Source: Candidatus Dojkabacteria bacterium (lineage in GTDB: Bacteria; Patescibacteriota; Dojkabacteria; SC72; JAFGCJ01). From it: 64,000 bases of DNA. A program made the translations under genes and the position numbers. Of this stretch, positions 1 to 64,000 are shown piece after piece. The stretch lies in assembly GCA_016929645.1 (NCBI GenBank), contig JAFGIK010000026.1, positions 14,288 to 78,287 of the forward strand, in the 5' to 3' direction. Below the pieces are notes generated by a model. It was not told where the DNA came from, did not search any database, and saw only the letters and a list, made by a program, of their open reading frames with translations. Each line of letters opens with the position of its first letter. Positions within the stretch are counted from its first letter, which is position 1.

Positions 1-179
1 TTACACATCCCAAAGCAAGAACAATAATTAGCACAAGTTTAAAATTTGATAATTTTGACTTTTTGATATTCTGCATTAATAATAAGATCTAGTCTTAATT
101 TAGAATATTTCTATTTTATCATAGGTCAAAGTACCTAAGCTATCTCACTTATTTACAACTATATTGAAGAGCAAATATC

Positions 180-953
180 ATGAACGAATATCTTGAATCT
201 TTCATCGCAGGTTTGATACAAGGAATTACAGAATTGCTACCAGTATCAAGCTCCGGACATTTACTTTTATTCTCAAATCTTACAGGAAATGAATTAAAAA
301 TTGCTGAAATAGCAGTCATCCATATTGGTACATTAATTTCTATTATGATTGCTTTCTACAAAGATATCCTAAAGTGCTTTAACTTAAAAATAGCAATCAA
401 AGTATTAATAAGCGCAATACCTGCAGGAATCATTGGTTTAGTAATCGAAGAATTACTCAATATCAATACTAATATTCCAATTTTAATAGTTCTCTCATTA
501 ATTGTCTGGGGTATTATTTTAATTGTAATCGATAAAAAAACTGCAACAATGAAATTTCGTACGACAGAGCTGAAAGACGTTTCACTTAAGCAGGCAATTA
601 TCATTGGCCTTGGACAGGTTTTAGCCCTGATCCCTGGTACATCAAGATCTGGAGTCACAACGATTTTCGGTATAATTTCCGGTCTTGATCCAAAACTAGC
701 ACTGAGCTACTCATTTCTTACGGGAATTCCTCTGCTTGCAGCCTCTGGCTTTTATGGTACATATAAAATGGTTACCTCAGATACAGGGACGTCCAACACA
801 ACGATTATATTTATCGCAACAGCCACAGCTTTAATTACCGGTATTTTTGCAGCATTTATATTAAAACAATATATAAATAAGAAAATATTTACCATATGTG
901 GATGGTACAGAATCGCAATCGGAATTATTCTTGCACTAGTGCTTATCTTCTAG
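180..953 (+). CDS. uppP: undecaprenyl-diphosphatase (UppP/BacA)
   Basis: 257 aa polytopic membrane protein; LPVSSSGHLLLF motif typical of BacA/UppP. Confidence 0.85.
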   Translation: MNEYLESFIAGLIQGITELLPVSSSGHLLLFSNLTGNELKIAEIAVIHIGTLISIMIAFYKDILKCFNLKIAIKVLISAIPAGIIGLVIEELLNINTNIPILIVLSLIVWGIILIVIDKKTATMKFRTTELKDVSLKQAIIIGLGQVLALIPGTSRSGVTTIFGIISGLDPKLALSYSFLTGIPLLAASGFYGTYKMVTSDTGTSNTTIIFIATATALITGIFAAFILKQYINKKIFTICGWYRIAIGIILALVLIF

Positions 954-1006
954 AAACTTCAGACTATTGAAATATTAATATATAGAGAATTAGACATAAT
1001 AGAGAC

Positions 1007-2614
1007 TTATCTAATCATGGCTAAAAGATCAATACCTGTCATGTCTTTAGTTTTCGGTAAACCCAACAAGGAAAGTACGGTCGGGGCAATATCAGCAAGA
1101 TTTCCTGTCTCAACAGATCCTGGACCTGTACCAATTCTGACAGATTTAGCCTTAGAGTCAAAACTTGCAATATCTACACATGCTATAAAAGGCACCGGAT
1201 TACATGTATGAGAAGTTTTGACTTCCATAGTAAGCTCATCTAACATTTCTTCACAATTACCATGATCAGAAGTCAGAATAAAAACACCGTCTTGCTTTGC
1301 CACTGCATCAAAAATACGTTTAACACATTTATCTACGAATTCAACAGCCTCTACAGTAGCTTTAAAGTTACCAGTGTGCCCAATCATATCAGGATTGGAA
1401 AGGTTAACGAAGACAAAGTTATACTTACCAGATAATATAGATTCAACTGCTGCATCAGTAACTTTCTCTGAACTCATATGAGGCGTTTTGGAATAGTCAT
1501 AGACATCAGGTGAAGAAATATGAATAAATTTTTCGCCAGGTCTTGGATCTTCATGCCCCCCATTAAGGAAAAATGTAACATGAGCATACTTTTCTGTTTC
1601 TCCGATATGTATTTGAGTTAATCCTGCATCACTAATCACTGAACTCAATGTATTATTTATGTATTGAGGCTCGTACAAAACATCTGCAGCAAGGTCATAA
1701 CAATAACCAGTCATAAGGTAGAATTTCACATCTTCGGGATATTGTTGTCTTTGAAAAAAAGGAAAGTCTTTGTTAACAAAGACTTTGGTTAACTGACGAA
1801 CACGATCTTCTCTATAATTATAAAAAAGGACAACGTCCCCACTTTTTACAACTCCAACAGGATTTACATCATTGCAAATTATTGTCGTTGGAATAAATGT
1901 CTGATCATTTTCTCCATTATTATAGCCCTCAAGCAGGACATCCATAGGATCAGTAGATTTTCTCTCTCCTAGTCCAACCATAGCCAAATATGCTTTTCGG
2001 GTTTGTTCCCATCTCTTGTCTCGATCCATAGCATATTGTCTGCCACTAATTGAAGCAATCCTTCCTACTCCAAGCTCCTGAATTTTAGCAAGAAGCATGT
2101 TCATATATATATAGCCATCCTTTAGACTAGTGTCACGACCATCAAGAATCACGTGGATAAATGGATTAACTTTTTTTTCTCTACATAGTTCCAGTATTTT
2201 GAACAAATGTTCAATATGAGCATGTACTCCAGCTGCACTTAGCAGACCAAGTAAATGAAAATCCTTTTTGCTTTCATGCAAATATTCAAAGATTTCAACA
2301 AGCTTAGGATTTTTCTTAAATTCACCAGTACGAATCGACTCATTAATAATTGGCAGATGATGATTAACAATTCTACCTGCACCAATATTCGTATGACCAA
2401 CCTCAGAGTTACCAGGATCCCCAGTCGTAAGCCCGACATCCTTACCAGAAGCTTTTAATAGAGTATGTGGAAATTGTGTCCAAAGATTATCCATGGTTGG
2501 AGTATTCGCAGAAATAATAGCGTTACCCATAGAACCAGTTCGAATTCCAAATCCATCAGCAACAACAAGAACACATAACTTTTTATTATCCTTTGTGCTT
2601 ATATTTGTATTCAT
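1007..2614 (-). CDS. gpmI: 2,3-bisphosphoglycerate-independent phosphoglycerate mutase
   Basis: 535 aa; N-terminal VLVVADGFGI and C-terminal LTSDHGNCE metal-site motifs of iPGM. Confidence 0.9.
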   Translation of the reverse strand: MNTNISTKDNKKLCVLVVADGFGIRTGSMGNAIISANTPTMDNLWTQFPHTLLKASGKDVGLTTGDPGNSEVGHTNIGAGRIVNHHLPIINESIRTGEFKKNPKLVEIFEYLHESKKDFHLLGLLSAAGVHAHIEHLFKILELCREKKVNPFIHVILDGRDTSLKDGYIYMNMLLAKIQELGVGRIASISGRQYAMDRDKRWEQTRKAYLAMVGLGERKSTDPMDVLLEGYNNGENDQTFIPTTIICNDVNPVGVVKSGDVVLFYNYREDRVRQLTKVFVNKDFPFFQRQQYPEDVKFYLMTGYCYDLAADVLYEPQYINNTLSSVISDAGLTQIHIGETEKYAHVTFFLNGGHEDPRPGEKFIHISSPDVYDYSKTPHMSSEKVTDAAVESILSGKYNFVFVNLSNPDMIGHTGNFKATVEAVEFVDKCVKRIFDAVAKQDGVFILTSDHGNCEEMLDELTMEVKTSHTCNPVPFIACVDIASFDSKAKSVRIGTGPGSVETGNLADIAPTVLSLLGLPKTKDMTGIDLLAMIR

Positions 2615-2705
2615 AACAACTTTTCTGATAATGTAAAACAGCGCAATTTAATATAATATATAATACATTGTACATTGAATTCTACTATTAATAAAAAGAT
2701 AAAGA

Positions 2706-3791
2706 ATGAGAGATATTATTAAAGAAACAAAGGAAAAGATATCAAAAATAAAAATAGCATTAAGCCTGGATGAAAAAGTTGATGAAATGAAAAATCTTGA
2801 GTTACAGACTTCAGATCAACATTTCTGGGATAATCCAAAGGAAGCTCAAAGTATCATGCAGAAAATTAACGAGACAAAAGATAAAGCTGACATAATAAAC
2901 TCAATCGAAACCAAATTATCTGAAATTGAAGAACTGGATGAAATGCTAGAGAAAGATCCAGATCCTCAAATAGAATTAGATATTGACAAGGAACTTGCCG
3001 ATATTACCCAAATACTTGGTAAATTTGAATTAGAACAATTTCTCTCTGGCAAATACGACATCAATAATGCAATAGTATCAATACACGCAGGCCAGGGTGG
3101 AACTGAGGCCAACGATTGGGCAGAGATGTTACTTAGGATGTATCTGAGATATGCAGAAAGACAAAAATGGCAGACAAATATAATACACCAAGTTAGAGGC
3201 GAAGAGGCAGGGCTATCCACTGTTACTTTTGAAGTAATAGGTAAATTTGCTTACGGTTACCTAAAAAGGGAAAAAGGCACTCACAGACTTGTCCGATTAT
3301 CTCCCTACAACGCACAAAATTTAAGACAAACTTCATTTGCCGGAGTTGAAGTATTACCAATGATGGAAGAGAAAGACGCATCAGATTTTGTTATCCCCGA
3401 GTGTGATCTTGAATATAAAGCTGTAAAAGCAACCGGACCTGGAGGCCAACATGTCAACAAGGCATCTACTGCAATAGTTCTAACTCATAAACCCACAGGA
3501 ATCACAGTTCACTCTTCAAGACGTAGCCAGCATCAAAACAGAGAGACGGCCTTGTATATTTTAAAATCCAGATTATGGGAGTTAGAAGAAGATAAAAAAG
3601 ACCAAGAAAGAAAAAAAATGAAAGGTGAACACAAAATTGCAGCCTGGGGAAATCAAATAAGAAATTACGTTCTGCACCCGTACAAACTTGTTAAAGATTT
3701 GCGCACAAAAGTTGAAAGCAATAGTCCAGATTCTGTGCTAAATGGAGAGCTTGATCCATTTATTGATGCTGGCATTAGATTAGTGGCATAA
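2706..3791 (+). CDS. prfB: peptide chain release factor 2 (continuous ORF, no +1 frameshift seen)
   Basis: GGQ motif (ATGPGGQHVNKAST) and SPY tripeptide region; 361 aa. Confidence 0.85.
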   Translation: MRDIIKETKEKISKIKIALSLDEKVDEMKNLELQTSDQHFWDNPKEAQSIMQKINETKDKADIINSIETKLSEIEELDEMLEKDPDPQIELDIDKELADITQILGKFELEQFLSGKYDINNAIVSIHAGQGGTEANDWAEMLLRMYLRYAERQKWQTNIIHQVRGEEAGLSTVTFEVIGKFAYGYLKREKGTHRLVRLSPYNAQNLRQTSFAGVEVLPMMEEKDASDFVIPECDLEYKAVKATGPGGQHVNKASTAIVLTHKPTGITVHSSRRSQHQNRETALYILKSRLWELEEDKKDQERKKMKGEHKIAAWGNQIRNYVLHPYKLVKDLRTKVESNSPDSVLNGELDPFIDAGIRLVA

Positions 3792-3800
3792 TATACAAAG

Positions 3801-4820
3801 ATGATACATTTCGACCAAGTATCAAAATTTTATAACCCTGACATAGTAGCACTAAAAGATGCCTCTTTTAACATAGATACTGGAGAATTTTTATTTATCG
3901 TAGGTCATTCAGGAGCAGGAAAATCAACAATTATAAGATTACTTATTAGAGAAGAACTCCCAACCAAAGGACAGATTAAGTTCGACGACATTGATCTTTC
4001 AGCGTTAAATCGGAAGACATTACCATTATATCGACAAAAAATCGGAGTTGTTTTTCAGGATTACAAACTTTTGGAAAATAAAACCATCAAAGAAAACATC
4101 GAATTTGCTTTAGAAATAACCGAGACACCAGATAATGAAATTAAAGATACAACCGATTACTTACTTGAAATAGTTAAACTACAAGATAGACGAGACGTAT
4201 TTCCTTCTCAATTATCTGGAGGAGAAAAACAAAGAGCAGGAATTGCCAGAGCAATTGCAAATGACCCAACAATATTAATAGCTGATGAACCTACAGGAAA
4301 TCTTGATCCAGAGACAGCAGGAGAAATAATGGAGCTGTTACAAAAAATCAATAATTGGGGAACAACTGTTATTATTGCAACACACGCAAAAGAAATTGTT
4401 GATCAGATGCAAAAGAGAGTTATTAGGCTAGAGAAAGGCCAAATAGTCAGCGATATGCTAGGATTTTATCAAAACGAAAAAAAATCCAACAAAGCAAAAG
4501 AAAGTAAACCAAATAACAACAATGAAATCAATTTAGAAGTAAAGGAAAAGCAAGAGTCAACAAGAGAAGTTGACGAAGAGCAGGAACATGCAGAAAAAAA
4601 ATCTAAAAACGTGGAACAAGGATCCATATCAATAAGAGAGCTAAATATTTCTGAAAAGTTTATGAGAATCCTAGAAGAATCAAATATCACTACGATCGAC
4701 AAGTTACTAGATTTAAGCGACGAAGACTTAGGCCAAATAAAGGGATTAACAATGCACGATATTGAAGAAATTCTGTTAAAATTACAGGAATATATTACCG
4801 ATCAAACACAAAATGGCTAA
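3801..4820 (+). CDS. ftsE: cell division ATP-binding protein FtsE with about 110-aa C-terminal extension ending in an RpoA alpha-CTD-like helix-hairpin-helix domain
   Basis: Walker A GHSGAGKST, signature LSGGEKQR, 4-bp gap to prfB; C-terminal ISIRELNISEKFMRILEESNITTIDKLLDLSDEDLGQIKGLTMHDIEEI resembles alpha-CTD HhH. Confidence 0.8.
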   Translation: MIHFDQVSKFYNPDIVALKDASFNIDTGEFLFIVGHSGAGKSTIIRLLIREELPTKGQIKFDDIDLSALNRKTLPLYRQKIGVVFQDYKLLENKTIKENIEFALEITETPDNEIKDTTDYLLEIVKLQDRRDVFPSQLSGGEKQRAGIARAIANDPTILIADEPTGNLDPETAGEIMELLQKINNWGTTVIIATHAKEIVDQMQKRVIRLEKGQIVSDMLGFYQNEKKSNKAKESKPNNNNEINLEVKEKQESTREVDEEQEHAEKKSKNVEQGSISIRELNISEKFMRILEESNITTIDKLLDLSDEDLGQIKGLTMHDIEEILLKLQEYITDQTQNG

Positions 4821-5811
4821 ATCAAAAAATAAAGCAACAAAGCCCACACAAAATATAAATACTAAGCATGAAAAACTGACAAAGAAACAGATATTTTCAA
4901 GAATTTTCAGAAATACACGCAAAAATATACTAAGAAATAAATGGCTATCGCTTGCTACAATAATTGTAGTTACAATAACATTCACCATAGCTACACTATT
5001 TCTTGCGCTTACTGTAATTTCAAGCCGTACCATAAGTGTTTTCGAGCAAAAAGCACCAATCATAATCTATTTCGAAAATGACACTGAAGAAAAACTAATC
5101 CAAGACGTAAAAAAACAGATTGAGGACACAGGTTTAGTAAGTGAAGTTGATTACCTCGATAAAGAGCAAGCACTTGAAAGATACAAAAGTTATTATGATG
5201 AATACCCAACTCTTGTCGAATCCTCAACAACAGAAGATGTTCTCCCCACTCTACTGGTAAAACCTAAAAGTATTGAAAACATGCCAGAGCTCAGCGACAT
5301 TTGTAACGACATAAAAAGCAATACTTCAGAGATCAACGATATTTGGTATTTCAAAGATGTAGTTGATACACTTCGCGGAATATCAAAAGTTATCAAAATT
5401 GGTGGGGCCATACTTGTAGTAAGTCTTTCTTTAATGTCTATCGTATTAATATTGATTGCTATTGGATTTAATATTAATTCGCATCGAAAAGAGATCGAAG
5501 TTATGAATTTAATAGGTTCTACAGATTTTTATATCAAGATTCCATTTTTATTAGAGGGTATGTTCTACGGAATTTCTGGTTCACTCATTGCAGTTATCAC
5601 AATTCTAGTATTGTGGTATGGTTCAATATTTCTTATGCGAGACAATAATCTATTCGTCCTCGTTTCCGGATTGTTTACTGATATACAGATGACTTATCTC
5701 AAGGAATTTAATATAATATTCTTGCTTACATTAATTTTAAGCGAGATCCTTGCAGGTTCTCTAATCGGTTTTCTTAGCAGTCAACTTGCTATAAGAAAAT
5801 ACCTAAAATGA
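4813..5811 (+). CDS. ftsX: cell division permease FtsX
   Basis: 332 aa, overlaps ftsE stop by 8 nt, 4 C-terminal TM helices with large periplasmic loop. Confidence 0.75.
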   Translation: MAKSKNKATKPTQNINTKHEKLTKKQIFSRIFRNTRKNILRNKWLSLATIIVVTITFTIATLFLALTVISSRTISVFEQKAPIIIYFENDTEEKLIQDVKKQIEDTGLVSEVDYLDKEQALERYKSYYDEYPTLVESSTTEDVLPTLLVKPKSIENMPELSDICNDIKSNTSEINDIWYFKDVVDTLRGISKVIKIGGAILVVSLSLMSIVLILIAIGFNINSHRKEIEVMNLIGSTDFYIKIPFLLEGMFYGISGSLIAVITILVLWYGSIFLMRDNNLFVLVSGLFTDIQMTYLKEFNIIFLLTLILSEILAGSLIGFLSSQLAIRKYLK

Positions 5812-7133
5812 AGAAACTGAATGTAGTTTACAAATTAATCGTTTTCTCAATATTTATTGTCCTTAGTTTCCTATTCCTTTCAAACTACGTATTAACCAAA
5901 ACGGAAGCCTACGATACAACTTGCCCTTCAGAAATGACTGATGAAGAGTGCCTTGAATATCTACAGGAACAGGCGAATCTTATTGGGCAAGAAAAAAGTG
6001 GCATTCAGAATTCCATCAACCAGGAAGACCTGGCTCAAATGGATTTAAGCCAGCAAATAGCTTATTTTGCAAATCAGGTAAAACAAACAGAGTTAGAAAT
6101 TTCAGAGAAAGAAGTTGAGGTAGAGTCATTAACCGTTGAAATCAGATTATTGAATAACGACATAAATGATCTTAACAATAGTATTGACACAATGACTCAG
6201 GAAATCAATACTTTGGAAACTGATGTAAGAGCTCGTACAAAAGAGAGCTACAAGATGACATATATCTCTCCTGTTCAGATTTTCATTGACTTTAACGATC
6301 TTGATAGCGTAATGATGCAAGTAAAGTTCCTTATGGAAAACAGGAAAAAAGATTTGCTGAAGATGGATGAATTAATTGCAGCAAAAGATGAGCTTGATAA
6401 ACAAGAAGAAGAGTTAAATCAAAAGAAAAAAGATGTCGAAGACAAGCGGCAATCGATGGAGACTACTCTTGCGGAACTTGCAACAGATAGAATCAATCTT
6501 GAATCACAAAAAGCACAACAACAGGTTCTACTTGCTGAGTCACAACGAAGAGAACAAGAATATCAGGCACAACTATCTTCATTAGAATCAATAGAAAATT
6601 CAGCGAATCAACAGATCGGACAATTGATCATGCGAATGTATGAACAAGGTCAGCTTGGAGATGGCACTACTGTGTCAACCGGCAATATCATAGGATTTCA
6701 AGGCCATACTGGATGTTCATTTGGATCCCATCTTCATTTTTCAGTAAATAGCGGAATCGCATACTCTGGTTGGGGATATTTTTATGGAGATATTAATCCT
6801 TATAACTACATTAACAGCAGTGTTCCTATGGTTGATTCAATCATCACACAAGGATATCACCAAGGTATGGCAGTAGACATGGTAAGCGGATCTGGAGGGA
6901 ATCAGTCAGGTGGAAGGTATTGTGTAAATCCAGGAGAACTTGCATGTGCACCGTCCTACGGAAATTGTAGCCAAGCATCATATATGTGGTTTACTCTTAG
7001 AGGAGAAGGTGCACCAATTAAGGCTATAGCTCCAGGAAAAGTTTACTATGGCGTTGAATCCTGGTATGGCGGGAAATTCGCTATGGTCGTACACGATAAT
7101 GGTTACGTAAGTATTTATCTGCACATTCAATAA
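5808..7133 (+). CDS. coiled-coil M23 family metallopeptidase (EnvC-like)
   Basis: Long coiled-coil N-terminal half then HTGCSFGSHLHF M23 motif; overlaps ftsX stop, classic ftsEX-envC arrangement. Confidence 0.75.
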   Translation: MKKLNVVYKLIVFSIFIVLSFLFLSNYVLTKTEAYDTTCPSEMTDEECLEYLQEQANLIGQEKSGIQNSINQEDLAQMDLSQQIAYFANQVKQTELEISEKEVEVESLTVEIRLLNNDINDLNNSIDTMTQEINTLETDVRARTKESYKMTYISPVQIFIDFNDLDSVMMQVKFLMENRKKDLLKMDELIAAKDELDKQEEELNQKKKDVEDKRQSMETTLAELATDRINLESQKAQQQVLLAESQRREQEYQAQLSSLESIENSANQQIGQLIMRMYEQGQLGDGTTVSTGNIIGFQGHTGCSFGSHLHFSVNSGIAYSGWGYFYGDINPYNYINSSVPMVDSIITQGYHQGMAVDMVSGSGGNQSGGRYCVNPGELACAPSYGNCSQASYMWFTLRGEGAPIKAIAPGKVYYGVESWYGGKFAMVVHDNGYVSIYLHIQ

Positions 7134-7205
7134 AAGACTTACGACTCTATTTCTCTTTTTTCCTGATTTTACGTTTTTTTAATAATAGCCAATTACAATA
7201 TTGGC

Positions 7206-8816
7206 ATGAACAAAAAATATTCCTTTAATAAAATCTCCCTTTTATTCTTCATTTTTACTTGGATACTGACATACAAACTGATTTATCCCAATCAGAAACT
7301 TTATGCATCAAGTAAAACCATTCTTATCAATGAAGTTTTGTATGACCCTCAAGGATCTGACAGCGGGTACGAGTGGATTGAGTTACTAAATATAGGCACA
7401 GATTCCGTTGATCTTGAAGGTTGGAGTATCGAAGTTGCAGGTTCTGAATTCAAGCCGCAGGCAGTACTGCCATCGTTCATCATAGAACCAAATGAAATTA
7501 TAGTTATCGGAGAGTCAAACGTAACTGAAGCCGACATACAAATTAGCTCGCTAAGTTTACAGAATGGTGGATCTACCACAGATGGAGTCAGATTACTCGA
7601 CAACAATTCTGTTGTGATAGACACTCTATTATATGACGATCCCAATACAAATAATCTAGTTGATGATAAGTCTACAATCGCTACCTCTTTTGCGCCTGAT
7701 GCTAAATCTGGAAATTCATTAGTTCGGACATCATCAAACGACACAGATAATTGCAATCATGACTTTTTAGAGACCTCCATACTTACACCTGGATATAAAA
7801 ATCTAATTATTCCAGAGGCAAGAATAGAAACAACTGTCCCTACTTATATCAATCAGCAAATAACAATAGACGGCAATATGTCATCCGACCCAGATGGACA
7901 AATCATAAAATGGATATGGACAATAAATACTGATAACTCAACTCAAAATTTCTATGAACCAACAATAAATGTAAAACTTTACCAGGAGCAGGAAGTTGAG
8001 ATTGTTCTGAAAGTTATTGATAATGATAACTTATCTAGCCAAACATCTACCACAATAGAGATTATAGAAGATCCAGACAACCCAATTATTCAGACGATCA
8101 GTGACATCAAGGATCTTGATTTGAAATCTGACGTTACAATACAAGGACAGATTACAACACCAACGGCTTCAATATACAAAGATGAAATTTACATACAGGA
8201 TAATACTGGAGGTATCCGCATAAAGACGAATGATCTGAAATTTGAATACAAACATAATTACATTGTTAAAGGATTTCTAGATACTAAAAGTGGTGAGGCT
8301 AGAATCAATGCTCAGGAAACAATACCCAAAGGACAGGAAATTCAAATCGAATCAGTCAAAATAGATCTACCTTCGGATATGAGTCAATATATCGGATCCC
8401 TGATAACAATTGAGGGGAAAATCAATTCCAGCCGCGGAGATTACCTTTATATAAAAAATGACGAGGACTCAAACATAAATATCTATTTTTCAAAATTACT
8501 TCATTTCACCAAACCTAAAGATGCAAAAAATAAAAGTTATCAAATCTCAGGAATTATATCCAGCTACGGAAAAGATGAAAACGATAATTTGAAACTCAGG
8601 CTAATGCCAAGATTACAGAGTGATATTGTACCACTGTCTTCACTAGGAAAAACTGGACAAAATTTAACATCAAAGATAGTTTTCTCTGTTATTTCATCGT
8701 TATTTTTAGTATACATAAATACAATCGACTCAAAAAAGAAATTTTCTGAAATATGGACACTCAAACCGTATTTTGATAAACTTCCAACCAAGACAAAGAT
8801 TATTACGAAAACTTAA
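7206..8816 (+). CDS. secreted lamin-tail-domain (LTD) protein with PKD-like and OB-fold regions
   Basis: Signal/TM N-terminus; ILINEVLYDPQGSDSGYEWIELLN is the LTD signature; repeated LTD core later. Confidence 0.6.
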   Translation: MNKKYSFNKISLLFFIFTWILTYKLIYPNQKLYASSKTILINEVLYDPQGSDSGYEWIELLNIGTDSVDLEGWSIEVAGSEFKPQAVLPSFIIEPNEIIVIGESNVTEADIQISSLSLQNGGSTTDGVRLLDNNSVVIDTLLYDDPNTNNLVDDKSTIATSFAPDAKSGNSLVRTSSNDTDNCNHDFLETSILTPGYKNLIIPEARIETTVPTYINQQITIDGNMSSDPDGQIIKWIWTINTDNSTQNFYEPTINVKLYQEQEVEIVLKVIDNDNLSSQTSTTIEIIEDPDNPIIQTISDIKDLDLKSDVTIQGQITTPTASIYKDEIYIQDNTGGIRIKTNDLKFEYKHNYIVKGFLDTKSGEARINAQETIPKGQEIQIESVKIDLPSDMSQYIGSLITIEGKINSSRGDYLYIKNDEDSNINIYFSKLLHFTKPKDAKNKSYQISGIISSYGKDENDNLKLRLMPRLQSDIVPLSSLGKTGQNLTSKIVFSVISSLFLVYINTIDSKKKFSEIWTLKPYFDKLPTKTKIITKT

Positions 8817-8832
8817 CTTAAGACTCGAAACC

Positions 8833-9627
8833 ATGAAGAAAAACAAAAAAGATGCAAAACCTGAGGTCCAAAAAACGAAAAACGTACGACAAGAAAACAA
8901 TCGAAATCAAGGTACACTTCAGAAGCTTAGGATAAAGATGCCTCAATCAAAATTATTTTCTTTTGGGATAAAGATATTAGTATGGTTCTTGATCTTCTTT
9001 ATCACCTTAATCATTGTTGACTACGCAGTTCAATATATTAACTATAGATCAAGTGCAGCTATCGTAAATGGAGAAAAGATCTCACAAAAGGATTTTTACA
9101 ACAAGTTGCAGGATATTTATGGTGAAGGAATCTCTGAAGCAATGATTGAAGAAGTTCTTATTTATCAAGAAGCAGAAAAACGAAATATATCAATATCCGA
9201 CGATGATCTTGATAAACGAATTAGAGATTTACAACAAGCTGCAGGAGGTAAGGATAAATTCGATGAAATGCTGAAGCAAAATGCTGACACAGAAGACGAA
9301 TTCCGCGAGAAAACAAGGCTTTCAATGACAATCGAAAAAATAATCGGAGATATCGAGGTTACTGACGATGACAAACAACAATACTACGAGACATATAAAG
9401 GCACTCTGTTCACTCCGGAAGGAGAGACTCTCGCATATGAAGATGTTGAAGACTCAATTGAGGTTTGGCTAAAAGAAGAGAAGTTTGATCAGGAGTATCA
9501 AAAATGGATCGCTGACGTAAAGAAAAACTCGGTAATAGTAAACAATATCAAGAACCCAAAAGACATAGAATTTTTAGGAGTAACCAGAAGTTTCATAAAA
9601 GAACTAATGGATAAAGAAGAAAAATAG
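8833..9627 (+). CDS. membrane-anchored SurA-N-domain chaperone-like protein (no PPIase domain seen)
   Basis: Start chosen at MKKNKK downstream of the track start to avoid overlap; single TM then SurA_N-like helical region. Confidence 0.5.
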   Translation: MKKNKKDAKPEVQKTKNVRQENNRNQGTLQKLRIKMPQSKLFSFGIKILVWFLIFFITLIIVDYAVQYINYRSSAAIVNGEKISQKDFYNKLQDIYGEGISEAMIEEVLIYQEAEKRNISISDDDLDKRIRDLQQAAGGKDKFDEMLKQNADTEDEFREKTRLSMTIEKIIGDIEVTDDDKQQYYETYKGTLFTPEGETLAYEDVEDSIEVWLKEEKFDQEYQKWIADVKKNSVIVNNIKNPKDIEFLGVTRSFIKELMDKEEK

Positions 9628-9713
9628 AAGCACTAGATTTTAGTATTAATATTAACAAAACACTCTACTTCATCCTAAGTCACACAAGAAATCTGGTCAC
9701 TTAATACAATGAG

Positions 9714-10298
9714 TTATGCTTCACGTGGCTCTACAATTCCATATTCACCATCAGAAATCTTGTAAACCATGCAAAAGATGCCTTTCTCCTTATGCTTAAA
9801 TAAGAAGCATTCTTTGCCAAGGAGTTCCATATGCTCAATAGCTTCAGCTTCATACATTGGGGTGCTATCATCCATAACAAATCTCTGGGTTATTTTTGGA
9901 GAATAATTTACATAATCCATAGTATCATCAACAATATCAGTAGCATCTGTCTCGGAGGAATCGACCTTCCATGGAGATTTACCTTCCCATTGACGAAACT
10001 TATCTTTATATCGCTTTACTTTTCGGGCAAGAATATCTGTTGTTTCATCTACTAGAGCATAAACATCACTACCTGACTTTTCTACGCGAGCAATGGCTTT
10101 CGGCAGATGCATAGTTATATCAATTTTAAAATCTTTGTCTACCCCACGTGCTGCAACATGTTCAGTACATTCGACTCGAATAGATGTACAAATGTTATAA
10201 ATACGTTCGTATTTTGTTATTTTATCTTCAATATATGTTCGAATGGCATCGGTAATATCCATACCATTTCCACTGATCTGAATTTCAGGAAGTGACAT
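9714..10298 (-). CDS. hpf: ribosome hibernation promoting factor, long form
   Basis: N-terminal RaiA/HPF domain (ITDAIRTYIEDKI...) plus C-terminal dimerisation domain. Confidence 0.85.
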   Translation of the reverse strand: MSLPEIQISGNGMDITDAIRTYIEDKITKYERIYNICTSIRVECTEHVAARGVDKDFKIDITMHLPKAIARVEKSGSDVYALVDETTDILARKVKRYKDKFRQWEGKSPWKVDSSETDATDIVDDTMDYVNYSPKITQRFVMDDSTPMYEAEAIEHMELLGKECFLFKHKEKGIFCMVYKISDGEYGIVEPREA

Positions 10299-10328
10299 AA
10301 AAAATCTATCTTAATATATTATTTATTC

Positions 10329-10610
10329 TTACTGTTTATATACTAAATCACCCTTTTTGACGACTCCGCTGACTTTCATACCAAAATCCTTTTCTGCTTC
10401 GGCTTCTGTAATATCAGCACCATCAACCTGCATTGAATCTACAGATTGCTCGACAAGAACATTTCCATCTTTGTCATAGATCTTGATCTGATCACCAACA
10501 GTCATCTTTTCTAGAGGATGAACTACTGCAACAGAAATCTTGTCGAAAAAGTGAACAATCACTCCAACTTTTGTACCTTCAAAAGAGGCCTGATTTCCTG
10601 TTTCGTCCAT
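10329..10610 (-). CDS. hypothetical small beta-rich protein
   Basis: 93 aa ORF co-directional with hpf; no recognisable family. Confidence 0.4.
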   Translation of the reverse strand: MDETGNQASFEGTKVGVIVHFFDKISVAVVHPLEKMTVGDQIKIYDKDGNVLVEQSVDSMQVDGADITEAEAEKDFGMKVSGVVKKGDLVYKQ

Positions 10611-10755
10611 TAGTATAAATATTAAAACTTAGTAATATTTATACTAACATTAACAATGCAGTTATTCAACACGGAAAATAAAAATTATAAGCTTTGAAAA
10701 AAATGGTAGGAAAAGTGTACAGTTCTTATATCTCTATTATCAATTTTTGATTAAC

Positions 10756-10815
10756 CGTGTCCTTTAGCTCCAACTCTTGAATTGCACTCATGGTGCGAAG
10801 CTAAAGGACACGGAA
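10756..10815. repeat. perfect 14-bp inverted repeat (CCGTGTCCTTTAGC / GCTAAAGGACACGG) around a 32-bp spacer
   Basis: Read directly; lies just 3' of the GC-rich small gene on the minus strand; no U-tract, so not a classical terminator. Confidence 0.6.
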
Positions 10816-10832
10816 ATGGCGGCGCAAGGATT

Positions 10833-11090
10833 TTAATTGCACCAAGAGGAAAGAACTATCGCCCCGACGAGGGCGATAGGTAGGGCGAAGAGTGGGAAAT
10901 TCCATATGTTATGAGTTATTACCAAGCTAAGGGGCGCCCCTATGACCGCTCCAAGTGGGAGCAATGGTAACGTCCAATAGACCACTCTCTTTAGCCACTC
11001 GATTCGCTTCTCGCGGCGGATAGTATTGAGCTCAGAGAGCCAATGGCTAATGTTCCTATCTTCTTGACTATAGTCTTCGTTGTCGTCCAT
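10833..11090 (-). CDS. small two-TM membrane protein encoded in a GC-rich (about 50 percent) block, likely horizontally acquired
   Basis: ATG at 11090 with strong SD GGAGGTG 5 nt upstream (track uses GTG at 11096); codon usage GC3-rich unlike neighbours. Confidence 0.5.
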   Translation of the reverse strand: MDDNEDYSQEDRNISHWLSELNTIRREKRIEWLKRVVYWTLPLLPLGAVIGAPLSLVITHNIWNFPLFALPIALVGAIVLSSWCN

Positions 11091-11198
11091 ACTCACCTCC
11101 TATTTTTTTCAAGAGCATAATAATTATACCACACTATGGGGTGTATCTCAACAGGGACGAAACCGGGAAAGTTGCTCTGTGATCCACTCAATTCTTAT

Positions 11199-12047
11199 CT
11201 ACTCCTTTTGACACTGTTCGCAAATAAACGTATCCCTGCCAGAAAATTTATATTTTATGATCTTTGTTCCACATCTAGGACACTTTTTTCCATTCATTCG
11301 ATAAACGTTCATAAAATCACGCTCCTGTTCGGAAACCTCTACCCCACCCGTTTTCTCGGAAATAACTTCAATTGAATCATTAATTACTTCAACAATAGCT
11401 TGCCATAAAACCATAATCTTATTTGATTCAATAAGTTTTTTTACAGTGGTTTGTGGATGAATTCTGGCTTCCCACAAAGCCTCGTCTGCATAAGCATTAC
11501 CTATACCAGAAATAACCTTCTGGTCCATCAGCGCAGGTTTGATACTTGATCTTTCTTTATGCAATAAAGCTTTTTGAAAATTCTCCAAGGTAAAATCAGA
11601 AGATAAAGGATCTATACCAAGCTTTTGCTTTAGCATTTTTGAGTGTTTATTTTTTTCTTCGTCCTCAAGCTCAATTTTCATCCAGCCACTCCAATCCTTT
11701 ATCAATAGTGTTTTTCCATTAGCAAACGTTAATTTACAGACAAATTTGTCAAATTCACCAGAATCCCAACAGTAATCACCATGAAGCATCAAGTGAACAA
11801 CTAATGAAGAGCTATCTGAGAAATCAGGTAATTTTGATGATTTCTCTGGTCCAAAGTCAAAAATTAAAATCTTCCCATATCTTCTTATATCGAGTAGCTT
11901 CTTGTTTAGAACCGCTGTACGGACATCAGGAAACTTAGCATTTTTAATAACTTTTTCATTTTCCACCAGAATATCGCTCAAGGTAAGACCTTTAACAGCA
12001 CTCAAAATATTTCTTTTAGCAACCTCCAAATCAACAATTTCTGGCAT
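11199..12047 (-). CDS. formamidopyrimidine/endonuclease VIII family DNA glycosylase (Fpg/Nei)
   Basis: N-terminal MPE..., C-terminal zinc finger CPRCG...CEQC, 282 aa. Confidence 0.8.
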   Translation of the reverse strand: MPEIVDLEVAKRNILSAVKGLTLSDILVENEKVIKNAKFPDVRTAVLNKKLLDIRRYGKILIFDFGPEKSSKLPDFSDSSSLVVHLMLHGDYCWDSGEFDKFVCKLTFANGKTLLIKDWSGWMKIELEDEEKNKHSKMLKQKLGIDPLSSDFTLENFQKALLHKERSSIKPALMDQKVISGIGNAYADEALWEARIHPQTTVKKLIESNKIMVLWQAIVEVINDSIEVISEKTGGVEVSEQERDFMNVYRMNGKKCPRCGTKIIKYKFSGRDTFICEQCQKE

Positions 12048-12065
12048 GACTACAATAATTTAAGA

Positions 12066-13133
12066 TTATTTCCAAACTCCAGCTATCTTGGAACCACATT
12101 TCTTACAAATGCCCTTATTAATATCAAGACTTTCATGTACTCTAACCTCAACATAGTCTCGTTCCACCAATAATTCATCGCAATTATAGCAATATGTATT
12201 AAAGTTTTCATTTTTCCAGGAATTTTTGCTGTATACATAGTGCAGACCGGCCTTTTTTCCTATATCATAGGCCTTAGAAAGAGAATCTCCAGAGGTCATA
12301 GGTTTATCAAGTAATTTATAATCCGGATGAAAAGCTGTAACAAACCATGGAATATCGACACTAATATTTGCTATAAAATCGGCAATTTTTTTAAGTTCAG
12401 AACTAGAGTCATTTTCTCCAGGAATCAAAAGTGTCACTAACTCAACCCATATTCCTTTTTCATATAGAGTTTTTATATTTTCAAGTACTGGCTCAAGGTT
12501 AGCCTTACAATGTTTTCTATAGAACTTATCAGAAAATGACTTTATATCAATATTTGCTGCATCAATACAATCTGACATCTCTTCTATAACTTCATTTGTC
12601 ATGTATCCATTACTGACAAAGACATTTTTAATGCCTTTTTGTTTTGCAAGTTTAGCTGTATCTAAAGCGTATTCAGCAAAAATCGTCGGCTCATTGTATG
12701 TGTATGCAATACAATCGAAGTCACTTTGCATACAGTATTCAATAATTTGCATGGGAGACATATCATACCCATATTTAGTTACTTCTATTCCAAGATCTTT
12801 AAGATTATTCTTTTTTTGCAGTTTATGTTGCATCTCTTTGGAAAGTTGAGATATATCCCAGTTTTGACAAAAGTCGCAGCCAAAATTACAACCAAGGGTA
12901 CCGATAGAAAGTGCATTTGATCCAGGTCTAAAATGATAAAACGGTTTTTTTTCAATAGGGTCCAGATGAACAGCCGCTGCATTTCCATAGACAAGAGAAA
13001 GAAGTATTCCTTGGTGATTTTGCCTTGTGCCACAAATACCAACAGCACCAGGAGCTATCTTGCATTGCCACTGGCAAGCGGTACAGGTTACAAAATCGTT
13101 TTCATTTTTCTTGTAAAACCTAGCTTCTTTCAT
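12066..13133 (-). CDS. amrS: AmmeMemoRadiSam system radical SAM enzyme
   Basis: CNFGCDFCQNW radical-SAM cluster plus extra N-terminal Cys motif (CTACQWQC, GICGTR); start taken at MKEARFYKK (track start 13205 would overlap upstream gene). Confidence 0.8.
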   Translation of the reverse strand: MKEARFYKKNENDFVTCTACQWQCKIAPGAVGICGTRQNHQGILLSLVYGNAAAVHLDPIEKKPFYHFRPGSNALSIGTLGCNFGCDFCQNWDISQLSKEMQHKLQKKNNLKDLGIEVTKYGYDMSPMQIIEYCMQSDFDCIAYTYNEPTIFAEYALDTAKLAKQKGIKNVFVSNGYMTNEVIEEMSDCIDAANIDIKSFSDKFYRKHCKANLEPVLENIKTLYEKGIWVELVTLLIPGENDSSSELKKIADFIANISVDIPWFVTAFHPDYKLLDKPMTSGDSLSKAYDIGKKAGLHYVYSKNSWKNENFNTYCYNCDELLVERDYVEVRVHESLDINKGICKKCGSKIAGVWK

Positions 13134-13749
13134 CAAAATCACTTTCCTTAAAATTAAGAACAGTATACAAAGATACTTCAAATTTGGTTTGTAAATTATT
13201 GTCATCGCTTTCGCTCAGATTGCCGTTTCTTAATCGCCAGTAATCAGCATCAAGTCCAGCTTTCATGCATAAATGAGAAAGAAATGTTTCAGCATCTGCT
13301 ATTTCATCCCATACTTGTGGTAAAAAAGTCGCTTTGTGTGGGCCTGACTTAATAACAACGCCAGGATGCTCTTTTTCTAGTTTTGCTAGCAACTCATCAA
13401 TTGAAGAATACTTAAATATTTCAGGTTTGGAAAGTATAGAAATCTCAATTTCGAGTTCATTGATCTCATTTTCTTGAACGCTATTAAACCTTGGATCATC
13501 AAAAGCTGCAGCAACAGCATTCTCTGACACGGCATCTTTAATAGAATTTACAGCAAAGATATTACCAATACATCCGCGTAATTTGCCACTTTCAGTTAAT
13601 GTGACAAAGACTCCTCTTCTTTCATATAAAACAGGAAAATCCTGTTCTTTAGGATTTTCATTGAGGTTGGTTTTCATACCAAGTTTTTCCATAATGGCAT
13701 GTCGAGCTAGCGCAAGAAGATATTTTTGCTCTGACATTTTTAATTTCAT
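13120..13749 (-). CDS. amrA: AMMECR1-domain protein (AmmeMemoRadiSam system protein A)
   Basis: LRGCIGNI motif of AMMECR1; directly upstream of radical SAM partner. Confidence 0.8.
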   Translation of the reverse strand: MKLKMSEQKYLLALARHAIMEKLGMKTNLNENPKEQDFPVLYERRGVFVTLTESGKLRGCIGNIFAVNSIKDAVSENAVAAAFDDPRFNSVQENEINELEIEISILSKPEIFKYSSIDELLAKLEKEHPGVVIKSGPHKATFLPQVWDEIADAETFLSHLCMKAGLDADYWRLRNGNLSESDDNNLQTKFEVSLYTVLNFKESDFDERS

Positions 13750-13779
13750 AATGTTTTAATAAGAAATTATTCTGCCTGG

Positions 13780-14604
13780 TTAAGACTTTTCATCACTTAT
13801 AAATGCAATTGCTGCATATCCCACAACATGGTCATAGTCCCCTGATGATGAAGCCGAGGTATCATACTTAAGTAAAAGTGGCTTCCAGTTGTTTTTTCGA
13901 GCAATCTCAAGAAGTATCAGTATTGGTAATTTCCCACAGGCATTGCCAATCCTTTCAAATGCAGAAATGTCCAGAGATAAGATATGATTTATTGTCTGCT
14001 GGTCAATTTCTGTGGCAGATTCCTCTATCATGTAATGAGAAAGATCAGAACTAACAATCAGATAATCATTATTATTCATTTTATTGACTATCGATTTTGC
14101 AGCTTTTTGATAATCGACATCTCCAATTATAAGCGGAATTATTTCATACTTTGATTTTCCCATGACTTCCTGAATAAACGGAATCTGTACCTCAATAGAA
14201 TGTTCCCGTTTGTGAGCCTCGTTATCTTCAACAAACATATCCTCATCCAGAAGTTCAAAGACTTTGTTTGAAACTGTTGATGATGACAAGGGAGATTGCC
14301 ATTTTTTAGCAGTGGACACAATAATTTTATCAGTTACAACTTGATGAGATGGCCCCAAAATCCAAAAATTGTAAGGCAAAGAATTATCTGAATTCAACGA
14401 TTCCAAGGCTTTATATCCAGCTGCAGCAACTTGTGCTGAGTAGATGTAACCTGCATGAGGCACAATAAGCGCTTTTATTTTAAATGGATTTGAAAAAGGC
14501 TTAGTTTTCTTAAGAAAACTTGATAATAAAGTATCTAGCTCCTTTGAATTACTCGGATAAAAGCTACCTGCAAAAGTTGTAGTTCTAACTGGTTCTCTTT
14601 GCAT
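13780..14604 (-). CDS. amrB: MEMO1-family protein (AmmeMemoRadiSam system protein B)
   Basis: FAGSFYP ... VPHAGYIYS motifs of Memo. Confidence 0.8.
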   Translation of the reverse strand: MQREPVRTTTFAGSFYPSNSKELDTLLSSFLKKTKPFSNPFKIKALIVPHAGYIYSAQVAAAGYKALESLNSDNSLPYNFWILGPSHQVVTDKIIVSTAKKWQSPLSSSTVSNKVFELLDEDMFVEDNEAHKREHSIEVQIPFIQEVMGKSKYEIIPLIIGDVDYQKAAKSIVNKMNNNDYLIVSSDLSHYMIEESATEIDQQTINHILSLDISAFERIGNACGKLPILILLEIARKNNWKPLLLKYDTSASSSGDYDHVVGYAAIAFISDEKS

Positions 14605-15163
14605 TAGTCATATTAAATATACCATATCCCAATATTGTTATGATAAATAGTGAGCCAACAAGAAGAAGAGCAAAATTACCATCAGGTGTAAATTTCTCCT
14701 TAATATCATACTCTGATGATAAATAATCAATCACTGGCTGATCTCCAGAAATCCATTCATCCTTACTTATCACAAGAAACGGTACACCGATCTCATCCAT
14801 TGCCACTTCGTTATCTGAAGTATACTGAAGAAACTTATCATTAGCCGTGGAGTCCAAAGTTGTATTTCGGATATCAAAATCGCCCTCTAATCCATTTGTT
14901 TCAATAAAGCCTTTGACTTTAGCACAATGAGGACAACCTTCTTGAACATAGAGTATATACTTTTTTTCTGTATCAAAATTGTCAAAGGTCCCACCACTTG
15001 GATTTTCATCTGCGATATCAGAATCGGGATTTGAGTCAGATTCAGACTGATCAGAGACTGACGTATCAGATTGAGCATAGATCCTATTTGCAAAAGCTAA
15101 AGATGAAAATAAACACAAAAACAGAGCAAAAACCAAAAACTTATATTTAGTAGGATTCTTCAT
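14585..15163 (-). CDS. secreted/membrane-anchored thioredoxin-fold protein (CPHC glutaredoxin-like)
   Basis: Signal peptide, acidic linker, YVQEGCPHCAKVK active site, C-terminal TM; overlaps Memo start by 20 nt. Confidence 0.55.
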   Translation of the reverse strand: MKNPTKYKFLVFALFLCLFSSLAFANRIYAQSDTSVSDQSESDSNPDSDIADENPSGGTFDNFDTEKKYILYVQEGCPHCAKVKGFIETNGLEGDFDIRNTTLDSTANDKFLQYTSDNEVAMDEIGVPFLVISKDEWISGDQPVIDYLSSEYDIKEKFTPDGNFALLLVGSLFIITILGYGIFNMTNAKRTS

Positions 15164-15250
15164 TGAATGAAATAATTTTATTTTATTGTTAAAATGGTTC
15201 GTTACTTTATCAATCCGTAACCAAAAGATTAATTTTGCGTTAATTTATAA

Positions 15251-16216
15251 ATGACATTTGTAAATTTTGTAAATTACCTAATAGACACGATTATAGCATT
15301 GGCGACAATTACGGCAATATCAATTGTCGTAATAAATATGTTCTCAAGAAATATCAAAGAAAAATTACACACAAGATTAAGAACATTTATTAAAATGTTA
15401 AATATCCCAGCCATCTTCTGTTTATTGTTAATATCATACTCAGTACTAATCGAACCCTTTACTCTAGTTAAGGTCGAACAGGACATTGACCTTGAAGATT
15501 TCGAGGAAAATCCAACAAAGATAATATTAATATCGGATCTACATGTTGGCATATATCAAAATGGATCAAAATTGAAAAGTGTCGTAGAAGAGATTAATGC
15601 GCAAAAGGATGCAGATTATGTATTAATAATTGGAGATGTTGTGAACAGCACTGACAAATATTTTGACGAACTGGATGAGCTTGAAAATATTGATAAAAGC
15701 AAACAGGTGTATTTTGCTTATGGAAATCACGACTATCAAAAAGATGGAAATGACAAGATCATTGTTCCTGGACTAGAAGAAAAACTCATCTCATTGGACA
15801 TTATTCCGCTGAAAAACGAATACATTACAATCGAAAATGGGATAAAGATAGGGGGAATTCTTGATGTTTGGACAGAAAAACAAGATTATTCATTCATTAA
15901 TGATATTGAAGAAGAAAACACGATGATTCTCATGTGCCACAATCCTGATTGTGTTATAGAACTCAATAAAGACAAAGACCTGAAGAATAAAGTTGATCTT
16001 GTGGTATCAGGACACACCCATGGTGGAGAAATGCGACTGCCAATAATTGGATCCATCGCACCACAAGGACTTCCAACCGAACTACCAGATCGTTATGACA
16101 AACACGAACAAAACTATAACGGAATACGAATGTTTATAACGTCAGGTATAGGAAACATAGGTGTAAGAGCAAGACTTGCAAATCCTCCGGAAGTTGTAAT
16201 TTTAACAATTAAGTAA
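15251..16216 (+). CDS. membrane-anchored calcineurin-like metallophosphoesterase
   Basis: DLHVG, GDVVN, GNHDY, GHTHGG motifs. Confidence 0.75.
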   Translation: MTFVNFVNYLIDTIIALATITAISIVVINMFSRNIKEKLHTRLRTFIKMLNIPAIFCLLLISYSVLIEPFTLVKVEQDIDLEDFEENPTKIILISDLHVGIYQNGSKLKSVVEEINAQKDADYVLIIGDVVNSTDKYFDELDELENIDKSKQVYFAYGNHDYQKDGNDKIIVPGLEEKLISLDIIPLKNEYITIENGIKIGGILDVWTEKQDYSFINDIEEENTMILMCHNPDCVIELNKDKDLKNKVDLVVSGHTHGGEMRLPIIGSIAPQGLPTELPDRYDKHEQNYNGIRMFITSGIGNIGVRARLANPPEVVILTIK

Positions 16217-16860
16217 TGAATAAAAGATTAATCAGAAAAGGCATAACAATAACACTCATCATCATAGCAATGATCTTCTTTATGTCACCAGCTTTTATAT
16301 ATTTTTCAGAAAAATCACAAATATACAGCAACATCAATGATCTGCCCCAAAAAGATGTGGCAATAGTTTTCGGTGCTGGCATAAATTCAGAAGGAGTACC
16401 TTCAGATATGCTTAAAGACAGATTATTAACTGCCGTTGATGTTTACACACAAGGCAAAGCAAAGAAAATCCTAGTTTCAGGAGACAATCGGTTCGAGCAT
16501 TATAATGAGCCGCAAGCTATGTTTGATTTTTTAGTAGAACTTGGAATTCCAGAAGAAGACATCATTAAGGACTATGCAGGAAGAAGAACATATGACACAT
16601 GCTACAGAGCAAACGAGATATTCGAAGTAGACAACGCAATATTAGTAACTCAGGGATATCATTTACCAAGAGCACTTTACCTTTGCAATAGTCTTGGCAT
16701 AAAAAGTGTCGGTATATCAGCATCAAGACAAGAGTACAGATACGAATTATATAATAGTACAAGAGAAACGTTAGCTTTATACAAAAGCCTTCTAGACATA
16801 ATGATCTTAAAACCCAAACCGGTACTTGGTCCAAAATTACCTATCGATACTTCGAAATAA
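16216..16860 (+). CDS. SanA/ElyC-like DUF218 membrane protein
   Basis: N-terminal TM, AIVFGAGINSEG...ILVSGDN pattern of DUF218. Confidence 0.7.
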   Translation: MNKRLIRKGITITLIIIAMIFFMSPAFIYFSEKSQIYSNINDLPQKDVAIVFGAGINSEGVPSDMLKDRLLTAVDVYTQGKAKKILVSGDNRFEHYNEPQAMFDFLVELGIPEEDIIKDYAGRRTYDTCYRANEIFEVDNAILVTQGYHLPRALYLCNSLGIKSVGISASRQEYRYELYNSTRETLALYKSLLDIMILKPKPVLGPKLPIDTSK

Positions 16861-16910
16861 CAGACAAATAATCTCGATTTACTGAAATATTTCAAATTAT
16901 CTAGTTTTGT

Positions 16911-17249
16911 CTAACTGAGATGAGATTCTACAATCTTTTTATAATCATCCTTTTGGCGAAGACCAATGAGCTGATCTACAACTTGACCACCTTTGAAAAC
17001 AAGAACTGATGGAATACTCATAATATTATATTTACCCGCAGTTTCTTTATTTTCATCTACATTCATTTTACCAACAACTATTTTATCTCCCATTTCTTCT
17101 GCAAGTTCTTCAATAATTGGACCAAGCATCTGGCAAGGCATACACCATGCAGCCCAAAAGTCTACAAGCACAACTTTTTCAGAATTCAATACTTGATCTT
17201 CAAAATTATCATCAGTTAATACCATATGTGACATTACATTAATTTTCAT
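16911..17249 (-). CDS. trxA: thioredoxin
   Basis: 112 aa, WAAWCMPCQM active site. Confidence 0.85.
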   Translation of the reverse strand: MKINVMSHMVLTDDNFEDQVLNSEKVVLVDFWAAWCMPCQMLGPIIEELAEEMGDKIVVGKMNVDENKETAGKYNIMSIPSVLVFKGGQVVDQLIGLRQKDDYKKIVESHLS

Positions 17250-17413
17250 AATTTATTTAAATACATTGTATCATACCACTCAAAACTTGTACTAAAAAAA
17301 TATGTACGTGACTGTCAAAAAAACCTATATTGTAAGTATAATATTAGTATAGACTTAGTATAAAAAAAGAAGTAACATCAGCCACAAGGTCAATTTTTTT
17401 TAATCAGCAAATA

Positions 17414-18424
17414 ATGAAAAAAATTCTAGTAATCGGTGGAGGAACCGGCACTTTTGTAGTACTATCATCTTTGACACATGATCCAGAACTTGATCTTGAT
17501 GCAATAGTAACAGTTACAGATAGCGGAGGAAGCACAGGTAAACTTAGGGATCAGTATGGATATCTCCCAGTAGGAGACCTTCGCCAATGCCTTGTAGCCC
17601 TGTCAAATCTAAATGGTTATAACAAGATTCTCAGATATTTAATGGTTCATAGATTCGAAAAGGGTGATTTACAAGGACATAACTTTGGGAACCTTTTTCT
17701 TATAGCCCTTACAGACATTCTAGGATCCGAAGAAAAAGCAATCCAGTTTGCTTCACGTCTATTCCAAGTAAAAGGTCATATCATCCCCATATCTAAAGGA
17801 AATGTCGATCTTGTAGCCCATTATGAAGACGGTACAACTTTAGTCGGAGAAAAATATATTGATGAACCGGATATTGAAAAGCACGATTTATCAAAAAGAA
17901 TCATCGACCTTAAGATTCAACCGACAACTAAAATAAATCCCGATGCCCAAAAAGCCATTTTAGAAGCAGATATTATAATAACAGGACCAGGAGATCTATA
18001 TTCAAGCATTTGCTCAAATTTTGTTGTACCAGGAGCCAAAGCTGCCATGGTCAAAACAAAAGCAAAGTTCATTTATATTCTAAACATTATGACGAAATAT
18101 GGACAAACTACAAATTACACCGCATCTGAACACGTAGAAGAGCTCATCAAGTACTCTGGAAAAGTTCCAGATTTCGTAATCGTCAACAACAGGAAAATAC
18201 CGAAGGCTACTGAAAAAAAATATCAGGAAGAAATGGCAATACAAGTGATTGATGACTTAACCAAATTAAAGAAAAAATATGATTTTAAGATAATAAGAGA
18301 AGATTTGATCTCAAAAGTACAAACAAGAAGACTGAAGCAAGATAGAGTTAAGCGAAGTTTATTAAGACATGATAGCACAAAAATAGCCAAGATAGTTAAG
18401 CAAATCGTTGCAGGTAAAATGTAA
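17414..18424 (+). CDS. YvcK/CofD-family gluconeogenesis factor (UPF0052)
   Basis: ILVIGGGTG ... DSGGSTGKLR motifs. Confidence 0.8.
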   Translation: MKKILVIGGGTGTFVVLSSLTHDPELDLDAIVTVTDSGGSTGKLRDQYGYLPVGDLRQCLVALSNLNGYNKILRYLMVHRFEKGDLQGHNFGNLFLIALTDILGSEEKAIQFASRLFQVKGHIIPISKGNVDLVAHYEDGTTLVGEKYIDEPDIEKHDLSKRIIDLKIQPTTKINPDAQKAILEADIIITGPGDLYSSICSNFVVPGAKAAMVKTKAKFIYILNIMTKYGQTTNYTASEHVEELIKYSGKVPDFVIVNNRKIPKATEKKYQEEMAIQVIDDLTKLKKKYDFKIIREDLISKVQTRRLKQDRVKRSLLRHDSTKIAKIVKQIVAGKM

Positions 18425-18497
18425 ATTATTCTTTTTGTAAAATTTTCCAAAAAGTTAGGCTAAACTATTCTTACTGGTTTATTCCACTGACATTTAA

Positions 18498-19697
18498 TTA
18501 TTCCTCTGTCTTATGCTCAACTCTGGAATCTTCATAGGTCAAGATGTTAGACTCATCAAATTCAACATTCTGCAGTACCAATCTACTTTTACCATAAAGT
18601 TCAATTGTTGTATTTGATAAATCTGAATTCTTTATTGTCAGGATAGAATTATCGAATACTTGTATTTTGTTTGAATAACCGTCAAACATTTCAAATTTGA
18701 TATCATCAAAAGTCACTTCTGCACTACCGGAAATTATGCATTCATCGCAATATAGTTTGGATTTATTTATTCCTAAGTTAGAATCATCATATATATAAAT
18801 TTGACCAATACTGCCATCATTCAAGATTAAACTGTCGTCACCTCGTAGCAAAAACTCTGCCATCAATATGTTTGAATTTTGCCAGGATAAATCCGACCCT
18901 AAATCATCAAAGCTTCCATTGTTTGAATCAAATATCTCGGAAAGATTAATCTCTTTTTCATCAGCTAACAATCCATTCACAAGAAAAGAGACAACAACAT
19001 AGGAAGAATCAACAATATTTACATCATTACCTTTAGCCATAAGTATTTTATAAAAAGGGATATTTGAGCTTTTTGATTCGAATTTCCATCCGCTCTCAGA
19101 TTCGAGCTGCATATCAATATTTTCACCAGATTTTAAATCTTTAAATGTTTCTTTTTCATCAGAAGAAAAAGCTGGGATCAACGTCGAGTCTTCAATATAA
19201 ACTATAGAATTGCCGTATACTCTCACCTCTCCAATTTCGCTGTCATAAGCGGTAAGTTTTGAACGATTGTTCAATGTTATCCATGAATTATCTTTAATTG
19301 AAGAGTTTTTTATTTCAATCTGAGGATTTTTATCGTCTCTTTGAGATAGGGAGAAAAAGTATCTAAAATTTTCACTAGTGATCGATGAATTAACAATCTT
19401 AAGTTTAGTATCACCTTCAACAAAAAAACCAAATAGATTATCAGCTTTTGAATCTATTGAAACCGAAGAATCTTCTATCATTAACGACCCTTTATCGTAA
19501 ATTAGAACATTTTCGGATATGATTTTGTCTTCATTTGATATTTTTTCCTGGCCTTTTGCAATTTCCCAGCCAAGATCTGGAGAATACAGAAGGCCAAAGA
19601 GTACCATTCCGACAATAATTAGTAGCACAACAACAATATCTGTAATAGCGTGACGTTTAAAATTATCTGGAATTTTGAATTTGAAATTTTTTAACAT
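18498..19697 (-). CDS. hypothetical membrane-anchored beta-rich (possible beta-helix) protein
   Basis: N-terminal TM then Ser/Asn-rich repetitive beta-strand pattern; no family recognised. Confidence 0.4.
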   Translation of the reverse strand: MLKNFKFKIPDNFKRHAITDIVVVLLIIVGMVLFGLLYSPDLGWEIAKGQEKISNEDKIISENVLIYDKGSLMIEDSSVSIDSKADNLFGFFVEGDTKLKIVNSSITSENFRYFFSLSQRDDKNPQIEIKNSSIKDNSWITLNNRSKLTAYDSEIGEVRVYGNSIVYIEDSTLIPAFSSDEKETFKDLKSGENIDMQLESESGWKFESKSSNIPFYKILMAKGNDVNIVDSSYVVVSFLVNGLLADEKEINLSEIFDSNNGSFDDLGSDLSWQNSNILMAEFLLRGDDSLILNDGSIGQIYIYDDSNLGINKSKLYCDECIISGSAEVTFDDIKFEMFDGYSNKIQVFDNSILTIKNSDLSNTTIELYGKSRLVLQNVEFDESNILTYEDSRVEHKTEE

Positions 19698-19835
19698 TTT
19701 TATAATTTTGAGATTAGTAAATTACTTCTACGCGTTAAGTAAAAAATCCATTACAACAGGATACTATCACAATTTTAACTAAATTTTTATTAAAAAAAGT
19801 TTATAAGGAACAGTCAGTGATATAATTAACTTTTA

Positions 19836-20612
19836 ATGAATGCCGAAATACTCAAAATTAATGAAAAACTAATAATTGTTAACAAACCAATAGGACTACC
19901 AACAACTTACAAAAATGAAAATGAATCAAAATCTGATTGTGTTGTTAAACAAATTGGTGAAAAATATCCAGAAATCTACAAAGTGCATGGATACAAAAAG
20001 AATGAAGGTGGACTTATATATCGATTAGATAACGACACTAGCGGAATTATTCTATTAGCGAGAGACCAGACAACTTTTGATTATTACAAAGAGAAACAGG
20101 AACACAATAAATTACTCAAAAGTTACCTTGCGATATCTATTATCTCAAAAGAAGGAATTTCAGATATTTCAATAGTGAGCAAAGATAAGTTTGCTATCAA
20201 CCCGCAAAAAATAGCGGACGATTTACCCAGTTCATGGCCTAAAGATTTTTCACTAGACTTGATCGAAAATCAATCACAGGATACTTTTGGTACAAATAGC
20301 TCAAAGTTTGCCAAAATCGATATACCCATTGCACACTCTCACAAAAGCAGTAAACGAATGATAGCAGTGATAAATCCAGGTTATAAATTCAAAGGAAAAC
20401 CAATAGAGACTACAACATTTGTAAGGGTTATCAAAACAATTAATAATCAAGCTTTTATTGAAGCTAAAATTACAAAAGGCTGCAGACATCAAATCAGAGT
20501 CCACTTAAAATCCATTGGATTACCGATTGTTGGCGATAAACTTTATGCACCAGAAAATCAAAGACTAGAGAAAATGCGGTTGCACTGCTATATGGTTGAA
20601 ATCATTGATTAG
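19836..20612 (+). CDS. RluA-family pseudouridine synthase
   Basis: YRLDNDTSGIILLARD catalytic motif. Confidence 0.75.
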   Translation: MNAEILKINEKLIIVNKPIGLPTTYKNENESKSDCVVKQIGEKYPEIYKVHGYKKNEGGLIYRLDNDTSGIILLARDQTTFDYYKEKQEHNKLLKSYLAISIISKEGISDISIVSKDKFAINPQKIADDLPSSWPKDFSLDLIENQSQDTFGTNSSKFAKIDIPIAHSHKSSKRMIAVINPGYKFKGKPIETTTFVRVIKTINNQAFIEAKITKGCRHQIRVHLKSIGLPIVGDKLYAPENQRLEKMRLHCYMVEIID

Positions 20613-20737
20613 CAAGGCAAATCAGTTTATGTGACACAGCTTCAACTTATAATTAGAAGCCACAACCGATGGAAGAAAAGTGCGTACTGAAAGAAGACTA
20701 TTTCAATAAAATCAGATTTTCTACTTGTGAAAAACTT

Positions 20738-21376
20738 CTATACTTTTTCCCCACATTCTGGGCAAAACTTTGCATTTTCGGTTAATTTTGCTCCACATTT
20801 TTTGCATTTATCATCAGTTACCAATTTTTCCCCACACTCAGGACAGAACTTTGAGTGTGCCTTAACAGATGCATTACATTTTGGACAAGAGGCTTTTTTC
20901 ATATCATTCCAATCCTTTTCACCAAGATGTTTTTCTTCTTCAGACATTCTTGCATGAGCAAAAGCCTCTTCCTGGGAATGTTGAGCTTGGGCAGCTGCCA
21001 TTTCTTCACCAAGCTGAGGAGCACACCCTTTGCAAAGTCCACGCTCCTCGTTCCAACATACTTCCTTACAGACCCAGGTACCACATCTTTTACACTGTGC
21101 AAATTTTGGTGCGATCTCCTCTACTGCATCCTGAAGAGCTTTATCATGCTGAGGTCCAGCAGCCATTCTGTGAATATCATCTGAAGTTGCAGATACATCT
21201 GATGCTGCACCTCCAAATAAATTACCAACAATATTCAATGCCCCGGAGATAGCTCCTGTTGCGGATTTCTTAAAACTGCTCATATAGCCATTACCACATT
21301 TCTCGCAGATAAACTTGAATTGGTAACCAGAATCAGTTGATAGATCTTGATAATTATCAGTAAAGGGAATATTCAT
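20738..21376 (-). CDS. zinc-ribbon repeat protein
   Basis: Repeated CPKC/CPECGEKL zinc-ribbon motifs at both ends; explains nucleotide repeats seen on + strand 20727-20860. Confidence 0.55.
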   Translation of the reverse strand: MNIPFTDNYQDLSTDSGYQFKFICEKCGNGYMSSFKKSATGAISGALNIVGNLFGGAASDVSATSDDIHRMAAGPQHDKALQDAVEEIAPKFAQCKRCGTWVCKEVCWNEERGLCKGCAPQLGEEMAAAQAQHSQEEAFAHARMSEEEKHLGEKDWNDMKKASCPKCNASVKAHSKFCPECGEKLVTDDKCKKCGAKLTENAKFCPECGEKV

Positions 21377-21507
21377 AATTTTATAATTATTATCTAATTT
21401 AGCTTTGACAGAAACATTTTAACTTAAAAACCGAAAGCTTGCTATATTACTAACAATTTAACAGAAATTCAACAGGACAAAAGCACACACATTTAATAAA
21501 ATCTTCA

Positions 21508-22242
21508 TTATATTCTAATAAAATCTGGGAAGGGCTCTTTCTTCATTACGGTCCATACATTATTTATATAGTTTAGTACGAAATAGTTTTGAGCCAAATG
21601 AAGCCAAAACGCCCCTCGACGAGTAAGTTGAATTGTTCCATTAACTTTTTCACAGAGTTTTAATAAAAGGAAAATTTTAAGAAGGAGATCTATCTTCCAG
21701 GTTTTAATATTTTCATACTCACTTAATGTAAACTTTGTTTCATAGAGCCTCCAATAAAACCAATACCAATCAGATAAACTTTTTAATATTGGCATATCAA
21801 TTGCAATTGGTAATCTGTTATTCATTAACCTTTTTTCATAATCACGAACCGAAAAAGTATTAAAGTAAAAAATATTATCAAACCTTGACGCAGCACCAGC
21901 TCCAATACCTAAGTATTTGTCTCTAGTAACTGAAGAATATTTTAAATTTCCTGAATTTTTATTAAAGCTCCAAACTGAGGTCATCTCATATTTGTTTTTT
22001 TGGAAAAAATCATAAATTATATTGTAAAATCGATACCTTTTAGAAAAGCCTGGCATTTTAACTTTTTTAATTTTTAAATACTCACCAATTGATGAATACG
22101 GAAAAGTAAACAATGGATAAACGGTCACCTGATTAACATTCATTTTAGAAATTTTTTCCAGATCATTTTTTAAATCTTGCTCGGTCTGACCGGGGAATGA
22201 AAACATCAAATCGGCATTTATACTTCCAAACTTAGTCCCGGT
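21508..22242 (-). pseudogene. HemN/HemW-like radical SAM protein, C-terminal fragment only (no CxxxCxxC domain)
   Basis: INADLMFSFPGQT ... NQVTVYPL ... YLGIGAGAASR match HemN C-half; frame closes with stop at 22243-22245 right where the radical SAM core should begin. Confidence 0.55.
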
Positions 22243-22252
22243 TCATTCGCCA

Positions 22253-22804
22253 ATGGGAGCTATGTCATTAATTTGCAAAAAGCTGTACCCAAAATGCAAT
22301 CAAGTCTTTGTTGGACCATGTATTACCAAGAAAAATGAAGCCGCAGAAATTGGAGGAATTGATCTTGCAATTACATTTAAGGAACTATCCGAGTATTTTG
22401 ATAAAAATCCCATTGATATAAAAACCGTGCACAAAAAGAGTTTTAACAAATTTTATAACGATTACACCAAAATTTATCCTGTATCAGGAGGACTTTCTGA
22501 CACACTACATCATGAAAAAGTTCTTGATGGAAATCAAATATTAGTCATGGACGGAATTGCAAATCTCATGCCAGTATTCAATGAATTTAAAGATGGATTT
22601 TACAAAGACTATCTGTTTCTAGATTGCCTAAGCTGCAACGGAGGTTGCATTGCAGGACCAGGGATAAACAACACTCTGGATTTAGAATCCAGAAGAAAAA
22701 AGGTTCTAGCGTATAAGAATTTTGCAATGAATAATGAAAAAGATTTAGAAAGACGTGGCATGGTTCATGATGCAGATGGAATTGATTTTAAAAGGATATT
22801 CTAA
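22253..22804 (+). pseudogene. [FeFe]-hydrogenase-like H-cluster domain, C-terminal fragment (L2 and L3 motifs only)
   Basis: VGPCITKKNEAAE resembles MPCxxKxxE and LDCLSCNGGCIAGPG resembles EVMACPGGCxxGGG; L1 TSCCP region absent, frame closes 60 nt upstream. Confidence 0.45.
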
Positions 22805-22982
22805 GCCCCTCCCAAAACGAAACAAAAGTTGTATAAATGTATTAATGATAAATTAACCTCAAAATTTATAATTTCTCAATATCGAGACAAACCATTGACC
22901 CATAATGTATTTTAATGTACTATTTGGTCAAGCAAAATCAAAAAATACAAATTTCTATATAAAATATCAGGAATATAGAATC

Positions 22983-25145
22983 ATGGCAGAAGATAAAGAC
23001 CTTGGCCCAAAGATTAAAACACCCCTTAGAGAAAACCTTGCAGTACCTAGTGAAACATTACGCGAAATTTATGATGCTGTAGAAACAGGACAAAATCCTA
23101 ATGCACCAGAGGAATTGTTTTATAACGATATAGAAATTGATAGATCCAAAATCCTACCTCAACAGGATTTTAATGAAGAACACACTACTAATCCAGAACA
23201 TTTAGCACAAAGAATACAAGGAGTCTTAGTTAGAACCGGAGCCTTTATTGATATAAAAAAACTTGAAGCTGCAAGAGAAGAGGCTGCAGCACAAGGAGCG
23301 CAAGGCGGACATTTTAGAGATGAAAGAGGAGACTTAACTTTGCTCAAACAAGAACCACATGACAGACTAGCACAGGTCATTGATGAGAATACAATACCAA
23401 CATCATTATCGGATTTATTTGATGCAGAGAACAGCCCAGTAACAAGTTCATACACATCAAGAACTAAAATACACCAAGGTCGGGACATAGGTTATTCAAA
23501 AGGAAAAGCTGGAATTCATATTCATACCGCCCAGACTGATAGATTTGTGTTTACAGAAGGTGCATGGGAAATAGTGCTTGTTGATATGAGGCAAGTGTCA
23601 CCAAGCTACGGTACAAGAGTCTGTCTTTCTTTTGATGCAAGTCAGGAAAATCAGCTTGCACTTGTAATACCTCCAGGAATCGCCCACACAATTGCATGCT
23701 TTAGAGAGGCTCCTGATGGTAAAGAATATGCAACACTGGTAAACTTTCCAACACTCGGATATAGCGAACTACCTCCAAGTATAGCAAAAGGAAATTATTC
23801 ACCTCAAACAGCAATCAGGGCAATGGAAGGAAGGCTTGATCCAACTAGAGTCATTGCAAATAGTGGTAATAAAACTGAAGCTGGAACAACGTTTAACTGG
23901 CTTTTATATCAAAGATGGCTATTAAACAGGGCAAAGCTAGAAGAAAGGAAAGAGGAGGAAAATACCAGAAATATTGTATTAGCTGGAGGATCAAATGGGC
24001 TTCTTGGTTCACTCATCGAACAAGAACTTTGGAAAAATGGTTTTGTAACAGAATCTGCATCCAGATATCAAGCTTTAGATGCAGATGGCATAAACATGAG
24101 AATAGATCTAACAAAACTATCTGAAGATCAAATCGTTGAATGGTTACTAGGATCGAATGCACAGGCCGTTATATTAACAGCTGCATGGACAGATGTTCCA
24201 GCAAGCATAGCATTAGCTTCATTTATAAATAAATATCAAGAAGAACTTACCATTGCAGGTATTCATGGGACAGACCCTGTAAGTGAGATAAATATTAATT
24301 TTGTTGTCAGGCTAGCAAACGCAATAAAGAAAGCAAGGGAAATCTACGGCAGGCAAATCAAACTTGTACTGCCACAAACAACAATGGCATCAATTGGCAC
24401 AATTCTAAATGCGAATTATTATGCAAGAACTAAAGCAGTTGGTATACAACAAGCACAACAAATTCTTGGTAATAATGCGTTAGTAGCAACATTTGGTTAT
24501 CCGTACGTAATCGATGCTGCACAGATACCACAATCTGCCAAATCAATGACTTTACACAAGAGAATAGAACAAGTAGTTAGGGCTATTAGGCAAGAAGGCT
24601 CTTCTGCAGTCAGTGCTTTTTTTAACGACGCCATAGATCTAACAGATATGAATCCTGTTCTTGCAAATATCTTGCAGTACATTACAAATCCGAAACAAGA
24701 ACCTAATCCTCTAGATCAAAGACTAAATTGGGTTTCAACTCTAGAACTATGCAATCTTATAGCAGACGTATACGTTTCACTATACGGAGGAGATATTGAC
24801 GAAGTGAAAAAATTATCGATTACATCAGCTTCAATGAGCGGATATAAACCAACAAATGGTGATTTATTAAGATATAACAACGCAACAGGAGAATGTAGTA
24901 ATCCTGTATATGCATGGATTACTAATGCTGTTCGAGTGATTAAACAGAAATTAAGAATAGACATCGACTTATTACAATTCATCAAAGAAGAAGCTAACTA
25001 CAGCAAAGCATATCCAAGCTTTTCGAGCTTTAATCAAGATCCTACAACTGCTTCAACTTATAGAATAAAATTAATAAACGACATAATAAGAATAATGGTA
25101 CAGAAATACGGAGCGGCAACAGTCTCCCAGGACAAGCAAGATTAA
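22983..25145 (+). CDS. large protein with RmlC-like cupin (dTDP-sugar 3,5-epimerase-like) and RmlD-like NAD(P)-binding reductase regions plus about 190-aa N-terminal extension
   Basis: GIHIHTAQ...VIPPGIAHT cupin pattern; NIVLAGGSNGLLGSLIEQEL...AVILTAAWTDV Rossmann pattern; start at ATG 22983 with AGGAA upstream. Confidence 0.55.
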   Translation: MAEDKDLGPKIKTPLRENLAVPSETLREIYDAVETGQNPNAPEELFYNDIEIDRSKILPQQDFNEEHTTNPEHLAQRIQGVLVRTGAFIDIKKLEAAREEAAAQGAQGGHFRDERGDLTLLKQEPHDRLAQVIDENTIPTSLSDLFDAENSPVTSSYTSRTKIHQGRDIGYSKGKAGIHIHTAQTDRFVFTEGAWEIVLVDMRQVSPSYGTRVCLSFDASQENQLALVIPPGIAHTIACFREAPDGKEYATLVNFPTLGYSELPPSIAKGNYSPQTAIRAMEGRLDPTRVIANSGNKTEAGTTFNWLLYQRWLLNRAKLEERKEEENTRNIVLAGGSNGLLGSLIEQELWKNGFVTESASRYQALDADGINMRIDLTKLSEDQIVEWLLGSNAQAVILTAAWTDVPASIALASFINKYQEELTIAGIHGTDPVSEININFVVRLANAIKKAREIYGRQIKLVLPQTTMASIGTILNANYYARTKAVGIQQAQQILGNNALVATFGYPYVIDAAQIPQSAKSMTLHKRIEQVVRAIRQEGSSAVSAFFNDAIDLTDMNPVLANILQYITNPKQEPNPLDQRLNWVSTLELCNLIADVYVSLYGGDIDEVKKLSITSASMSGYKPTNGDLLRYNNATGECSNPVYAWITNAVRVIKQKLRIDIDLLQFIKEEANYSKAYPSFSSFNQDPTTASTYRIKLINDIIRIMVQKYGAATVSQDKQD

Positions 25146-25191
25146 TAATAAAGATTACAAATATCTAGAAAAAAGACTCAAAATAACAAAG

Positions 25192-25740
25192 CTATATTTT
25201 CATTATTTCCTTGATAACATCATCATATCGTTTCTTGATCTCACCTTTGAATATACCATCAGTGATCTTGAGCTTCATTAATTCTTCATCAGTGAACTTT
25301 TTACCATTTTTCTCAAGAAGTTTTATAGATAATGCCTTTGTTAAGACTAATTTATCACCAACAAGATTCTTAACCCTATTAAATACGGATTTATACCCAT
25401 ACTCCGTATCTTTGTCTTCATCGCCTCCCCCACACATAGTAATAAATGCCAACTTTTTGATATCATTTTTAAATTTTTTTATAAATCCAATAACTGGAGA
25501 AATTAATTGACCTGTCCAAATTGGACTGCATAAAATAACCAGATCATAGTCAGCTGGATTATGATTCATAGATCGTATGCCAGCACCAAGTTTGAAAAAA
25601 GACATCAAAAGAAGAGGAATAAGACCTTTAGGAACAGGATTAATTTCTTCAACATCACATTTCAGATCTTTAGCTATTTTATTTGCAAGATATTTATTAT
25701 TGCCAGATTTTGAATAGTAACACACAAGTATTTTTTTCAT
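25192..25740 (-). CDS. flavodoxin-like fold protein
   Basis: MKKILVCYYSKSGNN... and LVILCSPIWTGQL. Confidence 0.7.
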   Translation of the reverse strand: MKKILVCYYSKSGNNKYLANKIAKDLKCDVEEINPVPKGLIPLLLMSFFKLGAGIRSMNHNPADYDLVILCSPIWTGQLISPVIGFIKKFKNDIKKLAFITMCGGGDEDKDTEYGYKSVFNRVKNLVGDKLVLTKALSIKLLEKNGKKFTDEELMKLKITDGIFKGEIKKRYDDVIKEIMKI

Positions 25741-25772
25741 AATAATCGTTAGGAATTTTCAACCAAAATTAG

Positions 25773-25934
25773 TTATTTAACAATGCCTCTCTTCCTCATC
25801 TCTGCTAAAAGCTTTTCTGGAATACCACGACACGAACAATTTTTAGCATGCTCTTGGTGCCATTTTATTCTTTGTTCTATCGTGGGGTTTTTGGGCATTT
25901 TGTTTTTAAGATGCCAAGCTTTGTTGAGATTCAT
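25773..25934 (-). CDS. small conserved Cys-containing protein, 53 aa (not in supplied ORF track)
   Basis: Translates MNLNKAWHLKNKMPKNPTIEQRIKWHQEHAKNCSCRGIPEKLLAEMRKRGIVK; 33 nt upstream of flavodoxin gene on same strand; possible start at internal MPKNPT. Confidence 0.4.
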   Translation of the reverse strand: MNLNKAWHLKNKMPKNPTIEQRIKWHQEHAKNCSCRGIPEKLLAEMRKRGIVK

Positions 25935-26165
25935 TGATATTAAGATGAATGTAAATTTACATAATCAAGACAACATAAATACACAATATAATATTACTCA
26001 AAAGCCGTAAGAAGGCAATAAGATCTTAAGTAACAGGGAATACTCGCTCACAATATGGACAAGCGATGATGTAAAAATCGCAAATTACTGAACTATTAAA
26101 GATTGAAAGACAGAGATAATATCTCCACCCCTAAACCTAACAAAACATATATAATAAATAGTTAA

Positions 26166-27152
26166 ATGATATCAATAAATCCAATAAAACAATTATTAAA
26201 AAACGAGTATGGGCTTGATTGGTTCAAATTAGAAAACCTTCATGGTCATACAGACATGATATACAAAGTAACAACCCACAGGCACAAGTATGTTTTAAAA
26301 GTTTCTCTAAACAGAAAAATGTCAAAACGCCGATTTGAAAGCCAGATTAATTATATTCAATATTTACAAAATCACGACATTCTCTCACCCAAAATAATAA
26401 AACCATGCACAGGCAATTTATACACAACGATTAAGGATTATAGAAATAGGTACTCTGCTTTATTTGAATATATTGATAATTTATACAGTCCAAACTTATC
26501 CAAACCATCAGAAGCAAGGGAATATGCAAAATATATCGGAAACCTACATAAAATCTCTCATAAATACAATAATAAGCACTACTGGTATTACGATCCAATT
26601 TCGGAAGAGACTAGAAAATTAAAATACCTGGAAAAATTCGTAAAAAAATCCAAACGAAAATACCTCGCAAAACTAATAAAAATAAAGAAAGACAACATTT
26701 CAAGATATAAAAAATTAAGACCCAAACTTGGTAAGACAATGCTTTTAAATGATTTAAGCGAAGGAAATATCTTCAAAATAAATAATAATTATATATTTAT
26801 TGACTGGAATATCGCAGCAACAGGATATTTTGCAGATGAAATTGCATGGATAATCACATGGTTTTTCATCAAGAAAAATAACATGAAACATCTTTCAAAA
26901 TTTCTTGATGAATACTTGAAACATTTTCCATTAAACAGCATAGAATTGGAACTTCTAACCTTTATGCCAATTAGTTACGCTTATACAATGTGGGATAACT
27001 TCGAAGAATGTAAGACAAAGGAATTATTTAGAGAGCAGGAAAAGAAGATTCTGGATTCATCAAAAATACTGGAACAGCTTATCAGACAAGTTTCAACCTC
27101 TTTATCCCACCACCGAGCAACATACATATCCCATTCTCACGACGAACAATAA
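26166..27152 (+). CDS. APH/ChoK-like phosphotransferase family protein
   Basis: NDLSEGNIFKI...IFIDWNIAATGYFADEIAW (Brenner/DxD-like motifs). Confidence 0.6.
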   Translation: MISINPIKQLLKNEYGLDWFKLENLHGHTDMIYKVTTHRHKYVLKVSLNRKMSKRRFESQINYIQYLQNHDILSPKIIKPCTGNLYTTIKDYRNRYSALFEYIDNLYSPNLSKPSEAREYAKYIGNLHKISHKYNNKHYWYYDPISEETRKLKYLEKFVKKSKRKYLAKLIKIKKDNISRYKKLRPKLGKTMLLNDLSEGNIFKINNNYIFIDWNIAATGYFADEIAWIITWFFIKKNNMKHLSKFLDEYLKHFPLNSIELELLTFMPISYAYTMWDNFEECKTKELFREQEKKILDSSKILEQLIRQVSTSLSHHRATYISHSHDEQ

Positions 27153-27263
27153 GTATTTTACGAAAGATGATATTATTGAGATAATTCAAATATAGATATC
27201 TTTGAAGTCTAGCCAAATTCACGTCAAAGATTTTGAATATTTTAATTAATAATTAATAAATCT

Positions 27264-28031
27264 ATGGAAAAACAATTCAAAGGATTAAATAGATTCAATA
27301 TATTTATGGGGGCATTACATTTGCTACAAGCTCTTGCAGTCTATTTCATAAGTGATCCTGATAAAGGCATCGTTCCAATAACCATTAATTATCTAGAATA
27401 TGATCAAATCGCTGCAAAATTATTACCTGCAACTAAAGAAGTATTTTCAGTAAATTTGGCTTGGTTTGTTGTTATCTTTTTTCTGTTAAGCTCTGTTGCT
27501 CACTTTTTCATTGGAACTATTTATATGAGTAAATACGAATCAGATCTAAAACTCGGGATTAACAAAGTTAGATGGTTCGAATATTCACTTAGTGCAAGTG
27601 TCATGATGATAGCAATAAGCTTACTATCTGGGATCTATGATTTATCAAGTCTTATTATGATTTTTACACTTGACGCACTTATGAATCTATTAGGACTTGC
27701 AATGGAAAAAGAAAATCAAGGGAAATCAAAGCTGAATTGGTTAACTTTTATACTCGGCTGTATAGCAGGAATTGTCCCATGGATTGTTTACGGAATTTAT
27801 GTTTATGGGGCAAGTCAATATGGAGGAGGAAATATTCCAGATTTCGTTTATTGGATTTACGTGTCTATCTTTTTGTTCTTTAATAGTTTTGCTGTAAATA
27901 TGTTTTTGCAATATAAGAAAATTGGACCTTGGAAAGATTATCTGTATGGAGAAAAGGTATATATTATATTAAGCTTGGTAGCAAAGTCTTTACTTGCATG
28001 GCAGGTATTTGCTGGAACATTGAGACCATAG
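27264..28031 (+). CDS. heliorhodopsin (7-TM retinal protein)
   Basis: Recalled heliorhodopsin motifs all present: N-terminal FNxxxGxxHLLQ, VRWFEYSLSASVM, GCIAGIVPW, FLFFNSFA, YIILSLVAKSLLAWQVF (Schiff-base Lys). Confidence 0.75.
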   Translation: MEKQFKGLNRFNIFMGALHLLQALAVYFISDPDKGIVPITINYLEYDQIAAKLLPATKEVFSVNLAWFVVIFFLLSSVAHFFIGTIYMSKYESDLKLGINKVRWFEYSLSASVMMIAISLLSGIYDLSSLIMIFTLDALMNLLGLAMEKENQGKSKLNWLTFILGCIAGIVPWIVYGIYVYGASQYGGGNIPDFVYWIYVSIFLFFNSFAVNMFLQYKKIGPWKDYLYGEKVYIILSLVAKSLLAWQVFAGTLRP

Positions 28032-28049
28032 GGTTAGAAAAATAGGGAA

Positions 28050-28470
28050 AAAATGCCGAGAATGTTGAAGTTGCTAATGGGTATATCTCCACTTGCGGAA
28101 GCTGGATTCACTTTCCGCTCATTTCATTCGCTTCAAGTATGTATCGTGTCAGCCACTCGTCTTTGCTAATGCTCGACTCGTGGGACACAGCTCTGCACTA
28201 CGTCTCTTTTCGTTACTTACTCACTTTGTTCGTAAAACTCAAAGTACTCAGCACTCCTGTCGACACCCAATCATTCTCGCTTTGCTCGAATTCTTGGGTC
28301 TCCAGTTGCGAACCTGTTTCTGGTTCTCAACAGAATCTAACAAGTACCTTAGGAATACAACACTACGTATTCCCAAGGTATTGCCAAACGTTAGGATTTC
28401 ATGATGCCAAATTCCTAAAGCGAAAAATTGAAATGTGTTGAATTTAAGAGGTTTTGAGAATTTTTATAAT
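28050..28470. ncRNA. candidate structured non-coding RNA of unknown class (GC-rich island)
   Basis: About 48 percent GC vs about 33 percent background; several nested perfect/near-perfect helices (e.g. 12-bp CCUUAGGAAUAC/GUAUUCCCAAGG); only overlapping multi-frame ORFs without RBS. Confidence 0.3.
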
Positions 28471-28479
28471 GGTAAACCA

Positions 28480-28550
28480 TTGCGGGACCAGGATTCGAAC
28501 CTGGACTAGGCGCTTCAGAGGCGCCCGTCCTACCATTAGACGATCCCGCA
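28480..28550 (-). tRNA. tRNA-Gln (anticodon CUG)
   Basis: Hand-folded cloverleaf: acceptor UGCGGGA/UCCCGCA (U1-A72), 3-bp D-stem, anticodon stem GGCGC/GCGCC loop CUCUGAA, T-arm CCAGG-UUCGAAU-CCUGG. Confidence 0.85.
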
Positions 28551-28806
28551 GTTCAATAAGTAAATTTTAAAAAAGCTTAGAACATCTATCAACTAAAAGT
28601 AATTTTAGCAGCAAATACAATAAATCAACAGAATTGTACCACAAAATAATAAATTATCTCATACATCAATTTGCCTCGAATGCAACTCACTAATTACTAA
28701 TAATGAGCCAATTAAATTCGCATAATTTTTAAAACTTGCAAAAAATTTTAAATTTCATTATTATGTCCTGTTGATTGCCGATTTTTATATACAAAATTCA
28801 ATATTT

Positions 28807-29571
28807 ATGGCAAATAAGTCAATAATTACAGTACAAGATCTAAGAAAAACATACGGCGACTTAAAAGCTGTGGACGGTGTGTCATTTGAAGTATATGAAA
28901 ATGAGATTTTTGGAATCCTTGGACCTAACGGAGCTGGTAAAACAACCACTCTTGAAATGATTGAAGGCCTTAAGCAAATTGATGAAGGTATTGTTGAAAT
29001 AGACGGTATAAATGTTGCACAAAAACCCGAAGCCGTAAAAAAAATAGTTGGAATACAACTTCAGTCTTCTGCCTATTTTGAATATTTGAATATTACTGAG
29101 CTTTTAGATCTTTTCGGTACTTTCTACAAGAGGAAGATCGATGCAAAGGACTTAATTGACAAGGTTAATCTGGAAGGTAAAGAAAAATCATACGTAAAAC
29201 AGTTATCAGGAGGTCAACAACAAAGGATGTCCATAGCTTCGTCATTGGTAAATGATCCAAAAGTTTTATTCCTTGACGAACCGACAACTGGTCTTGACCC
29301 TCAAGCAAGAAGATCCCTTTGGGACTTGATTGAAGAGATTCGAAATACAGATAAAAAAACAATTGTTCTTACAACCCATTACATGGATGAAGCTGAACAA
29401 TTATGTGACCGAGTAGCAATAATGGATGATGGCAAGATTATAACAATTGATACACCAGCAAATTTAATTAAAAATCTATTAAGTAAAGGCTTTAAGCCAA
29501 GAAAAAGAAAATTCGAAGCAACATTAGAAGATGTATTTCTTGACCTTACGGGGAAAAAACTTAGAGATTAG
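28807..29571 (+). CDS. ABC transporter ATP-binding protein
   Basis: Walker A GPNGAGKTT, LSGGQQQR, Walker B LFLDEPT; start at MANKS. Confidence 0.85.
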   Translation: MANKSIITVQDLRKTYGDLKAVDGVSFEVYENEIFGILGPNGAGKTTTLEMIEGLKQIDEGIVEIDGINVAQKPEAVKKIVGIQLQSSAYFEYLNITELLDLFGTFYKRKIDAKDLIDKVNLEGKEKSYVKQLSGGQQQRMSIASSLVNDPKVLFLDEPTTGLDPQARRSLWDLIEEIRNTDKKTIVLTTHYMDEAEQLCDRVAIMDDGKIITIDTPANLIKNLLSKGFKPRKRKFEATLEDVFLDLTGKKLRD

Positions 29572-29630
29572 AACAGAATCATAAAAACGAACTAAATAAT
29601 TTACAAAAAGTAATTAACAAATTATAAAAA

Positions 29631-30725
29631 ATGAGTGAATTAAGTGTATTTTGGAAACTTACAAAAGCAAATATATTGATGTACATCCGTGACCGTGGTG
29701 CAATCTTTTGGTCGCTATTTTTTCCATTCATGATTATTGGAATCTTTGGTCTACTTGATTTCGGAAACATGGGAACAATGAATATCGGACTTGTGTACGA
29801 TGACACCACAAAAATGTATGCTGAATCACTTGAAGATATTTTAAAAGAAGATCAGAATTACAAATTTCACACAGGTTCAAAAGAACATGAAATGAACGAG
29901 TTGGAGAATGACAACAGAATAACAGTTCTCGAATTCACCAAAAAAGATAACGGCCAACTTGAAGTTAAAAGCTATACTGGCAAACAAAATGAGAATTATG
30001 GATTTATCGTAACAATGGTTTCAGAAAAGATTTTACTTGAGATGTCCCTTGCCCAACAGCAAATACAAAATCCCGTTGTAACCCAACAAGAAACAGTAAA
30101 CACCAACAATCTTAGAAATATCGACTATGTCGTCCCAGGAGTTATTGCAATGACTCTCATGCAAGGAAGTTTATTCACAGTAATTGGTACAATCGTTGGC
30201 AACAGAGAAAAAGGCATATTAAAAAGAATCTTTGCTACACCACTTGATAAGACTACATTCCTCGTATCGAATGTAGTAAGCCGAACTGTTATTGCTATGA
30301 TGCAGGTTGCAATTTTACTAATTGTTTCCTGGATTGTATTTAAAATCAAAATTGTTGGAAGCGTGCCATTAGTTGCAATTCTTTCAATACTTGGATGTTT
30401 GGTATTCTTATCCATGGGATTTTTAGTATCTGGAATTGCAAAAACATCCGAAGCTGCAAGATCGATGGTAATGCCATTCCAAATGATTATGATGTTTACA
30501 GGTGGTGTTTACTTTGATAGAAGCGTGCTACCAGGCTGGCTATACGACATTACAGCATATTCACCATTAACATACCTTTCAGACAGCTTGAAAGATGTGA
30601 TGGTTAAAGGTTACGGACTTGGTGATGCAAGTGTGAGAACTACATTGATAGCCTTATCAATTTGGTTAGTCGTACTCATCGTAATATCAGTACGAACCTT
30701 CAAGTGGGAAGATAACGGCAAATAA
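29631..30725 (+). CDS. ABC-2 family transporter permease
   Basis: N-terminal TM, large loop, 5 C-terminal TMs; follows ATPase gene. Confidence 0.75.
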   Translation: MSELSVFWKLTKANILMYIRDRGAIFWSLFFPFMIIGIFGLLDFGNMGTMNIGLVYDDTTKMYAESLEDILKEDQNYKFHTGSKEHEMNELENDNRITVLEFTKKDNGQLEVKSYTGKQNENYGFIVTMVSEKILLEMSLAQQQIQNPVVTQQETVNTNNLRNIDYVVPGVIAMTLMQGSLFTVIGTIVGNREKGILKRIFATPLDKTTFLVSNVVSRTVIAMMQVAILLIVSWIVFKIKIVGSVPLVAILSILGCLVFLSMGFLVSGIAKTSEAARSMVMPFQMIMMFTGGVYFDRSVLPGWLYDITAYSPLTYLSDSLKDVMVKGYGLGDASVRTTLIALSIWLVVLIVISVRTFKWEDNGK

Positions 30726-30782
30726 CAAGCAAGTATTTACAAATTATTACGACTTACTATAAATCAGTTATTTAGTGCGCTA

Positions 30783-32357
30783 TCAATTTTTCAAAAATTC
30801 AATTGCATCGTTCACAAACTTTTCGCATTTCTTAATACCAAGAACTTCCATACACTCAAACAATGGAGGGCTTTGATATCTTCCAGTAATTGCAACACGC
30901 AACGTCATAAACATATGTCCATGCTTCCAACCACATTCATCAGCATAGCCTCTAACAGCATTTTCCCATGTCTCATGCTGCCAACCTTGCTCTAAAACAG
31001 GCTTCAGTTTATCCCAAAGCCCAGATAAAATTTTAACCTTATCACCTTCTCCAAACTTATCAAAATCTTCTTTTATATAATTCAACTTATCATCATAAAA
31101 GAAATCTATTGCACCAGGAAGTTCAGCAAGGTAGACAAGCCTTTCATAGACAAGGTTTAATGCTTTTTTAAAATAATCGAAATCAGATTCCCATAGCGGA
31201 AGAAGTCTTGTTATTGAGTCTTTAAGCTCGTCTTCCCAAGCTTCGTGTTCATCAAACTTATCAGCGATAAACTCTGCAAGAACATAATTTTTTGCCCAAA
31301 ATACAACTTTTTCAGCAAGTACATCAATGCCTAATCTTCTTATATGCAACCCATTAAAGTGATCAAGCTTGTTTTGATCAAATTTTGCATTACTCTTCTT
31401 CATCCTTGTCACATCAAATAATTTGATCATATCTTCAAGAGTATAGAATTCATCCTCCCTTGCATCCTCGGGTTTTGGAGCCCAGCCACATAATACAAGA
31501 TAGTTAAGTACAGCTTCAGGAAGATAGCCTTTCCTCAGATAAGCGACACCAGGCATTGCTCCTTTTCTCTTACTGAGTTTCCCTTTACCATCTGGATTAA
31601 GAAGATGTGGAGTATGGACCCACTTTGGAGGTATCCAACCAAGAGATTCATACAGAAAAACATCCCGTGTCGTCTGAGTCAAATATTCTCGACCACGAAA
31701 AACGTGTGTTATACCCATATAATGATCATCAACAACCGATCCAAAATGATAGGTAGGAAAACCATCAGATTTCAACAAAATCATGTCATCAATTTCTTTG
31801 TTATTTACTCGGATTTTTCCATAAATCACATCTTCAAAAACAATAGAATCAGATAAAGGAAATTTCATCCTAACAACATATTTCTCACCAGCTTCAATTT
31901 TCTTTTTAACATCATCTGCAGATAAATCACGACAGTGCCTATCGTACATTGGCTTCTGGTGATTTTCTATCTGGCTCTGACGAAGCTTTTCAAGTCTTTC
32001 CTCTGGACAAAAACAATAATATGCAGCACCTTTTTCAACAAGCTCATTAGCATGCTTCTGATAAATATCAAGCCGTTGAGATTGAACATAAGGACCATAC
32101 TCACCTCCTTGTACAGGACCTTCATTAAAAGTTATACCATATAGTTTTAAAGTCTCAATAATAGCCTCAGTACCACCTTCAACATAACGCTTACGGTCAG
32201 TATCTTCTATCCGAAGAATATTTACTCCATCATTATGACGAGCCATAAGATAGTTATTTAAAAAAGTTCGAAGATTCCCGGTATGAACTCTCCCTGTCGG
32301 ACTTGGAGCAGCTCGAACACGTACACCTCGAGATTCCATAGAAGTTTTTTTATCCAT
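30783..32357 (-). CDS. gltX: glutamyl-tRNA synthetase
   Basis: HIGH region APSPTGRVHTGN, KMSKS as KLSKRKG. Confidence 0.85.
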   Translation of the reverse strand: MDKKTSMESRGVRVRAAPSPTGRVHTGNLRTFLNNYLMARHNDGVNILRIEDTDRKRYVEGGTEAIIETLKLYGITFNEGPVQGGEYGPYVQSQRLDIYQKHANELVEKGAAYYCFCPEERLEKLRQSQIENHQKPMYDRHCRDLSADDVKKKIEAGEKYVVRMKFPLSDSIVFEDVIYGKIRVNNKEIDDMILLKSDGFPTYHFGSVVDDHYMGITHVFRGREYLTQTTRDVFLYESLGWIPPKWVHTPHLLNPDGKGKLSKRKGAMPGVAYLRKGYLPEAVLNYLVLCGWAPKPEDAREDEFYTLEDMIKLFDVTRMKKSNAKFDQNKLDHFNGLHIRRLGIDVLAEKVVFWAKNYVLAEFIADKFDEHEAWEDELKDSITRLLPLWESDFDYFKKALNLVYERLVYLAELPGAIDFFYDDKLNYIKEDFDKFGEGDKVKILSGLWDKLKPVLEQGWQHETWENAVRGYADECGWKHGHMFMTLRVAITGRYQSPPLFECMEVLGIKKCEKFVNDAIEFLKN

Positions 32358-32506
32358 TTAAATCGAAAAAAAAATTAAAATGACACAACACCATCAATTA
32401 CTTGTATAATAGGCAGAAGTTTAGATCAAAAAGTGAACAGCAACAAACCGATAACATATAAAAAATTAGTATTGTTGCTACATTTCACAACTGATATTAT
32501 TATATC

Positions 32507-33784
32507 ATGACTTTAACAGAAGCTGCGGCATTCACAAAAAAATCTGTTTATTTTATAGGCATACCGTTTCTTGCAATTACCCTGGTATGGATTGTTTATC
32601 GTACGCTTGTTCCGAATTCAGATCTACCAGATAACTACATAACACCAGATTACATGTGTGGACCATTAGACACGATCACAATTGACTCGTTACCAGTATC
32701 CAAGTCAGACACAACTATATCAATCGAGACAACATCAGGAGCAATACCTGACTTACCAACAGTCGTTAATGTATTTGAATACGCCCACCCGGGAGCAAGT
32801 CTATCCGCACTCCAAGAATCCCAAATAATCGCTCAAAACCTCAATTTCGACATGGAAGCTTACACAAGACCAACAACTACAGAATATCAATGGACTGATA
32901 CTGATACAGCCAAAACACTAGTCGTTGAGACTGGAAACTTAAATTTCGACCTAAAAACAGATTTTTCCAATCCAAATGTAGAACTTAACTCAAAAACATT
33001 ACCATCAAGCACGGAGCGTGCAATAGAAATTGCCACAACTTACCTGCAGAGTAGAAGCCTATTAACACGAGATTATTATGATGGATATCAAAAGGCATAC
33101 TTAATCAAACTAACTGCAGATGGTCAAATGCGTGAAGCAACATCAATCTCAGAAGCCCAAATGATAAGGGTTGATTTCTTTCGAAAAAAAGACCTTATTA
33201 CAATAGACCCGACACTTGCGCAAACAGAACAAATCGGATCATCAATCCAAAACGAACTAGAAGACGATCAAACAACAACTGATCAAGGTTCAACAGATGT
33301 TAAAAAGTATACAACAGACATACTTAATGATAGTCCAATATTCGGAAATATTTCAGTTTACATAGGCGGTCAAATGGGAGAATATAATTCTGATTATCAA
33401 ATTCTCGGAATAAACTATGTTAATTGGTATCTTGCTGATCAACCTTGTGGTACCTATAAATTAATCAGTCCAGATGAAGCTGTTAAAAAAGTCCAGGATG
33501 GAGAGGCAGCACTTGTTAACTTAGTTGTAAAAAACGGTGATCATATTGCCCCTCACGAAAATAAGGTTGTAACAGATATGCTTATACTTGATGTCAGTCT
33601 TGACTATTATGATACAAAAGAAAAACAATATTATCTTCAGCCAATATACGTAATTAAAGGTGAAGCAGAACTTGATACAGGAGAGTTTGCTGATTTTTAT
33701 TATTATGTTCCGGCAATAGACTATGATTCAATTCCAGAAGATGCTGGAATCGCACCAGTCGAAGAAGAGACACAAAATCCCTAA
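32507..33784 (+). CDS. hypothetical membrane-anchored secreted protein
   Basis: N-terminal TM; no family recognised. Confidence 0.4.
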   Translation: MTLTEAAAFTKKSVYFIGIPFLAITLVWIVYRTLVPNSDLPDNYITPDYMCGPLDTITIDSLPVSKSDTTISIETTSGAIPDLPTVVNVFEYAHPGASLSALQESQIIAQNLNFDMEAYTRPTTTEYQWTDTDTAKTLVVETGNLNFDLKTDFSNPNVELNSKTLPSSTERAIEIATTYLQSRSLLTRDYYDGYQKAYLIKLTADGQMREATSISEAQMIRVDFFRKKDLITIDPTLAQTEQIGSSIQNELEDDQTTTDQGSTDVKKYTTDILNDSPIFGNISVYIGGQMGEYNSDYQILGINYVNWYLADQPCGTYKLISPDEAVKKVQDGEAALVNLVVKNGDHIAPHENKVVTDMLILDVSLDYYDTKEKQYYLQPIYVIKGEAELDTGEFADFYYYVPAIDYDSIPEDAGIAPVEEETQNP

Positions 33785-33861
33785 GATACTAAAAATATTC
33801 TTTTTAAGCCAAAATTCTGATAGGAATTCAAGAAGAAACACCATTTGTCAAAAGTATAAAC

Positions 33862-35211
33862 TTACTCACAACGATAGTTTTCTCTTACCCAGTTTATTAA
33901 TGTTTTCGATTCCTCATATCTATCCTCCGAATTCAAAACAATCGTTATAAAATCAGGATTATCATCAACATAGGTAACTAAACACAAACCAGCATTTTCA
34001 GTATAACCAGATTTCAAACCAATCACTCCATCGACCTCCCACAACAGATAATTCGTAGAATCAACAACCTCTTCACGACCATATGAAGTTGTCACTATAA
34101 CAGATGCTTTAGATACAGTCTCAGAAATGAAACTGTTTTTCATAGCAGTAACAGACAATACTGCAATATCCCTGAGACTTGAATACTGCTTATCGTTATC
34201 AAAGCCAATAGGGTTTTCAATCAAAGTATCTTTCATACCAAGATCCCTGGCCTTCTTATTCATAGCTTCAACAAAAGAATTCACACCTCCAGGATAATTC
34301 TGAGCAAGAACGTACATTGCATCATTTCTCGAGCCTACAAGCGCTGCAGACAACAATTCTCTAACAGAGAGTGTTTCACCAATCTCAATATCTAGACCAC
34401 TGCCTTGGGCGTCTACAGGCTCAAGAAGAGCAAGTTCCTGATCCATGTCATGATAGTACTCAAGTGCTACAAGAGAACTCAAAAGCTTAACAATACTTGC
34501 AAACGAGACCTTTTCGTTTTCGTTTTTCGATGCTATTACATCAAAATTATCAGCATAAAAAACAAAATAGCTTTGAGCATTAACCTCTGGGGTATCTGTG
34601 CCAACATTTTCGCAACGTGGGTGAAAATCTGGAAGAATACCCTCATCTACCAACAAAGGTTCTACTGGTGGTGTCAGCGGTCCAATGTATTCTCTGGAAG
34701 GTATGTTCTCAAAATATAGATAGGAGAGAATAGCTAATCCTAAAAATATTATAAATAACAATAAACTCCAGATAATTCCTCTTAAACTAGTATTTTTTGA
34801 TTTATCATTAATGGTTTCAGTCCCAGAACTTATTTCCTGATTATTCATCAACGCATTTTCTTCTTTATCTATAGGTGTTTGATTACTTTTCGTTTTAAGA
34901 TTTGTTTTAGCAATTGTTTTTTTATTTGTTTTGATATTTGTTTTAATAACTGATTTTTGAAGAGTTTTAATGGAAGCCGTTTCAATATCAGCACTAACTT
35001 CAGGATCACTCCAACTACGGTCCATATCACCATCTAGATTATCCTTTATATCATGAGAATCTTGACTTTCAGCTAAGTTTGTTTCATCTGCACTAAATGA
35101 AGACGCGGTCTTTGTCGATTTCTGATCTGCCCCATCATCTTCAATATTAGCCTTAATACGACTAATAAGGTCTTTTTTACTTTGTCTATTAAATCCTCCG
35201 TCAGCTGGCAT
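33862..35211 (-). CDS. D-alanyl-D-alanine carboxypeptidase (S11, PBP5-like) with long disordered N-terminal region and TM
   Basis: SIVK (SxxK), SRN (SxN), KSG (KTG) motifs in order. Confidence 0.7.
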   Translation of the reverse strand: MPADGGFNRQSKKDLISRIKANIEDDGADQKSTKTASSFSADETNLAESQDSHDIKDNLDGDMDRSWSDPEVSADIETASIKTLQKSVIKTNIKTNKKTIAKTNLKTKSNQTPIDKEENALMNNQEISSGTETINDKSKNTSLRGIIWSLLLFIIFLGLAILSYLYFENIPSREYIGPLTPPVEPLLVDEGILPDFHPRCENVGTDTPEVNAQSYFVFYADNFDVIASKNENEKVSFASIVKLLSSLVALEYYHDMDQELALLEPVDAQGSGLDIEIGETLSVRELLSAALVGSRNDAMYVLAQNYPGGVNSFVEAMNKKARDLGMKDTLIENPIGFDNDKQYSSLRDIAVLSVTAMKNSFISETVSKASVIVTTSYGREEVVDSTNYLLWEVDGVIGLKSGYTENAGLCLVTYVDDNPDFITIVLNSEDRYEESKTLINWVRENYRCE

Positions 35212-35345
35212 TAAGTAATATTTAATAAATAACTAGTGTATATATTAATAAAAATGAAAGGATATGGCTAATAAAGATAATAATCTTACCATAACAATGT
35301 TTCGGTAAAATTCAAAAGGATCTGGCTGGTTAATGGAGTCAAATT

Positions 35346-35382
35346 ATGGTGGCAAGTTTTGTTAAACAAAACTTGCCACCAT
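35346..35382 (-). terminator. perfect 16-bp hairpin (ATGGTGGCAAGTTTTG-TTAAA-CAAAACTTGCCACCAT) 3' of aspS; weak U-tract
   Basis: Read directly. Confidence 0.4.
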
Positions 35383-35407
35383 AAAACAATATCCGAACCC
35401 AACAACA

Positions 35408-37300
35408 TTACTGTTTAAAATCAGAATCCTTGGATACCGGATTTGGCTCTGCGATCTTTATTAAATCCGACGCCTTCATGATTATTGATCTATCACGTCT
35501 ACCAGCATTAAACGCTACCTTTTCCTTTTCCCAGAAAGATTTATCAATATATGTCTCAATCTCGAACAATTTTCCAAAAGGTGGAACAGCTCCAACTTTT
35601 ACCCCAAGCTCTGACTCAACAAACTCAGGGTCAGCAAACTTAAGCTTTTCGCCTACAACAGCAGAAGCTTTTTTCATATCAAGCTTCTTATCCGCAGGTA
35701 TACAGACCATAACAAGGCCTCCATCAGGTTTGGTCAAAATCATCGCTTTTGGTGCAATATCCATAGGGGTATTTCGCACTTCAGCCGCCTCTTCCGAAGT
35801 TTTTACAGATCGATGTTCGATTACTTCATATTTAACATCCTCAGAATCAAGCAATCTTTTCAATCTGACAAAAATCACATCACTTTCCTCACCTATATTA
35901 ACAGCCAATCCTAATTCTTTTAGGTGGTCGGGATTTGCAATAGATGGTGCATCCATAACAGATGTTCTACCACGTCTTGTCATTGGAAAGGCAATTGTTT
36001 CTTTTAGAGATTGCTCATTTGCAAGAAGCATGATAATTCTATCAACACCCAGAGCTAATCCTCCATGAGGTGGGGTTCCGAGTTCAAAGGCCTTTACCAT
36101 ATGTCCGATAGCTTTCATCATATCTTCCTCAGAATATCCCATTATCTTGTAAGTCGCTTTCAATACTTCAGGATCATGCGCACGGATACTTCCACCACCT
36201 ACTTCAAGACCATTACAAACAAGGTCATACTGAGTTGTCATTATTTTATCAATATTTTCACCTTTTAAGTGCCATTCTATATGCTCATCAACTGGTTTGC
36301 TAAATGGGTTATGAGTAAATACCCAGCCACTTCTACTTTCTTCAACTTCACTTGCGTCCTTTCGGTCAACTTTCTTGAAAAAAGGAAACTTCACAACCCA
36401 AGCAAATGCAAGTACATTAGCTTTTTTCTCCTCTTCTGTTCTTAGATCAAACTTATCTGCACCATATTTTTTTATCGCTTCATCATAAGGAATTACAGGG
36501 AATGGATCTTCTTTCAATTTAGATCCAACAGCTTTTACAGCCGCTTTGACAGAATTTTCAACAGCACTCATAACCTCAGATTCATTAACAAAACTCATTT
36601 CTAAATCAAGTTGTGTAAATTCGAATCCTCGATCAAACTTCAAATCTTCATCTCGAATACATCTGGCTAACTGAAAATATCTATCTACACCAGCAGTCAT
36701 AAGTAGTTGTTTGTATTGTTGCGGGCTTTGAGGCAAGGCATAAAATTTGCCGGGAGCCATCCTTGATGGGACAAGGAAATTTCGAGCTCCCTCAGATGTT
36801 CCCATAGACAGAAGTGGGGTCTCTACTTCTGTAAAATCCTGTTCAAAAAAACCTTCTCTTAATGATCTAACAAAATTTGACCTCATAACGAGAATATTGT
36901 GCATTCGTTCTCTTCGTAAATCCAGATATCGATATTTCAACCTTAATTCTTCATCGATTTCATACCCATCACTTTTTACAGGAATTGGTAGTTCTTTGCA
37001 TTTATTAAGAACTTTATATTCAGAGACATCGATTTCAATTGTTCCTGTAACTAAATCCTTATTGACACTGTTTTCTGGTCTTTTATTTACTTTTCCAATA
37101 ATTTCAATAACTGATTCATCAGAAAGCTTATCCCCTTTTTTAGTAATAACACATTGGATAATACCTAACTTATCCCGAAGATCAACAAAAGTTACACGTC
37201 CATGATCACGCAGTGTATCAACCCATCCTTGTAGTTTTATAGTTTCTCCAACTTTCTCATTTGCTTGTGCAGTAAGAGTTCTTGATAAATTTGGATTCAT
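35408..37300 (-). CDS. aspS: aspartyl-tRNA synthetase (short form, apparently lacking GAD insertion) fused to C-terminal YbaK/ProX-like aminoacyl-tRNA deacylase domain
   Basis: Class II motif 2 FRDEDLKFDRGFEFTQLDLEMSF, motif 3 GGGSIR...GLALGVDR; C-terminal about 160 aa with GAVPPFG signature of YbaK/ProX. Confidence 0.85.
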   Translation of the reverse strand: MNPNLSRTLTAQANEKVGETIKLQGWVDTLRDHGRVTFVDLRDKLGIIQCVITKKGDKLSDESVIEIIGKVNKRPENSVNKDLVTGTIEIDVSEYKVLNKCKELPIPVKSDGYEIDEELRLKYRYLDLRRERMHNILVMRSNFVRSLREGFFEQDFTEVETPLLSMGTSEGARNFLVPSRMAPGKFYALPQSPQQYKQLLMTAGVDRYFQLARCIRDEDLKFDRGFEFTQLDLEMSFVNESEVMSAVENSVKAAVKAVGSKLKEDPFPVIPYDEAIKKYGADKFDLRTEEEKKANVLAFAWVVKFPFFKKVDRKDASEVEESRSGWVFTHNPFSKPVDEHIEWHLKGENIDKIMTTQYDLVCNGLEVGGGSIRAHDPEVLKATYKIMGYSEEDMMKAIGHMVKAFELGTPPHGGLALGVDRIIMLLANEQSLKETIAFPMTRRGRTSVMDAPSIANPDHLKELGLAVNIGEESDVIFVRLKRLLDSEDVKYEVIEHRSVKTSEEAAEVRNTPMDIAPKAMILTKPDGGLVMVCIPADKKLDMKKASAVVGEKLKFADPEFVESELGVKVGAVPPFGKLFEIETYIDKSFWEKEKVAFNAGRRDRSIIMKASDLIKIAEPNPVSKDSDFKQ

Positions 37301-37345
37301 GAATTTTTAATTAAAAATTATTTTCATAAAAGATAGCAACCTGAT

Positions 37346-37397
37346 TAAAAAAAAAAGTCGTCTTTTTTGATAGCAATTACTATCAAAAAGGACGACT
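37346..37397 (-). terminator. rho-independent terminator of recJ (18-bp stem, CAAUU loop, followed by U10 on minus strand)
   Basis: AGTCGTCTTTTTTGATAG-caatt-ACTATCAAAAAGGACGACT preceded on + strand by A10. Confidence 0.65.
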
Positions 37398-37569
37398 TTG
37401 TCGTGGTGCCACCTTTATTCCTTCAAAAGTTTTACCTCTATGAAGCTCTAATAACAAATATCTAACATGTCACGTAAATTTTGTGAGCTTGCACCGTCCT
37501 CACTCGCTTAAGATTGATTATATCACAAAGTTCATGTCACTCCATACAAAACAGATAAAAATCTAATCC

Positions 37570-39291
37570 TTATGATTCTTCTTCAAATTTCCTAATGTCT
37601 TCAACTCTAAATTGTAGATTTTTTTCACCATTCCACTCGTTTGACTCGAGGTAGCCAACCATATCAACTCGATCACCACTTACCAACTGATCGAACCAAA
37701 ACCCACCATTAAAATATATACATGAAAGCATCCCTGAGTTATGACCCCGGACAAGTAGTTTTAAATGATTATTTTCCTTGCCAAGAAGCTTAGAACTAAT
37801 TATCACTGCATCATTAATCCAGAATACTGGTTTACGATTTCCATAACCAAAAGGTTTTAACATTTCACAAACATCAAGAATTTCCCACTCAAGATCTCCT
37901 ACATCAACAATCACATCAGCAGAAATCTCTTTTACAAAGTTTTCTTCTGTAAGTTCTTTTTCTGCATAAGCTTGTAATTTAGTCTTAAATATTTCCAGAT
38001 TTTTCTCAGACAAAGTAAACCCTGCTGCTTGATTATGACCTCCATAACGATCAAGGAATTCACTATTCTCTTCAATTGCATTGATAATACTAAATCCATT
38101 GATACTTCTTGCTGAACCTTTCACCTCTTTGCCTGTATTTGTTGCAACAATAACAGGACGATTATATTGTTCCTGCAATTTTCCAGCAACAATCCCAATT
38201 ATCCCTTCTGGCCAATCATTGCCACATGCAAAATATAGATGCTTGCCAAGACCATCACGCTCAACAAGAGCTCTCGATTCATTAAAAATCTCCTCTGTAA
38301 TTTTTTGCCGCTCAGTATTAAGCTGTCCAAGCTTCATGGCAATTGTTCTTGCCGTAGAATCTTTTTTTGTAACAAACAAACGAAGGGCATCTGTCGCATC
38401 ACCCATCCGTCCAGCTGCATTAATTCGTGGACCAAGAATATATCCCATTGTACCCGTAGTAATTTCTTCTGGAGTTACACCCGATTGCTCTGCTAACATG
38501 CGAAATCCAATACTAGGATTTTTGTTAACTTTCTTAATACCCTCGTTGACTAAAACTCGATTTTGCCCAGAAATAGGCATCAAATCGCAAACTATAGAAA
38601 AAGCAACAAGATCTATACCGGAAACTTTTTCGAATTTGAAATTATCTGGATCTCTTAACTTTTCAAGTGCACAAACAAGATACCAGGCAACAGCAGCACC
38701 AGACAAATAAGGATTAGAAAAGTTCTTGTCAGGATACAACGGATGTACAATCGGAACGTTTTTCGGAAGTTTTTTACCTGGTTCATGATGGTCAGTTATA
38801 ACAAAATCCAATTTTCGCTCCGAATTTTTAGTACTCGAGTACTTATTAATCGTTTCAACATCTCGAATACCACAGTCAACAGTTATTACCAGTTCAGCTT
38901 TTTTGTTAATTAGTTTTTGAATGCTCCCCTCAGTAATTCCATAACCATCATCAGTTCTTGTAGGAATAAAAGGCAAAACTTTAGCTTGTCTTTCATTATA
39001 AAGATAATTCCATAAAATCGCTGTTGCACATACACCATCAACATCATAATCCCCATGAATAAAGATTCTTTTTTGTTCTTTTATTGCTTTTTCAATACTT
39101 TCTGCAGCTAATTTCACATCAAAAAGATTAAGCGGATCATCAAGTTGATCAATGACAGGATTCAGAAATAACTTTGCTTCGGAAAGCCTTCTAAAACCCC
39201 GATTAAACAAGAGTTGACGTAAAATCGGATTAAATTCAGATAATTCAGCATCAACCTCATCAGTAATTTTCACAGGCTCAACCCAATTCAT
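37570..39291 (-). CDS. recJ: single-stranded-DNA-specific exonuclease RecJ
   Basis: DHH family motifs HGDYDVDGV, DHH, C-terminal OB domain. Confidence 0.85.
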   Translation of the reverse strand: MNWVEPVKITDEVDAELSEFNPILRQLLFNRGFRRLSEAKLFLNPVIDQLDDPLNLFDVKLAAESIEKAIKEQKRIFIHGDYDVDGVCATAILWNYLYNERQAKVLPFIPTRTDDGYGITEGSIQKLINKKAELVITVDCGIRDVETINKYSSTKNSERKLDFVITDHHEPGKKLPKNVPIVHPLYPDKNFSNPYLSGAAVAWYLVCALEKLRDPDNFKFEKVSGIDLVAFSIVCDLMPISGQNRVLVNEGIKKVNKNPSIGFRMLAEQSGVTPEEITTGTMGYILGPRINAAGRMGDATDALRLFVTKKDSTARTIAMKLGQLNTERQKITEEIFNESRALVERDGLGKHLYFACGNDWPEGIIGIVAGKLQEQYNRPVIVATNTGKEVKGSARSINGFSIINAIEENSEFLDRYGGHNQAAGFTLSEKNLEIFKTKLQAYAEKELTEENFVKEISADVIVDVGDLEWEILDVCEMLKPFGYGNRKPVFWINDAVIISSKLLGKENNHLKLLVRGHNSGMLSCIYFNGGFWFDQLVSGDRVDMVGYLESNEWNGEKNLQFRVEDIRKFEEES

Positions 39292-39314
39292 TGGAAATTG
39301 TTAACAGATTTTAG

Positions 39315-40004
39315 TTATTGTTCTATCTTATCAGAATATTTTTGTAAAATATAATCAATTGAATCCCAACTGAAACCTCGATACTGAAGCCTACTTATTA
39401 ACTTTTGTTTTTTAATGGCCTTATTTTTCGCAATCTTTAAGTATACCTCTTCAGCAAGTTCATTTTCTGTCGTACCTTCGGATTTTAGCGACTCAATAAT
39501 CTCATTAGAAATTCCTTTTTGTCCAAGTTCAAATTGAATTGCATTCCAACCTCTTTTACTACTTTGCTGTCTACTTGACACTAACCACTTTGCAAAATCC
39601 TCATCATCAAGATATTTTCGCTCTTTCAGCTTGCTAATAACTCTTTCTATAATATTTTGTTTTACCTCATTATCCTTAAACTCCTCCACATTAACAGAAC
39701 TCTTAGAAAGAGTCCTAGATTTGACAATATTTTGCAAAATCCTGGGATAAACCTGTATTAGATGGTATCTTAACTCTTTTTCAGAATGTGGTCTGCGAGC
39801 AATTTTCTCAACAGCCCTGTTAAGCAACAAGACAGAAATTTCTTCAACAAATATTTTATGAATATCATCCGAGGAAATATTATATCCTTTGTAAAGATTG
39901 AAACTTGAAAATACGGACAAAGAGATCCCGCAGAAAAATTCACCATCAATAAAAATATTAACTCTATCTTTATTCTTCTGCGATGTGATCTCTGTTATTC
40001 GCAC
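39315..40004 (-). CDS. recX: recombination regulator RecX
   Basis: 229 aa helical repeat protein downstream of recA. Confidence 0.75.
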   Translation of the reverse strand: MRITEITSQKNKDRVNIFIDGEFFCGISLSVFSSFNLYKGYNISSDDIHKIFVEEISVLLLNRAVEKIARRPHSEKELRYHLIQVYPRILQNIVKSRTLSKSSVNVEEFKDNEVKQNIIERVISKLKERKYLDDEDFAKWLVSSRQQSSKRGWNAIQFELGQKGISNEIIESLKSEGTTENELAEEVYLKIAKNKAIKKQKLISRLQYRGFSWDSIDYILQKYSDKIEQ

Positions 40005-40024
40005 ATTTATAATTGGTCTATGAT

Positions 40025-41128
40025 TTAGACACTAAGCACATAGTAAAGATTAACACCATAACTTTCTTCATCAGTGATAATACCAAGTTTGTCAAAAATT
40101 GCTGCCTTATATGAATACATACTTCCCCAGAAACCACTATACGTATACTCAAAAACAGTCATACCATCACTTCCTGCAAGATCTTCTGCAACAGCAATCG
40201 CATCCTCCATTGTACCAACCTCATCTACTAGTCCATTATCATATGCCTGGGTCCCAGTATAAATACGTCCATCAGCAAGTTCATAAACTGTATCACGATC
40301 CATATCTCTTCCATCAACGATAGCATTAACAAACTGTTCATACGATTCATCAACAATCTCTTGAAAGATTTCATCACCTTCAGCAGCTTTATCGTCCTGA
40401 TTAAACACAACGTTTGAATCTTTAAAATTACCAGAAGTATAAACCTTACTCTCTATTCCAAGCTTATCGTATAATCCATCCATACTTTGAAGTTCCATTA
40501 TTACACCAATACTTCCTGTCAAGGAAGCGGGATGAGCAACAATTTTGTCAGATCCTGCTGCTATATAATAACCACCAGATGCACCCATACTCGAAATCCA
40601 TGTAATTACAGGTTTCTTTTCTGATGCTTCTGAAACAGCTCTGTAGATCAAGTCACTTGCAACAACTTCACCGCCAGGAGTATTCATATTCAAAATAATT
40701 GCTTTCACACTATCATCTTCAAGAGCCATATTTAGTTCGCTTTCTACTCGGTCAGGAGTAACACCACTAGAAGAAAACAGTGAGCTTGAATCATCCATTC
40801 CAATAACCCCTTCAATATTTATTACAGCAATTTTATCCTCAGATCCTTCATAAAGTACATTTTCATTGGCACTTGTCGATAAATCTCCACTCGCAGAAGC
40901 TAATAATACAATAAAGGCGATAAATGCCCCACCAATAAGTAAAAGTAAGCCACAACCAATACCACCCACAATCAAGCAACCTTTGTTTGATTTTTTAGGT
41001 GCCTCACTTGATACTGGAATTGAAGCATTAACCGTACCACTTTGATTACTACTGGTAGTAGATTTTTCTACCTCGACAGATTCACCAGCATTCAAAGATT
41101 TAGATTCTTTTTCTTTATCCATCTGCAT
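40025..41128 (-). CDS. sppA: signal peptide peptidase SppA (S49)
   Basis: N-terminal TM; SMGASGGYYIAAG serine motif. Confidence 0.75.
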   Translation of the reverse strand: MQMDKEKESKSLNAGESVEVEKSTTSSNQSGTVNASIPVSSEAPKKSNKGCLIVGGIGCGLLLLIGGAFIAFIVLLASASGDLSTSANENVLYEGSEDKIAVINIEGVIGMDDSSSLFSSSGVTPDRVESELNMALEDDSVKAIILNMNTPGGEVVASDLIYRAVSEASEKKPVITWISSMGASGGYYIAAGSDKIVAHPASLTGSIGVIMELQSMDGLYDKLGIESKVYTSGNFKDSNVVFNQDDKAAEGDEIFQEIVDESYEQFVNAIVDGRDMDRDTVYELADGRIYTGTQAYDNGLVDEVGTMEDAIAVAEDLAGSDGMTVFEYTYSGFWGSMYSYKAAIFDKLGIITDEESYGVNLYYVLSV

Positions 41129-41426
41129 AAAATCGATCCTCTAAACTAATTTTAATGAAAGCATCATGAAAATATTGCTATCTGATATATCATAAGTCAT
41201 GTCCTGACTAATAGCGAAATAAGAGCAGATATCAAGACACTTTGATGCCGACACATCATCCACTAACAGTGGACTGGCTTCATACATTAATTAAGAAACC
41301 AATGTCATAATAGTATAATCAAAATTAGCAGAATTTGTAAAGTAAGACTCAACCTTAGATATAAATATTGAATCTTAATTCTTCAGATAATTTTTTGATA
41401 CAATCACAATTTTAGATTTTGTAGAT

Positions 41427-42461
41427 TTACTTAGCCACTTCTCTTACTTTTTTTTCAACCTCGATCGCTAGTTTTTTATCTTCTTTTAATAAGGAAATCG
41501 CAGACTCCTGACCTTGAGCAATATTCTTATCACCGTACTTGACCCAAGCTCCACTTTTCGAAAAAACTCCATATTTAACAGCAGCATCAAAAAGGCTACT
41601 TTCTTTATCAATCCCATGGGGATACCTAATCGTAAACGTTGCTTCACGAAATGGTGCAGCTACCTTATTTTTGACAATCTTAACTTTGCGAATATGTCCA
41701 ACAACTTGATCACCTTCAAGGATCTTCTCCTTTTGTCTTATATCCATCCTTATAGAAGAGTAAAATTTCAAAGCATTTCCACCAGTAGTTGTCTCAGGAT
41801 TTCCAAACATAACCCCGATCTTCATTCGAATTTGATTAAGGAATATGACGGTAGTATTAGTCTTACCACAAATAGCAGTTATTTTTCTTAGAGCTTGAGA
41901 CATTAATCTTGCTTGAAGTCCCATGTGACTATCACCCATATCGCCTTCAATCTCAGCCCTCGGGGTCAATGCTGCAACAGAGTCTATTACGATAACATCA
42001 ATAGCAGAAGATCGAACAAGAGTCTCCAATATTTCTAAAGCCTGCTCACCAAAATCTGGCTGAGAAATATATAACTCTGCAATATCAACACCAATGCTTT
42101 TAGCGTAAACAGGATCTAAAGCGTGTTCTGCGTCAATAAAAGCAACCTTACCACCTTGCTTCTGTGCTTCAGCTAAAATATGCAAGGCCAAAGTTGTCTT
42201 GCCTGAGGATTCTGGACCAAAAATTTCGATAATTCGGCCACGGGGAATACCTCCGACACCAAGTGCTAAGTCAAGTGAAATCGCACCTGTGGAAATAACA
42301 TCCACATCTACTTTACTTCTTGAACCAAGTTTCATTATTGAACCCTTACCAAATTGACGCTCAATATGCTCTACTGCGGCAGAGATTGCTTTAGATTTAT
42401 TCTGGTCTTCAGGATTCTGGGCAGATTTTTCTTCGCTTTTTTTCGGTTTATTTGTTGTCAT
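41427..42461 (-). CDS. recA: recombinase RecA
   Basis: Walker [10 protein letters not shown], whole-length RecA similarity. Confidence 0.95.
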
Positions 42462-42611
42462 ATAAAAATATATATTAATTTAAATCCGAAAAAAGAATAA
42501 CAAAAATAATCTATTTTGGTCAAAAACAAGTCTATGCTATAATGAATTTTTAATTAATATTATGGAAAAACCCATCAGACAAAGATAATTATAATATAGG
42601 ATAAATAACAC

Positions 42612-43040
42612 ATGACCCGAATTAAAACCGAACTTAAAATAGAAGAGAGTTCCAGTCAGCAAATAGCTAAGAAATTAAAAGAGCCAGTAAACGGTTTTCT
42701 TGATTTTTTAAATAAATATTCAATTATATCTTTCTCTATAGGTGTAATTGTCGGCCAAGCAACCAAAGATACCGTAAATATTCTTGTGTCTGGCATTATT
42801 AGTCCTGCAATACAGCTTGTTATGCCAAATATTGATTTGACAGAATTTACTGTCAATATTAATAAATCTGAATTTCAGATTGGATTGTTCATGAATTCAC
42901 TAATACAAATGCTTATTGTTATGGCTATTGTTTACATTGTTGTTGGAATAATTTTCAAAAGACGAGACTTACTAAAAATTCCAACAAAAAAATTACCAAA
43001 AAAATCGAGCAAAACAAAGCCCATTGAAACACAAGAATAA
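42612..43040 (+). CDS. mscL: large-conductance mechanosensitive channel
   Basis: 142 aa, two TMs, N-terminal FLDFLNKYSIISFSIGVIVGQA pattern. Confidence 0.7.
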   Translation: MTRIKTELKIEESSSQQIAKKLKEPVNGFLDFLNKYSIISFSIGVIVGQATKDTVNILVSGIISPAIQLVMPNIDLTEFTVNINKSEFQIGLFMNSLIQMLIVMAIVYIVVGIIFKRRDLLKIPTKKLPKKSSKTKPIETQE

Positions 43041-43069
43041 TGTTACTTTAGTTTAGAATACTCGTAAAA

Positions 43070-44380
43070 ATGAAACAACCCGATAATAATGCTACTTTTT
43101 CAAGTGATACAAAGATGGAAAATATAAAAGAAGAGAAAGAATTAAAACACGATAAACCAAAAGAATCAGAAAAATCTGGTCGAAATTCAAAGGTTGAGTC
43201 TAAAATTGAACCTAAAACTTCTATAACAACAGAAAATACACAAAAGTTAAAATCAGAAGCCCCAACTCCCAAGAAAAAGAAAAAAAATCATGTGTTTAGG
43301 ACAATACTTTTAGTCTTAATTCCTGGAGTACTTGTTCTTGCATTAAAAGTTCAGGCTGACACAAGATTACATTTAGATAACATTGAAAGAACAAGGGAAG
43401 GGATTGAATACTATTATTTTAATGGATGGCCAATTGATGACATATATTCTGATTTTGAGGAAACTTATCCTGAAGATAACACTTTTGCACTATTGTTAAG
43501 CACATATAGCAATCAAAGGCCAGAGACATTTACTAATAAATTAGACAATTCAATCAACTTCGAACTTACTACAATAGAGACATCTCTTCATGATTTAGAC
43601 CAAAGAACAACTCAATTTTATGTTGATGAAATTGCCCAGGATACTTCGGAAATTGAGAAAACAAGAGCGGAAATATCTGAAGGTTTAGAATTAAACAATT
43701 ATTACCAAATAACATCCTCTCTTGGCGAATACGGGATTGAGATTTCTGAATTGGACAAAAAACAAAGGACTGAACTTGATGCTAGAATTACTGATAAACT
43801 TAACACAATCGAAGACATTGCTTTCATGGCAGGATTTTATGACTTGAATTTAGGTCATTATGTAGATGAATCCCAGCAGATTAATCTAAATGAACAGGAT
43901 GAACTTCAAAAATACTATCAACTGGAAGACTTAAAAAACAAAGCAGCTGCTGAATTCGATAATGCAATTTTAGCAAGAGGTGGTCAAATATCAGAGGGAC
44001 AAAGAATTTTCATTGTAATTCGATCTCAACACATGTATATGGTCGAAGATTATGAAATAATATACGATATGCCTATGTCATCAGGAAAATATGGCCATGC
44101 TACTGCACTTGGAGAATTTCAGGTATACGAGAAAGTACCAATGGCCTGGGGTATTTGGGAAATATGGATGCCCTACTGGTTGACGATTTACTATTCGGGC
44201 GGATCAGAAAATGGAATTCATGGCATCCCAATTTCACCTATAAATGGCAGATGGAGCAACTGGGATAATGTTGTCGGAGTGCAACCAATCACATACGGCT
44301 GCATCATGCCTCATGATTGGGATGCAAAATATATTTACGATTGGGCTGAAGTCGGCACACCTGTCAGTATAGTCTGGTAA
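43070..44380 (+). CDS. membrane-anchored L,D-transpeptidase (YkuD domain) protein
   Basis: C-terminal HGIPIS...TYGCIMP matches L,D-TPase His/Cys catalytic region. Confidence 0.6.
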   Translation: MKQPDNNATFSSDTKMENIKEEKELKHDKPKESEKSGRNSKVESKIEPKTSITTENTQKLKSEAPTPKKKKKNHVFRTILLVLIPGVLVLALKVQADTRLHLDNIERTREGIEYYYFNGWPIDDIYSDFEETYPEDNTFALLLSTYSNQRPETFTNKLDNSINFELTTIETSLHDLDQRTTQFYVDEIAQDTSEIEKTRAEISEGLELNNYYQITSSLGEYGIEISELDKKQRTELDARITDKLNTIEDIAFMAGFYDLNLGHYVDESQQINLNEQDELQKYYQLEDLKNKAAAEFDNAILARGGQISEGQRIFIVIRSQHMYMVEDYEIIYDMPMSSGKYGHATALGEFQVYEKVPMAWGIWEIWMPYWLTIYYSGGSENGIHGIPISPINGRWSNWDNVVGVQPITYGCIMPHDWDAKYIYDWAEVGTPVSIVW

Positions 44381-44390
44381 ATAAAGTACT

Positions 44391-44666
44391 TTATTTACTT
44401 TGTCCAGCTATACTTGAACTTGCTTTACCCATAGCTTTATATACAACCATATAATAGACCAGTGCACCTATCGTACTTCCTAAAAGAACTATAAGCATCC
44501 ACATTGTTCTATCATTTTGGTTTTTATTCGGAAATTCATCAACCTTTCTTTGAACAAGATCTATAACCATCCAAATCCAGAAAGATAATCCAGCAAGAAT
44601 AAAAATAGCAACTACGCCAAATATACACATTGGGAAAGCCATAAAAATAAGCGGAAGAAAAGCCAT
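44391..44666 (-). CDS. small two/three-TM membrane protein (PLDc_N-like)
   Basis: 91 aa hydrophobic ORF. Confidence 0.4.
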   Translation of the reverse strand: MAFLPLIFMAFPMCIFGVVAIFILAGLSFWIWMVIDLVQRKVDEFPNKNQNDRTMWMLIVLLGSTIGALVYYMVVYKAMGKASSSIAGQSK

Positions 44667-44716
44667 ACGTTTATATATTAAAATTAATCTATTTAAATAT
44701 TATAATAGCATCACTT

Positions 44717-45754
44717 ATGAAATACCAATATCTTGATATATTAGATTTAAATTTTCCATCATTCAGACAAAAACAGCTAAATCATGCTGTTTTTGTCAAT
44801 CTTATTGATAATTTTGAAAATTTATCAACATTCTCGAAAGATGATCGAGAGAAACTTTCACAAAAATTCTCTTTCCCATTTATATCCCCTTTAAACAATA
44901 AGGTTTCATCTGATGACCAGGTAATTAAAAAAGTATTCTCTTGTCAGGATAATCTTAATTTCGAGGCGGTTCTCCTTCGTCATGAAAAAAATAGGAATAC
45001 TGTTTGTGTTTCAACTCAAATTGGATGTCCACTTAAATGCCAATTCTGCGCCACAGGAAGTATGGGATTTACAAGAAATTTGACAGCTCAGGAAATTGTC
45101 GATCAGGTTCTTTATTTTTCACGTTTTTTATCAAAATTTAATGATAAAGTTACGAATATAGTATTTATGGGTATGGGAGAGCCTTTTCTTAATCCGAAAA
45201 ATGTTACAAATGCTGTAGAAATCCTCACAGATCCTAATCAATTCAATTTCGGCTCAAGAAGAATAACCATTTCATCAGTTGGAATTATTAAGCCAATGGA
45301 AGATTTTTTCACTAAATTTCCTCAGGTAAATCTTGCTATAAGTTTGCATTCTGCCAACACAGAGATAAGATCGCAAATTATGCCGAGTACAAACGCAGAT
45401 TCTTTAAAAGATCTAGCAATTTTTATAAAACGACATATTCATAAAAATAATAGACGTATGACACTAGAATACCTTATGCTGGAGAACATCACCGATCGGG
45501 ATATTGATATTGATTATTTATCAAGATTTTTCGAAGAGATAGGAAAGAACGCACACAAATTAGTGCATGTTAACCTTATCCCATTCAATAAAACAGGAAC
45601 ATCAACATTTAAGCCAACAAATCCCAGTAAAATAACTTTATTTAGAAGCAAATTGAGTAGTAAAGGAATAAACGTAACAATTCGGAAAAGCCTTGGTCAA
45701 GAAAAAAATGCTGCATGTGGAATGTTGGCGCTAAAGCAATTAAAGTCAATCTAA
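44717..45754 (+). CDS. rlmN: 23S rRNA/tRNA m2A methyltransferase RlmN (radical SAM)
   Basis: GCPLKCQFCATG and MGMGEPFLN motifs. Confidence 0.8.
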   Translation: MKYQYLDILDLNFPSFRQKQLNHAVFVNLIDNFENLSTFSKDDREKLSQKFSFPFISPLNNKVSSDDQVIKKVFSCQDNLNFEAVLLRHEKNRNTVCVSTQIGCPLKCQFCATGSMGFTRNLTAQEIVDQVLYFSRFLSKFNDKVTNIVFMGMGEPFLNPKNVTNAVEILTDPNQFNFGSRRITISSVGIIKPMEDFFTKFPQVNLAISLHSANTEIRSQIMPSTNADSLKDLAIFIKRHIHKNNRRMTLEYLMLENITDRDIDIDYLSRFFEEIGKNAHKLVHVNLIPFNKTGTSTFKPTNPSKITLFRSKLSSKGINVTIRKSLGQEKNAACGMLALKQLKSI

Positions 45755-45787
45755 TACTAATAGAGCATCAAGCAAAGCGGTAAGCTA

Positions 45788-47905
45788 CTATCGCACAAAC
45801 ATTTTCACATCAACACAAATCGCACGATCAATAGTCACAAGTACAGGATTTAAATCAAGACTAATTATTTCTGGATAAGCAATGAGCATTTTTTGTACAG
45901 CGTCAATCGTGTTCAAAACTTTATCAAAGGCTAATACATCTTTGCCACGAGCACCTTTAATTATCTTCCAAATTGCAGTCCTCTCCAACTTCTTTTCAAT
46001 AAATTCACTGGAGCTTGGAATCAATATTTGTTCAAGATCCTTGTAAATTTCGGTATAAATACCACCAGTTCCAAACATAAGTAAATGTCCAAGGCCAGTA
46101 TTGTCAGAATATACTTGTTTGGAACCATCCCTATTGGCACCGATAAAAAACTCTTTCTCAAATTTAATTTGCTCCTGTACCAATATAGAGGGTCTGTTGT
46201 TACCTGTTTTTTCCTGAATATCTGTTGCTAATTGATAAAAATTTGCTCTTAATGCTGCATCATCCTGAATATTAAAATAAATCGCCTTAAAATCAGTTTT
46301 ATGAACAATATCTGCAGTTGTAGCCTTCATCACAACAGGGAAACAGCTCTTTGCGAATGCAGCAACTTCTTCAATATTTGAGCTTACAAACTGTTTAGGT
46401 AAATCAAGACCGAATTCAGTTGCAATACTTGCCACAACGTTTTCAAATAATACTCCAGTTTCATGACTTGAATTTTGAATAATTTCATGGTGAAACTTAC
46501 CTTCAGTATACGCCGTGTCAATTGGTATAAATCGTGGATGTTCATTTTTTTCATCTTTATAACGGCCATACTCGTACATGCACGAAATAACATCAACAGC
46601 TTCACGAATAGAGTCGAAAACCGGAACTTTTGCATCGTACATCCGTTGTATGCCAAAAGATACATATTTTCCTCCTAAAAATACAGCATAAATAGGTTTT
46701 TTAGAGAATTTCGCACTCTCGATAATTAGTTTTGCAGTATCCTCTATCTGAGTTACAAGTTGAGGAGTCAGGATTATCAATATGCTATCAACATTATCAT
46801 CATGAATTAATGTTTCAATAGGTAATTTGTATCGTGCAGCAAGCGCATCACCGATAACATCAATAGGATTAAGAACGCTAGCTGTATCTGGAAGGCTATC
46901 TTTGATAGATTTTCTAGATTCTTCCGAAATTTCAGCCATCTTCAAACCTGATTTTAAAATAGTATCTGTAGCAATTATTCCCGGACCTCCAGCATTTGTA
47001 ACAATTGCTACATTTGGTCCTTTAGGAATATGCGTCCAGGAAAATCCCATTAAAAGATTAAACATTTCATTCTCTCCATTAACCTGAATTATTCCAGATT
47101 GATTCAGCGCAGTTTTTACAGTTTTCACAGATCCTGCAAGAGAACCTGTATGAGAAGCAATTGCTTTTTGTGCTTGTTCAGTCTCACCTGCTTTTAGCAT
47201 AACAATAGGTTTATTTGAGCTTGATGCAATATCCAGTATTTGCCTTCCCCCATCAAGTTCTTCAAGATATGCACCAATTACGCTCACTTTTTCGTGATTA
47301 ACAAAATACTTTATCAAATCAACTTCAGACACATCACTCTTATTGCCAAGTGAAACAAAGTTCGAAAATCCGAGATTTCTCGATAAGGACATGTCAAGAA
47401 TAGCTGTACATACAGCACCTGATTGAGACAAAAAAGCAATATTTCCTTCAATTGGATTGGATGCAGCAAAAGATGCATTAATCTTAGTCAAAGGGTTGAT
47501 CATCCCGAGACAATTAGGTCCCAGAAGTCTGATACCTGCTTTTTTCACTTTATTTGAAATTCGCTGCTCAAGAGCTTTACCTTCTTCATTAAGCTCACCA
47601 AATCCAGCAGAGATGATAATTACTGATTTAACATTTTTCTCAATACATTCATCTACAACTGGCTCGACAAATTGTGAAGGAATTGCAATACAAACAAGAT
47701 CTATCTCTTCACCCACAGCTTTAATAGAAGGATAAACTTTACGATCAAATAGCTCCTGGTACTTTGGATTTATTATAAAAATATCGCCCTCAAAACCAGC
47801 AGAAATAATGTTCAAGAGAAGGATCGATCCAATTTTTCCCGGATCAGAAGATACACCAACGATCGCAACAGATTTTGGATTGAGAAGAGAATCAAGATTA
47901 TTCAT
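45788..47905 (-). CDS. ADP-forming acetyl-CoA synthetase (acetate--CoA ligase, fused alpha/beta subunits)
   Basis: N-terminal CoA-binding KSVAIVGVSSDPGKIGS, succinyl-CoA-synthetase-like middle, ATP-grasp C-terminus; 705 aa. Confidence 0.8.
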   Translation of the reverse strand: MNNLDSLLNPKSVAIVGVSSDPGKIGSILLLNIISAGFEGDIFIINPKYQELFDRKVYPSIKAVGEEIDLVCIAIPSQFVEPVVDECIEKNVKSVIIISAGFGELNEEGKALEQRISNKVKKAGIRLLGPNCLGMINPLTKINASFAASNPIEGNIAFLSQSGAVCTAILDMSLSRNLGFSNFVSLGNKSDVSEVDLIKYFVNHEKVSVIGAYLEELDGGRQILDIASSSNKPIVMLKAGETEQAQKAIASHTGSLAGSVKTVKTALNQSGIIQVNGENEMFNLLMGFSWTHIPKGPNVAIVTNAGGPGIIATDTILKSGLKMAEISEESRKSIKDSLPDTASVLNPIDVIGDALAARYKLPIETLIHDDNVDSILIILTPQLVTQIEDTAKLIIESAKFSKKPIYAVFLGGKYVSFGIQRMYDAKVPVFDSIREAVDVISCMYEYGRYKDEKNEHPRFIPIDTAYTEGKFHHEIIQNSSHETGVLFENVVASIATEFGLDLPKQFVSSNIEEVAAFAKSCFPVVMKATTADIVHKTDFKAIYFNIQDDAALRANFYQLATDIQEKTGNNRPSILVQEQIKFEKEFFIGANRDGSKQVYSDNTGLGHLLMFGTGGIYTEIYKDLEQILIPSSSEFIEKKLERTAIWKIIKGARGKDVLAFDKVLNTIDAVQKMLIAYPEIISLDLNPVLVTIDRAICVDVKMFVR

Positions 47906-48191
47906 TTACCAATTGTTTCCTTTAATTGAAATAAATTGACATTAGATCAGAGTAAATAAAGGGCTTTATACTAGGTCAACTATAAATTACATCTACATTT
48001 TACTTATAATACAATACCAATAGATAAATTGTAACATAAGTCTATTTTTACAAAGAAAAGTCTAATAATAATATAGAACAAGTATTAAATCGAGACAAGA
48101 ATACATTGATAATTCGTTTTTAATATAGATAAAATTTTCAGGATTTTTTTAATATTTAATGTTAAAATAAAAATTTAAGGAATACTAAATA

Positions 48192-49064
48192 ATGAGCAAA
48201 GACAAATTTAACGCAATATGGGTTTCACATTCTTCAATAAGCGACTTTTTAAAATGCCCTAGAGCATACTATTTGAAAAACGTATATAAAGACCCAGTAA
48301 CAAACCATAAAGTTCAAATCATCACACCTTCACTGGCACTGGGTCAAGTTGTGCATGAAGTTATTGAATCATTATCCATTATCCCTACTCAGAGACGTTT
48401 TGAGGAGCCATTATCAGCAAAATTCGAAAGGGCCTGGACTAAGGTTTCCGGCAAAAAAGGCGGTTTTAATAGCGAAGAACAAGAGCAGGCATTTAAAAAA
48501 CGTGGAGAAATCATGATAGATCGAGTAAAAAATAATCCAGGTCCACTCAATAAACTTGCAGTAAAAATACAGATGGATCTACCACATTATTGGATGTCAG
48601 AGGAAGATAACATCATACTTTGCGGTAAAATCGATTGGCTGGAATATTTTAAGGATTCAGATAGCGTTCACATTATTGATTTTAAGACAAGCAAACATGA
48701 GGAAAAAGAAGATTCCATGCAATTACCTATATATCACCTACTTGTAAGAAATTGCCAAGGCCGAGAGGTTCAAAAAGCAAGTTATTGGTACCTTGATAAA
48801 GATGACAGCCCAGTAGAACAACAGCTGCCAGATGTTGAAATATCCGAAAAAAATATCCTTGCTATAGCAAAGAAAATCAAACTTGCACGACAATTGGATA
48901 GTTTTAAATGCCCAAATGGCGACGATGGCTGCTTTGCCTGCAAACCATTTGAAAAAATAGTTAAAGGTATGGCAGAAAAAGTCGGAATTAATGACTATAA
49001 TCAGGACATTTATATTGTTGAACAAGACAACGAATCTGAAGAGCAACAAAGTTTAGTGCTGTAG
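48192..49064 (+). CDS. PD-(D/E)xK (Cas4/RecB-like) nuclease with Fe-S cysteine set
   Basis: C22 plus C-terminal CPNGDDGCFAC; IIDFKTSK D/E-K motif. Confidence 0.6.
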   Translation: MSKDKFNAIWVSHSSISDFLKCPRAYYLKNVYKDPVTNHKVQIITPSLALGQVVHEVIESLSIIPTQRRFEEPLSAKFERAWTKVSGKKGGFNSEEQEQAFKKRGEIMIDRVKNNPGPLNKLAVKIQMDLPHYWMSEEDNIILCGKIDWLEYFKDSDSVHIIDFKTSKHEEKEDSMQLPIYHLLVRNCQGREVQKASYWYLDKDDSPVEQQLPDVEISEKNILAIAKKIKLARQLDSFKCPNGDDGCFACKPFEKIVKGMAEKVGINDYNQDIYIVEQDNESEEQQSLVL

Positions 49065-49154
49065 AACGTAAGACTCAGGTATGACAACTCTTTCGAATGT
49101 AGAATAAAATCAATAAAATCGCTTATTTATTAAGATTTCCCCTTCAAAAACTCA

Positions 49155-49679
49155 TTAATCTAGCTCTTCAACTGACAAGATTTGATTGTTGTTGTTCGCC
49201 CTAGCGATATAATATATTGAATATGTCTTATCAGCGACAAAAATATCGTTATAGAAAGGCAAATATATAAAATCTACATTATCAATAACCATAAAGTTCA
49301 AGTGCATATATGATCTCCCAAGCTGGACAGATTTCTGCTCAAATCTTGGCTTTCCTGTAGCAACTTTAACTTCGGTAGAATTTGATATACTTATTAACGA
49401 AATAAACATTACCACACCTACGATAAGCGATCCGAAGAAAACTGTAAGTCCTGCAATAAAATACCCCATTTTATTTTCGCTGTAGTTATAAATGGAATAT
49501 ACGTAAAGACCGAAAAACACTGAAGTAGAAACAAAACCGATACCCAAACTAACAATTAACCCCAGAATTGAACTCATCCGAAAACGTCCTTTTTGACCAT
49601 CAGAAATTTGACCAGCTTTATTCATTTGTAGATCAGATTCATTAAATCTAAAGTGTTTTTGTAGATTTGTTGTATACAT
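49155..49679 (-). CDS. hypothetical membrane protein
   Basis: 174 aa, 3 predicted TMs. Confidence 0.4.
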   Translation of the reverse strand: MYTTNLQKHFRFNESDLQMNKAGQISDGQKGRFRMSSILGLIVSLGIGFVSTSVFFGLYVYSIYNYSENKMGYFIAGLTVFFGSLIVGVVMFISLISISNSTEVKVATGKPRFEQKSVQLGRSYMHLNFMVIDNVDFIYLPFYNDIFVADKTYSIYYIARANNNNQILSVEELD

Positions 49680-49811
49680 TAAGGATTATTATACCATTTA
49701 AGATAAGCCATCTATTCAAAGAAAATAAAATCGAGATTAATACTCTACTCAAGACCCAGTAGTACACCCCATAGGTTTATTAACGGGGATACGTTCATAC
49801 TTTACAGATTA

Positions 49812-49840
49812 TTGACTTGATCGCTCGTTAATTGTATAAT
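49812..49840 (+). promoter_or_regulatory. sigma70-like promoter: -35 TTGACT, 17-nt spacer, extended -10 TGTATAAT
   Basis: Read directly about 55 nt upstream of the 49897 start. Confidence 0.4.
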
Positions 49841-49896
49841 ACCAACATATTTCAACTCGACATAATTAATATATATTAATTTATTAAGCTTTACAT

Positions 49897-52800
49897 ATGA
49901 AGCACTTTCGTAAGAACGTTGCAAAGATAATTGCAACAACGTTCATTTTATTTCTAGTCTCAAACCAGGTTTCACCTCTGATTGTTTTTGCTAATGAGGA
50001 AAACATCCAAGAAAATCAGGAAAACGTTGACGAATCTTCAACAACAGAGACATCGACAGACGATTCAGTAGACTCTGAAGTAACAACAACAGAGGCGAAT
50101 ACTGAAGAAGTCACAGAGAACCAAACAGAAGATACAGATGAATCTGAAACTCCTGTTGAGGAATCAACAGACTTGTCAGTTACTGAGACAGAGATTTCAA
50201 ATTCTGACGAAATTGAGACTAATATTGAACAGAATGATATTTTAGAGCCAATGCAATCAGATGTCTCTCCAAGTGCGGCAGGAAATAGTCCAATAACTGT
50301 CTATCTTGGTGACCCAATAAACATGTACGATGACGTACTAAATATGTACGTTATTGCAGAAAACGAAGTTGATCCTTCTGATCCTATCGTTTCTTTCACT
50401 TATAATATTCTCGGAACAGGACTAAACGGAACATTAAATAACGAAGTAACAACAGCATTGACTTGTATCATTAATGGACAAGCAGAAGGTGATCTTGGAG
50501 TAGATAATTGTGTGGCAATAGAAGGATCTAGATCCGTTTATAATATTCCTACCGGAACATACGATATACAAGTATGTGCATACGATGCTGCTGGAGATGT
50601 GGGATGTACAACAGATAGTATTATTGTCGAAAGACCAGTTGGCACGGAGCTAATGACTTACGGAATTCCTGAGGGATATCCAGTCACAGCTTTTCAAGCA
50701 AATGCTACTGCTGGAAATCCTTACGGTTTAACTCTTTATCTTGAATCAAGAATTACCCTTCCTGGTGCAGTATTCGACTGGGCTCCGATGTTCGATGAAT
50801 ACATCCCGGCAGGGACAACAACACTCTTCAATCAAGATGATATTATTGCTGCGACTATCGAAAGAGTCTATGGCGTAAGTGGATACGGATATAATCAATT
50901 CGATTCAAGCGTTTTACCAGAAGGACATTACGAATACAGATACGTATTGGTTGATGATTTTAATAGCTGGTCAAGAAGTATCTATTCACATCCTGGGTAT
51001 AACATTATTGATATGGCAGCAATAGGATTCCCTATGGATAGTAATAGTGATGGATATTCAAGAGAATCACAGTATGCAACTGCATATTACTTTAACTTCC
51101 AACCAGGAAATGTACCTCCAATAATTGATTTTGGTTCAAGCCAGACTATATTTGAAAATGAAGATGTAACATTCCCAGCAAGTTTCTATGACCCAAGTTA
51201 TAGAGCTAGCAGTCCTTTCTGGGGTGGAGCAAACGAACCAGATGACGCACCATGGACAGTTACTGTTGATTATGGTGATGGAGATACTTATGTTGATACT
51301 TATAATACCGACGGAATACTATCAATACCTAACCATACATACAGCGCTATTGGTACCTACACTGCTACACTTCAAATTTGTGAAGCTTCATATAACAGCG
51401 CAGGTTCATGGAATGGTGGCGGTTTATGGGGAAGTATCCAATGGGGAGATGGAGCATGTAGCACATCAACTATTACAGTAAATGTTATAAAAAATGTACC
51501 AGAAGTTGCGATAAGTGCTAATCCAGGATTTTCTGTACAAGAAGGAACAACTGTTACCTTAACAGCAAATGTAACCAACGGAGACGCACCTATATCTTAC
51601 GCATGGAGTGGTGATTGTATTGGTACAACTGACGAAGTTACACTTCCAGATACACCTGGAACATACACATGTACAGTGACTGTCACAGATAGTGATGGAG
51701 ATACTGATTCTGATACCGTTACAGTAGTTGTAAATGAAAATGTACCTACCGTTACAATAGAGGCACTACCTAGTGCAACAGTATACGAAGGTACAAATGT
51801 AATGATAATTGCTCATGCAGATGGCGAAGATACACCATTAACATATTTATGGTCAGGAGATCCTGTTTGTGATGGCGAAGTTGATACAAATGTAGCAATC
51901 CCAGGAGTTACTGGAGTATACACATGTACAATTACAGTTACCGATAGTGATGGCGATACTGCAACAGCAACTATTACAATAACTGTTCTAAACGAAACAC
52001 CAGTTCTTTCAGTGATTGCTAACCCTGGATTTACCGTTAACGAAGGTACAGATGTTACACTTATAGCTTCAGTTGCAAATAGTCACCCAGGTGATGTATA
52101 CGCATGGAGTGGCGATTGTAGTGGAGATACAAACACCGCAGTAGTTCCAGGAATCACAGGAGTATACACATGTACAATCACAGTTACTGATAGAGATGGT
52201 GATGTTGAATCTCAGACTGTTACGGTAACAGTTAACAATAGTGTTCCTACAGTTGCAATTACTGCAAACCCAGGAACAACCGTATATACAGGTACAACAG
52301 TAGTACTTATAGCTAATGCAAGTGGTGTAAATACACCTTTAACATACAACTGGAGAGGTAACTGTGCAGGTAGCAATACTACCGAGACTACAGTGCCAAA
52401 TACACCAGGAACCTATACTTGTTACGTAGATGTTACTGATGCAGATGGAGACATGGCAACAGCATCAATTACAATAACAGTATTGGCAAATCCAGTAGTT
52501 GTTCAACCTACCCAACCAATTGTTACACCAGTTCAGGCAGAAGAAGACGAAGATACAGAGGAAGAAGATAGCGATGTTTTAGGAGAAGAAGATGAAAATG
52601 ATGGAGACAACAACAATGACACATGCGAAGTTGACGCAACTATTAATGGATACGTCTACTACGACAAAAATGGTAATGGCAAGAAAGATGACGATGAGAA
52701 CGGAGTAAAAGATGTAAAGGTCACTATCTACTATCTTGATGATGACGGAAAACGAGTTGTTGTTGACGAAGTTAATACTGATACTGATGGATATTGGGAG

Positions 52801-53055
52801 ACAGAAGTCTGCCATGGTAACTATTGGGTAGAAGTTGATACATCAACATTACCAGATAATGTAGATGTTGACGGAGACAGCAAAGTCGAAGTTAAAGTCA
52901 GTAAAGATGATGAAAAGAATATCACATTTGAAGTCAAAGACAGTGATAACAAGTCTTGGTTCAATGCATGGTATTGCTTGATTCCTCTTCTCTTACTTGT
53001 AGCTGCGGGTATTGGATATGTTGTCCTTACAAACAGCAAGAAAGAAGATAAATAA
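49897..53055 (+). CDS. giant cell-surface protein: signal peptide, acidic linker, 6 PKD/Ig-like repeats, Asp-rich Ca-binding-like (SdrD B / Cna B-like) module, C-terminal TM anchor
   Basis: Repeated ...YAWSGDC.G.T....VP.TPGTYTCT.TVTD.DGD... units; DKNGNGKKDDDENG; C-terminal hydrophobic stretch. Confidence 0.65.
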   Translation: MKHFRKNVAKIIATTFILFLVSNQVSPLIVFANEENIQENQENVDESSTTETSTDDSVDSEVTTTEANTEEVTENQTEDTDESETPVEESTDLSVTETEISNSDEIETNIEQNDILEPMQSDVSPSAAGNSPITVYLGDPINMYDDVLNMYVIAENEVDPSDPIVSFTYNILGTGLNGTLNNEVTTALTCIINGQAEGDLGVDNCVAIEGSRSVYNIPTGTYDIQVCAYDAAGDVGCTTDSIIVERPVGTELMTYGIPEGYPVTAFQANATAGNPYGLTLYLESRITLPGAVFDWAPMFDEYIPAGTTTLFNQDDIIAATIERVYGVSGYGYNQFDSSVLPEGHYEYRYVLVDDFNSWSRSIYSHPGYNIIDMAAIGFPMDSNSDGYSRESQYATAYYFNFQPGNVPPIIDFGSSQTIFENEDVTFPASFYDPSYRASSPFWGGANEPDDAPWTVTVDYGDGDTYVDTYNTDGILSIPNHTYSAIGTYTATLQICEASYNSAGSWNGGGLWGSIQWGDGACSTSTITVNVIKNVPEVAISANPGFSVQEGTTVTLTANVTNGDAPISYAWSGDCIGTTDEVTLPDTPGTYTCTVTVTDSDGDTDSDTVTVVVNENVPTVTIEALPSATVYEGTNVMIIAHADGEDTPLTYLWSGDPVCDGEVDTNVAIPGVTGVYTCTITVTDSDGDTATATITITVLNETPVLSVIANPGFTVNEGTDVTLIASVANSHPGDVYAWSGDCSGDTNTAVVPGITGVYTCTITVTDRDGDVESQTVTVTVNNSVPTVAITANPGTTVYTGTTVVLIANASGVNTPLTYNWRGNCAGSNTTETTVPNTPGTYTCYVDVTDADGDMATASITITVLANPVVVQPTQPIVTPVQAEEDEDTEEEDSDVLGEEDENDGDNNNDTCEVDATINGYVYYDKNGNGKKDDDENGVKDVKVTIYYLDDDGKRVVVDEVNTDTDGYWETEVCHGNYWVEVDTSTLPDNVDVDGDSKVEVKVSKDDEKNITFEVKDSDNKSWFNAWYCLIPLLLLVAAGIGYVVLTNSKKEDK
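51480..52490 (+). repeat. about 250-nt tandem coding repeats (PKD-like domains) inside the surface protein gene
   Basis: Recurring cacatgtaca.t.ac.gt.ac.gatag.gatgg.gat blocks. Confidence 0.6.
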
Positions 53056-53085
53056 GAGATCTTTCTGATTAAGAGATAGCAAGAA

Positions 53086-53115
53086 GGGAGCGGCCGCAAG
53101 GCCGCTCCCTCTTTT
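53086..53115 (+). terminator. GC-rich rho-independent terminator (GGGAGCGGCC-GCAA-GGCCGCTCCC + TCTTTT), likely bidirectional
   Basis: Perfect 10-bp GC stem followed by U-tract, 30 nt after the 53055 stop; convergent gene 53184-53669 ends opposite. Confidence 0.7.
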
Positions 53116-53183
53116 ATGATCAAATATCCAACGGTCAATACGGCCGGTGGATTACTCCCTTATCAACCACCCCACTCTGGGCC

Positions 53184-53669
53184 CTATACTAAACCCTCAA
53201 CATCTTTAATAAAATCAACAACACCTTTCTCAATCCTTGTGGTCAATTCTTCTTGATTATCAAAATCAGGGTCTTCAACTAAAGTGTATTCAAGAATCGA
53301 ATCGTAGCCATCAAGACTTGGCGGCGTACGGTATTTTCCAAGATCCTTTTTCTGCATCAGATCCAAATATTTTTTTTGTACGTTTTTATTATATCCTGAC
53401 AACCATACCTCAAATCTAGTATCTTCATGAATAAAAACTACTGCAATTTTTAATTTTTTCGACTTAAGAGATTCAGGAATTATTGAGAAATACGTCATAT
53501 CCATATACCCTTGATAAAGTCCTCCTGGTAGCGATAGATTAGCATATTGTTTTTGAAAATATGTCTTCAGCTTCAACATATACTTTAAAATTTCCCGATA
53601 GGCTGTAGGAACATCACCTTTTTGCATTTGGAGTCTGTATTCTTGAATATTGTCATTTATTGATTTCAT
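53184..53669 (-). CDS. hypothetical protein
   Basis: 161 aa, last gene of minus-strand cluster; family not recognised. Confidence 0.45.
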   Translation of the reverse strand: MKSINDNIQEYRLQMQKGDVPTAYREILKYMLKLKTYFQKQYANLSLPGGLYQGYMDMTYFSIIPESLKSKKLKIAVVFIHEDTRFEVWLSGYNKNVQKKYLDLMQKKDLGKYRTPPSLDGYDSILEYTLVEDPDFDNQEELTTRIEKGVVDFIKDVEGLV

Positions 53670-53756
53670 ATCGAATTGGAGGATGATAAATTAATATATT
53701 TAATTATAGCAATTATGAAACCATAGCATAGCAAATCAACACCACTCCACCCAAAA

Positions 53757-54422
53757 TCAATCCCAGCTCCACAAATATTTTTTATATTTTTGATTTAAAT
53801 TTTCATCACCCTTAAAAACACATCCATCTTTTACATAAAATGGTTCTTCATTATAACTTTTTCTTGAGAAAATGCCTCGGAAAATATCCGAAAGAACCGC
53901 AGCGTCATCGTAATAAATGCACAGAGTCCCAGGAAAACCACCTGTCAGCATACTTGGCCTTTTACGGGAATAAACGATTTTAGGCAGGAAAAAGCCGACT
54001 TGAAGCTCCTGACCTATTCCGTTTGAGCTCAGGTTATAATCATACACAACTACCTCTGATGTTAGAATTCTTGAAAAATCAAGATCAACAATTTCTTCTG
54101 GAGATAACCCATGATCAGTTTTGGTCTTTCTTTCATATCTTTTTAATGATTTTCCAGGATTCGTTTTCTCATAGGGTGCCCAAATATCCCAACCCAGAGA
54201 TCGTATATGAGAAGTGACAAAATTTCGTTCCTGCTCATAAAGTGGCGTATAATTCTCATGGTTTGAGAAAGAAACACTGTGGTATATGGAATTTGGAGTA
54301 AAAGAAAAGGCATCCTGGAGATTAGATTTGTCATGAAGAGTTCTAAGAAAAAGATTGAGAAATTTCTTCTGGACTTTACATCGAGTATTTATATATTTTT
54401 CCCAATTTAAGTTGCTTACCAT
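53757..54422 (-). CDS. hypothetical protein
   Basis: 221 aa; no family recognised. Confidence 0.45.
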   Translation of the reverse strand: MVSNLNWEKYINTRCKVQKKFLNLFLRTLHDKSNLQDAFSFTPNSIYHSVSFSNHENYTPLYEQERNFVTSHIRSLGWDIWAPYEKTNPGKSLKRYERKTKTDHGLSPEEIVDLDFSRILTSEVVVYDYNLSSNGIGQELQVGFFLPKIVYSRKRPSMLTGGFPGTLCIYYDDAAVLSDIFRGIFSRKSYNEEPFYVKDGCVFKGDENLNQKYKKYLWSWD

Positions 54423-54507
54423 AATTTCATTTTTTTAAATTGTTTTAGTGAAATTTTCTAAATCATATATATCAAGCCATGAGATGCAGATTTTAGATTT
54501 TCGAAGA

Positions 54508-54759
54508 TTAGTTCGAAAAAGTTGCAAATAATGCTATAACAGCACTGAGCATAGAAGAAATCGCAGAGATAAGAGCTATTATCCAAAGTTGATGTTCTCT
54601 AATTGATCGTTCCGCCTCAATAACTCGTCGCTGAAGCTCAGAGTCATCAGCTCTCTTGTGTCTACCCATACTACTACAAGTTATTGCATCGCCTTGAGTA
54701 TCAACACCTAATCTACGGGCATATTCTTCAAGTTTTTCACCCTCTAGCAATTTTTTCAT
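54508..54759 (-). CDS. small C-terminally TM-anchored protein
   Basis: 83 aa, charged N-terminus, hydrophobic tail. Confidence 0.4.
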   Translation of the reverse strand: MKKLLEGEKLEEYARRLGVDTQGDAITCSSMGRHKRADDSELQRRVIEAERSIREHQLWIIALISAISSMLSAVIALFATFSN

Positions 54760-54778
54760 ATTTTAGGAGATTAATAAG

Positions 54779-55948
54779 TTAACTATTTTTCTCTAGCCAT
54801 GCCTTCACTTCCACTATAGCATATTCTTGCAACTCCTCTATATTTACCAATTCTATCTTTTCATTAAATTTCTCCAGAAGGTCGTAGTGATTCAGATTGC
54901 TTTCATAACATATTGAATGAGGAACATTTTCTTTTTTAACTGCAAATACAATTTTTCTAATCCCTGCCCAATAAGCTCTCGACAAACACATTAAGCATGG
55001 CTCCATTGAGGCATACAACATGCAATCAGTAAGTTGTTCATTAAGCTCGTTTATTGCTATATCAATTGATTTTGATTCTGGGTGAAAGTTGATCTTAGGA
55101 AACGAGGTCGAAGTTGTTTTTGATATTACCTTTCCGTCTTTTACTATAACTGCACCTGCAGGGAATGCTCCTTCATCATAGGATTGATGAGACATTTCTA
55201 TTGCCATTTTTAAATATTCTATGTCTTTATCGTTGTAATCATACTTCTTGATAACTTGAATTGTCCCTGATTTACTTGATCGTAAAATATCCAAAAATAA
55301 TTCAGCTATCTTTTCAGGCGACACAGCATCCTTTGCATATTCTGGAAACCATTTTGTATACTCTTCTGTCGCAGTGTCTGAAGGAGATATTCCGTTCACA
55401 TAGATTTTTTGGTCTTTAAGTTCATCAGCTAAACCGTATGTAAGATCTTCAAGAGCTTTCTTTGAGGCATAATATGGAATCCAACCTTTGCCACCGTTCT
55501 CAAAAGTACCTGAAAGGTTAATAATATGGGAACCTTTATTCATGTATGGTAATAGTCCGTGAATAATTAGGGATGGGGCAGTAAAGCCTACCGAGTATGT
55601 ATCTGTTATTACTTTTTCACCAAAGGTTTCAAAATCTTTTCCTGCAAATACTTCCTTATCATCGTGCCAGATACCCGCAATATTTAAAATAGCATCTATT
55701 CCCGAGTAATTTCCTGCCTTGCAATTATCAATTACTTCATTAAGAAATCCCTTGATATTAAGCTCATCAGTTAGGTCAACTGTATAATATTCAGCTTCGC
55801 CTCCTTTTGATTTAATGTCTCTCACTATTTGGTCTAGTTTGTTGCTGCTTCTCGCAACAAGCAATACCCTATAGCCGTTCTTTGCAAGTTTATTGGCAAC
55901 AGCTTTCCCTATGCCTGTACTTGCTCCAGTTATTATTGCTGTTTTCAT
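54779..55948 (-). CDS. fusion: N-terminal SDR oxidoreductase + C-terminal CDA-fold (cytidine/nucleotide deaminase-like) zinc deaminase
   Basis: TGASTGIGKAV and YxxxK (YYASKKA) for SDR; HPE ... PCLMC zinc-binding pair for deaminase. Confidence 0.65.
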   Translation of the reverse strand: MKTAIITGASTGIGKAVANKLAKNGYRVLLVARSSNKLDQIVRDIKSKGGEAEYYTVDLTDELNIKGFLNEVIDNCKAGNYSGIDAILNIAGIWHDDKEVFAGKDFETFGEKVITDTYSVGFTAPSLIIHGLLPYMNKGSHIINLSGTFENGGKGWIPYYASKKALEDLTYGLADELKDQKIYVNGISPSDTATEEYTKWFPEYAKDAVSPEKIAELFLDILRSSKSGTIQVIKKYDYNDKDIEYLKMAIEMSHQSYDEGAFPAGAVIVKDGKVISKTTSTSFPKINFHPESKSIDIAINELNEQLTDCMLYASMEPCLMCLSRAYWAGIRKIVFAVKKENVPHSICYESNLNHYDLLEKFNEKIELVNIEELQEYAIVEVKAWLEKNS

Positions 55949-56024
55949 TGATTATCTTAAATATCTTAATTAATTAGACTAATTGTTCAGCAAATTATTG
56001 CCTATTAGATTAGTCAAAGGATTA

Positions 56025-56291
56025 TCAGAAATTTTTATATAAACGAACCTGACTCTTTTTTAGGTAACCACTATTTCTAAGTGTATTTATGGTTTCCATA
56101 CTATCTTTAACAAATCCTATATGAGAATCTGTTTTTAAAGGTATATATCCAATAATACCACATCTTTTGCCGTCGATATTAATAATATGATAGATGGAAT
56201 ATTCAGAAGGGTGAACAATTTTATCCCGATCTGAGATCGTTTGGTAATAATTTATATCAAAATCTACAAGCTCAATTTCCATTTCTTGCAA
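56025..56291 (-). CDS. hypothetical small protein
   Basis: 88 aa ORF within co-directional cluster. Confidence 0.35.
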   Translation of the reverse strand: MQEMEIELVDFDINYYQTISDRDKIVHPSEYSIYHIINIDGKRCGIIGYIPLKTDSHIGFVKDSMETINTLRNSGYLKKSQVRLYKNF

Positions 56292-56349
56292 TGATAGAAA
56301 TATAAATTGTATCTAAAGTATTTATGATTAATTGATTGTTGCTGGCACT

Positions 56350-57153
56350 CTACTCCACAACACAAGATCCTGTACTATCTATCACAGTCATATTCTTTCC
56401 ATGATTCCACATAAAATCAAAAACTTTTTTCTGCATTTCACTAAGTTTTGTATTATAAATTTCCACACCCCAGATTCCTCTTTGAGTTACGCCGTACAGA
56501 CAATAAACGTTATTATAAATCATTAGCTCGACCGACATATCAATAATGCTTGAATCAATATACCTGATATCCCATAAACCAAGAAATTCTGTAACGTCAG
56601 TCCAACCTTTAACTGCCTTTTCATTTGTAAGTTCTCTGTACTTAATATTATTCTTAACATATTCTGCCCTAACGCTGTCATAAAAACCGAAATCTAAATA
56701 TGGAGATAGCTCAGCAACTTCAAAAAGTCTTATTTCTTGTTCAGCTTTTTGAGAATTCCACATAATTTGCTTAAGACCAGCAATTCCAGAGTAGTGAACA
56801 ATTTTTGAGTCCTTTTCAACTCTGGAATATACCTTTGATAGAGTATCAATAGTTTTTTCCACCACCAGAGCTCTTTTTTTTAGAACATCTTTCTTTTCTT
56901 CAAGAATGCCAGCAAGAGAGTCTATTCTCCGAACAACATATATCGAAGATTTATTCTTATCTTTCTTATCAACAAGGGAGAGTTTTGCAAGATGACTCAA
57001 GGATTGACTAATTGCATAATGACTTAGCTTACTTTCATTAACCAATTGTGTAATCGTACGAGGTCCATGATTAATCAGATGCAAAAATATTGATGTTTCA
57101 TCTTTTGAGAGACCAAGTTTTTCAAGATACTCACGAATATAGATTTCTTTCAT
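56350..57153 (-). CDS. TrmB-like winged-helix transcriptional regulator (paralog 2)
   Basis: N-terminal YLEKLGLSKDETSIFLHLINHGPRTITQL wHTH; C-terminal domain shared with upstream paralog. Confidence 0.6.
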   Translation of the reverse strand: MKEIYIREYLEKLGLSKDETSIFLHLINHGPRTITQLVNESKLSHYAISQSLSHLAKLSLVDKKDKNKSSIYVVRRIDSLAGILEEKKDVLKKRALVVEKTIDTLSKVYSRVEKDSKIVHYSGIAGLKQIMWNSQKAEQEIRLFEVAELSPYLDFGFYDSVRAEYVKNNIKYRELTNEKAVKGWTDVTEFLGLWDIRYIDSSIIDMSVELMIYNNVYCLYGVTQRGIWGVEIYNTKLSEMQKKVFDFMWNHGKNMTVIDSTGSCVVE

Positions 57154-57965
57154 AACGAAATTTTCGTTTTACCAAAGTAATTAACTAACTTCATCGGCTT
57201 GGAGAACTTCCAAACAAGATCAAAAATATCCTTTTGCATATCAGCCAATGACTGATTATAGATTTCTACACAAAAAAGTTGACCTTCACTGTAGTCATAC
57301 ATACTATAAACATTATTATAAATAGCACATTCAAATATGATCGGTAACTGTTTTTTTTCAACATAGCGCACTTGCCAAAAATTTTTAACAAACTCATCTA
57401 CATCTGTAAACTCTTCAAAGTTACTAAGATTCGTAAGCTGATAATCCATTATTTTATTACGTACAAACTCAATTATTACTTCCCTACAAAAATTATCACT
57501 GGTAAAATCGTTTAGCATCGAAATTTCATATATTCTAAATTCATCTTTGGATTTAGTCTGATTCCATAATGCTTGCATAAAACCGTCATAGCCCTCATAG
57601 TATTTAACCTCAGTATCCTTGATATCATATTGAATTTTATCCGACAAAAACTCCATAACCCTAGGTAAATCATCCTCAAGGCTTTTCATTTCAACTTCGT
57701 CACCCCAGATTTTCATTTTAAGATCATCGTAAGAACATGTCTCAAAAAGAGTACTGTTTTCACCAATTACCTCTCTTACGAGCTGCTTTGAAATCAAATT
57801 ACGAAGGGCGCGATAAAGATTAGTTCTACTCGTATTCATATTCTTCTTAATGGTACTTACACTTGAAAGTCCAACCTTTAAAAGAAAGAAGTAAATATCA
57901 GCCTCTATTGGAGTTAAACCTAAAGATTTTTGGATTGTAGCATTACGATTATTCGTCTGAATCAT
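57150..57965 (-). CDS. TrmB-like winged-helix transcriptional regulator (paralog 1)
   Basis: LGLTPIEADIYFFLLKVGLSSVSTI wHTH; overlaps paralog 2 by 4 nt (ATGA). Confidence 0.6.
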   Translation of the reverse strand: MIQTNNRNATIQKSLGLTPIEADIYFFLLKVGLSSVSTIKKNMNTSRTNLYRALRNLISKQLVREVIGENSTLFETCSYDDLKMKIWGDEVEMKSLEDDLPRVMEFLSDKIQYDIKDTEVKYYEGYDGFMQALWNQTKSKDEFRIYEISMLNDFTSDNFCREVIIEFVRNKIMDYQLTNLSNFEEFTDVDEFVKNFWQVRYVEKKQLPIIFECAIYNNVYSMYDYSEGQLFCVEIYNQSLADMQKDIFDLVWKFSKPMKLVNYFGKTKISL

Positions 57966-58131
57966 AAGCCCTATAGTTATGTAAAGTTATGCATCAATTA
58001 TATCAGAAATAGTTCATCATGTCCACCGATATCATAGGACACGGAAATTTAAAACTTGTGATATTTCCTAGTACACCAAAATCAATGGTCAGAGTGCAAA
58101 AAAAAACAATAAGTATTATCATACTAAATAG

Positions 58132-58899
58132 ATGAATAATATATCCAAATCACAGAAGAAGACAGCACTCGTAACCGGAGCCTCTAGAGGTATAGGTAAA
58201 TCAATTGCAGAGGCACTTATCAATAACGGTTTTTTCGTCTATGCCACATACAATTCCACAGATATTTCAGATATGGAAAAAAAACATAAGGATAGTCTTG
58301 AATTTATCAAAGTTGATTTCAAATCTACACAGGATTTGCAAAAGTTTATTAAAAATATACAGAAACATAACTTTGATTTAGTTATTAACAATGCAGGGAT
58401 GTTCGAACAGGAAGTTTTTGATAAATACGATCACGATATCTGGTATAACACATTCCAAGTTAATCTACATACAGCCTTCGAAATATGCATAAATCTCATC
58501 GAAAACATTAAAGAAGATGGAAGTATTATTAACATCGCAAGCACTGATGGATATCAAGGATCATTTGGAAGTATGGCATACGCGGCAAGCAAAGCAGCAC
58601 TTCTAAATCTCACAAAAAGCCTGGCTAATAACTATGGAGCACTTGGAGTACGAGTAAACTCAATTTCTCCAGGATGGATAAACACATCAATGGCAACAGA
58701 TGCATCATACGAGGCTGCAAGTCTTTCTCCTCTTGGACGGAATGGTAAACCAGAGGAAATATCAGACGTTGTTTTGTGGCTTGCTTCCGACGCTGCGAGA
58801 TTTGTCACAGGATCTGATATAAAGGTCGATGGCGGATACACAAATGTGGACTACATTATGAAGAAAGAAGCAGAAGATATAAAGAATCAGGAACAATAG
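58132..58899 (+). CDS. SDR family oxidoreductase (FabG-like)
   Basis: TGASRGIGKSI, NNAG, YAASKAA motifs; divergent from TrmB pair. Confidence 0.8.
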   Translation: MNNISKSQKKTALVTGASRGIGKSIAEALINNGFFVYATYNSTDISDMEKKHKDSLEFIKVDFKSTQDLQKFIKNIQKHNFDLVINNAGMFEQEVFDKYDHDIWYNTFQVNLHTAFEICINLIENIKEDGSIINIASTDGYQGSFGSMAYAASKAALLNLTKSLANNYGALGVRVNSISPGWINTSMATDASYEAASLSPLGRNGKPEEISDVVLWLASDAARFVTGSDIKVDGGYTNVDYIMKKEAEDIKNQEQ

Positions 58900-59000
58900 C
58901 TTTGCTACAAAGTACTCAAACTAACTAAAGGAACACACATCCTAGCAATTCAGGGTATAATGTATAAAGAAGATATTACTTTTCTATATTCGCTGAAGTT

Positions 59001-59906
59001 ATGATTAAATTCCAGAAGAGCTCAACAGTATTAATCATCGTTATTTGTATCTTTGTATTTGTCGCTAATATTCCTTTTATTTACAAGACTGTTTCAATAA
59101 ATCTCGCTTCAAGTCCCTATAGGGATAGTATTCTTAACCAAAGAAGACATCCCAGAGCAGATCTTCAAACTGATAATAACCATTTGTCTAAAAATACATC
59201 GAAGGCACTTCAACTGGAGCAGTTAGATTTAAAAAATACTGAATATCCAAAAATACAGATAGATAGGGAGTATTGGATTTATATTAATTACTTAGAATCT
59301 GGAGAAAAACTTGCTGTGATCGCAGATGATCTTGATGCTGAATCTCAAACCTTGTCATTTTGGAAATATGATGGTTCTTCCTGGTTAAGATTAAATGAGT
59401 GTTCTAATTTAATCTTATTTGTAACAAAACCTAGCAAAGAAGCTCTTCAATCATATATAAATTACGAGGATTTCAATAATGATGGACTTACAGATGTCTC
59501 TGTTTTCATGAACCCAGGAAGCTCAGCAAATATGACATACAAGATTTGGGTCCAAGAATCAAATTGTTCTAGCTTTATTGCAACTTCAGAATTTGGACAA
59601 CCGCAAGTAAAGGATGGTCTACTAAGATCTATGTACTATTATGGTGCTGGAACTTATTTCACTATCGTTTACTATGATTGGAATGGTCTCACATTTTATC
59701 CTGTTAAAACGGTTACTATAACAACAAATGGCAAGATAGTTGGTAAAGATGACAATCATGATCTTTATGATTGGGAAGTAGTAATAAACAAAGTCGTTGA
59801 TTATGGTTCTTACCCATACGGTTACGTACAAAATGAACCTTGGGTACTTGAAGAAATTAGCAGGGAAGTATTTACATCAAAAGAATCAAGAGTTAATGAG
59901 TATTAA
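59001..59906 (+). CDS. hypothetical membrane-anchored protein
   Basis: N-terminal TM; no family recognised. Confidence 0.4.
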   Translation: MIKFQKSSTVLIIVICIFVFVANIPFIYKTVSINLASSPYRDSILNQRRHPRADLQTDNNHLSKNTSKALQLEQLDLKNTEYPKIQIDREYWIYINYLESGEKLAVIADDLDAESQTLSFWKYDGSSWLRLNECSNLILFVTKPSKEALQSYINYEDFNNDGLTDVSVFMNPGSSANMTYKIWVQESNCSSFIATSEFGQPQVKDGLLRSMYYYGAGTYFTIVYYDWNGLTFYPVKTVTITTNGKIVGKDDNHDLYDWEVVINKVVDYGSYPYGYVQNEPWVLEEISREVFTSKESRVNEY

Positions 59907-59981
59907 CACAAGTATGTAAAATAAATTCTATCAAAACCATCTGTTTCTTTACTTCTTTGTCTCATTCTCTATCAATGTATA

Positions 59982-60899
59982 CTACAACCAGTTAACTTTT
60001 ATTATGTGACTTGTAAAATCTGTTTTAAACCATAAGTCCCCATTTGAACTGTCAACTAGATATCTCGCTATCGTAACGGCATGAGTAGCTTGATCATCAG
60101 CAACAAGTTCGTAAACCCAGATTTGCCAATAATTACAAGATTTGTATCCTTCTCCGATTTCAACACGGAATTCAATACTTACTCGATCATCGTCAGATAC
60201 AGCTTTTATGTATTCCTGAATATATGGTAGATCCCTAATCAAATTTAAGGCTTCATCATAAGATATTACTGGCCCATTCATAGTCCCATTTGTGCATATG
60301 GGTTCTGAATACTCTTTGTATTCAAGTAAATCAATACTGTCGTTGTGTAAATCGTACTTAAAATAACCTTTTATTTCTCCATCACACATTATTGTTTGTA
60401 TTTCAATATCACCGCCATAATCACGAAATGGATATTTGCTAGTACGGCATAATCCGTCTATCCCAACTTCTTCATTTTTAGCATTCTTAGATTTAGTGAC
60501 TTCAGATACATTTGTCTCCGTGTTTTGTAAATCACTGTTTGACCAAGGCATTGTTGAAACGACTTCAAATCTACTTGGCATTCCACGTATCAACCACTCG
60601 TTGTAATTGAGCATAATGTTAAATTGTTTATAGGAGAACAGTAAAATAATTCCCAACAAACTTATTAGAACTTCAAGAGAAGCAATCTTATTTTTCTTCC
60701 CAGAAAAAAAAATTAGGACTAAAGATAGAACACCAGTAACACAAAATGGAATAATAAAATAATATGGCTCATATCCTGTGTGATTCGTCCCGTTAATGAT
60801 CGGCCATCCAACAATAGTCGCCAAAAGTAAAATATTTATGGCAAGAAATCCTATCTGAATATTATTTGAAACCTTTTGTTTTATTGATTTACTTAACAT
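59982..60899 (-). CDS. hypothetical multi-TM N-terminal domain protein
   Basis: Three N-terminal TMs then soluble domain; no family recognised. Confidence 0.4.
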   Translation of the reverse strand: MLSKSIKQKVSNNIQIGFLAINILLLATIVGWPIINGTNHTGYEPYYFIIPFCVTGVLSLVLIFFSGKKNKIASLEVLISLLGIILLFSYKQFNIMLNYNEWLIRGMPSRFEVVSTMPWSNSDLQNTETNVSEVTKSKNAKNEEVGIDGLCRTSKYPFRDYGGDIEIQTIMCDGEIKGYFKYDLHNDSIDLLEYKEYSEPICTNGTMNGPVISYDEALNLIRDLPYIQEYIKAVSDDDRVSIEFRVEIGEGYKSCNYWQIWVYELVADDQATHAVTIARYLVDSSNGDLWFKTDFTSHIIKVNWL

Positions 60900-60950
60900 A
60901 TATGTATTTTATCAAGACATGGTATAGGTTACCAACCTTAAGTTAATAGA

Positions 60951-60981
60951 TACCAGACCCGACTTGAACAGGCACCCCACT
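60951..60981 (-). other. tRNA-Pro-like 3' fragment (anticodon-loop GUGGGGUG fused to T-arm and acceptor 3' strand)
   Basis: Minus strand reads AGTGGGGTG-CCTG-TTCAAGT-CGGGT-CTGGTA; T-loop identical to tRNA-Pro at 61902-61975. Confidence 0.35.
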
Positions 60982-61115
60982 ACTCCCTTTTGGTAGATGT
61001 CTTAATCGGAAGAATCGTACTATGTACAAACATATTCTTCCTTCTATTGATACAACAGTCTCGTAATGTTCTAGAGCTTAAGAATAAGCGGAAGTTTTTA
61101 TTTGAGATTCCTGAG

Positions 61116-61613
61116 TTAATTTGAATATAACCCTTTATCAGTCATCTGAGATTTAAGTCCTTTGCGTGGGAATTTGATTCTTAAACCATTTGACAGTTTA
61201 AGTTTTAGCATCTGGAATCGATCTCTGTGTAAGGCACTTTTATCCCAATCCAAATTTGGATACAATTCAATCAACGTTTCAATCATATCTTTTGTTGTAA
61301 ATTCAACATGCTCCCAATCAGACTCCCTATTTTCTCCTTTTTCTGGTTCAATAACCTCTATAATATCTATTGAAAAATCATTATATTGAATAGGATTATT
61401 TAAAATGAATATCCCTATTCTTCTATCATTAAAAGTAGTTTCCTCACCAAGTAAGGAAATTGACAATAGTTCAGATTTAATTTTTTCATAATCCTCACTA
61501 GAAGAGGTTTGATATCCTAGATGATCTAAATCCAAATTATCTAAATTTATGCCTGCAGCATTAAAAGCTTGAAAAAATTTCTCAAGGAAATCTTTATATG
61601 AATCAATTAACAT
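61116..61613 (-). CDS. hypothetical protein
   Basis: 165 aa ORF between tRNA fragment sites. Confidence 0.4.
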   Translation of the reverse strand: MLIDSYKDFLEKFFQAFNAAGINLDNLDLDHLGYQTSSSEDYEKIKSELLSISLLGEETTFNDRRIGIFILNNPIQYNDFSIDIIEVIEPEKGENRESDWEHVEFTTKDMIETLIELYPNLDWDKSALHRDRFQMLKLKLSNGLRIKFPRKGLKSQMTDKGLYSN

Positions 61614-61843
61614 TATTTATCTTGTGTAAATTTAAAATATATTTGTTCGGAAGTAGTCTGATAACCTATTGAAAATTGGTAATGCCAGACGACTCTCGTT
61701 TCCCTCGCTAGATACATAGATAAAACCTGATCCATGTATCCACACCGATTGCCCTGCAAACTACTGAGTCTATAATCACCACAATGTACATTATATGTAT
61801 ATGGTCGGATGGCAACCCCACGGCTCCCTTTTAGATGTATAAA

Positions 61844-61885
61844 TCGGGGTGACTCGACTTGAACGAGCGACCCCACGCACCCCAT
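61844..61885 (-). pseudogene. 3' half of a second tRNA-Pro(GGG) (anticodon loop to discriminator)
   Basis: AUGGGGU-GCGUG-GGGUC-GCUCG-UUCAAGU-CGAGU-CACCCCG-A; acceptor strand complements the 5' half at 62015-62053. Confidence 0.55.
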
Positions 61886-61887
61886 TC

Positions 61888-61990
61888 TGTCAACTTACAA
61901 ATCGGGATGACCCGACTTGAACGGGCGACCTCACGCACCCCATGCGTGCGCACTAGCCAACTGTGCTACATCCCGATTTGTAAGTTGACA
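61888..61990. repeat. perfect 15-bp inverted repeats (TGTCAACTTACAAAT / ATTTGTAAGTTGACA) immediately flanking the intact tRNA-Pro, extending its acceptor stem to a 22-bp helix
   Basis: Read directly at 61888-61902 and 61976-61990. Confidence 0.7.
61902..61975 (-). tRNA. tRNA-Pro (anticodon GGG), intact
   Basis: Hand fold: CGGGAUG/CAUCCCG acceptor (C1-G72), D GCAC/GUGC, anticodon stem CACGC/GCGUG loop AUGGGGU, variable AGGUC, T-arm GCCCG-UUCAAGU-CGGGU, discriminator A. Confidence 0.85.
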
Positions 61991-62014
61991 TCTTTCCCCA
62001 ACATGGGAAACGTC

Positions 62015-62053
62015 TCCCCATGCGTGTGCTCTAGCCAAATGAGCTACACCCCG
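62015..62053 (-). pseudogene. 5' half of the second tRNA-Pro(GGG) (acceptor to anticodon loop)
   Basis: CGGGGUG-UA-GCUC-AUUUGGCUA-GAGC-A-CACGC-AUGGGGA; combines with 61844-61885 into a perfect cloverleaf. Confidence 0.55.
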
Positions 62054-62219
62054 ATTCAAAAATCAACATTTTCCCTCTACTCGAGGGGCATCTCCCCATA
62101 CTACGCACCGACCAATTTACCTAGAATTCAATACCATTTCATAAAATATTTACGATAATATCATAAAACAACAGTAATCTTACTAAATCAATACTAGTTA
62201 TCAATCAGCAATAAATCAC

Positions 62220-63266
62220 CTACCTCTTTATCTCAATTATTACTTGACTGGGAGAATCACTTTTGGAAATTTTGTATGTCGTTTCCTTTGTTAACTTAAA
62301 CGTATATGTGCTTGTTCCACTTGCAAATGATCCGGACATGCTTGGTGAAATGCCAGAAAGCTCGGTATCAATAACATTATCGGTTCCACAAATTGAATCC
62401 TTTTGTAAATTTGAAAATTTTACTGTAACCGTCTTATTGGTAGCATTATATGTCGCAGTAACTGGTGGAATTTTATTTGCTGAATTGGAAGATGTTTCCC
62501 AAACAAATTTCAGAACATCACCTTCAATAGCCCATGAGTATCTTACTAGGCTGACATCACCACTAGAGTTCACAGTTGAGAAAGTTTGGGTATTATTTGA
62601 AAAAACATTTGGGTCTGCAACGGCATCTGTATCATCTTCATCATCTGAGCCACTACTATCAAAATCACCAGAATCATCGTCAGCGGCATCATCAGGACCA
62701 TTACTCATATCTGGATAAATTACATCAAGCCAAACACTTAAGCCATCGCCTTCTCGCAATCTAAATTCGACATCACTATCAATTCCAATATTATAAATTG
62801 ACTCATTCTCATTACTGCTGATTGCATGATAAATATTTACAATACCATCTTGATTAACAGTTCTAGAGCTTTGATAGGCAATTCCACTGTTATCTGTTGA
62901 AACTCCTTTTATAATAACTTCAATATATCCAGATGCTGAATTTAAGCTAGCTGTAACCAAAGGCAATTTTGAACTGCTTGATTGGAATTTAAATTCAAAT
63001 TCATGGTAGTCCGCAACTCTAGAATCCTCAATCGAAACCAGATCATAGTCTACGTCTTCATCGTATTCACCGATGGCCTGTGCATCCATTGAAAAATCAA
63101 CAATGTCTTCAGTACCAGTATCTTTGTCATCGTTTGTGGAACTATCTGAATCGTTGCTGGAATCATCAGTAGTCTCATCTTTTTTACATCCACTGAAAAG
63201 CAAAGAGAAGGAAACAATTAATAAGATAAAAAATGAAGAAAATCTTTTCAATGAGAGTGATTTCAT
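62220..63266 (-). CDS. acidic low-complexity lipoprotein
   Basis: Lipobox LLFSGC after signal peptide; Asp/Ser-rich. Confidence 0.5.
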   Translation of the reverse strand: MKSLSLKRFSSFFILLIVSFSLLFSGCKKDETTDDSSNDSDSSTNDDKDTGTEDIVDFSMDAQAIGEYDEDVDYDLVSIEDSRVADYHEFEFKFQSSSSKLPLVTASLNSASGYIEVIIKGVSTDNSGIAYQSSRTVNQDGIVNIYHAISSNENESIYNIGIDSDVEFRLREGDGLSVWLDVIYPDMSNGPDDAADDDSGDFDSSGSDDEDDTDAVADPNVFSNNTQTFSTVNSSGDVSLVRYSWAIEGDVLKFVWETSSNSANKIPPVTATYNATNKTVTVKFSNLQKDSICGTDNVIDTELSGISPSMSGSFASGTSTYTFKLTKETTYKISKSDSPSQVIIEIKR

Positions 63267-63400
63267 TATTTAGCAAATTTAAATTTAACTAAAGATTAAG
63301 GCTTTTATGTAGAGTTTAATGCGATCAACTACTGCCTGTAATATTTATTATACTACAATTTTTAGCGACAAATTAATTTTAATCATTAACCTGAAAATTC

Positions 63401-64000
63401 TCACTGTTTCAAAAATTCACCAACCAGTCCACCTTTACTGGCTTCTACAATTTTCACTTTTTGAAAGGTTCCGATTTTGTCTGGATTAACATTATCAACA
63501 ATAACATCTGTCAAATCGTTACTCACTGCCTTTCGTGGGGATAAAACCAAAACAGTAACAGTCTTACCGACAAATCTTGTATTTCGTTTTTCAAATTCGC
63601 TAACTATAAAATCCTCAAGTTTTCGCTTTCTCTCCTTTTTCATTAACCTCGGTACATCATCATTCATCGTTGCACTTGCTGCAGGTGGTCGCGGAGAGTA
63701 TTCTGAAACATATGCCATTGAAAACTTAGATTTTTTTACTAAATCGAAAGTTTCATTGAAATCCTCTTCTGTTTCTCCAGGAAAGCCAACAATCACATCT
63801 GTGCTAAGCCTTACATTTGGGTACTTTTCATGAATATACTCAATAGTTCTAAAATAATCGTCTCTACTATAACCTCTATTCATCTTCTTCAATATCAAGC
63901 TAGAACCTGATTGAACCGGTAGATTAATGTATGAACATAATTTTTCGTTATCTTTCATCAGATCAACAATTCTACTTTCAAAATCTTTAGGATGTGAGGT
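63401..64000 (-). CDS. MiaB/RimO-family tRNA methylthiotransferase, 3' part only (gene continues beyond window end)
   Basis: LPVQSGSSLILKKMNRGY, GFPGETEEDF and C-terminal TRAM-like domain; reading frame open to window edge. Confidence 0.65.
   Translation of the reverse strand, partial: TSHPKDFESRIVDLMKDNEKLCSYINLPVQSGSSLILKKMNRGYSRDDYFRTIEYIHEKYPNVRLSTDVIVGFPGETEEDFNETFDLVKKSKFSMAYVSEYSPRPPAASATMNDDVPRLMKKERKRKLEDFIVSEFEKRNTRFVGKTVTVLVLSPRKAVSNDLTDVIVDNVNPDKIGTFQKVKIVEASKGGLVGEFLKQ

Follow-up and report, generated by a model that had tools for sequence, protein, structure and literature searches.

A three-layer nest of tRNA-Pro(GGG) copies in Candidatus Dojkabacteria and its possible origin by serial cassette insertion

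Described systems that target or interrupt tRNA genes

The classical signature of tDNA islands consists of one intact tDNA, kilobases of island with an integrase and one displaced fragment, and in arrays of such islands the fragments all derive from the same side (Islander, PMC4383910). The Candidatus Dojkabacteria locus analysed here, which lies in a window of 64 kb (the whole stretch of DNA that was analysed), resembles these islands in its tRNA target, in the crossover in the anticodon loop, in the restoration of a working tRNA by the insert and in the direct orientation of the displaced fragments. It differs from them in that its insert of ~130 nt carries a whole tRNA instead of a 3' segment and in that the fragments form a nest instead of a one-sided array. 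Furthermore, nests detected in other CPR genomes lack the shared core of 6-8 nt.

In archaea, tRNA genes contain bulge-helix-bulge (BHB) introns, also at non-canonical positions, intron transposition occurs in the Thermoproteales, and tRNAs may be split or tri-split. Similar to the BHB introns and split tRNAs, the CPR nests have inserts in tRNA loops at varied positions, related inserts being found at differing positions (locus L052 compared with L060), and a leader-trailer pairing joins the halves as in archaeal split tRNAs. However, the nests are bacterial with a bacterial tRNA identity, and their insert is a complete tRNA of the same identity. A BHB intron was ruled out since hand inspection revealed no BHB motif (a 4-bp helix between 3-nt bulges) at any junction; the AUGG at the 3' end of the intron cannot pair with the AUGG of the exon.

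The processing stalks of bacterial rRNA and the intervening sequences of 23S rRNA (RNase III) provide a further parallel, namely a long perfect helix formed by the flanks of an embedded RNA. With 22 bp the inverted repeat of the present locus reaches the length of about 20 bp or more of such helices, and excision without ligation would be tolerable here as well if the host RNA is dispensable. Unlike in rRNA, the host molecule of the nest is a tRNA, and its cleavage by RNase III is a prediction.

IS200/IS605 and REP/RAYT (REPIN) elements are small non-autonomous hairpin units entering beside a short specific single-stranded sequence, as the nested cassette might do, and a Y1_Tnp gene with a nested palindrome is located 1.9 kb from the L060 nest. 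In contrast, the 64-kb window contains no Y1 transposase and 6 nt are repeated at the insert, whereas elements of the IS200/IS605 type normally cause no target duplication. To our knowledge, no IS200/IS605-REP type element with a tRNA gene as its loop is known. The free-standing GIY-YIG homing endonucleases in tRNA clusters (SegB of phage T4) are likewise selfish elements tied to tRNA genes, but a tblastn search of the window for GIY-YIG homologues detected none. Homing transfers a copy of an allele, and nests are not created by homing alone. Our literature search on nested or interrupted tRNAs in bacteria or the CPR found no description of such nesting.

Architecture of the tRNA-Pro(GGG) nest

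The locus occupies positions 61802-62126 on the minus strand, where an intact tRNA-Pro(GGG) gene lies within a split copy which itself lies within an eroded third shell. Each layer is a discrete unit in which the tRNA is preceded by a hairpin-containing leader of 39 nt and followed by a trailer of 12-16 nt:

62094-62126, minus strand: 5' half of shell 2, eroded, with ATGGGG at its end (alignment A2; 26 of 5000 random segments score equally)
62055-62093, minus strand: leader 2, 39 nt, with AGAUG and the hairpin CCCUC/GAGGG (62073-62088), homologous to leader 1 (alignment A2)
62016-62054, minus strand: 5' half of the outer tRNA-Pro(GGG) (shell 1), with ATGGGG at its end (direct repeat D1, 78 nt, 72%)
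61977-62015, minus strand: leader 1, 39 nt, with AGACG, the hairpin UUUCCC/GGGAAA (61993-62010) and the 5' strand of a stalk (hairpin and stalk predicted)
61902-61976, minus strand: innermost, intact tRNA-Pro(GGG) of bacterial type (ARAGORN; Rfam tRNA, 56.4 bits; all stems paired)
61886-61901, minus strand: trailer 1, 16 nt, with 61888-61901 as 3' strand of the stalk (inverted repeat and predicted fold)
61844-61885, minus strand: 3' half of shell 1 with ATGGGGU at its start (direct repeat D2, 48 nt, 90%)
61832-61843, minus strand: trailer 2, 12 nt, UUUAUACAUCUA (alignments)
61802-61831, minus strand: eroded 3' half of shell 2 (106 of 5000 random segments score equally)

The innermost tRNA has C1:G72 and A73, does not encode CCA and is presumed to be the working gene. 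Together with its acceptor stem the stalk, whose 5' strand in leader 1 reads UGUCAACUUACAAA (61977-61990), forms the 22-bp inverted repeat I1 (61888-61909 and 61969-61990), which is 100% complementary and also present in the predicted RNA fold. Joining the two halves of shell 1 in silico results in a perfect tRNA-Pro(GGG) cloverleaf according to ARAGORN. The inner and the shell 1 copy differ at nine positions, and all three stem differences are compensated; the signature of the outer copy is G6:C67, U12:A23 and a U:A pair in the T-stem where the inner copy has C:G. Comparison with the outgroups L028 and L051 shows one compensated T-stem pair to be derived and specific to the outer copy. The inner copy thus did not descend recently from the present outer copy, which on the sequence evidence points to an import of the cassette from a sister lineage.

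The 5' and 3' halves are mirrored about the intact gene, two directly repeated copies of a 78-nt unit lying to its 5' side and two of a 58-nt unit to its 3' side. The inserts measure 130 nt (inner) and about 260 nt (outer) and contain nothing but the tRNA copy and short flanks, the spacers between the fragments being 12-39 nt long. Both leaders have exactly 39 nt and start with AGAYG directly behind ATGGGG, followed by the hairpin 4-5 nt past this motif, so that the ends of the unit are defined.

ATGGGG is the anticodon-loop sequence and is found on both sides of the inner unit; its copy at the end of the inner element may be read as a match for right-end cleavage or as a 6-nt duplication. The outer unit has ATGGGG at its left side, but at its right side only a decayed candidate copy. 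The original prediction that all breakpoints fall in AUGGGG holds for the three clear nest junctions (62016-62021, 61880-61885 and 62094-62099) but not for the GUGGGG of 60975-60980 and 61816-61821. Just upstream of both GUGGGG motifs there may be a decayed loop copy, AAAGGGAG, and the assignment of the right junction of shell 2 through this motif is weak.

The degenerate TCCCCAT...ACGCACC fragment was recovered at 62093-62109. Including the loop it aligns to the 5' half of the tRNA (TTGG, GTGCG, ATGGGG), with the above 26 of 5000 random segments scoring equally, while 489 of 5000 reach its score if the loop is left out; it has ATGGGGAGAYG in common with the next junction. Its partner at 61802-61831, which the original prediction did not include, consists of the decayed loop AAAGGGAG, CCGUG, GGGUU, GCC and AUCCGA-CCA, the T-arm having been deleted.

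As single-stranded DNA the cassette is predicted to form the hairpin and a stalked cloverleaf with both ATGGGG motifs unpaired (-41 kcal/mol, z -9.0), and the predicted RNA folds are far more stable than those of shuffled sequences (z -6.7, -5.4 and -3.2). Promoter and terminator sites were no more numerous than in shuffles. No REP-like repeat family was found in the window, and the stalk sequence occurs there only once. At E<=10, an Rfam scan of 60850-62250 returned the tRNA and three weak matches taken as chance; lacking any ribozyme match and with an insert of 130 nt, a group I or group II intron was ruled out.

The yecM interval and nested loci in other CPR genomes

Further tRNA-derived sequences are located on the far side of a yecM gene:

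60950-60991, minus strand: copy of the shell 2 3' half with the T-arm retained (0 of 5000 random segments)
60992-61031, minus strand: copy of trailer 2 (60992-61005) and a possible decayed tRNA 3' end (61006-61031) (alignment A3)
61116-61613, minus strand: yecM/VOC-family gene bracketed by the repeated junction (Pfam YecM, 3.5e-22)

The first of these reads AAAAGGGAG-UAGUG-GGGU-GCCUG UUCAAGU CGGGU-CUGGUAU and thus contains the UUCAAGU T-loop expected for a tRNA-Pro fragment at 60951-60981. The similarity extends beyond short motifs: the local alignment of 60940-60981 to the intact tRNA has a score of 19, which was matched by 0 of 5000 random window segments and rules out a chance resemblance. 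The T-arm copy GACCCGACTTGAACAGGC at 60956-60973 and the two tRNA copies amount to three matches in the window, compared to 0.01 expected. The proposed direct fusion of the anticodon loop to the T-arm was not borne out, however, since the piece matches tRNA positions ~41-66 (GUG, GGGU(C), GCCUG UUCAAGU CGGGU) in a single continuous alignment that has a 1-nt gap. The corresponding stretch of the outer copy is GCGUG GGGUC GCUCG, and GUGGGGU represents the end of the anticodon stem together with the variable loop.

Furthermore, 60950-60991 is paralogous to 61790-61843 (reached by 1 of 3000 random segments), and the paralogy between 60950-61031 and 61802-61875 covers ~80 nt, which the original prediction had likewise missed. 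The block 60950-61031 is read as a duplicated copy of the right-hand shell 2 junction, which places yecM between direct repeats. Its part at 61006-61031 contains the hairpin UUGUAC-AUA-GUACGA and, further on, UUCCGA; 60992-61031 is conserved in the relative L005 and is weak when taken alone (477 of 5000 random segments).

The protein match of YecM is named VOC family protein of Candidatus Dojkabacteria, and the closest relative found shares 73% YecM identity. An exact-sequence protein look-up gave no record, and a search of genome contigs for YecM gave one distant match in Patescibacteria without a tRNA. The gene is of a housekeeping type and not a mobility gene, and it adjoins tRNA-Pro also in relatives with 66-73% identity, in which the wider synteny is poor. 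A mobile island around yecM was ruled out on these grounds. In the relatives L005 and L006 directly oriented 3' tRNA segments also bracket yecM, copying the local tRNA-Pro(UGG).

A tRNA-Pro(GGG) nested within the D-loop or anticodon loop of another tRNA-Pro(GGG) was detected in three other CPR metagenome loci, of which L046 belongs to Candidatus Doudnabacteria and L052 lies on a Parcubacteria-like contig; the third is L060. Identical versions of L046 and L052 were obtained from independent assemblies or samples, and both loci give a perfect tRNA-Pro(GGG) upon removal of the insert in silico; their inner and outer tRNAs differ widely, each pairing perfectly with its own other half. The copies in L060, in contrast, are 100% identical. 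Two near-identical versions of this third locus (L149 and L150) agree over 3.1 kb save one SNP and a 114-nt indel which corresponds to leader, tRNA and trailer, i.e. exactly one cassette, and in L150 the 3' halves outnumber the 5' halves by one. In principle, this difference could also stem from the assembly or from the deletion of a hairpin instead of an insertion.

The identity of the cargo tRNA equals that of the target tRNA in all four loci, and the cassette insertions (n=5) are all positioned within loops or at loop edges. In L046, L052 and L060 the insertions are at other tRNA positions, the junction repeat has at most 2 nt and the cassettes are GC-rich with pairing ends, unlike the window cassette with its AT-rich stalk 25 nt in from the left boundary and its 6-nt ATGGGG repeat. 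Given these differences in stalk and junction repeat, the four loci may have a common design but different mechanisms. Pairing between the insert ends is conserved though the sequence is not, L052 and L060 showing compensating changes beside the tRNA. The Y1_Tnp gene 1.9 kb from the L060/L149 nest scores 26.4 bits (cut-off 23) and contains a palindrome within a palindrome.

The nearest plain relatives, L028 and L051, have ordinary genes without nesting and lack the leader with ATGGGGA and hairpin, which was thus ruled out as a normal tRNA leader. Contigs with a LexA cluster were set aside as empty-site alleles of L052 because their genomic context differs. In Gottesmanbacteria-like contigs a GIY-YIG ORF is located immediately 5' of tRNA-Pro(GGG), and the first 13 nt of the tRNA are duplicated.

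Origin of the nest and its implications

Judging from its sequence, the locus would be a tRNA-Pro(GGG) gene split twice by a cassette of ~130 bases that carries a copy of the same tRNA. Rather probably, though by no means firmly, the array is a Russian-doll locus in which serial cassette insertion left the fragments behind as eroded shells and junction scars. The cassette (leader with AGAYG and hairpin, complete tRNA-Pro(GGG), trailer; ~130 nt) would have entered the resident gene at least twice, each time directly after ATGGGG in the anticodon loop. Each event would leave the resident gene as separate 5' and 3' halves and add a new intact copy, so that proline decoding is never lost. Shell 1 would represent a still flawless split gene and shell 2 a decayed one, mainly by deletion. 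Insertion presumably took place at the DNA level, site-specifically and in trans by an enzyme encoded elsewhere, candidates being a single-strand-DNA transposase (HUH/Y1-type) acting on the folded tRNA gene or a host recombinase acting on the anticodon stem-loop. Against serial cassette insertion stands the lack of a mobilising enzyme in the window, as neither a Y1 transposase nor an integrase nor a GIY-YIG gene is present in the 64 kb. The predicted hot spot persists in this account insofar as insertion apparently recurred at a single point, in the anticodon loop of tRNA-Pro(GGG), and 3' segments bracket yecM.

Its original interpretation as serial integration and excision at a tRNA attB, by which integrase-bearing islands or prophages left the fragments as att scars, seems quite unlikely. 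The anticodon loop is a standard sublocation of tDNA crossovers (Islander, PMC4383910), ATGGGG lies on both sides of the inner insert and to the left of the outer one, the intact tDNA (61902-61976) is accompanied by fragments on the same strand (61844-61885, 61802-61831 and 60950-60991, minus strand), and direct 3' tRNA segments bracket yecM here and in L005 and L006. However, the Pfam scan of about 55 ORFs over the 64 kb detected no transposase or site-specific recombinase and, as the prediction had stated, no integrase (PF00589), and the intervals between tDNA and fragments are 12-39 nt long or contain yecM only, whose position is kept in relatives. The putative islands of 130 nt and about 260 nt consist of a tRNA and flanks, the 5' halves (62016-62054 and 62094-62126) are repeated in mirror order to the 3' halves, and a clean excision would restore a single site instead of scars 16 nt apart. 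The 3' half had 0 matches in 2.9 million viral contigs, and blastn against phages and plasmids returned ordinary tRNA-Pro genes only; no phage, plasmid or viral contig in these searches carried the segment. A tyrosine-recombinase crossover of 6-8 nt also fails to explain the junction repeats of at most 2 nt in L046, L052 and L060, where the shared anticodon-loop core of the window was not seen. Quite unlikely, too, are local replication errors, i.e. independent tandem duplications of leader plus 5' half and of 3' half plus trailer without any mobile unit, which might arise if replication slipped or switched templates from one ATGGGG repeat to another in a highly structured, heavily transcribed gene. 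Both sides can be expressed as tandem units of 78 nt and 58 nt bounded by ATGGGG, side-by-side duplications permit an asymmetry such as the extra 3' half of L150, and identical copies as in L060 agree with them. Nevertheless, two matched events per layer would be required and three of the four loci are symmetric; the widely differing, self-consistent inner and outer tRNAs of L052 and L046 and the derived compensated pair of the outer copy are left unexplained, and there would be no reason for the perfect 15-bp inverted repeat beyond the acceptor stem.

We infer that the outer shells are non-functional, but the pristine first shells could equally reflect outer tRNAs that are still in use. The latter would fit an RNA-level intervening sequence, which we consider unlikely: the whole nest would be transcribed, RNase III and/or RNase P and RNase Z would cut out the stalked inner tRNA, and the outer halves would be rejoined or base-paired as a split tRNA, both layers yielding tRNA-Pro(GGG). 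The flawless cloverleaf obtained from every first shell after removal of the insert is in accordance with this scenario, as is the derived compensated pair of the outer copy, for which a value of ~0.002 was estimated under neutral decay after local duplication. The restriction of all cassette insertions to RNA loops, the conserved pairing of insert ends with compensating changes in L052 and L060, the perfect 22-bp stalk, which has the length of an RNase III substrate, and the stable predicted folds point in the same direction. On the other hand, neither a BHB motif nor a group I/II intron or other Rfam family (E<=10) accounts for the junctions, Pfam scans of the window ORFs revealed no splicing endonuclease or RtcB ligase, and our literature search found no bacterial precedent for protein-dependent tRNA splicing. 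The duplicated ATGGGG is furthermore a DNA-level signature not expected from RNA insertion, and shell 2 has clearly been allowed to decay.

With regard to all four loci, we tentatively propose, as a possibility that is more doubtful than the serial insertion itself, that self-nesting tRNA cassettes are either an unrecognised minimal selfish element, mobilised in trans as a folded strand, or the first protein-dependent bacterial tRNA intervening sequences. The element would be a tRNA gene with pairing flanks that enters loops of a resident gene of the same identity and replaces its function; as intervening sequences, the outer tRNAs would still be expressed. If real and general, a mobile unit could invade an essential single-copy gene free of cost by being its copy, which would take the logic of tRNA-targeting islands to its minimum, and CPR genomes would keep a fossil record of successive tRNA alleles, imported ones included. 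This also raises the question whether split or interrupted tRNAs are processed by bacteria without self-splicing introns.

Standard tRNA and Rfam scans miss or mis-call nested tRNA loci, so that the annotated tRNA sets of CPR genomes may contain errors. The whole-window Rfam scan missed the 56-bit tRNA, and the intron mode of ARAGORN gave chimeras. An apparent nest of tRNA-Tyr in tRNA-Tyr (L080) turned out to be an artefact of the same mode and consists of three tandem tRNAs.

Anatomy of the nested tRNA-Pro(GGG) locus

The region 61802-62126 on the minus strand can best be described as a tRNA-Pro(GGG) gene serially nested within itself, with eroded shells around it: an intact tRNA (the inner copy) lies between the split halves of an outer copy (shell 1), and these in turn lie between the eroded halves of shell 2.

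Features of the nest, listed 5' to 3'
62126-62094, minus strand: eroded 5' half, ending in ATGGGG
62093-62055, minus strand: leader 2 (39 nt), AGAUG and a hairpin CCCUC/GAGGG
62054-62016, minus strand: outer 5' half, ending in ATGGGG
62015-61977, minus strand: leader 1 (39 nt), AGACG and a hairpin UUUCCC/GGGAAA, then UGUCAACUUACAAA
61976-61902, minus strand: intact tRNA
61901-61886, minus strand: trailer 1, holding UUUGUAAGUUGACA
61885-61844, minus strand: outer 3' half, starting with AUGGGGU
61843-61832, minus strand: trailer 2
61831-61802, minus strand: eroded 3' half

A repeat finder independently returned direct repeats of 78 nt (61938-62015 versus 62016-62093, 72% identity) and 48 nt (61838-61885 versus 61896-61943, 90% identity) as well as a perfect inverted repeat of 22 nt (61888-61909 and 61969-61990), which adds 15 bp to the inner acceptor stem. 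When the outer halves were joined in silico, ARAGORN recognised a perfect tRNA-Pro(GGG). The anticodon-loop sequence ATGGGG lies on either side of the inner unit and to the left of the outer unit. The leaders are each exactly 39 nt long and start with AGAYG; their hairpins occupy the same position but differ in stem sequence. The unit of leader, tRNA and trailer is a discrete cassette, which was probably imported.

The inner and outer tRNAs differ at nine positions, three in loops and six in pairs, the latter representing three fully compensated base pairs (6:67, 12:23 and one T-stem pair). Judged against L028 and L051, which are the nearest genes without a nest, the inner copy shows two derived compensated pairs and the outer copy five derived changes including one compensated pair. 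For a dead gene, the probability that five neutral substitutions would leave every stem intact and include exactly one compensated pair was estimated at ~0.002. Local duplication alone with subsequent neutral decay is therefore disfavoured; either the inner cassette would stem from a sister lineage whose tRNA-Pro(GGG) diverged under selection, or the outer tRNA would still be selected.

ARAGORN predicted two tRNAs in the AT-rich window (G+C 34-35%), a tRNA-Gln (28480-28550) and the nested tRNA-Pro(GGG) (61901-61976, minus strand), which is of bacterial type. The latter was omitted by whole-window Rfam scans using gathering and E-value thresholds, but scored 56 bits in a narrow scan of 1.4 kb. 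Near-identical nested copies thus seem to defeat the Rfam filters, so that routine annotation may miss such loci.

Nests at other CPR loci

A metagenome scan with an anticodon-arm 17-mer retrieved 120 loci from many taxa, mostly ordinary single genes, among which self-comparison and ARAGORN identified three further nests.

Further nests in metagenomic contigs
L046 (Candidatus Doudnabacteria): insert between G35 and G36, ends CCCGCCCGC...GCGGGCGGG, CCA on the inner tRNA
L052 (Parcubacteria/Falkowbacteria-like): D-loop insert, leader CCCCGCCUGCCAAAGCCUGAG, trailer CUUAGGCGAUGGCGGGCAGG
L060: insert following position 38-40, homologous to L052 in both leader and trailer

In all three, removal of the insert leaves a perfect cloverleaf or an identical copy, both insert ends pair as a stalk and the junction repeat does not exceed 2 nt; the inner and outer tRNAs of L052 are widely different. 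The L046 nest was found in an identical copy in an independent ENA assembly, and that of L052 was identical in two more samples or assemblies. The JGI and ENA contigs of the L060 locus (L149 and L150) are identical over 3.1 kb save one SNP and a 114-nt indel (L149 2017-2130), which corresponds to one leader, tRNA and trailer cassette; L150 holds one unmatched extra 3' half. The comparison points to presence or absence of a whole cassette between near-identical strains, an assembly artefact being unlikely at k=141. The identity of the cargo tRNA matches that of the target in four of four loci, and all five cassette insertions are located in loops or at loop edges. The nests are flanked by ordinary genes (a glyoxalase/VOC gene, a YbaK-type editing domain, NDK, methyltransferases).

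The self-nested design recurs in CPR bacteria. Full-text literature searches yielded no report of bacteria or CPR in which one tRNA gene is nested in another, nor of protein-dependent tRNA introns in bacteria, and the design appears to be undescribed so far. T4 SegB is a related known system. Other related systems are the tDNA islands (PMC4383910) and, in archaea, the transposition of introns as well as split tRNAs (see the summary in PMC10714607).

Several metagenomic tRNA-Pro genes showed other peculiarities. The outermost shell of L060 (1911-2350) contains extra short GC-rich inserts in the D-loop, variable region and T-loop, the D-loop insert being TCCGTCATAGGCGGA, which resembles a hairpin in L054. 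The T-loop of tRNA-Pro(GGG) reads GGCGGAA or GGCGGAG in L022, L029, L038, L047, L053, L086 and L109, the near-universal sequence being TTCRANN. Furthermore, in Gottesmanbacteria-like contigs (L054 1732-2144, L087, L133-L140) an ORF encoding a GIY-YIG nuclease of 82-88 aa lies directly 5' of tRNA-Pro(GGG) with its stop codon within the tRNA; the insert begins with the hairpin TCGGCCATAGGCCGA, has the first 13 nt of the tRNA duplicated on its left and occurs with two different left flanks across samples.

Proposed mechanism and rival readings

The original prediction interpreted the tRNA fragments as serial integration and excision at a tRNA attB. The established signature of tDNA islands is a regenerated tDNA, followed by the island with its integrase and a single displaced fragment; in tandem arrays each island contributes a single fragment and a single integrase, and displaced fragments are overwhelmingly 3' (3760 versus 159 in Islander; PMC4383910). 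The nest shares with these islands its insertion site, the anticodon loop being a standard crossover sublocation. In contrast to them, its 5' and 3' halves mirror each other about an intact gene, its "islands" of 130 nt and about 260 nt consist solely of tRNA plus flanks, its spacers measure 12-39 nt and the 64-kb window lacks an integrase, which together set it apart from a classical att-site array. Viral contigs carrying the 3' half of the nested tRNA were not found, and matches in phage and plasmid collections were ordinary tRNA-Pro genes only. As predicted, Pfam scans of ~55 ORFs of at least 120 aa in the window detected no integrase, and likewise no transposase or site-specific recombinase; they revealed housekeeping genes, RecA, RecJ, RecX and a PD-(D/E)XK nuclease. 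Thus, the site (anticodon loop, ATGGGG) had been recognised correctly, whereas the type of element had not.

We favour a site-specific insertion at the DNA level, in which a tRNA-bearing mini-cassette would enter a resident tRNA gene, the cassette-borne copy would take over from the invaded gene and older shells would decay through deletion. The architecture of the nest and its recurrence are direct observations, whereas the enzyme is one we infer. A candidate route, for which evidence is limited, is single-strand transposition into the loops of a folded tRNA gene. The fold predicted for the cassette as single-stranded DNA (-41 kcal/mol, z -9) consists of a hairpin and a stalked cloverleaf and leaves the two ATGGGG copies unpaired, and a contig (L151 1804-2355) contains an ORF for an IS200-like Y1 transposase (26.4 bits) 1.9 kb from the L060/L149 nest; this ORF carries an in-frame GC-rich, GTAG-type palindrome nested within another copy of the same palindrome, GTAGGGACAGGTCACGAT[GTAGGGACAGGTCGCGACCTGTCCCTAC]ATCGTGACCTGTCCCTAC. 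The tRNA sense strand is the G-rich strand and the plus-strand GC skew is uniformly negative across the window, which would be compatible with exposure of the tRNA strand on the lagging-strand template, an orientation with an even prior. However, the window lacks a Y1 transposase gene, its cassette has a 6-nt repeat and the stalk is AT-rich and internal, so that the Dojkabacteria nest may use a different enzyme, e.g. a recombinase of the host that acts on the anticodon stem-loop.

The main rival to insertion at the DNA level is a role of the nest in RNA, the stalk serving as a platform for RNase III or RNase P/Z and the outer halves being rejoined or forming a split tRNA. Such a role accounts for the pristine first shells and the loop preference of the inserts, but it leaves the duplicated ATGGGG and the decay of shell 2 unexplained, and no recognisable splicing motif, ribozyme or enzyme was detected by Rfam at the locus or by Pfam among the ~55 ORFs.

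The yecM interval and other features of the window

The tRNA fragments reported in the original prediction are real and belong to a larger structure than was stated there, with one structural detail misread. The T-arm sequence at 60951-60981 gives three hits in the window versus 0.01 expected, and none of 5000 random window segments attained its local alignment score of 19. It aligns best as one contiguous stretch to tRNA positions ~41-66, with a single 1-nt gap (GUG/GGGU(C)/GCCUG-UUCAAGU-CGGGU; GCGUG-GGGUC-GCUCG stands at the equivalent place in the outer copy), which rules out the proposed fusion of anticodon loop and T-arm. GUGGGGU is accordingly the last part of the anticodon stem together with the variable loop, and the same parse applies at 61803-61822. 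The fragment at 62093-62110 aligns to the intact 5' half via TTGG, GTGCG and ATGGGG; of 5000 random segments, 26 scored as well when the loop was included and 489 when it was left out. At the next junction the sequence ATGGGGAGAYG of this fragment is found again. Weakly supported alone, its assignment as the ATGGGG end of the eroded 5' half is made convincing by its position as mirror partner of 61802-61831.

The ORF at 61116-61613 (minus strand) encodes a YecM/VOC protein (Pfam 3.5e-22) with 100% identity to a "VOC family protein [Candidatus Dojkabacteria bacterium]", which assigns the window to a CPR/Patescibacteria bacterium. The fragment at 60951-60981 belongs to a larger paralogy, in which the segment 60940-61050 aligns with 61790-61875 (...CCGAU-U.A.ACAUCU...AAAAGGGAG..GUGGGGU.GCC), and this match, after exclusion of the tRNA part, was equalled by 1 of 3000 random segments. 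Each side of yecM thus has one copy of the junction between tRNA end, trailer 2 and shell-2 3' half, the T-arm being kept downstream and lost upstream. The motif AAAGGGAG just upstream of both GUGGGG pieces may be a decayed AUGGGGUG (12/18 identity with GCAUGGGGUGCGUGGGGU), a weak assignment.

In relatives with 66-73% YecM identity (L002, L005, L006) a tRNA-Pro(UGG) precedes yecM, the L005 contig beginning inside it. Downstream of yecM, L005 (1-760) and L006 (1558-2320) each have the T-arm and acceptor strand of that tRNA in a decayed copy, and L005 contains the trailer GAGATGAAA in two copies. Direct tRNA-Pro 3' repeats around yecM are therefore old and recurrent, copying the local tRNA in each genome. 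Of the whole locus, the yecM interval bears the strongest resemblance to either a segmental duplication or an integration of ancient date.

Elsewhere, the window contains an ORF-free gap of ~900 nt (10299-11198) with a 15-nt perfect inverted repeat (10755-10813) and no match to an Rfam family. At 35408-37558 (minus strand), a class II aminoacyl-tRNA synthetase of the Asp/Lys/Asn type with a C-terminal YbaK/tRNA_edit domain is preceded by a T-box-like leader (37385-37558; 41 bits, under the gathering score). This Dojkabacteria genome also carries a heliorhodopsin gene (27264-28031, plus strand; Pfam 1.5e-92).

Follow-up and report, generated by a model that had tools for sequence, protein, structure and literature searches.

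A stack of nested tRNA-Pro(GGG) copies in a Dojkabacteria genome, probably built by repeated insertion of a tRNA module into the anticodon loop

On the minus strand (62053-61844) of the analysed window, a stretch of 64 kb from a Dojkabacteria (CPR/Patescibacteria) genome, an intact tRNA-Pro(GGG) gene was found to sit precisely in the anticodon loop of another tRNA-Pro(GGG) gene that differs slightly in sequence. The nesting had been proposed from the sequence alone, and it was confirmed base for base. The locus is best explained, with a probability of about 0.6, as a stack of nested tRNA-Pro(GGG) copies built by repeated insertion of a module. A module of ~130 nt (40-nt leader, type-B tRNA and ~16-nt trailer) would have inserted, recently on an evolutionary scale, into the anticodon loop of a type-A gene, with the 6 nt ATGGGG repeated at both joints. 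Before that, the type-A gene would have come in likewise, as a module that entered a type-B gene of even greater age, of which a decayed 3' half and perhaps a 5' trace would remain.

The locus is composed of two successive pieces made of a leader and a 5' half, followed by two successive pieces made of a 3' half and a trailer, each piece opening with ATGGGG (Table 1). Equivalently, a type-B unit of leader, tRNA and trailer lies within the anticodon loop of a type-A unit of the same composition. Four copies of the motif ATGGGG (62099, 62021, 61943 and 61885) lie 78, 78 and 58 nt apart, and the outer and inner 3' halves, which are spaced by 58 nt, share 90% identity (repeat D2 in the repeat search). 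The spacer behind the outer 5' half holds a TTTCCC/GGGAAA hairpin together with a CCCATG stretch complementary to CATGGG of the loop. This complementarity (CCCAU with AUGGG) had already been noted by the sequence-only reading, which estimated the spacer at about 30 nt; the measured length before the inverted repeat is 25 nt. CCA is not encoded by the inner tRNA-Pro(GGG).

Table 1. Features of the nested tRNA-Pro(GGG) locus (62123-60955), given in window positions and listed from 5' to 3' on the minus strand
Feature	Position	Strand	Evidence or remark
Putative remnant of a 5' half from the oldest layer, TAGGTAAATTGGTCGGTGCGTAGT, abutting ATGGGG	62123-62100	-	weak
Outer-unit leader L1, consisting of ATGGGG AGATG, the hairpin CCCTC/GAGGG and then ...AAAATGTTGATTTTTGAAT	62099-62054	-	alignment to L2
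Outer tRNA-Pro(GGG), 5' half, type A, tRNA positions 1-37	62053-62016	-	CGGGGTG...CACGC, ATGGGG at the end
Leader L2 of the inner unit: AGACG, TTTCCC/GGGAAA hairpin and left arm TGTCAACTTACAAAT	62015-61976	-	
Spacer before the left inverted repeat, 25 nt	62015-61991	-	AGACG TTTCCC ATGTTG GGGAAA GA
Left inverted-repeat arm TGTCAACTTACAAAT	61990-61976	-	repeat search, 22-nt helix
Inner contiguous tRNA-Pro(GGG), type B	61975-61902	-	ARAGORN; Rfam RF00005, 56.4 bits; perfect cloverleaf
Right inverted-repeat arm ATTTGTAAGTTGACA	61902-61888	-	discriminator A (61902) common to the arm and the inner tRNA
Trailer T2: right arm ATTTGTAAGTTGACA and GA	61902-61886	-	inner acceptor stem lengthened to 22 bp
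Outer tRNA-Pro(GGG), 3' half, type A, tRNA positions 32-73	61885-61844	-	ATGGGG TGCGTG...CACCCCG A
Trailer T1 TTTATACATCTAAA, then truncated start of an older 3' half AGGGAGCCGTGGGGTTGCC	61843-61808	-	repeats D5, D9
Second copy of the ~61-nt direct repeat (T1-like trailer after a decayed 3' end of a tRNA), including the third half	61031-60955	-	repeats D3, D5, D9
Third decayed 3' half, type B, AAGGGAGTAGTGGGGTGCCTGTTCAAGTCGGGTC	60989-60955	-	downstream of yecM

The outer halves were analysed with ARAGORN both joined and in place. The joined halves were called as tRNA-Pro(GGG), in agreement with the flawless cloverleaf that had been claimed for them. In their native context, they were called as a tRNA only after the inner tRNA had been randomised, with an intron of 136 nt located at the canonical position (37/38), as the sequence-only reading had stated; with the inner tRNA intact, ARAGORN reported the inner tRNA alone. 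The whole-window Rfam scan missed even the inner tRNA, which was recovered by cmscan of the region 61500-62400.

The outer and inner tRNA had been described as differing in their stems, and they were indeed found to differ at 9/74 positions. These differences consist of three fully compensated stem pairs (acceptor pair 5:69, one in the D stem and one in the T stem) and three unpaired positions, so that both cloverleaves are perfect. The difference at the acceptor pair 5:69 spans both outer halves, and no stem-breaking change was detected in either of them. The leaders L1 and L2 are homologous yet merely 63% identical. Leaders diverged to this extent, next to tRNA differences that are only compensated or unpaired, indicate that the two tRNAs diverged as intact, selected genes before nesting, and consequently that the nesting is much younger than their divergence. 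Compensated tRNA changes despite diverged leaders disfavour a duplication in place whose split copy then decayed neutrally.

One form of such a process would be two independent partial tandem duplications, one of the leader with the 5' half and one of the 3' half with the trailer, by replication slippage between ATGGGG microhomologies. Selection tolerating only those duplications that leave one intact gene would then give the nested look. Several observations are consistent with this scenario: the head-to-tail repeats of 78 nt and 58 nt, each present twice and bounded by ATGGGG, the homology of L1 and L2, and the situation in other genomes, where clear tandem partial duplications with identical leaders (L063, L078) and overlapping copies (L066) were found. 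Survivorship would also explain the 33-to-3 orientation bias of tRNA fragments described below. In the window, the interrupted copy does not show the structure-blind decay expected from leaders that are 63% identical. At most 3 changes, none of them in a stem, stand against ~9 expected (p ~0.02 on the assumption that evolution of the outer copy was no slower than that of the constrained inner one), and the change at pair 5:69 involves both halves. In addition, two joints in one and the same loop would require a coincidence, and the sequence upstream of the orphan 5' half in a related genome (L016, see below) is unrelated to the leader, which argues against a tandem duplication there. Two duplications in place are thus an unlikely origin of this locus.

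Once duplication in place is set aside, two options are left, namely the recent insertion of a diverged module or a continued function of the outer tRNA. In the latter case, the locus would encode a functional nested precursor, from which the inner tRNA would be freed by RNase P together with RNase Z (or by RNase III at the 22-bp helix), and the outer halves would be ligated after trimming or work as a split tRNA. A flawless outer cloverleaf is also what is expected from a functional outer tRNA, and to that extent it counts against a stack of insertions. A functional outer tRNA is also in line with the exclusively compensated or unpaired differences, with the 136-nt intron accepted at the canonical position when the inner tRNA is masked, and with the predicted folding of the whole region as nested cloverleaves (z = -6.4). 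Moreover, Patescibacteria are rich in tRNA introns, and group I introns have been described in the anticodon loops of their tRNAs (PMC13011429). The present locus resembles those introns in phylum, in the kind of gene and in an anticodon-loop interruption that is overlooked by standard tRNA finders, the outer tRNA-Pro(GGG) being complete apart from its insertion. In contrast to them, the insert is 136 nt long, is mostly tRNA, has no ribozyme core and shows no apparent self-splicing: cmscan of 61500-62400 (E <= 10) found the inner tRNA only and no group I core.

Protein-dependent splicing was considered as well. The bulge-helix-bulge (BHB) motif consists of two 3-nt bulges with the splice sites and a 4-bp helix between anticodon-loop and intron bases. 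By inspection of sequence and fold, no such motif could be drawn at the junctions. The end of the insert, ...GACAGAAUGGGG, offers no CCAU-type partner for AUGG beside the 3' junction, and the CCCAUG complement sits 10 nt from the 5' junction instead. Functional RNA within a tRNA intron has a precedent in archaea, where the intron of tRNA-Trp encodes a C/D box RNA. Disrupted tRNA genes in archaea comprise BHB introns as well as split and permuted tRNAs (PMC4090602, PMC3218864). The present locus shares with them the interruption at 37/38, a functional RNA in the intervening sequence and a long helix near the junctions. It differs by its bacterial host, the absence of a BHB and of any known endonuclease or ligase here, and by the fact that the long helix belongs to the inner tRNA and not to the outer halves. 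In split tRNAs of the Nanoarchaeum type, the halves are encoded at separate loci under promoters of their own and come together through complementary extensions. Here, the outer halves lie collinear at a distance of 136 nt, and the sole long complementarity in the locus is that between the two flanks of the inner tRNA.

A search for RtcB and splicing endonuclease homologues, which had been suggested together with the proposal of a tRNA-containing intron or re-ligated split tRNA, gave none among the ~55 window ORFs (64 kb) scanned against Pfam. Cuts by RNase P and RNase Z would leave tails of 40 nt and 16 nt on the outer halves, the inner tRNA has the same anticodon so that the outer one is redundant, and homologous arrangements elsewhere have orphan or decayed outer parts. 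The lack of intron hallmarks and of a ligase or endonuclease in the window, the shared anticodon and the decayed outer copies in other genomes together disfavour a functional outer tRNA. That it is spliced is thus unlikely, a functional nested precursor as a whole is very improbable, and the evidence speaks against the intron or split-tRNA proposal.

In order to place the locus among its relatives, 185,579 species genomes were scanned for the end of the 5' half, which resulted in 73 loci, nearly all from Patescibacteria. For 72 of these loci, the match belonged to an intact tRNA-Pro(GGG) gene. The exception, L016, was found in a Dojkabacteria relative with 48-73% amino-acid identity to the window genes at 37.7-42.4 kb. 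There, an orphan 5' half of type B runs into ATGGGG|AGATG, and a homologous leader (identity of 72% with L1 and 63% with L2) leads on to an intact type-A tRNA. The left junction, 5' half|ATGGGG|AGATG, is the same as in the window and comes from an independent MAG, with the two tRNA types in opposite order and at a different genomic site. No outer 3' half was detected within 1 kb downstream in L016. The recurrence of this junction and leader at two non-syntenic loci with reversed types indicates that the insertion allele was formed or copied more than once.

The genomic sites were compared next to each other. In L016, the tRNA lies near recA, as does a plain tRNA-Pro(GGG) in L029 and L064; no tRNA is present in the recA neighbourhood of the window (41427-42461). 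The stack of the window follows a radical-SAM gene and a 348-aa ORF, whose product gave no homologue besides itself. In L011, a more distant syntenic relative, a plain uninterrupted tRNA-Pro(GGG) was found at exactly that place beside the 348-aa ORF; an uninterrupted tRNA-Pro at this place in relatives had been named by the sequence-only reading among the findings that would speak against its proposal. Homology between the module leader and the native leader of the L011 tRNA was not significant. An intact tRNA-Pro(UGG) lies directly upstream of yecM in three relatives (L001, L003 and L004), and in the window only a weakly alignable remnant, with no credible tRNA, occupies this position; the identity of YecM homologues does not exceed 73%. 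Between yecM and the stack, a hidden tRNA was discarded, the only call being junk at the 70% threshold. As neither an empty-site allele of the type-A gene nor a donor copy of the type-B module was found, we infer the insertion and its direction from the divergence patterns alone.

The window originates from a MAG, and the two tRNA types could in principle be alleles, with a single tRNA locus present as two variants in different strains and fused during metagenome assembly. Sequence common to the junctions and the rest of the locus is limited to 6-11 nt, which is too short for k-mer mis-joins, the same left junction occurs in the independent assembly of L016, and nested partial copies are present in many MAGs from different studies. 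An assembly artefact is therefore hardly credible.

The leaders gave further indications of a module. L1, the stretch of 46 nt before the outer tRNA, is homologous to the corresponding 46 nt before the inner tRNA, with a local alignment score of 33 for L1 against L2 compared to 15.7 +/- 3.2 for shuffled sequences, and L1 lies within a 78-nt tandem repeat with 72% identity (D1, repeat search). Both window leaders start with ATGGGG-AGAYG and end with ...AAA.ATGT..A......AAT. The hairpin occupies the same place in both with different stems, and it is retained in all three leaders (L1, L2 and that of L016), again with different stem sequences. Scanning for sigma-70 promoters revealed none at the left end of the modules, the nearest candidate being located at 62204-62177.

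Downstream, probable remains of older layers were detected. The third 3' half (60989-60955) aligned to the inner 3' half with a score of 40.5 (background 13.1 +/- 2.6, maximum 26). The two copies of a ~61-nt direct repeat (61868-61808 and 61031-60970) reached a score of 55 against a background of 19.4 +/- 3.6. This block consists of a tRNA end, a trailer and the start of an older 3' half; copy 1 includes the end of the outer 3' half, and copy 2 precedes the third 3' half, beyond yecM. On the upstream side, the candidate 5' trace (62123-62100) corresponds in location to the orphan 5' half of L016. Its similarity was not significant (p ~0.1 in gapped alignment; 10/32 matches without gaps, as many as in 16% of the background), and it was not retained as the 5' half of a third layer, the position being suggestive and significance absent.

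The occurrence of similar fragments was investigated with 124 tRNAs, mostly from Patescibacteria, each compared to its own 300-nt flanks after masking of called tRNAs and with a half-copy score of at least 28. Copies of 5' halves were located upstream of the intact tRNA in 20 cases and downstream in 2, and copies of 3' halves downstream in 13 cases and upstream in 1. Hence, 33/36 partial copies are oriented as in a nest (binomial p = 2e-7), the pattern including Pro(CGG), Ala(GGC) and other tRNAs. A second full nest was identified in L058, with the outer 5' half at 6743-6706, the inner tRNA at 6650-6574 and the outer 3' part at 6523-6491. In this nest, the acceptor strands of the outer copy are matched to one another and distinct from those of the inner tRNA; the outer copy has a broken D arm and GC-rich hairpins at the loop positions. 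The orthologous locus L068 retains the 5' half only. In L041, L078, L063, L066 and L006/L033, the outer copies are truncated, or their D, anticodon and T loops are interrupted by CCCGCC...GGCGGG hairpins. The tandem partial duplications with identical leaders mentioned above belong to this set, and in L066 the upstream and downstream copies overlap by ~37 nt, so that independent partial duplications fit better there than a single insertion. As a rule, outer copies elsewhere are dead.

Environmental sequences added little to the picture. A first metagenome scan for the leader-plus-tRNA pattern gave no match; a second one gave one unrelated match and two tRNA-Pro genes with a different insert (L080, L081). 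In viral contigs, the tRNA pattern had no match and the leader pattern a single spurious match in coding sequence. No further module with an AGAYG leader was present in the viral and metagenome contigs, and L016 was the only one among the 73 loci.

How a module could have entered the anticodon loop was examined in the light of known mobile elements. The window has a GC content of 34.6%. Its ~55 ORFs include recA, recX and recJ, and none encodes an integrase, a transposase or a reverse transcriptase. tRNA genes are integration hot spots, and displaced tRNA fragments occur at the att sites of genomic islands; the work of Williams from 2002 is reportedly an example of such hot spots. The present locus is similar to these sites in that an intact tRNA is followed by co-oriented repeats of the 3' part (3' halves at 61943, 61885 and 60989), that the crossover lies in the anticodon loop and that a further 61-nt direct repeat brackets a small gene-bearing segment (yecM). 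It is dissimilar in that the insert is ~130 nt long, non-coding and without integrase, and brings a whole tRNA gene rather than a 3' part. Moreover, the resident 5' half runs into the leader and not into the incoming 3' half; it stays upstream unjoined, so that 5' halves accumulate too. From the earlier proposal of a scar of integrase recombination, the accumulation of 3' halves downstream was thus borne out, and the 5' halves upstream and the absence of an integrase do not fit it.

The earlier proposal that comes closest to the data is that of a tRNA-carrying element targeting anticodon loops. The presence of a module with the same junction in two genomes at non-syntenic sites agrees with it. 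The inverted repeat is not terminal on its left side, is not conserved in the other copies and is single-copy in the window, so that this is hardly a usual MITE; a multicopy family was not seen within the 64-kb window. In a specific version of this proposal, a protein-less module would be mobilised in trans by a transposase or site-specific recombinase, whose recognition site would be the anticodon stem-loop of tRNA-Pro(GGG), with the crossover in ATGGGG, and the module would replace the gene that it disrupts. The junction CACGC ATGGGG|AGAYG with a homologous leader in three modules of two genomes, the conserved leader hairpin with changed stems, and the 6-nt repeat at both joints, which resembles a target duplication or a crossover core, are in line with such a mechanism. 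The anticodon arm CACGC-ATGGGGT-GCGTG also has the form of what we take to be a recombinase core site, as in anticodon-loop att sites. The same version is weakened by the lack of a recombinase, transposase or reverse transcriptase among the ~55 window ORFs, by an inverted repeat whose left arm is not terminal and which is absent from the other two modules, by the single copy in the window with L016 as the sole further module of this kind, and by the missing right-hand outer half of L016. Enzyme-driven transposition of this sort appears improbable. The broader idea that a protein-less cassette homes into the anticodon loop of tRNA-Pro(GGG), destroys the gene and substitutes its own tRNA, with the nested layers as successive invasions, is speculative and rather unlikely.

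For the stack of inserted modules preferred here, the presence of recA, recX and recJ and the lack of any recombinase or transposase in the window favour homologous recombination or microhomology joints. General recombination would be the most likely entry route, a dedicated enzyme being less likely. The module may have entered by RecA-dependent exchange, in which the conserved tRNA halves would serve as homology arms and an existing insertion allele would be copied; alternatively, it may have entered through a microhomology joint at ATGGGG. The resulting structure can be compared to nested transposable elements, where related units are also found successively in the same site of the previous unit and older layers are more decayed. 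The unit described here differs from them by having neither a protein nor terminal repeats and by replacing the function of the interrupted gene.

The perfect 15-bp inverted repeat flanking the inner tRNA, which had been reported to extend its acceptor stem to 22 bp, was verified: repeat and acceptor stem form a 22-nt helix with 100% complementarity (I1 in the repeat search). No other copy of the 15-mer was present in the 64-kb window with up to 2 mismatches; a search for further copies had been suggested as a check. A coaxial helix of leader and trailer measures 14-15 bp at the inner tRNA and at most 2 bp at the 127 others of 128 tRNAs. A single occurrence in the window and a helix unique among 128 tRNAs show that the arrangement is not due to chance. 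The right arm ends 2 nt from ATGGGG and the left arm lies 25 nt inside the insert, hence the repeat is not terminal; it is also missing from the other two modules. The situation recalls rRNA processing stems, in which helices of leader and trailer are cut by RNase III, by its perfect 22-bp helix formed from the flanks of a structured RNA in a longer precursor. Here, in contrast, the helix flanks a tRNA and is conserved neither in related modules nor at other tRNAs, and it is therefore probably a scar rather than an evolved signal.

A role of the repeat as a folding clamp against mispairing between inner and outer tRNA was rejected, since no such mispairing was predicted with or without it. The predicted pairing probability of the inner acceptor stem dropped from 0.996 to a mean of 0.71 when the repeat was scrambled, and it was 0.987 with a T1-like trailer, so that the repeat is predicted to affect folding only slightly. 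The inverted repeat is best explained as a templated scar, which may have arisen for instance by fold-back synthesis primed from the acceptor-stem hairpin; incidentally, it could act as a processing or clamping helix.

Regarding expression, the best reading is that the inner tRNA, as the sole contiguous copy, is the one expected to be functional, and that the outer halves are young pseudogene pieces. RNase P and 3' processing would release the innermost tRNA from a long read-through transcript, after which CCA would be added. The outer halves would be discarded as leader and trailer and would decay as in other genomes.

A literature search gave no description of nested, split or fragment-flanked tRNA genes in CPR, the nearest report being that on group I introns (PMC13011429). 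Loci of this type can mislead tRNA finders and estimates of genome completeness, as ARAGORN hides the outer gene. The tiny genomes of CPR/Patescibacteria usually have one copy of each tRNA gene, so that the turnover of these genes bears on how translation is maintained. In the preferred reading, the locus captures the replacement of a tRNA gene in progress, with the resident gene split by an incoming diverged copy and older layers decaying. Should a cassette be at work, related processes would account for the nest-oriented tRNA fragments across Patescibacteria. Taken together, this locus and the orientation bias of fragments in many Patescibacteria suggest a recurrent, so far undescribed renewal or exchange of tRNA genes by insertion and not by allelic replacement.

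In many Patescibacteria genomes (loci L006-L078, a set of tRNA-bearing loci), partial copies of an intact tRNA gene lie on its flanks in the same orientation as the gene; the tRNAs concerned are Pro-GGG, Pro-CGG, Ala-GGC and others. Comparison of each tRNA with its own flanks revealed a clear polarity, with the 5' parts located upstream and the 3' parts downstream of the intact gene in 33 of 36 partial copies. No published description of co-oriented partial copies around Patescibacteria tRNA genes was found.

Coordinates of the features in the window and in tRNA-bearing loci from other sequences
Feature	Sequence	Position	Strand
Flanking partial tRNA copies (example)	L058	6743-6491	
Flanking partial tRNA copies (example)	L068	3578-3413	
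Flanking partial tRNA copies (example)	L066	5950-5400	
Flanking partial tRNA copies (example)	L026	~4700-4971	
Flanking partial tRNA copies (examples)	L041, L063, L078		
Interrupted type-B-like tRNA-Pro(GGG)	L080	4739-4909	
Interrupted type-B-like tRNA-Pro(GGG)	L081	205-1	minus
Inner tRNA	window	61902-61975	minus
90-codon ORF	window	61613-61885	minus
tRNA-Pro(UGG) remnant	window	61800-61655	minus
~61-nt direct repeat, first copy	window	61868-61808	minus
~61-nt direct repeat, second copy	window	61031-60970	minus
yecM	window	61116-61613	
Synthetase-editing fusion	window	35408-37300	minus
Heliorhodopsin gene	window	27264-28031	

Short GC-rich hairpins of the type CCCGCC-loop-GGCGGG were detected in decayed outer tRNA copies in the tRNA-Pro flanks of L041, L058, L066, L078, L006 and L033, where they occupy exactly the positions of the D-, anticodon- and T-loops. 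Several Shapirobacteria loci (L009, L010, L035) also have a hairpin of this type, which there overlaps the 5'-terminal bases of the intact tRNA. The hairpins at tRNA loop positions may belong to a small family of repeats that favours hairpin loops.

On two metagenome contigs (L080, L081), a type-B-like tRNA-Pro(GGG) is interrupted after ATGGGGTGT. The insert is common to both contigs, which end within 150-180 nt, and it gave no match in Rfam. The insert may represent a partial group I intron or a different kind of element.

Elsewhere in the window, a class II aminoacyl-tRNA synthetase of the Asp/Asn/Lys type (PF00152) is fused to an aminoacyl-tRNA editing domain of the YbaK/ProRS type (PF04073), an unusual combination. 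A heliorhodopsin gene (PF18761, E = 1.5e-92) adjoins a tRNA-Gln gene.

The inner tRNA of the window stack was missed when the whole window was scanned with Rfam at the gathering threshold, and scored 56 bits when the search was confined to a 900-nt region. The miss is presumably a filter effect of the nested, repeat-rich context. From the ATG in the outer anticodon loop, an ORF of 90 codons extends to the start of yecM; it is unusually long for non-coding AT-rich DNA, has no match in Pfam and is probably spurious. In relatives, an intact tRNA-Pro(UGG) lies directly 5' of yecM. At this site the window holds only a weakly alignable remnant and no callable tRNA, and the tRNA-Pro(UGG) of this genome must be elsewhere or lost. 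A segment of ~840 nt with yecM is bracketed by the two copies of the direct repeat, which comprises the tRNA 3' end, the trailer and the start of an older 3' half. It looks as if the yecM segment was also gained via recombination anchored on the tRNA.
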